Of a stretch of DNA of 64,000 nt, positions 1-64,000 are shown piece by piece (the stretch's first letter is position 1; every line of letters begins with the position of its first letter). The DNA lies in assembly GCF_001194135.2 (NCBI RefSeq), contig NC_068996.1, positions 6,530,175 to 6,594,174 on the forward strand, read 5' to 3'. This stretch comes from Octopus bimaculoides (taxonomy: Eukaryota). Under the pieces are notes generated by a model. It made no database searches. It saw only the letters and a program-made list of their open reading frames with translations, and was not told where the DNA came from. The translations under genes were made by a program, and so were the position numbers.

Positions 1-232
1 GTATCTGAAAAGAAAATCTATGAAATATGGTCAGATACGAGCTCTGTGGGAAATGAAACACATCCAACAAAATATGAAAAAAATGCTGTGCCATCCTCTC
101 CACCCAGCTACTTTCAAAGTCTACAGCCACTGAAAATAAATCAATGTGCCAGGAATAGTTGTATGTAAGAAGGCAATAGAGACAGCAGAGTACTAGATTA
201 AATTTCTTTAGCTCCATTTTTTACATTGCTAC

Positions 233-421
233 CTCAGTCTACACATTTCTGACTTCACATCCTGCTGAGTTTGTCTGTCATCAATTCTACTGGGGTCAAT
301 AAAAACAAATAACAATACAATACTGGAGATATAATCTTGAAGTTGACTATGTACACCATCTTCCGCCTTCCATATAGAAATTGTCTTTCTGTTTCTCCAA
401 TAATGGTAAGAATGGTAGGGA
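233..421 (-). CDS. Candidate internal coding exon of unidentified host gene A
   Basis: Acceptor tgaattacag, donor AG|GTAGCA, 189 nt open (PYHSYHYWRNRKTISIWKAEDG...DVKSEMCRL), phase 2/2. Compatible with the 5141-5186 exon upstream and a strong acceptor (ttttcttttcag) whose exon starts at position 4. Confidence 0.45.
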
Positions 422-805
422 CTGTAATTCACAAACATTTTATTAAACTTCACATTTCCTTTTAAGCTTATTGGTTGCCAATTACCATTATGTGTGAGTA
501 TCTTGTGTAAAATCTGAATTCTAAGAGTATTAACACCAGTCTGTGTAGGTAATAATCATGAAAGAAAGGGAGTGATGGCTACAGTCAAATGACTGGAACA
601 AGTAAAGAGAGAAAGAATAGTATTCCTATTTACAATGATAATGACATTGATAATAATGATGATCATCATAATGATGAAGCAGTGAGAAGAATAGGACATG
701 GGGAAATAACGAGTAAGCCAAAAGCTGATGATGAAGACTATGTTGTTTAGATTATTTACATTATTTACATTTGACAGATATTTGTCCTCATCTTGTTTGT
801 TGTTT

Positions 806-850
806 ACACAACGTTTCGACTGATATACCCTCCAGCCTTCATCAGGTGTC
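806..850 (-). ncRNA. Minimal type I hammerhead ribozyme motif (PLE-associated, dimer type)
   Basis: Sense sequence GACAC-CUGAUGA-A-GGCUG-GAGGGUAUAU-CAGUC-GAAA-CGUU-GUGU: intact core, 5-bp stem II (one G-U), stem I ACAC/GUGU, palindromic AACGUU in place of stem III. One extra A after A9. Confidence 0.75.
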
Positions 851-933
851 TTGGGGAAATTTTGAACCTGGGTTCTCATTCCTAGGGTATTTTTTGATAT
901 TATTATTATTATTATTATTATTGTTATTATTCA

Positions 934-1005
934 GGTCACTGCCTGGAATTGAACTTGGAATTTTGGGGTTAGTAGCCCACGCTTTGAACCACTACACCAT
1001 ATGCC
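934..1005 (-). promoter_or_regulatory. tRNA-like Pol III cassette (A/B boxes) inside the PLE 3' region
   Basis: TGGTGTAGTGG (A box) and AAGTTCAATTCC (B box) with tRNA spacing, plus an anticodon-loop-like CT-ACT-AA. The same cassette recurs at 50907-50980. Confidence 0.65.
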
Positions 1006-1964
1006 TGTGGGCAATTATGGAGTGAATTTTAGGGCTTATAAATCTAATATTTTTCTACCCTTCCTTAATACCGGTTCCCATATGCTACTCATATCTTTAC
1101 TTGGTCTGCTTAGGAGGTTGTTGTGTCCTAGCATATGTACTGCTTCTTTTAGTTTTCATATATTCCAGTGATGTTCTCTGTCTATTATTTTAACTTCATC
1201 CCACAAGGGGGAGGTGGTTTCCATTGTTCCATACATGGTCAGCTATAACCGATTTATCAATATCTCCCCGTGTCACAGCTTTGCAATGTTTGTCTACCCT
1301 TATTTTGAGGAGGCAGCACGTTTTGCCTTTGTACAACCTACCACTGCTGCAACATTTCCATCAAGTTTCTTATTGGTATACCAGTGCATTCTTTTAGATG
1401 GGTGTCTGTCACTAGTTTTTCTTGAATCACCAATGGTGCTTCACCAGTTGAGACTTTGGTGAACAGATTTATCACATCTAGACTCACTATCTGGTTGGAT
1501 TCAATGGGAGTATCCTTGATCAATTCTGTGAAGTGGGTGGAATTCTTCACATACGATGTTGACTTTCCTGCTAATGGACTGATTCTATGTTGTTTAGTTA
1601 TAAGTCAGTCCCCTGACTGGATCAGGCCTATAACCAAATTGGTTCCAACCACGACCACCCAATTTTCCTCTTGTGTGTAACTTGGACTACATAGTCTAAT
1701 GTCTCTCTTTCTCTAAAGTATTAAGGTATAATTTGAGGAAATTTTAGCTGCTATTGGCTATTTCTACCAGGCTGAGCAACCACATAGAGGTTCCTTTGGT
1801 AACTTGTGATTATTTCTTATCCTGGATAGATATCATTTTCTTTTATCTAAGACAATACCATGCAATTCAAGGAAGGTGTGGCTGTTATTTCAGGCAGGTA
1901 GACCAACTGCATATAACTGTTCGGTTTGGTTTGGTTTCAGTAGAGAATATTATTCTTAAAGTAG

Positions 1965-2185
1965 TTAACCCTTTAGTATTCAGATTACACAGTCAAATAT
2001 AATGCTTATTTATATATATACTTTTGAATTAATCCTGCATTACCTCATAACTTTCAGATTTTCATGATGTGAATGTTTATTTTTAGAATGACATTGACGG
2101 GTAGGTGTGAGAGACTGGATCTGACTGGTTTGAACATAGAACAGGTAGAATATCTAGGTTGGATATGGATAATCTAAAAGCTTAA
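1965..2185. mobile_element. piggyBac-like MITE, with a second partial copy starting at 2182
   Basis: Starts TTAA-CCCTTTAG, ends CTAAAAGC-TTAA; homologous to 62167-62395 in opposite orientation. Confidence 0.7.
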
Positions 2186-4518
2186 CCCTTTAGCATTCAT
2201 ATTATTCTGTCATATATATTGCTTATTATATATGTTATTATATATATTATCTAAATCACAAGGGAAAGTTGTGTGAGCATGTGTCTGCGTGAATGACATA
2301 GTGTACCAATATCGAAAGATTGCTGGCTCAGGCATTGTAGCTTAATTGAGACTGTTTATAACGAGTCAAGAAGGATGCATTAATCATGATGATTAATCAC
2401 TTATCCATAGAATCTATCAGCAACCTTTTGAACAACTGTAATACATACGAGTCATGGGCATGCCACAAATTTTTTCTTTTTTTTTTAGGTGTGTAAGGAA
2501 ATGATTGAAATTATTTAGAAAACTTGAATAACTGTATGTATTTTTCTTGCAATGAAGTGCAACGTGTTCCCCTATCTTTGTTTTAAGACAATTTTAATAC
2601 TTTTAAAAAGTTGATAGTGTTCTGTAACACTTTTAGCATTTTATTTAATGTGGTGTGAATAAAAAAAAACGTTTGAAAAATTGTTGACCTAAATTCTAGA
2701 TAAACATTCAAATTTCACTGGAGTTTGGATCTGAACGTGAACACCATAGCACAACAAGTAACTTTCAATTGTTGCTTCAGTTTTGGTTTTATGAGACAAA
2801 ATAATCGAGGTTAAACCTGCTGGATTACTCTGCCAACATGGGCATTATAAGGTCAGATTGTACACCTGATATTGTCATGTGTTCCTGAGCAAAGCACATA
2901 ACTGTATTTGTTCCAGTTGGGTTGATTGACAGAAAAATAAATAGATAAATAAATAAATAAAAGGTGGGGTGGAACCACTTCATGGTTTAGTGATTATTAT
3001 TAGGAAGAGCAATGAGTATACATGAAAAAAAAAAACAAGAAAAAATCATCTATGTAAGCCTAGAAGAATAGGCATAAAAAGTATATAAAAAAAGACAAAA
3101 GGACTTTAGTATTTGTTCTTTTTAGTCAGACTTGGTGGATTATCTCAATAGCTTCTGCTTGTTATTCAAAATAATGTTTATTCACATTCATATTTTAAAC
3201 AATTGCTCTATCAGAAGAACAAACTCCATTACACTTGACCTCCTAGTAACAGTTGCTAAGTATCCCTCAAATCATACTGTACCATCATAAAGTAACAAAG
3301 GACAGGTTGGACAGGGTAGTCTTAAACAACAGCAATGATCAAAATCTGTTCCAACAAGGTTGGACTAAGACTAAATAATAACAAAATTACTAACAACACC
3401 AGCAACAACCTCTAACAGTCCAAAGTAATTATATATTTATTTATCTACTGAGCACTAGCCATATTTTATCTACCTAGCTGATTGAAAGTCATTAATTTCA
3501 GTAATTAAGTTACATGATTTTTGATGATGAACATTTAACAAAATTTAAATAAATATAAATAATGCCATGTAAAAAAATATGACAGATGGCATAAATATTT
3601 GCTTTATTAAATGTAGCCAGTATGAAACTTGAAATGTGGTTCCAAAGTGGTTACAAGTCTTTAAAAGAAATTCATAGAAAGTATATTAGGAAAAACTTCA
3701 AACAAAATTCCTTTGATGTCATTGTTATATGTTGAAACCATCAAAATGTATTCTTTGATCTTGGCCAAAAATCAGAAACAATTGTTTTCCTCTAAATATT
3801 AATTTTAAAATGTCTACTTTTTAATTTTAACTTCATAATTAAAAAAAAATTTAACTTCATAATTTTTTTCAAAAACAGTCACACACACACATTCTCATCA
3901 TTAAGTTTCATACATATCAATTAATCTCAAAAGTAATTACTTCTTAATCAAAATATATTTAAAACAGAGAGAGAGAGAGTGTATGTGTGTTCACTTAGGC
4001 AAAGTAGTATTAATAACCTGGTATTAGAACTCAACATATATANNNNNNNNNNNNNNNNNNNNNNNNNNNNNNNNNNNNNNNNNNNNNNNNNNNNNNNNNN
4101 NNNNNNNNNNNNNNNNNNNNNNNNNNNNNNNNNNNNNNNNNNNNNNNNNNNNNNNNNNNNNNNNNNNNNNNNNNNNNNNNNNNNNNNNNNNNNNNNNNNN
4201 NNNNNNNNNNNNNNNNNNNNNNNNNNNNNNNNNNNNNNNNNNNNNNNNNNNNNNNNNNNNNNNNNNNNNNNNNNNNNNNNNNNNNNNNNNNNNNNNNNNN
4301 NNNNNNNNNNNNNNNNNNNNNNNNNNNNNNNNNNNNNNNNNNNNNNNNNNNNNNNNNNNNNNNNNNNNNNNNNNNNNNNNNNNNNNNNNNNNNNNNNNNN
4401 NNNNNNNNNNNNNNNNNNNNNNNNNNNNNNNNNNNNNNNNNNNNNNNNNNNNNNNNNNNNNNNNNNNNNNNNNNNNNNNNNNNNNNNNNNNNNNNNNNNN
4501 NNNNNNNNNNNNNNNNNT

Positions 4519-4688
4519 AGTGGGTGCTTTTACGTGCCACCAGCACAAAGGCCAGTCAGGCGGTACTGGCAACGGCCACGCTCAAAACGGTGTATTTTAC
4601 GTGCCACCGGCACAGGTGCCAGGAAGGCAACGCTGGGCACAGGTGCCATCACGTTTTCGCTTTCGCTTGCCCCAACAGGTCTTCGCAT
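4519..4688 (-). mobile_element. RTE LINE 3' UTR fragment (young family)
   Basis: Near-identical to the 3' UTR of the RTE at 18105-19376; truncated by an N gap. Confidence 0.85.
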
Positions 4689-4694
4689 ATATGT

Positions 4695-4960
4695 TGTGTG
4701 GTTAAGAAGCTTGCTTTCCAACCATAACACCTTGGTCTTCTACTATAGCCCTGGGCAAACCAAAGCTTTGAATGAATCAAGTGGATGGAAACTGAAAGAA
4801 GCCCATTATGTACCTTTGTCTTAACATGATATGATGATTGTAAATGAGCATCACTGTCATACAAACAACAATGTTGCTTATTTTCGTTCTTCCATGAATA
4901 AATGTTTGACCATGGTGAAATATTACTTTCTTGGAAATAAATGAGGGTCAGCAATGTACC
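4695..4960 (+). mobile_element. tRNA-headed SINE (family B), degraded
   Basis: tgtggttaagaagcttgctttccaaccat head and ggaaactgaaagaagccc body shared with 46762 and 63180. Confidence 0.65.
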
Positions 4961-5140
4961 AAGATTTAACACTAAACTACTGTCATAAACTCTGAAAGCT
5001 ACACTGGAGTCTACCCCATCTATGAGGCCAGTTACTTTGGAAAAGAAATAATGCAAGCTAGACAACTATTTAGTCCATCAGCAAACAACATTTTTTTGGT
5101 GTCCAATGTATGATAAAATGTGGTCAGTTTCATCTGTTAC

Positions 5141-5186
5141 TTTATGTTCCAGGTGATGCGGTATAGCTCTGTCCAAGCCACACCAT
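5141..5186 (-). CDS. Candidate 46-nt coding exon of gene A
   Basis: Strong acceptor ggtatttttttttttcaag and donor AA|GTAACA. Reads (D)GVAWTELYRITWNI in phase 1/2, matching both neighbours; the alternative frame WCGLDRAIPHHLEHK is also open. Confidence 0.45.
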
Positions 5187-5256
5187 CTTGAAAAAAAAAA
5201 AATACCAAAAATAATATGTTCATGATGATTATGTATATGTACACACACGCACGCAC

Positions 5257-5290
<34 letters not shown>

Positions 5291-5337
5291 CACCAGTATC
5301 AGCACCGGGCAGTGCTTAGGCATAAGTGAACTTTAGA

Positions 5338-5482
5338 TCTGTAAAAGGGTCCTGCTTACTTTAGTTATTTTTATTTATATTTTCCATTTTTCTTTTACTT
5401 ATAGGTAAAAGAAAAATGGAAAATATAAATAAAAATAACTAAAGTAAGCAAGGATGAACTGTGCTCAGGACCCTTTTACAGA
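5338..5482. repeat. Long near-perfect inverted repeat (foldback)
   Basis: About 44-bp perfect inner arms around a tiny loop near 5401, plus outer arms tctgtaaaagggtcctg / caggacccttttacaga. Confidence 0.9.
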
Positions 5483-5818
5483 GGCTCCATGACTGAGGGT
5501 GAGGAGAAGGGAAATAAATTATGACTCATGGGTTGTAATGTACCATGCTGTTAAATTGTCTATCCTCAACCCATGGACCTGTTCCAAATCTCACAACAGA
5601 GTTCTTTTCTGCACAATCAAGTCAGCAAGCAATTTGTGACTTCTCAGCAAATGTAATGGAATTGTCATGAAAAAAATACAAAACTGGTATGCTATTGACT
5701 TTATTCAGTTACTTTTTCAAAACTCGTTGCCTCTCCTCTGTATTACCTTTTTCCCTGGTGTCCATACATCATATATGATACACATTTCCATTTCTTTTTG
5801 TTTTTTTCTATCACTAGA

Positions 5819-6150
5819 GTAACTTAGGATTTATGAAAGGAAAGCTTTATATTACTCAGAATGTATGAAACAAGGGCTAACCAAAAGCCTGAAAACAAGC
5901 ATGGATATTTAGGACAAACATATGAAAATGTATTAGACAAGCAAAGGGCCCTATGTATCCATGACACACAGGACATATTTACCTGCATCCATATTATGAT
6001 ACATGTTCTCAGTTTTTCTTTCAACCACCAGAATAACTCGGGACTTATGGGAAGAAAGCTTTATATTACTCAGAATGTAGGAAAAAAGGGTTAACGAAAA
6101 GCTTGTAAACAAACATAGAGGTTTAGAACTTAAGAAAATGCTTTGGACAG
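5819..6150. repeat. Diverged tandem duplication, period about 215 bp
   Basis: taact..gga.ttatg..aagaaagctttatattactcagaatgta..aaa..aggg.taac.aaaagc occurs near 5819 and 6034. Confidence 0.75.
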
Positions 6151-6770
6151 GAAAAGGATTAAGGTGTTATCTTACTAGTGAGATACTGACATGTTTGCCA
6201 CATCCATCTGGGCCCCAAGTACAAAAGAAAATAAAAAGGCAGAACAGATACTTATTGGCATCCAGTCTGATGCTTTAATAATACCACCAATCCACTGCAC
6301 TATACTGATACTTTATTTTACAGACCATAGAATAACAAAGGGCAAAGTTGATATTCGATGGATTTGAACTCAGAACATAGAGCTGGAAAAAATGCCATGG
6401 CTATTTTTGTCCAACACTAATGATTTTGTCAATTCACTGCCTCTATAACAGAGTGGAGCCTAGTTAAGGAACACAAAGATCAGGTGGCAGTGTTCAATCA
6501 GATGACAGGCTGGGCAAGTCTACCACTCAAAGGTCTCCGCCATGTGACAGTAACCAAAAACCTGTTTGTTTACTGAAATCTATACATAAGGCAACTACTA
6601 AAGGAATCTGCTTCAGTTAAGCATGAAAAATTAACAGTGTAAACTTGAAAAATCATGAAGATGAAGAAGGGGAAAAAAAAGAGCATGACAGTAAATATTT
6701 CAGTATGAATTAGACATAGACATAATGTTAGTCAGATGATTTTACAAATATACAGACACACAAACCTTAC

Positions 6771-6870
6771 CACTGGAGGAGTGAATATTATAAGTGTGTT
6801 TGCAAAGGGATAAATTGAAACAACTTATAGAACTAATTTGTACAGATTGTAGGGAAATGTACTTTTTTTG
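6771..6870 (-). CDS. Candidate coding exon of gene A (5' boundary uncertain)
   Basis: Strong donor GTG|GTAAGG at 6771; the frame ending ...KHTYNIHSSS is phase 1 and joins the 5186 exon. Acceptor ttgtttag is only moderate. Confidence 0.3.
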
Positions 6871-7052
6871 CTAAACAACTAAGTTACAGAGATATAAAGG
6901 ACAAATACAAACATAAAGACACAAAAATATACACACACTTTTGTGATAGGCTTCCACGCAGTTTCCATTTCCCCAAATACCTAATAAGGTATTGGCCTGC
7001 CCCAGGCTGAACAAAGGGTGTTATGCAGTGGGACTAATTGAAAACCTTTCCG

Positions 7053-7091
<39 letters not shown>

Positions 7092-7160
7092 AATGAAATA
7101 TTCAAACACTGAGATTTGAAGTTAGATGTCACTACTGTTCATNNNNNNNNNNNNNNNNNN

Positions 7161-7216
7161 CTAGCCATGACTATGATAAATATATATATATATATATTTA
7201 TCATAGTCATGGCTAG
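7161..7216. repeat. Perfect 56-bp palindrome centred on (TA)8 at a contig edge
   Basis: CTAGCCATGACTATGATAAA-(TA)8-TTTATCATAGTCATGGCTAG immediately after an N gap. Confidence 0.9.
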
Positions 7217-7550
7217 TGCCAGTGAGATGTAAAAGGTACACACTACATTCCTGGAGTGGTTGGCTTAGTAAAGCCATCTAACAGGAGAGACCATGCCGAA
7301 TCATACTGAAACCAATACAGCTCGTAAGCTTACCAGTGCCAGCCAAACTATTTGACCAATGACACCATCAAAGATGGATGCTAAATGATGATGATGATGA
7401 TATATATGCACAGGCATGGTTATGTGGTTATACAGCCCCCATATATAGATACACACACACACGTATATATGTATATATATATATATACACACACACAAAC
7501 GTGTATATATATACACATACAAATGTATACATATATATACACATACAAAC

Positions 7551-7589
<39 letters not shown>

Positions 7590-7611
7590 CACACACACAC
7601 ACGTATATATA

Positions 7612-7760
7612 CAGCCTTGGCCAAAAGTATTAGGCAACCCCAATATTTTGGGGTTCTGCTATCTCAATGTTAATGAAACTCGTGCACATGGTAGATTATG
7701 GTATATTTCACAATATACATTAGCTTTAATATCTGGCTGACCCTCCTTTAGCATCAGTTA
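7612..7760 (+). mobile_element. Tc1-like element left end
   Basis: TA|CAGCCTTGGCCAAAAGTATTAGGCAAC resembles Tc1 terminal repeats; inserted at a TA in a microsatellite; no partner end seen. Confidence 0.6.
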
Positions 7761-7789
7761 CCACTTTTATACTGAAAGGCTGTAAAGCC

Positions 7790-8018
7790 AGGAAGAAGCC
7801 ATGGGTTTCTGAAGTGAATATGGACGCCCCTTCAGTTGCCAACCCTCACCTGTTTCCAAGTTAATCTTCCCGATGACCAGACGTATTTTCATAGAAGGTT
7901 TGAAATGAAGGACACTGCTTACATGACAGTGACATTCATTCACAATGTGTCAAAGTAAGAAATTGTAAGAAACACACATATACATAACACACACACACAC
8001 ATATATATAGATCAATAG

Positions 8019-8075
<57 letters not shown>

Positions 8076-8230
8076 CTTCTTTCAGTTTTTATCTACCAAA
8101 TCCACTCACATGGCTTTGGTCAGCCTGGGGCTATAGTAAAAACAACTCTTAGTCAAGGTGATATACAGTGGGATTGAACCTGAGAACATGTGATTGGGAA
8201 GCAAACTTCCTACCACACAGCCACACGTAT
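7790..8230 (-). mobile_element. SINE family B with RTE-like tail
   Basis: Reverse complement of the family B head (8060-8230), internal microsatellite, and tail segment (7790-7950). Confidence 0.65.
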
Positions 8231-8857
8231 ACTTTTTGACATAAATATAAACATACCTACTCTATTACACTGAGTGTGTTTTTATTTCTGACTTATGGAG
8301 AACAAATTGCTAATGTGTGCATGCATGTGTATTTGTATGTTACATTAACGATGCCAAACACAAGTGAGAATTCAAGAGTTAAAAACTGAGTTCTAATAAA
8401 AATTTAAATCCTATAAAATGAATTTGGCAAGTTAAGATGTCTATTGTGTGAAGCATGTGTATCTGTTATCTGATAACACTCATCAGTTCTTGTATACTGT
8501 GAAGCAGTGATTGGTTAGTAGCATCCTTGATAACTGTCCTTATCAAATATTTCCTAATCATTGGCATCCTGTGGTATTTGAATATCTCTTATCTTTTACT
8601 TGTTTCAGTGATTGGACTGTGGACATGCTGGGGCACCACCTCAAAGTGTTTAGCTGAACAAATTGATACTCGTACTTAATTTACATTCATTATTGAAGTC
8701 TTGTACTTAGAAATCCATCTTTTTAGCTGAAACATTAAGTTACAGGGGTGTAAACAAACCAATACTGGTTGTAAACTAGTGGTACAGAACACATAGTGGT
8801 ACAGATACTAAAACACATTCACATATATATATATACACATACACACACAAATATTCG

Positions 8858-9296
8858 GGCTGGCACCCATGCCAACGTCGTCTCCTTCATTGGACACGAA
8901 ACTCGGCTTGCGAAGACCTGTTGAGGCAAGCGAAAGCGAAGCGAAATCCTGATGGCCCCTCTGTCCTGGCACTTGTGCCGGTGGCACGTGTAAAGACATT
9001 CGAGCGAGATCGTTGCCAGTGCCGCTGGACTGGCTCCTGTGCAGGTAGCACGTAAGAGACACCATTTCGAGCGTGGCCGTTGCCAGTACCGCCTGACTGG
9101 CCTTCGTGCCGGTGGCACGTAAAAGCACCCACTACACTCTCTGAGTGGTTGGCATTAGCAAGAGCATCCAGCTGTAGAAACTCTGCCAAATCAGATTGGA
9201 GCCTGGTGTAGCCATCTGGTTCACCAGTCCTCAGTCAAATCGTCCAACCCATGCTAGCATGGAAAGCGGACGTTAAACGATGATGATGATGATGAT
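8858..9296 (+). mobile_element. RTE LINE 3' end, 5'-truncated, (GAT)n tail
   Basis: Ends cccatgctagcatggaaagcggacgttaaacgatgatgat; CpGs retained, so young. Confidence 0.9.
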
Positions 9297-10775
9297 CTGG
9301 GTAATAACTTCATAACATGCATCTAAAAGCTCCTATACTGTTATTAGCCACCATATACCATCATACAGCAAGGTTACCCCTCCATTTATATATGTGAGAG
9401 TATACACACACACACACATGGCAGGCTTGTGTACAATTTCTGTCTATCAAATTCACTCAAAAGGCATTTGTCGACCCAAGGCTATAACAGAAGACAATTA
9501 TTCAAGGTGTTGTATACTGGGACTGAACCCAAAACCATGTGGTTGCAAAGCAAGATTCTTAACATGGCCATCATTGCACCTTCAATTGCACAGCTATGCC
9601 CTTTAAACTGTTGTGTTTTTTTGTTTTGTTTTTCATTCCAGACATTCGTATTACATGTGCAACCCCTCACAATAAAACTAATTTGTCTGTAAGATTGTAG
9701 CACGTACTTAATCACTGAAGATGCTTGTTGATATTCATTTTTCTAGATTGGATAATGATCCTTCTTTGGAAGTTAATTTTCTTTCTGTGGCCATAGCTTC
9801 TTCATTCTTCAACATATCAGTTAAAAGGATGAAAGCAGTATTGGTTCAGAATATCATTCTGTATATCTTACTTAATGTGGTATACAACAGAAATTCACAA
9901 AACTGCAGTATTTGTCTTGTGAAAGCTTCATGTATAGATGTCATCATCATCCACTTTCCATGTTGGCATGGGTTGAATCATTTGACAGGAGCTGGCTCGG
10001 CAGAAGATTGCACCAGGCTTCAGTGTCTGTTTTGGCATGGCTTTTTACGGTTGGATGCCCTTCCAAATGCCAACCACTTTACAGTGTGAACCGAAGGCAC
10101 AGAAGTGTGTTGGTAGAGATGAAAAAGCATCCAGCAGCAGTGATGAAATTGTTAAAGACACAAAAATTTAGATTTAGCAATTCCATTGCCACTACTGAAC
10201 AATTTTCATCTGCTACTGGAGACCTTACTTTATAGCCGTAAAACAATGACTCGATAATATATATATGCTTGTACTTGTCATTAACCTTAACCCGTTTTTC
10301 AAACAGGAGATTCCATACATCTTTGAAGGTGTAAAACCAAGGGATAATGTCTCAGAGAAGTGCAAATGTAAAGGAACGCCCTTACAAACACCATTAAGCA
10401 CATTTTTGCTTTTTTTCTCATTCTGGCTTTTTTCCTCATTTTCGTCTGTTTTCTCTCCTCATTCCTTTCTGTAGATTCAAAACATTTTCCCTGAGCATCA
10501 AACTAAGACAACTTCTTTACTATTCCCTCACCTATCTCTGTCTTTTGCATTTTGTACAATTTTAAACCACATTTATATATATATGTACACAAGCCTGTCG
10601 TGTGTGTGTGTGTGTGTGTGTATACTCTCACAAATATAAATGGAGGGGTAACTCTGCTGTATGATGGGATATGATGGCTGATAACAGTATAGGAGCTTTT
10701 AGATGCGTTAGGAGGTTATTACCCAGATAATATTGAATATTTGTGTGTGTGTGTGTATGTGTGTGTGTGTGTGTG

Positions 10776-11032
10776 TGTGCAGGTGGCACGTAAAATATAC
10801 CATTTCGAGTGTGGCCGTTGCCAGTAACCCCTGACTGGCCTTTGTGCGGGTGACACATAAATGCACCCACTACACTCTCGGAGTGGTTGGCGTTAGGAAG
10901 GGCATCCAGCTGTAGAAACTCTGCCAAATCAGATTGGAGCCTGGTGTTGCCATCTGGTTTTCACCAGTCCTCAGTCAAATCGTCCAACCCATGCTAGCAT
11001 GGAAAGCGGACGTTAAACGATGATGATGATGA
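10776..11032 (+). mobile_element. RTE LINE 3' end, 5'-truncated
   Basis: Same 3' terminus and (GAT)n tail; flanked by (TG)n and (TA)n. Confidence 0.9.
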
Positions 11033-12339
11033 CATATATATATATATATATATAATGCTAGAGTTTGAGGTTAATGGAGCATGAAAGTGAAGNNNNNNNN
11101 NNNNNNNNNNNNNNNNNNNNNNNNNNNNNNNNNNNNNNNNNNNNNNNNNNNNNNNNNNNNNNNNNNNNNNNNNNNNNNNNNNNNNNNNNNNNNNNNNNNN
11201 NNNNNNNNNNNNNNNNNNNNNNNNNNNNNNNNNNNNNNNNNNNNNNNNNNNNNNNNNNNNNNNNNNNNNNNNNNNNNNNNNNNNNNNNNNNNNNNNNNNN
11301 NNNNNNNNNNNNNNNNNNNNNNNNNNNNNNNNNNNNNNNNNNNNNNNNNNNNNATATATATATATATATATATATATATAAGATATTTGTCTACACAATG
11401 GGAGTGAACTCAAAACCACTTTTTTTTTGATAAGTATACTTTTTAACCATATGGCCATCCTTGTAACCATAAATTATTTACTTCTAGGCAAATCTTTCAC
11501 TCTTCGATCACAATGTCTTCCTAAATAGAAAAATTTACCTTCTCATTGAGTGTAATCCACACTCATTTACTATTGCTAGTGTGTGTGTGTGTGTGTTTGT
11601 GTGCATGCATAATCATCTCTGTAAAGTATACTATTGTTACATCATATATATAGATCCTGAATGATGAAACCTACTGACCTTGCAGGTCAGAAAATATATA
11701 AACTACACAGTGAGAGAAAAAATAAATATCTGTAAAATCCAGCATAGAAGTAAGTGAACAGGAGTGAACTTAAAATGGTGAATGAGGTTGATCCTATTCC
11801 CATGTAGAATTCTTTTTTTTATAAATAACTCAGTTGCAAAATAGACCATCCCCGCTTCCATTTGTGCCAACTATTTAATTTATTAGACAGTTGCTTTCTG
11901 TGGTTTGCGTCTGACAGAAATATCTTTTCAAAGACATGTTAAAAACGCAATATATCTATCTATCTACATATAAGTAAATAAATCAAAGCAAGACAAACAT
12001 TGTCCCAACACTGACCTACAAGAATGCCAGATGTATTTTAACTTCCTTGTGTGTTGTCAATGATGTGTACTCATCAGTCACATGACTAGACAAAATCCAT
12101 TTCCCTCTTATATAAAGAAAACATTGAATAATACATTCATTGGTACTGTGGAAAGCTGAACCACAAAGTTATAGGGGTGTAAACAAACCAACCCAAATTG
12201 TTAAGCAGTGGCAGAGGAGAAACACAAAGATACCAAGATAGGCTTCTTTCAGTTTTCATTTTGTCAGCCTGGGAATATTAGAGTACAAAACACTTGCCCA
12301 TACAATGGGACTGAAACCAAAACGAAATGNNNNNNNNNN

Positions 12340-12375
<36 letters not shown>

Positions 12376-12378
12376 ATA

Positions 12379-24217: not shown

Positions 24218-26764
24218 NNNNNNNNNNNNNNNNNNNNNNNNNNNNNNNNNNNNNNNNNNNNNNNNNNNNNNNNNNNNNNNNNNNNNNNNNNNNNNNNNNN
24301 NNNNNNNNNNNNNNNNNNNNNNNNNNNNNNNNNNNNNNNNNNNNNNNNNNNNNNNNNNNNNNNNNNNNNNNNNNNNNNNNNNNNNNNNNNNNNNNNNNNN
24401 NNNNNNNNNNNNNNNNNNNNNNNNNNNNNNNNNNNNNNNNNNNNNNNNNNNNNNNNNNNNNNNNNNNNNNNNNNNNNNNNNNNNNNNNNNNNNNNNNNNN
24501 NNNNNNNNNNNNNNNNNNNNNNNNNNNNNNNNNNNNNNNNNNNNNNNNNNNNNNNNNNNNNNNNNNNNNNNNNTATATATATATATATATATATGCTTAT
24601 CTTTTGTTTATAACAAAAAAAAAGAGAAGAGGGGAAAGGGGGGGGAGGAAGTTGCATGTATAATACATAACTTAGAAGCAGTGCGTACCAACACACATGA
24701 GATTGAGACATAGCCGACCTCATGCACTTCTCATGAGGAATCCCGGAAGGAGCTTCGTGAGACCACAACTGAGACACTTCCGAAAAAAAGAAAAGCCGTT
24801 GGAAAGCTGATTATAGTAGCGACTGTAGAAAATTTGCCTCAACAAATTCTATCTGACCCAAGCAAGCATGGAAAAGCATACATTAACCGATGATGATGTA
24901 TCTGTGTTCATGTGTGATCATTGTTTTTTTAACCTTCTCTTTCCCATGCTTGTATGAGTTGGACTTGTTGAGGCAGGTTTTCTATGGGTGGATGCCCTTC
25001 TTGTTGCATCTGTATACAAGTAATGTAATATTTTCTTTATGACCAGTTATGTTTTCATGGAAGGCTGGAAATGAAGGACACAGCTTGCATGACTGTGACA
25101 CTTATTTACAACTATTGCACGATATCAAGTTTAAAAGACAGTAACACACATGCATGCACATACAAATATATATTGTGATTCCTTCAGTTTCCACTCAGAA
25201 AGCTTTGGTCGATCCGGGGATATAGTAGATACTTGCATATGACACCATGCATCAGTAGAACCATGTCATTGATAGGCTAACTTCTTACCACACAGCCACA
25301 CTTGTACCTTTACATATAACACACAGAAAATTATTTTAAAGTGTCTCAAGACTAAACCCTCATTTCCATGAAGTTTAAGTGATTGAAACCACAAAATGTC
25401 CAACTAAGCAAGAATGCTAATTCTTGGAGCAATAACCCCTCCTTAGTTGCTCATCAAATTACCCCTGAGTGAACTGATGCATCATGAAATTAAATGTCTC
25501 ACTCTAAGACACAAAGCACCACTTAATCCGAGAATTAAATTCATAATCTTAACATCATTAATCTCACACTAACCATTAGGCCACATGCTAACACACACAT
25601 CCCCATATATGTAAACATATTTTCTGGCATGGTTGAATGATTGAGAAAGTTTGTTTGAAATCATGAAATCGTGTGTTCAATCCCACAACATAACATCTTG
25701 GGCAAGTGTCTTTCATATAGCCACAGATCAATTCAAATCCTGTGAGTGAAACTGAGTAGATGGAAACTATGATGAAGCCTATCAGATGGATTACACCACG
25801 GATTCAAAAATTCAGCCCTGACATGAACCATGTCACACTGATTCTACCTGAGAATTATTATGTTAATAGTACATGTGTCTGGGGAGTACTCAGCTACTTA
25901 GATTAATTTAAAAGATAGGATGACTAGTTTATTGAATGTTTGTTGTTAAAACTAACACAACAGTTGTGCGTGTGTGTATATATGTATACACACACATATA
26001 TTTTATGTAGATAGGGTTATAATCCAAGCTGTGTCCTCAAAATGCAAATCTGTAAAATAATGTTTGAAGTTGTTAGCAGATTCCAATTTATCATCTATGT
26101 TGGAGTTGTTTTTTTTTAATCAAAGAATTATGCTTTCCATCACATATACGTAAGAAATGAACTTGGTCTATATATTAACAGTTTTATATATTCTGCCTTT
26201 TGTTGGTAAAAGAATAACCTTTAGCGAAACATCCAAATGTATTCTTCCTCATTTAAGAGGTTGAACAGCAATAACTGCTTAAAATGAAATATAATCAAGT
26301 AGATTATATTGGAGCAGAGTAAAATGTAGATAAGGTTACAATGCAACATGTGTCCTCATGAAGCCTATCTGTATAATCCAGTACTCAAAATTGTATGAGG
26401 CATGCATCAGAGTTGAAAAATACTGGGAAATAGTTTTTGAAAAGTAAATTACATATCAAAACAGGAAATTGGAAACATTTTTTAGGTATTATTTATTCAC
26501 CATTACACAAACTTTATTCTCCTTTCTATCTAAAAGACTCCTAATCGATGACTATAAATTAAGGCTTCATCCAAATGTAAATGTTCCATTATTTAATTCT
26601 CTGTGTGAAGAATTTCTAATAGGAGATATACGTGTTTCTCCTACATGTACAATTTTATAACTTTTATTTGCAAATGAAACATGTGTAATGGTAAATAAAT
26701 AAGACCAAAAATGTTTTCTAATTTCTTGTTTTGGAGATTATTCCCACCATTTACTGATTATTCC

Positions 26765-26768
<4 letters not shown>

Positions 26769-26809
<41 letters not shown>

Positions 26810-26872
26810 AAACACATAAATGTATGTTATGTATATATGTATTTCTATAATGTTTTTATAAAACCTGTATGT

Positions 26873-26937
<65 letters not shown>

Positions 26938-27000
26938 AAACACATAAATGTATGTTATGTATATATGTATTTCTATAATGTTTTTATAAAACCTGTATGT

Positions 27001-27060
<60 letters not shown>
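26769..27060. repeat. Essentially exact tandem duplication of about 127 bp between (TA)n tracts
   Basis: caaaacacataaatgtatgttatg...aaacctgtatgtttgtgtg occurs twice. Confidence 0.9.
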
Positions 27061-27063
<3 letters not shown>

Positions 27064-28827
27064 AATAGATGAATGTATATGTTTGTTAGTTGAACCTGTG
27101 TGTGTTATTTTCTATACAAATCCTACTAAATAATCTGATTTAATTCGTTTCTATTATTAATTTCACCTAGAGTAAAACTCTAAAAGAATGTGCTTTTCCT
27201 TTTAATCATATCAGAGTTTATAGTGACAGTAGTGTTGGGTGAGATAAACCACTGGCATTAAAGGTTAGTCTTAGCTCTCTATTATATCTCCATTCACAAC
27301 ATTCAGGATACATTATAGATATATAAACCAACCTAAGTATTTGACCTGTACATTATTTTGTTGATCCCAGAAGGTAAAAAGGTAAAGTTTTTCTAAGAAG
27401 TTGAATGACTGAGGCTATCAAATGATTCTGTTAATCTACTGTTTCATTTACATACTTTCAGAAAGTGAATTAATCCTTCCAAGACCATTTTTCAAATGGA
27501 AATGCAATATTGAAATGCTTCAATTAATTTTGACTGTGATCAAAAACTTGAAGGGATTTAGTAAAATAATTTCCTACAATTACTTGAGCTGAGGTTTGGA
27601 ACATAGCAAAAGGTCCTTTCATAAAAATTAACAATGGATGGTTTTTAATTTAAACAGAAACATTTTTAAAATAGCAATAACTGCAGCAACAGCATCAGTA
27701 GTGGTGATGGTAGTAGAGCTCTACAACAACCTTGACTATGATAAAAAAAATTAAAAAAACAGTCCAGACATGGCTATCCCAATTTGTGATACATCTAATA
27801 CAACACACTAATGTGGCCTTTGTTTTATGAGGCAGCAGAGTGGGAAGTATAGTGTCATTTCAGAGAGATTTATCTAATATTCATAGAATGTTGTGAAGCT
27901 GTACACAGGAATCCTCATTAACTGGAGAGGTTATGTATAAAGGAACTGGAGACTATGTAATTTGAACAAATTGGTACCAAAAGGATCAAGGATATTCATT
28001 GACTCTAAGATAAAGACTTGAAAGAAATAGCATTTCTTTCTTTCAAAACATACACAAGAACATCAAAGATAACTTAACGTTAAATTAAAACTATTAATAT
28101 AGCATAATCAGGAGAGCATCCAACAAAAATACCTTGTCGTTTTATTTAGTTAATTCTCTTTACGTAAAGATTTTAAATCCCATCCACATCAAGTTTACTT
28201 TCCATCCTTCTGCAGTTGATAAAAAACATACTGAGATGGGGCTAGGTGACTACACCCTAAGGAGGGGTGCTGCACCGGCAAGATCACAGCCAAGTGACAG
28301 GAACCAATAAAAGGTTTTAAAAAATAGAAAGTTGAGTCAGTGCAGCAAAGCATAAAATGATACATCTTCTCAGTATTATCTTCTTACATCAAGAGTTCAA
28401 ACTACTACCATCCAACAGAGCTACTTTGCCTGTCGTCTTTCTAGGGCCAATGTCAGCAATTAAAGTGTTTGAAGTGGAGCCCCAGTAAAGCCATAATCCA
28501 CTGATTAAAAGCATTAAGAATTTAAAAAAAAAAAAGTTAATTTAACTTGATCTAAGGTGCTTCTGATCCTACATCAATATACAGATCCTTTCTCCTTTGG
28601 GCACAGTAAATAGATGAAACAAATTAACATTTTTCTTTTACATAGTAAGGTCTAATTACCTCTTTCTGCTGTGATATATCCAGTTGAATATTTGGAAGTG
28701 GGAGTGGGGATAAAATAAAAATTATATAAAACTTTTGTTAAAGTTAAATACATAGTAATAGTCACACAATGATTGTAAACATACAAGTAACAGCTGTGAC
28801 CAGGCAGGAATATTTTAGTGGACTTAC

Positions 28828-28848
28828 GAACTAACAACAAAATATGTG
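28828..28848 (-). other. Candidate 21-nt microexon of gene A (probably 5' UTR)
   Basis: Strong acceptor ttttccttcatttcctttag and donor TTC|GTAAGT. Confidence 0.3.
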
Positions 28849-29559
28849 CTAAAGGAAATGAAGGAAAACTTTCAATAAAATGTGCACACATACACAAGTT
28901 ATATAACTCAAAAGCTGAAAGTTTTGTGTGTTACACAAAATATACATATATCATCATTATTTTCATGTCCACTTTGATATGTCTGCAGGGGCCAGACACA
29001 ATTTGTTGAGGGAGATTTTACTATGGCTTGATGCACTTCCTGCTGCCAACCATCACCCATTTAAAAACACACAAAAACCGTTAGATTCACTTCAACATTT
29101 AAATCTAATTTGTCAAAATATTTTCGTCGCTTTGAGACCGCGACCTGATCACTGACAAAATTCCGTGCTGCATCTGAGAAAGTAACAGTTCATGATATGT
29201 ATGTATGTTTGCATGTAAGTATGTGTGTATGCATATATGTGCATGCATGCCTATACACAAGTATGCATGTATGTGAGTATTTAGGTATGTGTGTAGACGT
29301 GTATATGTGTATATGTATGTGAATGTATGTTTATTGTCCCATAGCTAGAAATGGACAACCCTGTTTGTATAACAATGATGCTCATTTACTACCATCATGT
29401 GATATTTAGACAAGGGTACACACACACACAACTATATGGCAAGTTTCTTTCAGTTTCCATCAACTAAATCTACTCAAAAAGCTTTGGTTGACCCAGGGCC
29501 ATTGTAAAAGAGTATCTATGTGTGCATCTGTTTGTGTGTATTTATATTATATGAAGTCG

Positions 29560-29860
29560 CACAGCTCAGCAATTAGAGCATCCGGCTCACAACTATGAGG
29601 TAGTGAGTTCAATCCTCAGATTGAACTGTGTGTTGTTTTCTTGAGCAAGACACTTTATTTCACATTGCCCCAGTTCACACAGCTGTAGAAAATAAGTGCG
29701 ATGTCACAGGTGCCAAGTTGTATCAGCCTTTGCCTTTCCCTTGGATAACATCAGTGGTATGGAGAGGGGAGTCTGGTATGCATGGGCAACTGCTGGTCTT
29801 CCATAAACAACCTTGCCCAGACTGATACCTTAGAGGGGAACTTTTTAGGTGCAATCTCAT
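29560..29860 (+). mobile_element. tRNA-headed SINE family D
   Basis: A/B-box-like head then cttgagcaagacactttatttcacattgc; related pieces at 29875, 44785 and 61850. Confidence 0.65.
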
Positions 29861-30110
29861 GATCTTTTCCCTTTTATGAAGTTGCATGGCCTAGTGGTTA
29901 AAGTTTATCACTCACAATTGCTAGATCATGGGTTCATTTCCAGATTAGGCAGCACATTGTGTTCTTAATCAAAACACTTCTTTTCATGTTGCTTCAGTTC
30001 ACTCAACCGTAAATACATTGTTTTATGAGAAGTGGGGGCCACCTAACACCTGACTCATAACCAGGTGGACCACACTATTAAAAAATTTTGAAGTAATTTT
30101 CCATTAGAGG

Positions 30111-30348
30111 CAGGGCTGTGGAGTCGAAACAAAAAACTTCAACTCCGACTCCTCTTCATCTAATTAAGTGATTGTGGTCTACAAGTCTCATAAGGCATAT
30201 GCATACACTTGTACTTTGAGTAGGCCTTATATGTTATAACTGGTTTATATTAAAGAAGAAAGATATTGTGTGTTGGAATCAGAGTTGGTACAGTTTTACC
30301 GACTCCGACTCCAGCTACCCCTTAATTGACTCCAACTCCACAGCCCTG
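30111..30348. mobile_element. hAT-type MITE with perfect 8-bp target-site duplication
   Basis: Terminal repeats CAGGGCTGTGGAGT / ACTCCACAGCCCTG; ATTAGAGG at 30103-30110 and 30349-30356. Confidence 0.92.
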
Positions 30349-31794
30349 ATTAGAGGTGCCATTCAGAAAATCCTGTGGGCCACATTTTGCTCATGACTGC
30401 TCTATAGCAAGAGATTAAGAGTCATTAAGTGTTCCATAGTGGCAGACAGAGAAAAGTGTTTTGAAGAACAACAGTTGCAACGTACTGACTTGCACTGAAT
30501 GATGAGAAGTGGTTTGGAAATGTTAGAAGAAATTGATAAATGAAGAGAATGCACAGGAGAAACAGACTACTCCAAGCAGACCCATTAGAAGAATTAATTA
30601 TATGAAGGCAAAGAAAGCAGCCAAACCATCAAGAAAAGACCTGCAATGCTGAAAATATCTAGTGAGGTAGGGCAGACACTAGACATTCACATATCAATCA
30701 AGTCAATCAGACAATACTTAGGGATATCATAACAACGGCTAGCATAGTAGAATTATTATCGACTGTTATAAGAGACACCCTAAAAATAAAGTACAGAAGA
30801 AGCATGAAATTGATGGACTAGACTACAAAAGTAACAAAAAGAATTAGAGTACAATTGATTAAGAAGGGAACTTGCAAAAGTAACAACCTACAGTTTAGTT
30901 TTGTGCCAGAATGGGTATTACTAATGCCATCTTTCTAGTCAGACAACGAAAAGAGTTTTGCAATCGGTCACTACACCAAGCTTACATCAACCAGATGGCC
31001 TTCAACAGGAACACAGAGTATAGTTTGGTGCTCACTAAGAAAACTAGGTGTATATGAATGGTTATGCAAATTATGTGTAGAGATGCCAAGAGTTATTGGG
31101 AGAGTTGTAATGAGTTTAGAGAGGAATTTAGCATGCAGGTAGGTGTTCATCAGGACTCAATTCTCAACTCCTTCCCGCTCATAATAGTTTTTCAGGCAGT
31201 AACAGGAATTTAAGAAGAGCTGTTTATGGGAACACCTGTTTACTGACAATCTGGTTCTCATAATTGAATGTCAAACACTTAAAGAAAATGGAAGTAAAAC
31301 CTAGAGGTCAAGGAGTAAACTAAGCATGGACACAAGTTTTAGCAACAAAGACAGGACCGTATTGCTATCTAGCAAGTGACCATGATCAATATGCAACAAA
31401 GTGGGTAGGAACTCCATATGGTGTAACCATTGTAAACTAGTGGACCTATAAGATGTTTAGTGAGATCATAGGCAGATTCACAGAGAAAGAATAATTTATA
31501 ACAATAAATGCACAAGAGGAATTAGCAGTAAGATCCACCCATTAAAGAAACCCTACCTACTAGTGGAAGTAGGCGTTCTCAAAACATAGTAACAAACAAG
31601 AACAGGGTGGGAAAAATTTAGAGTTATTAGCTCTGCTTTTGAAAACAGATTCTGTCTGAATAAAGAGCAGATTGAATGATGCTTGCACACTAGTGAAACA
31701 CAAGTATTACAAGTGGAAGATGTGAAAACTGGAGAGGAATCAAACAAGTATGTTCCAGTAGATGTGTTATGTTTATGCATATGAATGACAGGAA

Positions 31795-31927
31795 TTAACC
31801 CTTTGGCATTTAAACCTGCCATATCAGGCTGAAATATTCTACTTGTTTTATGTTCAAACTAGCCGGATCTGGCCTCTCACACCTATCTTACAGTGTCAAT
31901 CTAAAAATAATCATCTCATCAAAATCT
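31795..31927. mobile_element. piggyBac-like MITE fragment
   Basis: TTAA-CCCTTTGGCATTTAAACC, homologous to 62167; truncated by an RTE tail. Confidence 0.7.
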
Positions 31928-32026
31928 CATCATCATCATCATCATTTAACGTCCGCTTTCCATGCTAGCATGGGTTGGACGATTTGACTGAGGACTGGTG
32001 AAACCGGATGGCAACACCAGGCTCCC
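31928..32026 (-). mobile_element. Short young RTE 3' tail
   Basis: (CAT)n-ttaacgtccgctttccatgctagcatggg. Confidence 0.85.
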
Positions 32027-32434
32027 TCAAAGTAACAAAATAATGCAAGATTAATTCAAAACAATGGGAATAAATAAGAATTATATTTGACAGAGTAATC
32101 TGAATGTTGAAGAGATAAACAAGATGAGAGAATTGGGTGTACAAGGAATCAGATGTAGCATGCAAGAAAGGCAGTCAGAATGGTATAGATGTGATGTATA
32201 AGGAGATTGACTGTAAAAGAAAAAATGTGTTTAACAATACAAATGGAAGGAAATAGCCAAAGTGGAAAACCAAGAAAGACATGAGAAGTGGTGAAGTCTG
32301 ATCTATGAAAGAAATGACCTTTTATAATGAAATACCAAGGAGAAAACACAGCTAACATATGTAATCATGGTAAAACAGTCACAATGATTATATATGTATA
32401 CACACACACATATATATATATATGTGTGTTTGCA

Positions 32435-32800
32435 GATGTGGTTGTGGTAAGAAGTATGCTTCCCAACCACATGGTTCTGTCCCACTGCGTGGTACCTTGA
32501 GTAAGTGTTTTACAATAGTCTAGACCAATGAAAACCTAGTGTAGATTTGGTAAATGGAAACTGAAAGAAGCCTGTTGTGTGTGTGTTTGTCTCTTTTTTC
32601 TTGACATTGGATGATAGTTGTAAAAGCATACAAATGACATAGAATGTCATTCCTTTTCAATATTTTGTGAGAACATGTCTGGCCACGGGAAGATATTCCT
32701 TGCTCAGAAACAGGTGAGGGTTGGTAATAGGAAAGGAATCCGGCCACAAAAAATTCTACTTTAAATAAACTGTCCACACCATGCATGGAAAAGTGGAGTT
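32435..32800 (+). mobile_element. SINE family B with RTE-like tail
   Basis: Head gtggttgtggtaagaagtatgcttcccaacc; tail ccatgcatggaaaagtggag. Confidence 0.7.
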
Positions 32801-33211
32801 TATATACATACACACACACTACATATATATATATATATATATATAATCCAAGAGAGTTAGGGGTTGAGGATTCAACCCACTAAGGGATAGTATCTATCCA
32901 ATATACTGCTGGGAGGGTACCCAATTATTGTTACACTAGTGTTATACCAAGTGCAATAAGTGGGTGCGGGTAAAAGGGGGTTATTTTACCCTAAATTTAT
33001 ATAGCAATGAGAAAATGGAGGAGAATTGCTAAATGTCCTTTATATTTGAAATCTTAATTGTTGATATGACATGGTATGTCATAAGTGTCTGTATATTGTG
33101 TTTTTTGTCAATTTAGTTATAAAATAAACAGATTAATCAACGGAATACATTGTCTGCAAGTCGATGGGTACCACATATTCTCCTCTGTTTGTATCTTATA
33201 TATATATATGT

Positions 33212-33256
<45 letters not shown>

Positions 33257-33570
33257 ATACAAAGACTTGTAAAAATTCCAAAGATTTTGATCAGAAATGG
33301 ATTGCCATTTATGTCTACAAAAAGTACCTAACACACTCCCAAATGATTGATGCCATAGAACTTAAGTCATTATTTTACTGTACGTAAGTAAAATAATATA
33401 CATTAGGCGCATTTTCAGCACTTGTTTATTTATTTTCATTCTTTGTTATTCTACCTACCCTTTTTCTCTGGTCTCTTCACTCAAAGATTATTTCCAAATA
33501 ACAAGTGCCTTAAATTCACGAATGAGATCCAACAGTACTTTTTGGTACACAATCTAAAGTTTTAATGATA

Positions 33571-33700
33571 TTCACCTCTTTAACATTTCAAGTGTCCATA
33601 CCTGGCCCAAATATTCAACTAGCCAGATTCAACCTCTCACACCTAACTCACAATGTCACTCTAAAAATAAACAATCACATCATCAATATTAATGGGTTAA
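33571..33700. mobile_element. piggyBac-like MITE, internally deleted
   Basis: Homologous to 62167; ends taatggg-TTAA. Confidence 0.6.
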
Positions 33701-33715
33701 TTAGGGTCGTGTGTA

Positions 33716-33766
<51 letters not shown>

Positions 33767-34042
33767 NNNNNNNNNNNNNNNNNNNNNNNNNNNNNNNNNN
33801 NNNNNNNNNNNNNNNNNNNNNNNNNNNNNNNNNNNNNNNNNNNNNNNNNNNNNNNNNNNNNNNNNNNNNNNNNNNNNNNNNNNNNNNNNNNNNNNNNNNN
33901 NNNNNNNNNNNNNNNNNNNNNNNNNNNNNNNNNNNNNNNNNNNNNNNNNNNNNNNNNNNNNNNNNNNNNNNNNNNNNNNNNNNNNNNNNNNNNNNNNNNN
34001 NNNNNNNNNNNNNNNNNNNNNNNNNNNNNNNNNNNNNNNNNN

Positions 34043-34083
<41 letters not shown>

Positions 34084-34138
34084 TAATGTCTTTTCTATAC
34101 AAGTCAAATGATTTGTTATAATCCATTTCCTTCTTTAC

Positions 34139-34341
34139 CCTATATGTAACTAAAATGGGACTTAGAAAATCTTAGGGTTTCACTGCCGTTCAAAGTTGTC
34201 CATATCACCATCATACTTTCTTCTTTTGGCAAACTTTCTTGGAGGGATAAAATTCCCAATACGGTTGCTTTGCAAATATGGTATTGATAAGCGTACGACT
34301 TTCTCTGTCAGATGGACAATATCGCCAAAATCACGTTTCAT
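34139..34341 (-). other. Candidate exon of gene A carrying a 53-aa ORF (34341-34180)
   Basis: Acceptor ttcatttcaacag directly before ATG; MKRDFGDIVHLTEKVVRLSIPYLQSNRIGNFIPPRKFAKRRKYDGDMDNFERQ*; donor AGG|GTAAAG at 34139. Confidence 0.4.
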
Positions 34342-35133
34342 CTGTTGAAATGAAGTAGTAATAAGTATTAATTCCATTAATAATCTTAATATCACGTCCA
34401 CTCTTTAAAAAACGAATTTTTCATGAGTCCTCATTTGACCAAATGGATATGTAGATAAAATAAAGCATATTCAAGAAGAAAAATAAGGGGAAACTAAATT
34501 ATAACTGCCATTCAACATCTCGACATATTCTTTCGTTGACATCATTTGAATTAACCCAGTTAAAATACCGTTATGCATTGAACCATCATCCCTTAACCTG
34601 CTAAGAAATAGCAACTAATTCTCCCTCTTATTTATATTCTACTATTTTAAATGAACAAGGACTTTATGAAATCCTACAAAGTTATACCGCCTCTGAAAGC
34701 AATATGGGAAGATCATATCTAGAATGCATTTGGTCATAGCTGGGGCTAAACAAACAAACACCAACGACCGTTATACAATTATCTGCATAGAGAGAAAAAT
34801 ATTGCCATTGATTTTTTGTGCTTCTGTGTGACTGAGTGAATTCGTTTACATGTCAACAGGTGAAATTCATACTTCTTTCTGGAGTGAAGCTATTAACTAA
34901 GCCTGATTAGAACAATGAAGTTGAACTGAATTTTATTTTTTTTTTAAATGGAAAATTGCATTAAATAAAACTAAAACATTGTAACTAAATTAAAGTGTTC
35001 CCGAAGTAAACATGTTCGAGTTTCTCTCTCTCTCTCTCTAAGCGACAAACTGTTATGTACATGTCAGAACTATGACTAAGTTCCAAACTATAGCATTTGA
35101 GATACCTGAGGGAAAGTTAATGCAAACAGTCAC

Positions 35134-35169
35134 CTGTACTTTGCAAACAAAAGTGAAAGATAGGTGCAA
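35134..35169 (-). other. Candidate 5' exon of gene A
   Basis: Acceptor cctttcttttcttcag; donor CAG|GTGACT (alternative CAG|GTATCT at 35106). Confidence 0.3.
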
Positions 35170-36176
35170 CTGAAGAAAAGAAAGGCGGTTATTTCACATA
35201 TATTCAAACAAAAATTACACACACACATAATATATATACATATATATTAGAGAAAATCGATATATTCACTTTGCTAGTGTATTTTGGATATAATCAATTA
35301 CGTTTCCCGAAATGATTTTGCTTATTTTATTTCTTTTCTTTTTACCTTTTGAAAACTACTTCGTTCAGTCACACCTCCAATTAAAGAAAATACTTCTTCC
35401 TGATGGTGGTGGTGGCAGCGGAGTGTAGTATGAGGAGAGGGCGGGAGTATAATAACAAAACAAAAATATTTTGATGTATGGTTATGACAGGATTCGTAAA
35501 TAAATATACACATATATGTGTGTGTGTGTATGTATGTATTGCAGGTGTATGTGTTCAAACAAATAATAATATACAGACGCACACAGATAGAGTATAAGGG
35601 TTTTAGTTTGGGTTTTAAAAAAATATGTAATTACAGTGATCACTCTGGTCACAGGTATTAATTAATTATTGCAGCTGTCATTATAGGCACCACCGACACC
35701 AACAAAGGCTGGCACCTAGATCAATATCATTAACATTTTAAGAAATGAGAAAGTTTAGATTTAGTAATGTAAATTTGTAACATAAATCTCTGACAACTAA
35801 AAAGAATATTTATTTCAATAACTGTTAGATGAGACCTTACAAATTAAAATAAAGTGGGGGTGGGGATACAAAAATATCGAAATAACTATTTGAAGGTCGA
35901 TATAATGAAAGAAAAGCTAAGTCTTATGAATGTACTTTAGTTCTTAGATATATATATATAATGTGCAGAAAGTATTAAACGAGTTGTTTTACCGAATCGT
36001 ATTGAACTATCAAACTCAAGTAGAACCAAGTTACTTAAATCAGAAATCAAAACAAGAATAAAAAAATGCAATACCAAATAAATGTAAAGTCGAGATTCGG
36101 GAAATATAGTCAAAATATCATAATAAATCTTCATTACTTTAGAAAGATCAAAAAGAAAAAGGTAACGTTAGGAACA

Positions 36177-36222
<46 letters not shown>

Positions 36223-36739
36223 NNNNNNNNNNNNNNNNNNNNNNNNNNNNNNNNNNNNNNNNNNNNNNNNNNNNNNNNNNNNNNNNNNNNNNNNNNNNNN
36301 NNNNNNNNNNNNNNNNNNNNNNNNNNNNNNNNNNNNNNNNNNNNNNNNNNNNNNNNNNNNNNNNNNNNNNNNNNNNNNNNNNNNNNNNNNNNNNNNNNNN
36401 NNNNNNNNNNNNNNNNNNNNNNNNNNNNNNNNNNNNNNNNNNNNNNNNNNNNNNNNNNNNNNNNNNNNNNNNNNNNNNNNNNNNNNNNNNNNNNNNNNNN
36501 NNNNNNNNNNNNNNNNNNNNNNNNNNNNNNNNNNNNNNNNNNNNNNNNNNNNNNNNNNNNNNNNNNNNNNNNNNNNNNNNNNNNNNNNNNNNNNNNNNNN
36601 NNNNNAAGGAAATATTTACAAGCTAAATAAAGTATTTTGTTTTGTTTGTCATTTCCTCTATGAAGCTTTTTATCATCGCTTCTTTCCTTTCCTTTCTTTA
36701 TGACTAAATGAAAATAATTTTGTGTAAGTATATTTAGTT

Positions 36740-36800
36740 GAGGGCTGGACTTCCCTCGACCACTATCATGCACGTGTTTCACATGCGCGCGCACTACACC
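36740..36800. promoter_or_regulatory. Candidate promoter motif cluster
   Basis: GGACTTCC, E-box CACGTG and NRF1-like CATGCGCGCGCA within 60 bp, inside the CpG-retaining domain. Confidence 0.35.
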
Positions 36801-36904
36801 TTTTCATCCTTTCTTTTTGTTTATTTATTTCATTTTTGACATTCTCAAACGTATTGGTATATTAGATATGAGTAGGGTGTGAGTCCAGCATTACTATTAT
36901 TAAG

Positions 36905-36951
<47 letters not shown>

Positions 36952-38279
36952 TTTCTCCTTGTCTCATTCACTTTTTGACACAAACACATGTTATCTTAAT
37001 GTTTTGTTCCGATTTTTTTTTAATTGCCTTTCATACATTAGGAGGGGGGGATCAATAAAATAAAGTACTAGTTATGTATTAGGATCGATGGTATCGACTC
37101 CCTCATTCAACACTGCTTTAATTAGAAACAACTTCGTTTTACCTTTCATCTTTTCGGGGTCGATAAAATAAGTATCAATTGAGCACTAGGGTCAATGTAA
37201 AGCGACTAACTTCATCCCTAAAAATTACTGGCCCTGTATCAAAATTTATAACTACTTTTGTTATCATAATTTTATATATATATATATATATTTTCCATAC
37301 CTTTTTTTTTTTTACATAATCAATTCTGCGTAACCCCTTCTCTTACCCTTTTTTAATAATTTGTCCTTGCATTGCCTCCATTCATGCTTCGCCCTCGTAA
37401 CAGAGTAAAGAAATAACAATTACTATTATTAGCCCTAGGTAACATCCCCGTCCCCGTCTCATACATACACTATTGAGAATTATCATTCCATTCCGTTTGT
37501 ATAAGATTTTTTTCCTTTTTGTGTGTGTGTTTTTCTTTCCATATTTGATTCCGCATAACCCTTTTCCCAACAACTGTTTTTTTTTTAATTAGTCCATGTT
37601 ATGGCCACTCATTCGATGACCTTGTGGCAAATAGATTATTATTATTATCATCATCATCATTATTATTATCATTGTTGTTGTTATTGATATTTTGTGTATG
37701 TATGTATGTTTAAATTATTAGAGGCCAATATTTTAAGCAGGTACAACTCAACTGACAAACTTGTAAAACTTTTCCTAGATATCAATATCTGTCTTGAATT
37801 ATAATCCCCTCCCTTTCTAATTTGTCTATTTTTATTTTACTGTCTAATCCCCTCTCACAGCCTACTCACCTTTTGCTTTCTAAATTACTCACTTTGAATC
37901 GTATTGTCAACACAGTAAACGAAGTGTTGGGTAGGCATTATTTCTCTGATATTAAACAATTAAATCAAAGAATATTTTTTATTACTTTACTTCTTTTTTT
38001 TTTTTTACTTGACACTAGATTGGAGAGACTAAAACCTAACGTGTTTGTCTGTTTTGTTTTTTCTTGATTTAGTTGATACATTCATTGCTAAAGTTTCAGT
38101 TGAACTTGTCTGTAAATTTATTTAATCATGATGATCTTTCGAACTTTGTACATATAATATGGCGAACAAAAGGAAACAATATTTCTCTGATTATAAAAAA
38201 AAAAAGATAAAGAATCTTTCACAATCAAGAAAAAGATAATAATGACACGAAATGTCGATTGCGGTCAGTTTAGTTTCAT

Positions 38280-38900
38280 CTTTTATCTTTTACTCGCTTC
38301 TGTCATTGCACTGCGGTCATGTTGGAGCACAACCTTGAAGTGTTTTAATGGAACGAATCGACCCTAGTAATTATTTATAAGTCGGGTATTTATTTTAACG
38401 ATTCCTTTTGCCGAACCGCTACTTCCTTTTTTTTCTCTTTTGAATTAGTGCAGTTTCACTTTATCCGAATTGCTCTATGGACTAAGTTCGAAAGATAAAC
38501 TTCATTCATTTTATTTAAATTTCGATACTTATTGATAAATAAATAAGCATTTTATTTTCGGCTATTATTTTGTTCCTGTTAATGCACGTCTAATTTCTTT
38601 ATCGTTTGCTTGTTTCACTCATCGGACTGCGGCCATGCTGGTGCACCTTTTTGAAAGGGTTTTAAGCGAACAAATCGACACCAGTACTTGTATATATTTT
38701 TTAAACTGTGGTACTTATCCTAACGGTCTCTTTCGTGACGCATCGCTAAGTTACAGGGACATAAACAAACCAACACCGATTGTCAAGCAGTGGTGAGACA
38801 CATACACATATGTACCAAATTCCATGTACCAAATTCACTTACAGGCATTGGTCTGTCTGGAACTATTGTAGAAGACACTTGCCCAAGATGCTTTGCATAA
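38280..38900 (-). mobile_element. Two SINE family B copies with retained CpGs
   Basis: 3' bodies at 38280-38420 and 38600-38790, head piece to about 38900. Confidence 0.7.
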
Positions 38901-39317
38901 ACAAGCTTTTCTTTTTTGTTCATTAATATTCAGTGCTGTCTGTAATTTGTTTAGTTCAGCTAATTAATGTTATTTCTCTTGTTTGTTTGTTTTCTTTTAT
39001 CCTTTTTTTGTCCCAGAGATTATCAAATTTAGTAAAGATAAAATGAGGGAGAAGGCAGTTTTACCTCATGGATTTGAAAATTAACTGTATGTTGTAACAA
39101 GTAGCGAAACCTCACAATGACATTTTTTTACAAAAGACAATTTCACAGATTTTCATAATTTTTTTCACACATTCCATCAAATATCTCAGTGCAAACTGTA
39201 CCTACAGGAGACATTGAGAAAGTATTGCTGAAGCAGAAAATATCATTTCTATTTTGGGGTGAATAATTAACATCATTACAGAAATAACCATGAAATTTTA
39301 TTACGCCATCAAAGGAT

Positions 39318-39972
39318 TCATCGTCGTCGTTTAACGTCCGCTTTCCATGCTGGCGTGGGTTGGACGATTTGACTGAGGACTGGTGAGCCAGAAGGCTGCA
39401 CCAGGCTCCAATCTGATCTGGCAAAGTTTCTACAGCTGGATGCCCTTCCTAACGCCAACCACTCCGATAGTGTAGTGGGTTCTTTTACGTGCCACTGGCA
39501 CGAGGGCCAGTCAGGCGGTACTGGCAACGACCACGCTCAAAAGGTGTTTTTACGTGCTACCTGCATGGGAGCCTATCTGGCGGCACTGGCAACGACCACG
39601 CTCGAATGTTGTTTTTCCTGTGCCAGTAAGGCGACGCTGGCACCGATCACGCTCGAATGGTGCTTTTTACGTGCCATTGGCATGGAAGCCAGTCAGCGAC
39701 CCTGGCAACAATCACGCTCAGATGGTACTTTTAACGTTCCACTGGCATGAGTGCCAATCAGGCGGTACTGTCATCAGCCACGTCAGCGATTTTGATTTCA
39801 CTTGTCTCAACAGGTCTCCGCAAGAAAAGTTTATTGTCCAATGAATGAAGGGTACTCATAAGTGGGCTGGTTATACACCACTGGCATAGGCCACGGGTTA
39901 TGGTCTCACTTGACTTGTTGGGTCTTCTCAAGCACAGCATATCTCCAAAGGTCTCGATCACTAGTCATTATC
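39318..39972 (-). mobile_element. RTE LINE 3' UTR + ORF end
   Basis: Reverse complement of 18720-19376 with an extra internal subrepeat. Confidence 0.88.
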
Positions 39973-40279
39973 TCAGAGACAAATCAGTGTTGGCAGAAGA
40001 GATATTCTTTCAGGAATATGAATGATAATAAATTCTTGATGAATGGGGGTGAGGTGGGGAATTGTCTGAGGAGACAGTGGTAGCAGGTTTATGCCAGTAA
40101 AAGATACTTAGTGGCATTTTTTGCAACTCTTTATGTTCTGAATTCAAATGCTGCCAAGGTTAAGTTTACCTTTCATCACTTCAGTATTGATAAAATAAAT
40201 ACCAACTGAGTATTGAGGGAGGGGGTCAATGTAATTAACTTACTCTTCCCTTTAAAATTGCTAGCGCTGCACCAAGCTT

Positions 40280-40685
40280 AGAAAGAGTTAAAGGAACTTG
40301 TGGAAGAGGTAGACCCAGGAAGACATAGGATGAGGTGGTGGAATACAATCTTCGGATGTTGAGGCGATTGCAAGTGACCGAGACTGTTGGTGATTTTCTG
40401 TGCTTGAGAAGACACGTCAGGCCAGTGCTGGTGACATGTAAAAGGCAGCCATGCCAGGGACACATAAAAGGCAACTGTGCCAGTGACACATTAAAGGCAC
40501 TCTTGCTGGTGACATGTGAAAGGTACCTGATACACTGTGGAGTTGTTGGTGTTAGGAAGAGCATCCAGCCATAGAAACGAAGCCAAAACAGACTGGAGCC
40601 TGGTGCAGATCTCCAGCTTACCAGTTCCAGTCAAACTGTTTAACCCATGCCAGCATGGATAAACAGATGCTAAATGATGATGGTG
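40280..40685 (+). mobile_element. Older RTE 3' end
   Basis: GTCGRGRPRKT C-terminus, subrepeats and tail. Confidence 0.75.
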
Positions 40686-40899
40686 ATAATGAGGATCATG
40701 ATGATTATTGCACTGGATCCAATGTAATCAGCTATCTCTCTCCCTATAAAATTAATGGCCTTGAGCCCAAATACGAATCAATTATTAGGAGTTCAAATGC
40801 TGCCGAGGACAACTTTGCCTTTCTCATAGGAAGAAAGGCAAAGCTGACCTCTTTTGAAATGGATATCAAATAATATGAAAAGGAAAAAAAAAAGACGTA

Positions 40900-41115
40900 A
40901 AGGCGGCGAGCCGGCAGAATCGTTAACACAACGGGTACATCGCTTAGAAGCATTTTGTCCGTTTTTACATTCTGTGTTCAAATTCTTCTAAGGTCGACTC
41001 TGCTTTTCATCCTTTCATGGTTGATGACATAAGTACTCGTTGAACAATGGAGTTGATGTAATAAGACTTACCTTTCCCCTAAAATCACTGGTCTTGTGCC
41101 AAAAGTTGAAATCAA
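40900..41115 (+). mobile_element. tRNA-headed SINE family C
   Basis: ggcggcgagccggcagaatcgtta head; gtcgactctgcttttcatcctttc core. Other copies at 40075, 46510 and 51940. Confidence 0.75.
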
Positions 41116-41687
41116 TATGAAAGAAGACGTTAAAATTCAGACAGTAGTTACGATTTATAAAACAAAGTCTATGAAAAAGTTGACTTTAAGAAAAGAAATT
41201 ACATGGGACAATGGAAACAATAAAATTTCTACAAATCGTTATTTGTAAGACTTTAAACCGGACGAGATAAAGTGTATGTGTGTGTGTGCGTGTGATAAAA
41301 TGTTTAAGACTATATATTTGTTAATAACTTGCAAGGGAACGTAGAACCGAAACGTTATGAAAACTTTAAATGAAACGTTAAACATGAAAGAAAGTTTAAG
41401 TTAAAAGACTACTTATTGTTTAAATAATAATTAAAGAGAGCTATAGATATGGAAATAGAGGCAAATATGTGGGAAAATACTTCAAGTTCATTCAAATTCA
41501 CTCCCAAACATTTCTTTGTTTATTGACGTATACAAAAACAATGGTGGCAGAAATAACGAAAAACTAAATAGATTAATGTTTAGTCATACAATGTCTTGTG
41601 CGCGTGTATATATATATGCGTATAAAAATATATTGTTTTTGTCGGTTGTTTCATGTGTTCGAGAATTAAAATTTCTTCCTAGTTTCT

Positions 41688-41721
41688 TCATACTGATGGC
41701 TGGGCAGATTTAATATTTATG
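41688..41721 (-). CDS. Candidate terminal coding exon of gene B
   Basis: Strong acceptor gtttttgttcttatctgtttag; only phase 2 is open (INIKSAQPSV*), matching the 44220 donor. AATAAA at 41524-41519; lies at the CpG boundary. Confidence 0.35.
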
Positions 41722-41749
41722 CTAAACAGATAAGAACAAAAACAATGAT

Positions 41750-42245
41750 CTGGTCAAAAAGATGTCGGTCGTTGTTTACATTCTTTATGTTCTTCAACAT
41801 TTCTGTCTTTTGACTTCAAAAAATGTCAGTTTCGATGTTGTTAGAGTGATGTCATTTGAAATGCTTCTGGACTTCAGTTTCTCATACATTTTTGTCTCAA
41901 TTCCAACCAATTTGAGGATTGATTTTAACTAATCTTTTTAATTGTGAAAAGAACATTTTTGGAGCTTATTCCAAATGGTTAATTCACTGTAACGGATTTG
42001 ATGAGAATATCTGTCATTCTAACCACATTACCTAAACTATTATTACCAGAGTTCCATTATGGTAGATTCTATGTGTTGGCTGTTGGCTTTTCTTAGGACA
42101 GCAATGTTGGTTATGTAGACATACTCATTATTTGATGTTTAAGATGGTGCAGAACTTTTGTTGATGGAATTATTCCACTTTTTTTTATATCCAGCTGATA
42201 AAATGTCCATGTTTCACAAGCTACAATGATGACAGCTCGTACATG
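41750..42245 (-). mobile_element. BovB-like RTE ORF2 C-terminal relic
   Basis: Degenerate ACETWTFYQLDIKKVE.FHQQ..TILNIK..ITNIAVLRKANS. Confidence 0.7.
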
Positions 42246-42544
42246 ACCTTTTTTGCTCTCATTTTTTTTTTGTGTGTGTGTATTAGCTCTTTGTTCTTAA
42301 AAACCTGCTTTGTCATTTATTCAAGTTTGGAATTTTGTGCTGGTGCCATGTAAAAAGCACCCAGTACACTATGTAAAGTGGTTAGTGTTATGAGGGACAT
42401 CCAGCTGTAGAAACCATACCAAAATGGACAAATGGGGCCTGGTGTAGTTCTCTGGCATACCAACTCCAGTCAAACTGTCCAACCCATGCCAGCATGGCCA
42501 AAGGATATTTGATGATGATGATGATCTCTTTTCTTTTCAGAAGT

Positions 42545-42890
42545 AAATTTAAAGATGCAGTTATTATCACCATCTTCAGGAAAGAAGATTGAAAATCTTG
42601 CAGGAATTATTGGGGAATAACATTGTTTCTCTTCATAGGAAAAATCTTTGCAAAAAATCCTTCTAAACTATCTCCAGATCATTACAGAAAGGTTCTTCCT
42701 GAATTTCAGTGCAGTTTTCATGCCTCTCATGGAACGATTGACATGATTTTCTGTGTGAGACAAACGTTTTTTTTTTTTGTTTCATTGTATAAGCATGATG
42801 GCTTCTCTTCACCCATACTTCTTCATGAGGTTTCTTCATCATATAATAGTAAGATCCAACATTTTGGAGAGCTGTCTTAAGACACATCTG
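42545..42890 (+). mobile_element. BovB-like RTE RT N-terminal relic
   Basis: KDAVIITIFRK, CRNYWGITL..IGKIFAK, VLPEFQCSFHASHGTIDMIFCVRQ. Confidence 0.75.
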
Positions 42891-42944
42891 TACACTTCAT
42901 CAATTATAATGATAATAATGGTGATGGTGATGATTTCTAATTTA

Positions 42945-43759
42945 GGTACAAGGCCAATGATTTTCAAAGGCAGGGTTAGTTGATACCATCTACTCCAATA
43001 ATTGACTGGTACTTCATTTTAGTGACCTCAGTAGGACTTGAACTCAGGATATAAAGAGCCACAATAAAGTAAAGTACATTTTTGATGCTCTAAATAGTAA
43101 TAATAATTCTTTTTATTGTAAGCATAAGGATTGAAATTTGGTGGGGAGAAGCTAGTCTATGATATCAACTTCTGTGCTCAACTGATCCTTATTTTATTGA
43201 TTCTATAAGGATGACAGGAAACACTGACTTTTGCAGCATTTGAACTCAGACAGTAAAGAGCTAGAAGAACTGCAGCGAAGCATGTTGTCCAACACAGTAA
43301 TGATTCTTCCAGCTCATAACCTTGGTTTAAAATTTTGGCACAGGACCAGCAATTTTAGGGGATGGAATCAGTTAATTACATCAACTGCAATACCTGACAT
43401 ATCTTTTTGGCTCCAAAAGGATGGAAGACCAAGTTGACCTTGGTGGTATTTGAATTCAGACTGTAAAGAGCCAGAAGAAATGCTGCTAAGCATTTTGTCC
43501 TATGTGCTAATGATATTGCCAGCTTACTGCTGTAATAATAATGAGGACGGATGGTTTGAAATTTTCGCACAGAACCAACAATTTTTGATGGAAGAGAGAT
43601 GATGATTATGTCAGTCCCAGTGCTCAACTCAACTGGTACTTATTTCATTGATCCCAAAAGGACGAAAGGCAAAGCTAACCTCAGTGGAATTTGGATTCAG
43701 AAGATAAAGATGGACAAAATGCCACAAGCATTTTAATGATTTTTTCCAGTTTGTTGCCC

Positions 43760-43806
<47 letters not shown>

Positions 43807-43820
43807 TTAATAATAATAAT

Positions 43821-43853
<33 letters not shown>

Positions 43854-44070
43854 CCTTTCTACTAAAGGCACAAGGCCTGAAATTTTGTTGGGGGGGGGGA
43901 CTTGTTGATTACATTGACTCCAGTGTTTCACTGGTACTTAATGTATTAACCCTGAAAGGATGAAAGGCAAAGTTGACCTTGGCAGAATTTGAACCCAGAA
44001 CATAAGGATGGACAAAATACTGCTAAGCATTTTGTCTAGCGCACTAACAATTCTGCCAGCTTGCTGCTTT
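42945..44070 (-). mobile_element. Train of five head-to-tail SINE family C copies with (AAT)n spacers
   Basis: Repeated ..gaaaggcaaag.tgacc...gaatttgaactcaga.. units, all on the minus strand. Confidence 0.8.
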
Positions 44071-44219
44071 TATAATCATAATAACAACAACAACAACGAA
44101 TTTCAGTACAGTGTTTATAAGAGAGAATATGTAGGTGTGTTCGTATTAAAAAAAAAACGCTAATCATTATAGGTTAATACCTACCCTCATTTCTGTTGAT
44201 GTCCTGCATACCTGCTTAC

Positions 44220-44361
44220 TTAATAATTAAAATGACATTATTTGGGCAATGCAGGAGAAGATAGCGAGAGACTGCTACTATTGATAATGATGGACCTGGT
44301 GTTGGAGAGAATGAAACTGGGGTTGAACAGTCAGAATTTGAATCAGCTCCTGTTGTTGCTT
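44220..44361 (-). CDS. Candidate coding exon of gene B
   Basis: Acceptor aaattattttcag, donor AA|GTAAGC, 142 nt open: ATTGADSNSDCSTPVSFSPTPGPSLSIVAVSRYLLLHCPNNVILII. Confidence 0.45.
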
Positions 44362-45402
44362 CTGAAAATAATTTCCTGCAATAAACAACATCAAGAGAGG
44401 CTTGAACAGATATTTTCTTTATTTTATATATTTAGATAGATTGTTGGTAACTGAAGCTGTTAGTAAAAATCCCGTAAAAAAAAGTAAGGAAAAGAAAAAA
44501 GGTAAGCCATTGTGCTTTCAGATATTTTTGTTCTAAGTTTATCATCTCTTTTCCCCTGACACAAAAGGTTTCACTTCATTTCTTTATCAAAAAATTTGGG
44601 TGTTTGAAGGTTTCTAAACCCTGAATATCTTCCTCAAATGCCATAATCTTTTTTTTTTTTATATTTACTCTGGTAAATAACCTCTCTTCTGTATAATGTC
44701 AAGAAATTCACTTGAAACAAGCCAACATTCACTATTTTGCCTTGCATTTTATTCTTGTATAAATTTATCCTCTGTTTTGTCAAGCTGCATGACCAAATGG
44801 TTAGGTCTCTGGGCTTACAGCAATAATATTGTGAGAAGGGGCAGTGCTGTATTGTGTTCTTAAACAAGATGCTTAATTTCACATTGCCCCAGCCTGCTCA
44901 GTTATGAATGGTTACTAGTTGAGTGCTGGTACAGCCCTTTTTCTTTCCAGCTGTCACAAACTAGGTATTCTGCTCGATTATGGATGAGGGAGTTGAGAGA
45001 GTGTCTGTATCTGTTTGTGATGACATAGGACGCTAAAACACATAGCAAAAGCATTGTACATGTAACCAAGCAATACTTGTTCATTGGTGACTTCTGGCTG
45101 TACTGTATTGTACTTCCACTTCAGGATGTTTGAAGCTAATTCTACATGCAGCAAATTCTTCTTTCCAATCACATTTCACTTGCTGTATATACAGCTTTTA
45201 AATCAATGAAAAGGCTTGGAGTCTTTTCTTGCATTAAACCATGGCTCATATGTATATTATGCTTATTTTGATTCTCTAACGAAATAATCAATAACATTTC
45301 TATTTCAATAATTAAATCACTGTGTTGCTTAGTGACAACTGTAGCTTTCATTTGGACAGAGTCTTTTACTGTCTTCATTATTCTTACTCTGTCCATTAAA
45401 AT

Positions 45403-45655
45403 TTGTCTTACCACCAGTACCAGCACCACTGCCATCATCGTCACTATCATCATCATTACCACTATTTCCACTACTACCATGACTACCATTGTTGTTGTTG
45501 TCAATACCACCAACACCACTACCACCACCATCACCATTATTGTCACCACCACCATTACCATCATCACCACCATTACCACTACCACCACCATCCATTACAA
45601 CCACTGGCACCACCACCTCCACCACTCTCACCACCATCACCATCATCATTATTGT
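45403..45655. repeat. Degenerate (CAC/CAT)n low-complexity tract
   Basis: Mixed trinucleotide repeat producing His/Thr or Gly/Asp/Val-rich ORFs. Confidence 0.85.
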
Positions 45656-45995
45656 TAATTTTACAAGTATTATTAGGAAATAATTGGAAAAACGTGTTCT
45701 TGTTTCTAAAATTGATTGTTGCTTGATTCAATATTGCCACTGATTTGTCTGACCAACTGATGTTACTGTTGAATGACCATTTAGTTAGGAAGATAACCAT
45801 TTTATAGAATTGTTATGTTTTGACACAGACTATGAAATCATAATAATGGAGAAAAATATATACATTTTGGTTTTAACAACTATATAGAATTTTTTTTAAT
45901 ATATTTTAGTTCTAATCCAGCAAAAGTCAGTTTTGTCTTTCAACTTTCTGGGTCTAGTAAATGAAATATCTGTGAAATACTAAGTCAATTCTTCT

Positions 45996-46040
<45 letters not shown>

Positions 46041-46143
46041 ACTCCACTTTCCATCTCTCTCTCTCTACCTCTCTCCACCCTCTTGGCACATCTCTCTTTC
46101 TCAGCCTATTCTTTCTTACCCACAGTCTTCCACTCTTTTTCAT

Positions 46144-46175
<32 letters not shown>

Positions 46176-46761
46176 CCACTCTTTATCACCCTCACTTTCT
46201 CCTCACTCTTTCCATTTCCCACCCTGCTCTCTGGCTGCCCCCCCCCCATCTCCCTCCTTTCCTCCCCTACATTTCTCCCCACTTCTCTCTCTTTAGTAAT
46301 GTTATTCCGTAATAATGACAACTATTTCTTCAGAAATGACAAAGAATGGAATAGGAGATAAGCAACCTCTTCTCAAATAGAAACGGACATGCTATTATTG
46401 AAATTGTTCTAGAATGGATCTTAAGTGTCATGTGGTATAAGATGAAAGAAATTCTAATTATTGAAATTTTAATAAATTATGTGATTATTATTCCTTTTAA
46501 TATTTTTAAGGCAGCATGCTGGCAGAATCATTAACACGTTGGGCAAAATACTCAGTGACATTTCATCTGTCTTTACGTTTTGAGCTCAAATGCCGCTAAG
46601 GTTGATTTTGCCTTTCATCTTTTTGGGGTTGATGAAATAAATACCAGTTGAACTTTGGGGTTGATGTAATCAATTTACTCCCTCCCTTGAAAATTGCTGG
46701 TTTGTGTCCAAAATTTGAAATCATTATTAATATTTTGAGTCTGCTTCAAATTTTCCCATTA

Positions 46762-46990
46762 GGCGTAGGAGTGGCTGTGTGGTAAGTAGCTTGCTTACCA
46801 ACCATATGGTTCCGGGTTCAGTCCCACTGCGTGGCACTTTGGGCAAGTGTCTTCTACTATAGCCTCAGGCTGACCAAAGCCTTGTGAGTGGATTTGGTAG
46901 ACGGAAACTGAAAGAAGCCCGTCATATATATGTATGTGTGTGTATATGTTTGTGTGTCTGTGTTTGTCTCCCCAACATTGCTTGACAACC
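46762..46990 (+). mobile_element. Young SINE family B, cut by a family C insertion
   Basis: GGCGTAGGAGTGGCTGTGTGGTAAG (A box) and GGTTCAGTCCC (B box); two minus-strand family C copies follow to about 47360. Confidence 0.85.
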
Positions 46991-47619
46991 GTACTTATTT
47001 TATCAACCCTGAAAGGAGGAAAGGGCAAAAATCAACCTCAGCGGAATTTGAACTCAGAACATAAAAGACAGACAAAATGCTGCTAAGCATTTCTGCCTGG
47101 CGTGCTAACATTTCTGCCAATTCACCATCCTCTGTAGAGTTATAATATCGATTTCGAGTTTTGGCACAAAGCCAGCAATATTGAGGGAGGCGGTAAGTCG
47201 ATTAGGTCGACCCCAGGATACAACTGATACTTATTTTATCGACCTCGAAAGGATGAAAGGCAAAGTCATCTGCGGTAGCATTTGAACACCGAACATAAAG
47301 ACAGACAATGATGCTAAACATTTGCCTGAAGCAGTAATGATTCTGCCAGCTCGCTGCCTTGAGTAGAGATACATTAAAACATGTTTGTTTTTGTCAACAT
47401 TTGATCTTAAAGACTCTCATTTACACCCATTTTATCTTCTAGAAATTTTGATTTCTTGAAATCATCTCCCTTGGCTGTTTTTTTTTTTTTTCAGTCATAA
47501 ATATTCCTAGACGGAGTTTTTCTCAACTAATAGCATGGATAATCTCACTTGTTCAAAGTTTTACAGCTCACTACCTTCCTGTATATCTCAGTAGCTATGA
47601 CTGCAGATCACTCATTAAC

Positions 47620-47830
47620 ATTGTTGCTGTCTTGTTCAGGTAAGCCAAGCACTGATTCAGCTGATTTATGACTGAAACCTTTCCACTCATGAACATCTCA
47701 TTGATATTTTTCTTTTCAGATATTGTGTGCCTGGGACCTCATTACCAAATGTGTTCTTTCTCTTTTATGACAGTAAAATGTGATTTGAGAGAGAGGTTTG
47801 GCTGCTATTTCTTGAAGGTTGCAAGGTATT
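47620..47830. repeat. Interspersed repeat family F, decayed
   Basis: gtgatttgagagagaggtttggctgctatttct motif shared with copies near 3235, 14065, 14270, 34590, 48290 and 57975. Confidence 0.55.
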
Positions 47831-48809
47831 GTAGAAGCTCTTACATTAGCTCAAAGAAATAGGGAAAATATCAGTAGATTCGATCCTGCTGCACAGAGTC
47901 TTGTGTGGTTTCTGTCATTACTTCACATTAACAGGAGCTGTCCATGTGTATGAAATTTCGTTTCAGAAACTGTGAAACCTCATCAGAATGATGGGTTTTT
48001 AAAAATATTTTCTGTTTATTTATGGTGGTTCATTGAATCCCCTGCTTGGCTTCCCATCCAAATATCTATGCATGTGTAAGGGCCCAGTCCTATTTTTGTA
48101 TGTATTTCATTAGTATAGAACCATAGAAGAACCATAACATACAGTGTGTTGACTTGCTTGTAGAGTTTCCAAAAATATGATTGTATTGAACTAAAGTTTA
48201 AGTCTCACTTTAACTGTTTGGTTCATATGGAGGAATTAGTATTTCTCACTAGCACCACATATAGAAAAAGATAGTGCTAAAGAAGGAGTTTCTTTGTGAC
48301 CATTTGACCTGCCAGAGGTAGCAGCTAAATATACTTCATATCACACCCCAGTGTCTTAAAAATTATGGACACATTGATTGATGTAGTTTGTATTAAGATT
48401 ATCATGATTAGAATGTCTCTGAACATGAATCTTTCGGATCAGAGCTGCCCTGGGGTTAAATATTTACAATACCAACAACTTACTCTTGGTGCAGCATTTA
48501 CCATAACAGTCTTTACTAAGAAGGGATAAGGAATTAAGGTTCACAAGACATTTTCATTTCTAAAGTCACTGGTTATGGAACAAAGACATAATAGCAATTT
48601 AAACACTAAAATATTAATTTCAAATTTTGACACAAGGCCGGCAAGTTTGAGGGAGGGGTAAGTTGATTACATCAAACCCAATTCTCAGCAGGTATTTATC
48701 TCATCAACTGTGAAAGGATGAAAGGCAAAGTTGACCTCAGTGGTATTTGAACTCAGAATGTTACAATAGACGAAATGCCACTAAGCATTTTGCCTGGCTT
48801 ACGCTTTTA

Positions 48810-49210
48810 CTCTTTTACTTGTTTGAGTCATTTGACTGCGGCCATGCTGGGGCACCACCTTTTAGTCGAGCAAATCGACCCCAGGACTTATTCATTGGAT
48901 GCCTAGTACTTATTCTATCGGTCTCTTTTGCCAAACCACTAAATTACGGGGAAGTAAACACACCAGCATCGGTTGTCAAGTGAAGTTGGGGGGACAAACA
49001 CAGACACACAAACATACACACATACATATATATATATACATATATACGACAGGCTTCTTTCAGTTTCTGTCTACCAAATCCACTCACAAGGCTTTGGTTG
49101 GCCCGAGGCTATAGTAGAAGACACTTGCCCAAGGTGCCACACAGTGGAACTGAACCCAGAACCATGTGGTTGGTAAGCAAGCTACTTACCACACAGCCAC
49201 TCCTGTGCCT
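48810..49210 (-). mobile_element. Near full-length young SINE family B
   Basis: Head (to 49205), internal (TA/CA)n and 3' body ending (TCTTTTAC)n. Confidence 0.88.
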
Positions 49211-50856
49211 ACTTGCTAACAGTCCTGTCAGCTTGCCACTTTTAAACACTAAAATATTGTTATTGAAAATAAAAATCCATTTCAACGATCATCTTAATCT
49301 TTTTTTGTTTTCCTTATAGAGAACAAGTTATATTTTACCACTTGAAAACTCAGTCATGAATTCATGAATAACTCCTTGATTTTTTTTTCCCCCCATTTCA
49401 CTTTATCCATTTTGTGAACCTTATTCTTTTCTGAAGCTTACCTGGCAAAGTCCTTTCTGAACCATTGCAAAATCAAAGAGAAGTAGAAGTCTATCAAAGT
49501 CATGCATTAATTTGCATCCATCCAAACAGCATCCAATCAATGCCATACCATGTCTGTGGCTCACAAAAAAAAAAACGTGAGTAAAAAAAACCCCACATTC
49601 AGGCAGTCATAAAGTGCCTTTTGAGTGGGTGCACTCATGCGTGCATCGCATGTTGTTCAGCAAAACAGATTGTGCTACCAAGCATATGATGATATAGTGC
49701 AGTAACTCTATATCTATAAAATATTTTGAAAGATATAAGAAACACCTTTGTTACTGCCTTGTGTACTTTTGGCTCTTGTATTTATAGTATACAATACTTT
49801 TAATTTTGTTACTTGAGTTATCAAATAAGTTTACTAACTTATAAAACAGTGTGTGCTTCATTTTTGCCTCTTCAGCAACAGCACGATATTTTTAGTATTC
49901 ACTCTCTCATTAGTTAAGCACATTAACTTTTGACAATTTGCTGTGCTTGAGAAGACATGCCAAGCTAAATAAAATCATGGCCATCCATACCTACAGGCAT
50001 GTCCTTTACAGCTATAACTCTGCTTCCCCTCCCACATGCATAATTCTGTTCTCTGGCAAAACTTACCCACAACCATCTCCCCAGACCCCCACCATCCAGT
50101 GTTGGACCCTCCAGTTCAACATCACTTGCTATCGATAAATATCTTCCCTCATACTCTTATGGTACACCTCCTCTGTTGCCTCCATGCTACTTATACTCCT
50201 CCCTATTCCCTGTGGGTAGGCCCTCTACCTCTCACTCTGTTTATCTTTCTCTCTCTCTCTCCTACCTCCCTCTGCTTCTTTGTTCTACTGGGGTAGCCAA
50301 GTATTTCCTCTGTAGAAAGACACCTGTGCCTGTTTCTCTACAATACTCCAACCTCTTGCCTGACACATGGTCACTTCTCTCAGTTCCTCTCCCTCTCTCA
50401 GCTGAAACATCCCTGTCTTACAAGCCACTTAGCAACCTCAAGGGTACTGGTGCGATGTAAAAGGTGCCCATGTTGGTACCAAGTAAAATGCACCCATGCT
50501 GGCACCACATAAAGCGCATCCATGCCAGTACCTTATAAAAAGCACTCCTGTTGGTGCCACATAAAAAGCACCCATGCTGGCAACATGTAAAAAGCACCCA
50601 TGCTAGCGCCACGTACACAAGAAAACCTGTGTCAGGGCCATGTAAAAAAGCACCTGTGTAGGCCCCATGTAAAAAAAAATACCAAGCTGATGCCAAGTAA
50701 AAAGCACCCATGCTGGCCTCACATAACAAGCACCAAGTACTCTCTGTAATGTGATTGGTGTTAGAAAGGGTATCCAGCCATAGAAATCATGCCAAACAGA
50801 TGACAGGGGCCTGATGTAGCTCTCTGGTTTGCCAGCTCCTGTAAAACTGTCGAACC

Positions 50857-51153
50857 GATTCTATATTTAAGAGATGAGGAATTATGTACATTATTTACAT
50901 TTGACAGGCATATGGCATAGTGGTTAAAAGCGCGGGCTACTAACCCCAAGATTCTGAGTTCAATTCCAGGTAGTAACCTGGATAATAATAACAATAATAA
51001 TAATAATAACATCGAAAATACCGTAGGAATGAGAACCCAGGTTTGAAGTTTCCCCACAACACCTGATGATGAAGGCTGGAGTGTATATCAGCCGAAACGT
51101 TGTGTTAACAACAAATAAGATGAGGACAAATATCTGTCAAATGTAAATAATGT
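50857..51153 (+). mobile_element. Short PLE-derived element (tRNA-like head + (AAT)n + hammerhead) with an inverted 5' tail piece
   Basis: Highly similar to the reverse complement of 751-1005; 20-bp inverted match 50888-50907 / 51134-51153; approximately 9-bp target duplication tgtcgaacc / tgtccaacc. Confidence 0.85.
51058..51106 (+). ncRNA. Hammerhead ribozyme motif with a 3-nt core duplication
   Basis: AACAC-CUGAUGA-UGAA-GGCUG-GAGUGUAUAU-CAGCC-GAAA-CGUU-GUGUU. Confidence 0.65.
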
Positions 51154-51605
51154 CCAACCAATGCTAGCATGGAATGTGGACATTAAAAAAATGATGATAA
51201 TGATCACCATCATCATCATCATCATCATCATCTGGTGAATTCAGCCAATATTGAACAAAACAAAGTCTATACAATATTCCACAGACACCTAAGTATAAAT
51301 ATATGACTCACAGGGTGACATTCAATCAACATTCAGTTTGGTTAATATCATGTTTCTATGAATGTATCTAGGGTGTCGAAAGATTCATGACTGTGTATAT
51401 AGGTTGAAAATCCTTTATCCAAAATCCCAAAATCTGATACCCACCAGATCAGAAAGTTTTTGGGATGTTAGTGGATTTTATATATAGGATACTGATAAGT
51501 TGCTAAACTTTGCAGCTGACTGTGATATTTGCAATGACATACCTTCTCTCTCAAGTTTCTCAAACCTGATGTAGTTCTTATGTCTGGGTCTGTAGATATC
51601 TTCGT

Positions 51606-51983
51606 CTTTGTAAGCAGCAATCTCCAAGCTTTTTATTTATTTTTTTTTTTTGTTCTTTCTTTGTACACAAAGTGCATGAGATCTGAACGTCATCTCCATG
51701 TTTGAGTGTAACAATCAAATGTCATTTCTTGTACATTGCTTTAAAATACTTAGGCAGCATGCTGGCAGAATCGGTAGCACACCGGGCGANNNNNNNNNNC
51801 TTTGTAAGCAGCAATCTCCAAGCTTTTTATTTATTTTTTTTTTTTGTTCTTTCTTTGTACACAAAGTGCATGAGATCTGAACGTCATCTCCATGTTTGAG
51901 TGTAACAATCAAATGTCATTTCTTGTACATTGCTTTAAAATACTTAGGCAGCATGCTGGCAGAATCGGTAGCACACCGGGCGA
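51606..51983. repeat. 184-bp exact duplication across a 10-N gap (likely unmerged contig overlap)
   Basis: 51606-51789 matches 51800-51983. Confidence 0.9.
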
Positions 51984-52966
51984 AACGCTCAGCAGTATTT
52001 CATCTGTCTTTATGTTCTGAGTTCAAATTCCACTGAGGTTGACTTTGCCTTTCATCCTTTCGGGGCTGATAAATTAAGAACCACTTGCGTACTGAGGTCA
52101 ATTAAATTGACTGGACCCTTCCGTCAAAATTTCGAGCCTTATGCCTAGAGTAGAAGGATTATTTTAAAATACATTTTTTTTCCTTTTCTTGATTTCTAAT
52201 CATGTTCATTGTTTTTCTGTTTTTTTTTTTTTTTTTTACCTTACTTGAAACCCAATACCTGTATAGCAAAAAAAAAAAANNNNNNNNNNATGTACTATAA
52301 ACTATGACCTCATTGGTAGAAAATGACACTTCCCATTTCTGGTGGTATTTTATCTTTTACTTGTTTCAGTCATTAGACCGTGGCCATGCTGGGGCACCAC
52401 CTCGAATTTTTAATCGATTGAATTGACCCTGGTACTTATTTTTTTAAAGCCTGACACTTTGTTGTGATTTTATGTAATCATGTAGATTGTAGAAAAGCTT
52501 TCTGATGTATTTTATAGTTCTCAGATACAGCCGTTTGATTACTTAAAATAACCATAGATTTTGAACCCATTTCATCTAACTTTGTGCATTTGAATTATAA
52601 TAAAGTGTCATTAGAATATCAAATGGAAAGTAAAAATGAGTGAATTCAATATTAATCAGGTGAATATATCGGTTCCTTTGTTTAAATATGTAGACCCTTC
52701 TTTTGTTTGAGTATGTGGACTTGTGCCGGATATTAATATTGTATATTTGTATCTTACTGAATAAATTAAAGTGTGTATATTGTTTTCAAGAGCTGGTTGA
52801 ATTATAAGCAAATCAAAGCCTAAATGAACGGCTTTCTTTTTTGAAGTGTCAGTATACTTCACACTTATTCTTTCAGTCTCTGTTGCTGAACAACTAAGTT
52901 ATGGAGATGTAAACACACCAACACTGGTGTTTGCTTTAAGTGTTTACTTTAATTCACTGATATAAT

Positions 52967-53280
52967 CATCATCATCATCACCGTCGTTTAACGTCTGCTT
53001 TCCATGCTAGCATGGGTTGGACGATTTGACTGAGGACTGGTGAAACCGGATGGCTACACCAGGCTCCAATCTGATCTGGCAGAGTTTCTACAGCTGGATG
53101 CCCTTCCTAACGCCAACCACTCAGAGAGTGTAGTGGGTGCTTTTTACGTGCCACCGGCACAAAGGCCAATCAGGCGGTACTGGCAACGGCCATGCTCAAA
53201 ATGGTGTATTTTATGTTCCACCCGCACAAGAGCCAGTCCAGGGGCACTGGCAACGATCTCGCTCGAAAGTCCTTATACAT
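52967..53280 (-). mobile_element. Young RTE 3' end
   Basis: (CAT)n tail and 3' UTR subrepeats. Confidence 0.9.
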
Positions 53281-53429
53281 GCTGCGGGCACAATATATGC
53301 ATATATATGTACGTGCTGTGCATGCGTATGTACATGTGGATAAACTTGCTCTTGTGGGTGTACATATCATGGTAGAAAACAAAACAAATGTATATATTTC
53401 ATTACTGTTTATGTGAGCATGTGTGTATA

Positions 53430-53754
53430 CATGATCTGATCAATAAGTATCCAAACTGTTGCCATAGTAACGGAGCTAAAGCATGTGCCAAGTGAAGCCA
53501 CTTGGCACAGATTGACCTTGAACTCTGCTGTGCATGTGGACTAAGTTTTAATGTTCTAGCTCACCTCTGCTAGATCGCACGCTACACATGTTCCTTCCAA
53601 GCACTTCTGTAAACAGCAGAAGTCAGTTAGAATGTTAAAACTTAGTGCTCATGCACAGCAGAGTTCAAGGTCAATCTTTGCCAAGCAGTTTCACTTTGCA
53701 TGCTTCAGCTTCATTACTATGACAGCAGTCTGGGTACTTATTGATCAGACCCCA
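53430..53754. mobile_element. Mariner-type MITE with inverted repeats of about 130 bp and TA target duplication
   Basis: TA|CATGATCTGATCAATAAGTATCC ... GGGTACTTATTGATCAGACCCCA|TA; arms about 80% matching. Confidence 0.88.
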
Positions 53755-53758
53755 TATA

Positions 53759-53956
53759 CAAGGTGGTGCTGAAAAGTTCCTGGCTTTGGGCAAAAGAAAA
53801 TACAGGAGAATCAGTTGTGATTTTATTCAACATATGCTCTTCTCAGATTCACACACTTATTGCAGCGGCCTTTCAGTTTTTCTAAACCCTGTAAAGAAAC
53901 TCGAAAGGTTGGGCCTCCAGCCTGGCCTTTTGTGATATCTTTAAAACCAGAAACTT
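53759..53956. mobile_element. Second mariner-type MITE directly adjacent, right end truncated
   Basis: TA|CAAGGTGGTGCTGAAAAGTTCCTGGCT; partial partner aaaccagaaactt. Confidence 0.75.
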
Positions 53957-54179
53957 GTGACTGTGTGATTGTGTGCATATGTTCGCCCAAGAGCCTCAAA
54001 TGGAGAGTCTCAGAAATGTTTTACAAAGTTTTCTCTGTACCTCTTAGCAATTATATCTGAAGAATGTGGATCAGTCTGTTCTGTTCTTTTCTTGTGGGGA
54101 AACCCATGCATTTCTAGGTTTCTATGCAGCTCTGTTGTAACCCAATGCACCTATAACAATGGGAACAAATTAAGTGGAA

Positions 54180-54600
54180 AACACATGGAAGTGGAAGGCC
54201 CAGGAAGGCATGAGATGAAGTACTGAAAAACAACCTTAGGATGCTGAACCTTTCAGGTGAGATGACAAAGGACCGAAATGCCTAGCACCTTACTGTACTC
54301 CACAGCAGAAGTGTTAAGACTGGTTCCTCTGGCGGTGTAAGGCACTCATGGTGGTGCCATTTAGAAGCTCCCATGTGGCACCATGTAAAAGCACTCATGC
54401 AGTGTCACATAAAATTACCTGTGCAGTGTTACGTAAAAACACCCAGCACACTCTATAAAGTGGTTGGTGTTAGAAAGGGCATCCAGGAGTAGAAACTATA
54501 CCAAATCAGACTGGATTGCAGCTCCCCAGCTTGCCAGCCCTGGTCAAACTGTCCAACCCATGCCAGCATGGACAACAAATGTTAAATGATGATGATGGTA
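54180..54600 (+). mobile_element. Older RTE 3' end
   Basis: HGSGRPRKA..LRMLNLSGEMTKDRN, subrepeats, tail running into (GAT/GGT)n. Confidence 0.75.
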
Positions 54601-55542
54601 GTGGTGGAGGTGGTGGTGGCAGTGGCAGTGGTGGCAGCGGTGGCAGCAGCAGCAGCAACGATGACGATGACAATGATGGATGTATGTATGTATGTATAAT
54701 CATTGTCATTTAATGTCCGCCTTCCATGCTGGCATTTGTGTATGAGCATATATATGTCTATATACATCCATATCTATATATATATAAATATATATGTTTG
54801 TTTTGTGTGTGTGTTATGTATCTATATGTATCCATCTGCATATCTGTCTGTATGACTGTGTATCTGTCTGTCTATATGTATGTGTATGTATGTTTGTATG
54901 TATGTATGTATGTATGTATGTGTGTATGTATGTAAGTAAGAATATATATGCAGTACCCTGGACAAACGTCTTGTACTGTAGCCTCTGATCCTTTATGCTA
55001 ATGAGCTTGTAATCATTCACATAATGGTTATATGTGTTCATGTTGATACCATATTAATATTCTCAAAAATACATCTTTCAAAATCAACAGTGCAGGAAAT
55101 TCCAACAGCTTAAGCTCTCCTTTCTGTTCCTAAAACTTTTTTTCATTCTAAAACCTTATTTTGTTCTCCCTTTATGTCTTTCTCTTCCAATTAATCATAT
55201 GCCTTAATCATTATTTATTTATTTATCATTTTATTCATCTAAATTAATACTATAATAGTCAACCTATCCTTCTTCAGACAGTTGTTCTGTCTTAGGACCC
55301 ATATCTTCCTTTGAAGCCCAATTTCTTTGATAAACCTATTTTATTATTTATTTTTAGTTCTTCTGATTCTTTGAATTTCTATTTTCTTAATTAAAATTCT
55401 TTTTTGACTTTGTTGTGTTTATCTTCTGTTTCTCTCTCTGGATTTGTAACTGATCTCTGGTTATTGCTCTCTTAAAGCAAATCATAAATGGTAACCTGCT
55501 GAGTACATCTATCATCTTTGGATATGTACTGTGTCCCCTTAC

Positions 55543-55584
55543 TCTCTATCATAAAGTTGATGTTTGAGATTACCATGAACCGTT
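55543..55584 (-). CDS. Candidate 42-nt exon of gene B
   Basis: Acceptor gactgatcttcag, donor AGA|GTAAGG; TVHGNLKHQLYDR (phase 2/2) or RFMVISNINFMIE (phase 1/1). Confidence 0.3.
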
Positions 55585-55769
55585 CTGAAGATCAGTCAGT
55601 TAGTTTACCACTTAGCACACTTGTGTGTTTGGGTGCACACACACATATGTATATCTATATGTATATTTTATATTGAAGCTCAGATGTCTGGCAAGTGACT
55701 TGGTAGACACCCACAAGATTATCCATCATCTTTCCAACAATAGCCTTGGTCTCCTTTTTTGAATTTCAT

Positions 55770-55940
55770 ATCTAATAACCATGGACATGCTTACAAAATC
55801 AAAAATTAACACAGTGTCCATGACTTTTGGAAACATTTTTTCGCAGTTAGAATTGCTGAAGTATGGAATAAACTACCTGCATCAGTTGCTAGCTGTCTAG
55901 ACCCTATATCTTTCAAAACTTCCATGCTGGTGATCCTTCG
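55770..55940 (+). mobile_element. CR1/L2-type LINE 3' relic
   Basis: ..HFF.LRIAEVWNKLPASVASCLDPISFKTSML resembles the CR1 C-terminal FF..RV...WN.LP motif. Confidence 0.65.
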
Positions 55941-57334
55941 GTAGTAGTCCTAGAAATGTCATTTAGACCACGTGTGTTTATTTACATCACTTCGGCATTT
56001 TCCATAAAAAGTGTTGAGTTAGGGAAGTGGGAAAGGATGCGAAAGAAATAGAGAGAGCACGATTTCTTTTGAAGTTGGCATGCTACTTACCACAGTGGTT
56101 GTGGTAAGCAGCAAACAACAATCATAAACAAAAAAAAAACATACCTTCTCTCTCTCTCTCTAAAGAAATAAAAATATAAGATTTCAGCTTTCAAATGACA
56201 TATGAANNNNNNNNNNNNNNNNNNNNNNNNNNNNNNNNNNNNNNNNNNNNNNNNNNNNNNNNNNNNNNNNNNNNNNNNNNNNNNNNNNNNNNNNNNNNNN
56301 NNNNNNNNNNNNNNNNNNNNNNNNNNNNNNNNNNNNNNNNNNNNNNNNNNNNNNNNNNNNNNNNNNNNNNNNNNNNNNNNNNNNNNNNNNNNNNNNNNNN
56401 NNNNNNNNNNNNNNNNNNNNNNNNNNNNNNNNNNNNNNNNNNNNNNNNNNNNNNNNNNNNNNNNNNNNNNNNNNNNNNNNNNNNNNNNNNNNNNNNNNNN
56501 NNNNNNNNNNNNNNNNNNNNNNNNNNNNNNNNNNNNNNNNNNNNNNNNNNNNNNNNNNNNNNNNNNNNNNNNNNNNNNNNNNNNNNNNNNNNNNNNNNNN
56601 NNNNNNNNNNNNNNNNNNNNNNNNNNNNNNNNNNNNNNNNNNNNNNNNNNNNNNNNNNNNNNNNNNNNNNNNNNNNNNNNNNNNNNNNNNNNNNNNNNNN
56701 NNNNNNNNNNNNNNNNNNNNNNNNNNNNNNNNNNNNNNNNNNNNNNNNNNNNNNNNNNNNNNNNNNNNNNNNNNNNNNNNNNNNNNNNNNNNNNNNNNNN
56801 NNNNNNNNNNNNNNNNNNNNNNNNNNNNNNNNNNNNNNNNNNNNNNNNNNNNNNNNNNNNNNNNNNNNNNNNNNNNNNNNNNNNNNNNNNNNNNNNNNNN
56901 NNNNNNNNNNNNNNNNNNNNNNNNNNNNNNNNNNNNNNNNNNNNNNNNNNNNNNNNNNNNNNNNNNNNNNNNNNNNNNNNNNNNNNNNNNNNNNNNNNNN
57001 NNNNNNNNNNNNNNNNNNNNNNNNNNNNNNNNNNNNNNNNNNNNNNNNNNNNNNNNNNNNNNNNNNNNNNNNNNNNNNNNNNNNNNNNNNNNNNNNNNNN
57101 NNNNNNNNNNNNNNNNNNNNNNNNNNNNNNNNNNNNNNNNNNNNNNNNNNNNNNNNNNNNNNNNNNNNNNNNNNNNNNNNNNNAGTAATAACGGTGAGAG
57201 GCGAAGGACGAGTAACAAGAGATAGAGAGAGAGAGAGAAGTAGTGACAGGTAGAGGTGAAGAACAGTAGAGAGAAGAATGAGAGGGGGAGATAGAAATAG
57301 AGAGAGTCGCGTTAGAAAAAGAGTTAAAACTTAC

Positions 57335-57375
57335 TGTATAAAGGTAACGCGTGCGTTCTGTCGTGATACAAACAA
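57335..57375 (-). promoter_or_regulatory. Candidate first exon / promoter of gene B
   Basis: Perfect donor ACA|GTAAGT at 57335 within a CpG-rich patch (gtcgcg, acgcgtgcg). Confidence 0.3.
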
Positions 57376-58439
57376 TATATGAGTATATGCATATATATGT
57401 ACATGTATGTATATACGTTCATCTACATGTACATATAGATACATAACTGGGTACACACACACACACACACACACACATATATGTAAACACATATACACAG
57501 TACTTCAAGAACTTAGTTTTCCCAAGTTGGGTGGAGGTTTTCAGAACTGCATAACGTCAGTAATCCTAGTTCCTTGTCATCTCTTCAATGAGTTTCAATG
57601 TCCTGAGAGCAGCCTTCATGTTCATTTCATGGTTTATGTAACAGCCACATTGAGGATGATTAGAATGAACAAGAGAGGAACATGTATTGACTGTATCTGT
57701 ATGAAAAGAGTATAGAATTAGTAGATTCAGAAGAGCAACAGCTGGTCTCTTAGTCTTAGCAAATGTGACAGAGAGCAAACATGAAAATCAACAACTGGGG
57801 GGGGGGGGAATATATTGGAAATGAATGTTTGTAATGAATCGGTGCAACTAATAATAAATGTTCAGTATCGTTAAAAAGAAAAAACAAAAAAATTATGCAC
57901 TGTAAATTTGTGGAGTTAAATAAGTTATATATTGACCTAATTAGTGAATATAGAATATTTTGAATCAATGAGGGCAACTTCTATACAGTTACTCAATCTG
58001 CTAGAAATAGCAGTCAAAATTTCTTTCAAATTCAAATAACAATCCTGCTCTTTGAAAAAGGGGAAGGAGAAACTTTTTTTTTGATAGTATATCAAAGAGA
58101 TATATTGTCTAAAAAAAAAGCATGTGGTGGTCATGGCTGAATAGCCTTTGATTATAGATTACAGATCTGTTCAATCGTGCTTCACATAGGTCTAAGCAAC
58201 AATAATACTATTCTTGCTGTTGTTGTTGCTACTTCTACCATGATTACTACTAGATGATGGCAATACTACCACTACCATAAAATTCAATCTTTTTTATTTT
58301 GCAACTCTTAAGTGCATTTTTCTCCATATTTTGTTCACTTGCTTGTTGCCTGCTCCATGTGCCCTTGCTCTACATGCAGATTTTCATTTTACTTCCAACT
58401 TTGAGCTGCAACTTGTTCTTGCCTATCATCTACTCCCTT

Positions 58440-59510
58440 CCAAAAGAGAAAATCTCCAAAGAGAAGATTTAGGAAGATACTCCAATGAAATTAAATGGAG
58501 GGAATGTTATTAAAGCAATGAATATTTGGACTTTACCAGAATTAAGATATTCTGCTCTTTTTCCTAAAACGAACAAAGACAGAGCTAGAGTTAAATACAG
58601 AAGATGCCATTTGTACTGTGATACTGAGTTTGAAAAACTATGTTGTGTGTAGTGAAGAAAGAATGCTACCTGCAACCAGAGATATCTGAAAAGTTACTGG
58701 AATTGTAGGAGAATTCAAGAATAGAAAGAGGAACAACAGAACAAGTAGCTGGAAAGAGAAGGAATTACATGGCCAATTCATGCAATGAGCTGAGGATGTC
58801 AGAAGTAAAAAACACTAGTTGTGGCTGACAGATGGAAACCTGAAATAAGAAACTGAGTAGTTGATTATAGCAGCCCAGGAACAAATCATTAGAAATAATT
58901 TCATAAGGACAAAGACTAATAAAACTCAGTTAAAGAGCTAATGGAAAATGTATGAAAAAAGGAAGAGGGGATGAAAGTATTAACCATCTAAGTGAATGCA
59001 ATAAGCTAGCATGAAAAGAGTATAAGCACAAACATGACTGAATCAGTAAAAAAGTACATTGGAATGTTAGCTAAGTTTGTGATTTCAAGGTGATAGAAAA
59101 ATTGTACAAACATGAGCCTGAGGCTGTGATGGTGAATGATAATAACAGGATTTTAAAAAGATTATTCAAAGAGACTGACCATATTATTGTAGGAAGGAGA
59201 CCACATATGCCTGTAGAGGACAGAAAACATAAACAGAATAAGACCATAGAATTTTCCATACCACATGTTAGTGGAGTGAAGATAAAGGAAATTGAGAACG
59301 CTGAGATATATCAAGACCCAGCCAGACACAGATCAGAAAATATAATGGTGAAAATTGTTCTTGTGGTGGTTTATGCACTTGGAACAACACCCAAACTACT
59401 ACATAGGTGACTAAAGATTATTGGAATTGGTACATATATTGTTGACCTGCAAGAAAGTGTCAATTTGTATTCAGCAAGAATCCTAAGAAAGATTTGTGAG
59501 ATTTGAGGGG
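58440..59510 (+). mobile_element. R4/Dong-like non-LTR relic (RT end, CCHC region, restriction-like endonuclease)
   Basis: KLNGGNVIKAMNIW, NHLSECNKLA.KEYKHKHD, LYKHEPEAVM, VVVYALGT..LQESV.LYSARILRK; followed by (AAT)n. Confidence 0.8.
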
Positions 59511-59570
59511 GTTTGCTGTCACCAAACCTTAGTATTTGCTGCTAATTAAATCCACATATAATAACTTTTA

Positions 59571-59614
<44 letters not shown>

Positions 59615-59615
<1 letters not shown>

Positions 59616-60145
59616 CCTTTCTACTAAAGGCACAAAGCCTGAAATTTGGGGGGAGGGGACTACATTGATCCCAGTGTTTCACTGGTACTTAATTTATCAG
59701 CCCCTGAAAGGGTGAAAGGCAAAGTCGACTTCAGTGGAATTTGAACACGGGGGAGGATTAAGTCAATTACATTGAGCCCAGTGAACTGCTGGTATATATT
59801 TTATCAACTCTGAAAGTATGAAAGGCAAAGCCAACCCTAACTGCATTTGAACTCAGAATGCAGTCTGAAGAGATGCCACAAAGCATTTAATCTGGTGCAG
59901 TAACAATTCTATAAGCTTGCACTTTAATAATAATAAAAATCCCTTCTGCTATAAGACACAAGGTCTGAAATTTTGGGTGAAAGGACTTGTCAATTATATT
60001 AACCCCAATGCTCAAGTGGTACTTATTTCATTGGCTCTGAAAAAAGATAAAAGACTAAATCAACCTTGGTAGTATTTGAACCCAGAACATAAAAGTAGAT
60101 AAAATGCCATTAAGCATTTTGTTCAGCATGCTAAAGATTCAGCCA
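59615..60145 (-). mobile_element. Train of three SINE family C copies
   Basis: Head-to-tail minus-strand copies next to (AAT)n. Confidence 0.75.
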
Positions 60146-60469
60146 GAATAATACATGTGTGTGTGTGTGTGTGTGTTTGTGTGTGTTTGTGTGTGTGTGT
60201 GCGTGCGTGCGTGTGTTTGTGTGTACTCTTGTGTTGACATCATGTGATGGCTATAAATGAACATGACTCATACAAATGATGTTCGTCTCCTGTCTCCTGT
60301 GAGAAATATGTCTGGCCATGGGAAATATCATCTTGCTTGGAAACAGGTAAAGGTTAGTGACAGAAAGAGCATCAAGCTGTAGAAAATTTTACACAATGAA
60401 TTCCATCTGGCCCATGCCAGCATGAAACAGTGAACATTAAGTGAGTATTATCATTACTATTTTTCTTTT

Positions 60470-61000
60470 TGTAACTCAGATTTTGTTGGAATACCTGGAG
60501 TCTTGCATGCATAACAGGCTTTCTCCCTTCAGCCTATGGTACCATGCTATCTGTTCTTTACAATTATCTAATACATTTTTGATTATTCTGGCTGTGCCAG
60601 GGAGGCAAAGCTTCTGTAAAAGCTCTACTGGGTACTCTATTTTGGTTTCATTTATATTCCTCCTGATGTCTTCTGATACTATTCCCAAGGACCCGACAAT
60701 AATTGGCACTATCTTCACCTTCATTTTCCATATTCAGACTATCTTGTATTTAAGAGGATTGTATATGTCTATTTTTTTAATCTTCCGTTTTGATTATTTG
60801 TGGGTCAAAGAGGTAACATCAATTATGTAGCACATATGGTTCACCTTGTCCACCACCACTAAGTCTGGCTTGTACTGTAGCACCTGGTCTGCTCGGAATA
60901 AGAAATCCCACAGAATTTTGTAGGTCTCTGACTCCTCAGAACTCTCAATTTCACTTGCTTCTACTAATTCTGTAAGAGTGGACAACAATCTGTTGTTAAG
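60470..61000 (-). mobile_element. R4/Dong-like endonuclease-end relic
   Basis: YKILWDFLFRADQVLQYKPDLVVVDKVNHMCYIIDV; VKIVPIIVGSLG..LLQKLCLPGTARIIKNVL. Confidence 0.8.
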
Positions 61001-61009
61001 GTTTCACAG

Positions 61010-61445
61010 AATCTTCTTCCACAATATGGAACATCCAAATACCAATCTAAGCATATTCTACCCTGAGGTTCTTCCCAATTTCTCCAACAATTTTTTCAAA
61101 CCTGGTTGTTAATGCTCCTAGTGCCCCTACAACTACTGGGATAATAGTTTCTTTCTTCATTTCCCTCATTCATGCAATCTCATCTTTTACTGGCTTGTAC
61201 TTCTCTATCTTATACATCCCCAGGTATAGCAATATCTATGATCTTGGTTTCCTTCAACATTTTATTTACTACAACAATGTCTGGTCTCTGAGTATGAATC
61301 ACTGAAACACACTAGATTCTAAGATCTTATATCTGTTATTCTCAGTGATGCCTTCTGGTTTATATTTGTACCATTTCAATGTCTTTTCAAGACTGTACTT
61401 CTTTCACAATTTTCAATAAACATACTTAGCTATGTTGTTATACTA
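61010..61445 (-). mobile_element. Third R4/Dong-like relic
   Basis: KWYKYKPEGITENNRYKIL, RPDIVVVNK..TKIIDIAIPGD, IPVVVGALG. Confidence 0.75.
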
Positions 61446-61802
61446 CCTTTTGTATTCCTTTTGATAACAAATTGTCTTATAAGTCTGTACTTATCAAGAC
61501 AATTGTATTTTAAAAATTCTCTTGAAAAACAGGCAAAGGTTTCTGATGGGAAGGACATCCAGTTATAAAATAATGCTTCAGTAATAAATATTTGTTCAAC
61601 CCATGTTAGTATGGAAAAATGGATGAATAAGTGTACACTCTGTAAAGTGGTTGACATTAGGAATGGCATCCAGCTGTAGAAACCATGTCGAAACTGACAG
61701 CACAGTTTGGCACAGTCCTCTGGCCTGTCAACTTCTGTCAAACTATCCAACCCATGCCAGCATGGAAAATGGATCTTAAATGATGATGACAGTGATAATG
61801 TA

Positions 61803-61833
<31 letters not shown>

Positions 61834-62166
61834 GCATGTGCATGCATGTATGTATAGTGAGAGCACATGATCTAGTGGTTAGGGTGTTGCACTCACAACC
61901 ATAAGATCATAGTTTCAATTCCCAGGCAGGTCAGTGCATTGTGTTCTTGATAAAACACTTCATTTTATGTTGTTCTGTAATCTCTTTGATATCTAATGCA
62001 TGGTACACCATGCACCTGTTCAGGCAACATCAGTTTGATGAAGTGGGTGAGCTAATGTGCAGCACAAGCATTTGATCACTATAAGCAAATCATTTGAGCA
62101 GGTTATTCATCAAGAAACTACAGAACCCTATTTTTTTAATTGAGAGACTACTATTAATGTTTATCA

Positions 62167-62395
62167 TTAACCCATTAGTATTTAAACCAGCCATATCTGG
62201 CCAAAATAGTTTACCCACTGCATGTTTAAACTGGTTGGATCCAACCTCTTGCACCTATCTGACAATGTCATTCTTAAAATAAACAATCAAATCACCAAAA
62301 TCTTGAAGACATGAGATAATGCATGATGATCTCAAAAGAATGTGAAGAAATAAGGATTTCATTTGACAGAATAATCTGAATGCTAAAGGGTTTAA
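62167..62395. mobile_element. piggyBac-like MITE, complete
   Basis: TTAA-CCCATTAG ... CTAAAGGG-TTTAA. Confidence 0.75.
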
Positions 62396-63179
62396 GGTAC
62401 AACTTTACATAATTAAAATTTCTTGGTACACTACATTTAGTATTTTAGTGTCCATGTTAGTGCTAGTACGTTGGTGGATTTTCATTATTCAGTGACAAGG
62501 ATGCAATTGTTTGTTTGATCAGCTGAATTATCTGCTCCTGAATTAGTGTCTAAGTGACTAAGCAGTTCACAGGTGCATGTGTCCTTAGTGTAACTCTCAT
62601 ATTGGATCAATGTGATACAGTGTATGTATAACAAGGCATTATCTTTTGAATTATAGGTTTTTAAACAATTTCACTCATCAAGGTATGGATTGATTTGGAG
62701 GCTATTGAAAATGACACCTGTCCTAGATAATATCCTGTAGTGGTTGGTGTTAGGTAGGGCATCTAGTTATAGAAAACATGCCAAAAATGGAATATAAGAA
62801 TGTAATCCCTGACCAATCTAGGAGGGCAGCACCTCTAGATAAGAACTAACTCAGCCAAAGACCACCCATTCAACACATGCTAGCATGGAAATTCAGACAT
62901 TGAAACATGATTCTTACATGTGTGTTTATATCTGTCTCTATCTATTTATCCACACATCCATTTGTCCATTCAACCATCTATCTGTTGGTCTGTCTGTATG
63001 TTTGTTTATACATTTAGCCATCCATCCACATCTGTCTATCTGTCTATCCATCTGTTATGTGTGTGTGTGTGCGCGCGCATGTGTTTTGCACGTGTTTACT
63101 TTTTTTCAAGCTTGTTATATTGAAGACAATATAACCTTTTATTGAAAATTGTTTTCATATTTCTTCATTTATATGCACA

Positions 63180-63800
63180 GATGTGGCTGTGTAGTAAGAA
63201 GCTTGCTTCCCAATCACATGGTTCTGGGTTCAGCCCCACTACATAGCACCTTGGGCAAGTGTCTTCTGCTATAGCATCGGGCTGACCAAAGTCTTGTGAG
63301 TGGATTTGGTAGACGGAAACTGAAAGAAGCCCATCGTATATATATATATATATATATATATNNNNNNNNNNNNNNNNNNNNNNNNNNNNNNNNNNNNNNN
63401 NNNNNNNNNNNNNNNNNNNNNNNNNNNNNNNNNNNNNNNNNNCAGGTGTGTTAATTTGATGCTTGGGAAAATGAAAGAAGTCTTTTACATTTTGAGCCTA
63501 CGCTCTCTAACAGAAAGGAATAAGAGAAAAAATAAACAGAGAGAATGAAAAGAAATGTGTAGATTTAGTGGTCAAGCTAATGTATGTATGTATCAGTGTG
63601 TGTGTTTTTGTGTCTGTGTTTGTCAGCCCATCACCACTTGATAACTGTGTTTACATCACTATTACTTAGTGGCTCACCAAAAGAGACCAATTGAATAAGT
63701 ACTAGGCTTAAGGATTAAGTCCTGGAGTTGATTTGTTCAACTAAAAAAAAGCCCTTTGAGGCAGTGCTCCAGCACGGCCACAGTCGAATGACTGAAACAG
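63180..63800 (+). mobile_element. SINE family B with a nested hammerhead-like repeat fragment (63445-63570) in its microsatellite
   Basis: Head 63180-63335, (TA)n and gap, insert, then 3' body 63590-63790. Confidence 0.7.
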
Positions 63801-64000
63801 GTCATTAGTTCCTTCAGTTTTTTGGGGTTTTTTTTTATGACAGTAACATTACTAAGTCTGTTAATTTTGAATGATGATGCCATGTTTGTAATAATCAAGC
63901 AGCTAGGGATAATTTTTTTTTTATATGCCTTAGTAAGAAACATACAAATATATTTAAGGAAACTTTACTTCAGCTATCACATTCAATCACAATGCTCCAT

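Follow-up and report, generated by a model that had tools for sequence, protein, structure and literature searches.

A short non-coding insertion in the octopus genome that matches a PLE 3' UTR and may represent a PLE-mobilised SINE

The insertion, its target site and its two arms

The window, by which we mean the whole 64-kb stretch of octopus DNA analysed here, contains one Penelope-like element (PLE) and, as detected by BLAST, two copies of a short module, one lying directly behind the remains of the PLE reading frame and the other in a separate insertion at 50857-51150 (Table 1). The insertion is 294 bp long, non-coding and bounded on either side by a 9-bp target-site duplication (TSD). 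Searches with nhmmer profiles of the head and of the tail of the module revealed no further copies in the window. The surrounding DNA is AT-rich, with dense repeats and many N gaps, most of which are bounded by (TA)n or (ATAC)-type microsatellites in a manner typical of short-read assembly, and repeats may be under-represented in a window gapped in this way.

The target of the insertion was the 3' end of a high-copy, SINE-like repeat of ~330 bp, with a shared 5' boundary, a (GAT)n end and an interior built of tandem units of ~35 bp (..ggcacgtaaaagcac..), of which more than 10 other copies are found within the window. Across the target site, 11 uninterrupted copies of this repeat within the window have the sequence ...tcaaactgtccaacccatgc.... 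The bounds of the insert were placed at 50857 and 51150 because alignment of the host repeat puts tgtc(g/c)aacc on both flanks. A first-pass annotation made from the letters of the window had pointed to a duplication of approximately 9 bp at this site, and comparison with the 11 intact host copies bears it out; its statement that the short copy has no coding sequence likewise stands, the ORFs of the insert being spurious and having zero protein homologues. Its label for the target, RTE tail, is a putative one. The ORF at 771-1025, which spans the element, gave no match when used as a query on the protein collection. The start of the TSD, tgtcca, resembles the start of the optional tail extension described below, tgtaca (51145-51156 compared with 50885-50893), and the position of the 3' junction is therefore uncertain by a few bases; microhomology between target and template at this junction is possible.

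The insert consists of a left, inverted arm of 47 bp and a right, direct arm of 247 bp (50904-51150), the latter a short, non-coding unit that comprises, in order, a tRNA-like head, an (AAT)n microsatellite, a conserved block, a hammerhead and a tail. Positions 50885-50907 are the reverse complement of 51134-51156 at 22 of 23 bases, which confirms the earlier observation that the copy is preceded by an inverted piece of its own 3' end. The inverted arm has a tail extension of ~32 nt that the direct arm lacks; this extension, gtacataattcctcatctcttaaatatagaatc, is also found behind the tail of the window PLE, of the copy in a Logan contig (L001) and of two O. vulgaris copies (L005). At the junction of the arms, the tetranucleotide ACAG is common to both, so that the start of the direct arm can only be placed within 4 nt. 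The corresponding sequence of the window PLE at the start of its head is cccACAGGCAT (1010-1001, minus strand).

Table 1. Coordinates of the features described in the text; positions of arm inner ends are relative to tRNA position +1
Feature	Sequence	Position	Strand	Remarks
PLE 3' UTR module: head, (AAT)n, hammerhead, tail	Window	758-1008	-	Hammerhead at 813-845
Degenerate PLE ORF	Window	1040-1583	-	tblastn with P0005: aa 100-178, then 439-537
Host repeat interrupted by the insert	Window	50440-50856 and 51151-51230		
Host repeat, examples of other copies	Window	8966-9297, 15499-15823, 19042-19373, 39318-39609, 52968-53293		
Left TSD, tgtcgaacc	Window	50848-50856	.	Intact host-repeat copies have tgtccaacc once
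Outer portion of the inverted arm: the optional ~32-nt PLE tail extension gtacataattcctcatctcttaaatatagaatc in reverse complement	Window	50857-50888	-	96% identity to L005 11802-11848
Inner portion of the inverted arm: final ~19 nt of the element body in reverse complement, ctgtcaaatgtaaataatg	Window	50889-50903	-	Runs on into ACAG, 50904-50907
Junction microhomology, ACAG	Window	50904-50907	+	Inverted-arm end equals head positions -2 to +2
tRNA-like head	Window	50906-50982	+	Box A 50913-50923; box B 50957-50967
Internal (AAT)n microsatellite	Window	50983-51009	+	
Conserved middle block (..taggaatgagaacccaggtt..)	Window	51010-51057	+	
Minimal type-I hammerhead (putative)	Window	51058-51106	+	Architecture as in PMC4209133
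3' tail, ending at the upstream one of two alternative 3' ends (..ctgtcaaatgtaaataa)	Window	51107-51150	+	
Right TSD, tgtccaacc	Window	51151-51159	.	Placed by comparison with intact host-repeat copies
N-run assembly gaps	Window	4060-4500, 11100-11400, 23140-23520, 24340-24690, 33770-34050, 36220-36600, 56200-57190		
Direct arm, inner end	Window	-2 to +2		Ambiguous through ACAG microhomology
Left arm of head-to-head pair, inner end	O. vulgaris L005-B	-2		
Right arm of head-to-head pair, inner end	O. vulgaris L005-B	+1		
Inverted arm, inner end	L010	-3/-4		Complete head-to-tail arm with extension, lacking only the hammerhead segment

The parent PLE and the composition of its 3' UTR

The reading frame of the window PLE is a piece of the RT N-terminus fused to remnants of a GIY-YIG endonuclease, with stops and frameshifts, and an internal deletion near ~1350 (minus strand) joins the part matching amino acids 100-178 of the relative P0005 straight to that matching amino acid 439 onward. 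PLE relatives were identified in protein libraries, among them P0005 itself, a protein of 545 aa that has an RT plus, at its C-terminus, a GIY-YIG endonuclease. BLAST of 50801-51220 aligned the insert with the window PLE (758-1008, minus strand) at 88% identity from 50904 to ~51151, which is the full length of the direct unit, and the similarity to the PLE does begin at the head, as had been proposed. In the PLE, the module starts ~7-10 nt past the ancestral stop codon, a TAA at 1017-1015 that follows ..ALKFTP. Given that this stop lies only ~10 nt before the head, the short element would be the whole PLE 3' UTR, and the alignment indicates that the direct unit of the insert is that 3' UTR, ~250 bp in length, in complete form.

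Relatives of the module were sought in retrieved loci that encode the PLE C-terminus, a sample of ~230 kb of relevant DNA. A homologous head was found 3' of the PLE ORF in O. vulgaris (OX597819.1; L005 10411-10640), in an ENA assembly (L006), in Logan contigs (L001, in internally deleted form) and in long contigs of ERZ21867824, which represent a diverged lineage with ~73% nucleotide identity over the ORF. The head is followed by the minimal hammerhead in the retrieved PLE 3' UTRs, the segment being absent from the mobilised L001 copy, and the distance from stop codon to head is ~10 nt in octopus copies versus ~100 nt in the ERZ21867824 lineage. Since the head follows the PLE ORF in four sources other than the window, it appears to belong to the PLE itself, as an old and integral part of the 3' UTR of this lineage and not a neighbouring SINE. 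Its conservation over diverged PLE lineages indicates, moreover, that the head is no SINE-specific addition, a point missed by the first-pass annotation. Two insertion events were found in 20 kb of O. vulgaris DNA, where the internal (AAT)n of one copy (L005 12100-13077) has expanded to ~1 kb, with other insertions breaking up the array. Two exact-pattern scans of JGI metagenomes for conserved stretches of the element returned 0 matches.

The head contains a box A (TGGCATAGTGG, 50913) and a box B (AGTTCAATTCC, 50957) at an offset of 44 nt, the spacing of class I tRNA genes, and the combined A and B box pattern has a single match in the 64-kb window compared with 0.01 expected. The A and B boxes are among the best-conserved parts of the head across relatives, and in the ERZ21867824 lineage they read TGGCGTAACGG and GGTTCAATCC, with a longer spacer. 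The Rfam tRNA model scored the head at 15 bits (E=3), no Rfam family reached its gathering score anywhere in the window, ARAGORN reported no tRNA in either the window or the retrieved loci, and the more distant head in L009 had no Rfam match. Folding of four heads produced no cloverleaf, with z-scores between -1.2 and +1.6, and on this result we abandoned the view that a tRNA-shaped RNA is what is preserved in the head. The earlier description of the head as tRNA-like is therefore upheld as regards the boxes and their spacing, but the likeness is otherwise weak, and the comparison points to promoter-like boxes, not tRNA shape, as the conserved feature. Weak matches to the head profile at 61863-61929 (plus strand) and 49139-49192 (minus strand), with E ~0.05-0.08, may be the heads of other tRNA-derived SINE families.

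The segment that follows the conserved block has the layout CTGATGA..GGCTG..CAGCC GAAAC GTT/GTG. In the predicted hammerhead, 51058-62 would pair with 51102-06 as helix I and 51074-78 with 51089-93 as helix II; the core would comprise C51063 and UGAUGA, a single A would stay unpaired between A9 and helix II, and behind GAAAC a palindromic ACGU takes the place of helix III, with the predicted cut after U51101. A minimal, dimer-dependent hammerhead variant without a closed helix III has been described for PLEs (PMC4209133). The core pattern CTGANGA..CGAAAC occurs in the window only in the two copies of the element, against 0.05 expected. The catalytic nucleotides do not vary among eight copies drawn from three sources, in which helix II is 95% paired, with one compensatory change from U-A to C-G. 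The Rfam hammerhead models gave no match even at E<=10, and a homodimer cofold of the ribozyme segment yielded only the trivial full duplex. The core of the insert carries a duplication of TGA (51064-51069) that is present in no other copy, and the ribozyme of this particular insert is probably inactive because of these 3 nt.

In two mobilised copies from different genomes, L001 1-130 and L010 18848-19106 (both minus strand), the ~75-nt hammerhead segment is gone while the head and tail are kept, which suggests that the ribozyme is dispensable in cis for insertion. The existence of these copies agrees with the finding that PLE insertion proceeds in vitro without hammerhead cleavage (PMC11167929).

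Insertion signatures and the origin of the template

PLE insertions are 5'-truncated, often have an inverted 5'-truncated copy at their 5' end, and carry an optional tail of 30-40 bp at one end (PMC8557442). In the anole, the PLE protein cuts the two target strands and extends each of them, and its RT starts at two adjacent internal sites, the sequence between which constitutes the tail (PMC11167929). In the window insert, the tailed arm begins at the downstream site, and the arm of opposite orientation begins at the upstream site and has no tail. An inverted 5' arm, spanning 50857-50907 in the window, is also present in L001, L005, L007, L009 and L010, and an extension at one end only recurs in copy A of L005 and in L010. 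The L010 locus holds a 371-bp insertion (18848-19218) of the same layout with a perfect 9-bp TSD, CCCATTGAT, and L005 copy A has the same two-arm layout with a direct arm that begins in the GIY-YIG region. The inverted arm of copy A (L005 10026-10072) has a tandem duplication of ~23 nt of the tail at the direct-arm junction. Insertion by the PLE machinery is well supported by sequence comparison, as the 9-bp TSD, the inverted arm and the one-end tail all match published PLE signatures.

Whether the start of the window copy at the head is a singular event bears on the nature of the RNA that was copied. Its 5' end coincides with the 4-nt microhomology, which alone could have fixed the junction. 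The inner end of every readable arm was scored relative to tRNA position +1 in ~10 PLE-type insertions. Four arms from three of these ~10 independent events, in three genomes, end within -4 to +2, a suggestive recurrence of the start at the head in what is a very small sample; the remaining arms end elsewhere, as tail-only pieces of 47, 55, 76, 108 and 125 nt and, in several cases, within the ORF. Taking the first event as given, the probability that 2 of the ~9 further events would fall in this 7-nt interval is P ~3e-4 if ends are uniform over 2.5 kb and P ~0.03 even with a 10-fold higher density near the 3' end. The L010 case came from an unselected flank. In L005-B, the head-to-head junction reads ccatatgcccgt joined directly to gggcatagcgg, with zero filler bases; both heads are internally deleted, and the right arm ends in the (AAT)n array, its 3' half missing. 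The presence of ends from three independent events in the same 7 nt argues against truncation at random and for a discrete short RNA template with its 5' end at the head.

On tRNA-type promoters, RNA polymerase III begins transcription ~10-11 nt 5' of box A, at a purine that follows a pyrimidine. The recurrent arm ends fall at such a purine, 10-11 nt upstream of box A and with a pyrimidine before it. No sense-strand TTTT occurs inside six copies, a result that is not significant alone, with ~0.7 expected per copy. Because the ends fall at the Pol III start distance, the boxes are conserved in heads that form no cloverleaf, and TTTT is absent, we infer that Pol III transcription of the head is the preferred source of the template.

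These observations can be assembled into a model in which a short non-coding RNA corresponding to the PLE 3' UTR module, most likely made by Pol III and mobilised by a PLE, was retrotransposed to give the insert, a reading to which we incline, if only somewhat. The template would be a short RNA consisting of the head, (AAT)n, conserved block, minimal hammerhead and tail of a cephalopod PLE 3' UTR, and its likeliest source would be a Pol III transcript, made either from a PLE copy's 3' UTR or from an earlier short copy, since the 5' end of the template sits at the Pol III start distance before box A. A PLE RT/GIY-YIG endonuclease acting in trans would recognise the 3' tail of this RNA, cut the two target strands 9 bp apart, and allow cDNA to be primed from both ends. 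One cDNA, starting at the downstream RT site and stopping after 47 nt, would give the inverted arm with its tail extension, while the other, starting at the upstream RT site and reaching the RNA 5' end at the head, would give the direct arm, the two being joined through the ACAG microhomology. The result would be a SINE whose entire sequence is nested in its autonomous partner. We infer the Pol III transcription, the mobilisation in trans and the order of strand events.

A discrete 5' end could also arise if a Pol II transcript of the PLE were cut, or its reverse transcription blocked, at the boundary between the ORF and the 3' UTR, either by an RNase P-like cleavage at the tRNA-like element or by a terminating ribosome on the stop codon. 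The octopus head lies only ~10 nt past the stop, the module is always within a PLE UTR, and ends at -4 to +2 would be explained equally well by cleavage and by transcription initiation; however, the head has neither an acceptor stem nor a cloverleaf for RNase P, the stop codon of the ERZ21867824 lineage is ~100 nt before the head and an arm still ends at the head, which speaks against a ribosome block, and what has been conserved is a pair of A and B boxes at tRNA-like spacing. We regard this origin as unlikely, although it deserves serious attention. The insert could, alternatively, be an ordinary 5'-truncated PLE copy in which truncation, or joining by microhomology, happened by chance to fall where the 3' UTR begins. 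Most PLE insertions are truncated at the 5' end and solo fragments with a hammerhead are frequent (PMC8557442, PMC4209133), ACAG is present at the arm junction, and the other truncated copies end at many places. Chance truncation is nevertheless difficult to reconcile with three events in three genomes ending in the same 7 nt, for which even the conservative estimate is low and the uniform one far smaller, and microhomology with the tail is not required for either the head-to-head junction of L005-B or the arm of L010; this explanation we hold to be distinctly improbable.

The resemblance between insert and PLE might instead be one SINE matching another, an unrelated tRNA-derived SINE having come to lie beside, or recombined with, a single PLE. 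Octopus genomes are rich in tRNA-derived SINEs (PMC8967140) and the window offers only one PLE copy for comparison, but in O. vulgaris, L006, L001 (in the deleted form) and the PLE lineage of ~73% identity the head is located at the corresponding position 3' of the stop codon, and no TSD separates the PLE ORF from the head. The specific proposal that a SINE landed next to the PLE was rejected on the conservation of the head after the ORF in these four sources, and we find the whole explanation scarcely credible.

The Pol III-based reading of the insert can be extended into a general proposal, namely that the 3' UTR of a cephalopod PLE lineage is itself a functional Pol III gene of tRNA type, that each 3'-intact insertion of the PLE seeds a potential SINE master gene, and that the short RNAs are moved by PLE enzymes, which would make this the first wholly nested PLE/SINE pair. 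We put this forward tentatively, as a real possibility but one we would not yet favour. SINEs are taught as parasites of LINEs, and we know of no SINE with a documented PLE partner. The link between a SINE and a PLE would here be readable in the sequence, from the layout shared with the PLE 3' UTR and from the PLE-type insertion scars; scars of this kind are, to our knowledge, produced by PLE enzymes only. Should the head prove to be an active Pol III promoter, a SINE would have been born inside its parent and not by fusion of a tRNA with a LINE tail, a common explanation would be available for schistosome hammerhead SINEs and animal retrozymes, and a natural template of ~250 nt would be at hand for studying PLE reverse transcription, the two RT sites and the role of the ribozyme. 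A PLE-nested SINE would also be relevant to the annotation of octopus repeats, most SINE families of octopus genomes being still unclassified (PMC13282606).

Comparison with known systems

The first-pass annotation had put forward a non-autonomous, ribozyme-bearing retroelement using PLE enzymes, as a candidate undescribed system. The non-coding, ribozyme-bearing and PLE-inserted character of the element (TSD, inverted arm, one-end tail) is supported by the present analysis, but "undescribed system" was an overstatement, as schistosome hammerhead SINEs (PMC2770079, PMC6765202) and retrozymes (PMC7229834; preprint 10.64898/2026.07.22.740005) precede it. Full-text literature searches yielded no account in which a PLE 3' UTR or pseudo-LTR contains a tRNA-like module, or in which a cephalopod SINE depends on a PLE.

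Closest in design are Sm-alpha and Sj-alpha of schistosomes, high-copy SINE-like elements that are tRNA-derived, apparently transcribed by Pol III, hammerhead-bearing and flanked by short direct repeats (PMC2770079, PMC6765202), although the likeness is architectural only. Their ribozyme is a canonical type-I hammerhead, often in tandem arrays and cut from multimers, in contrast to the minimal PLE-type hammerhead of the octopus element, whose copies are solo and have PLE-style inverted arms. Sm-alpha and Sj-alpha also have no sequence-matched autonomous partner, whereas the octopus element corresponds to the 3' UTR of an identified PLE.

Animal retrozymes are likewise non-autonomous and hammerhead-bearing, and are thought to be derivatives of PLE terminal repeats that use PLE enzymes (PMC7229834; PMC7761336; preprint 10.64898/2026.07.22.740005). 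They are arranged in tandem, head to tail, have canonical hammerheads, give rise to circular RNAs and have no described tRNA-like head; the octopus element, by contrast, has no tandem units, a minimal hammerhead and a tRNA-like head at its 5' end. No tail-to-head junction was found in the window or in the retrieved loci, and a reading of the element as a retrozyme was rejected for this lack of tandem units. Nor is the canonical type-I hammerhead of retrozymes matched, given the palindromic ACGU in place of helix III and the Rfam result described above.

Solo 5'-truncated PLE fragments share with the octopus element the same ribozyme, which lacks a helix III loop and has a single unpaired nucleotide 5' of helix II (PMC4209133), as well as the inverted arm and the optional tail of 30-40 bp (PMC8557442, PMC11167929). 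Their 5' ends are arbitrary, unlike the recurrent end of the octopus element at a Pol III-type promoter.

In LINE/SINE pairs such as UnaL2 and UnaSINE1 of the eel, the short element bears the 3' recognition sequence of its partner. The tail alone is common to the two members of such a pair, the tRNA head being foreign to the LINE, whereas both head and tail of the octopus element are contained in the candidate partner, which is a PLE and not a LINE. Sequences resembling small-RNA genes are also known from within LTRs, in Cassandra, Helenus and Ajax (PMC10886601), which likewise place a Pol III-type module in a terminal repeat region. These are non-autonomous LTR retrotransposons; the octopus module, in contrast, is located in the 3' UTR (the pseudo-LTR region) of an autonomous PLE, and it seems to define a shorter mobile unit.
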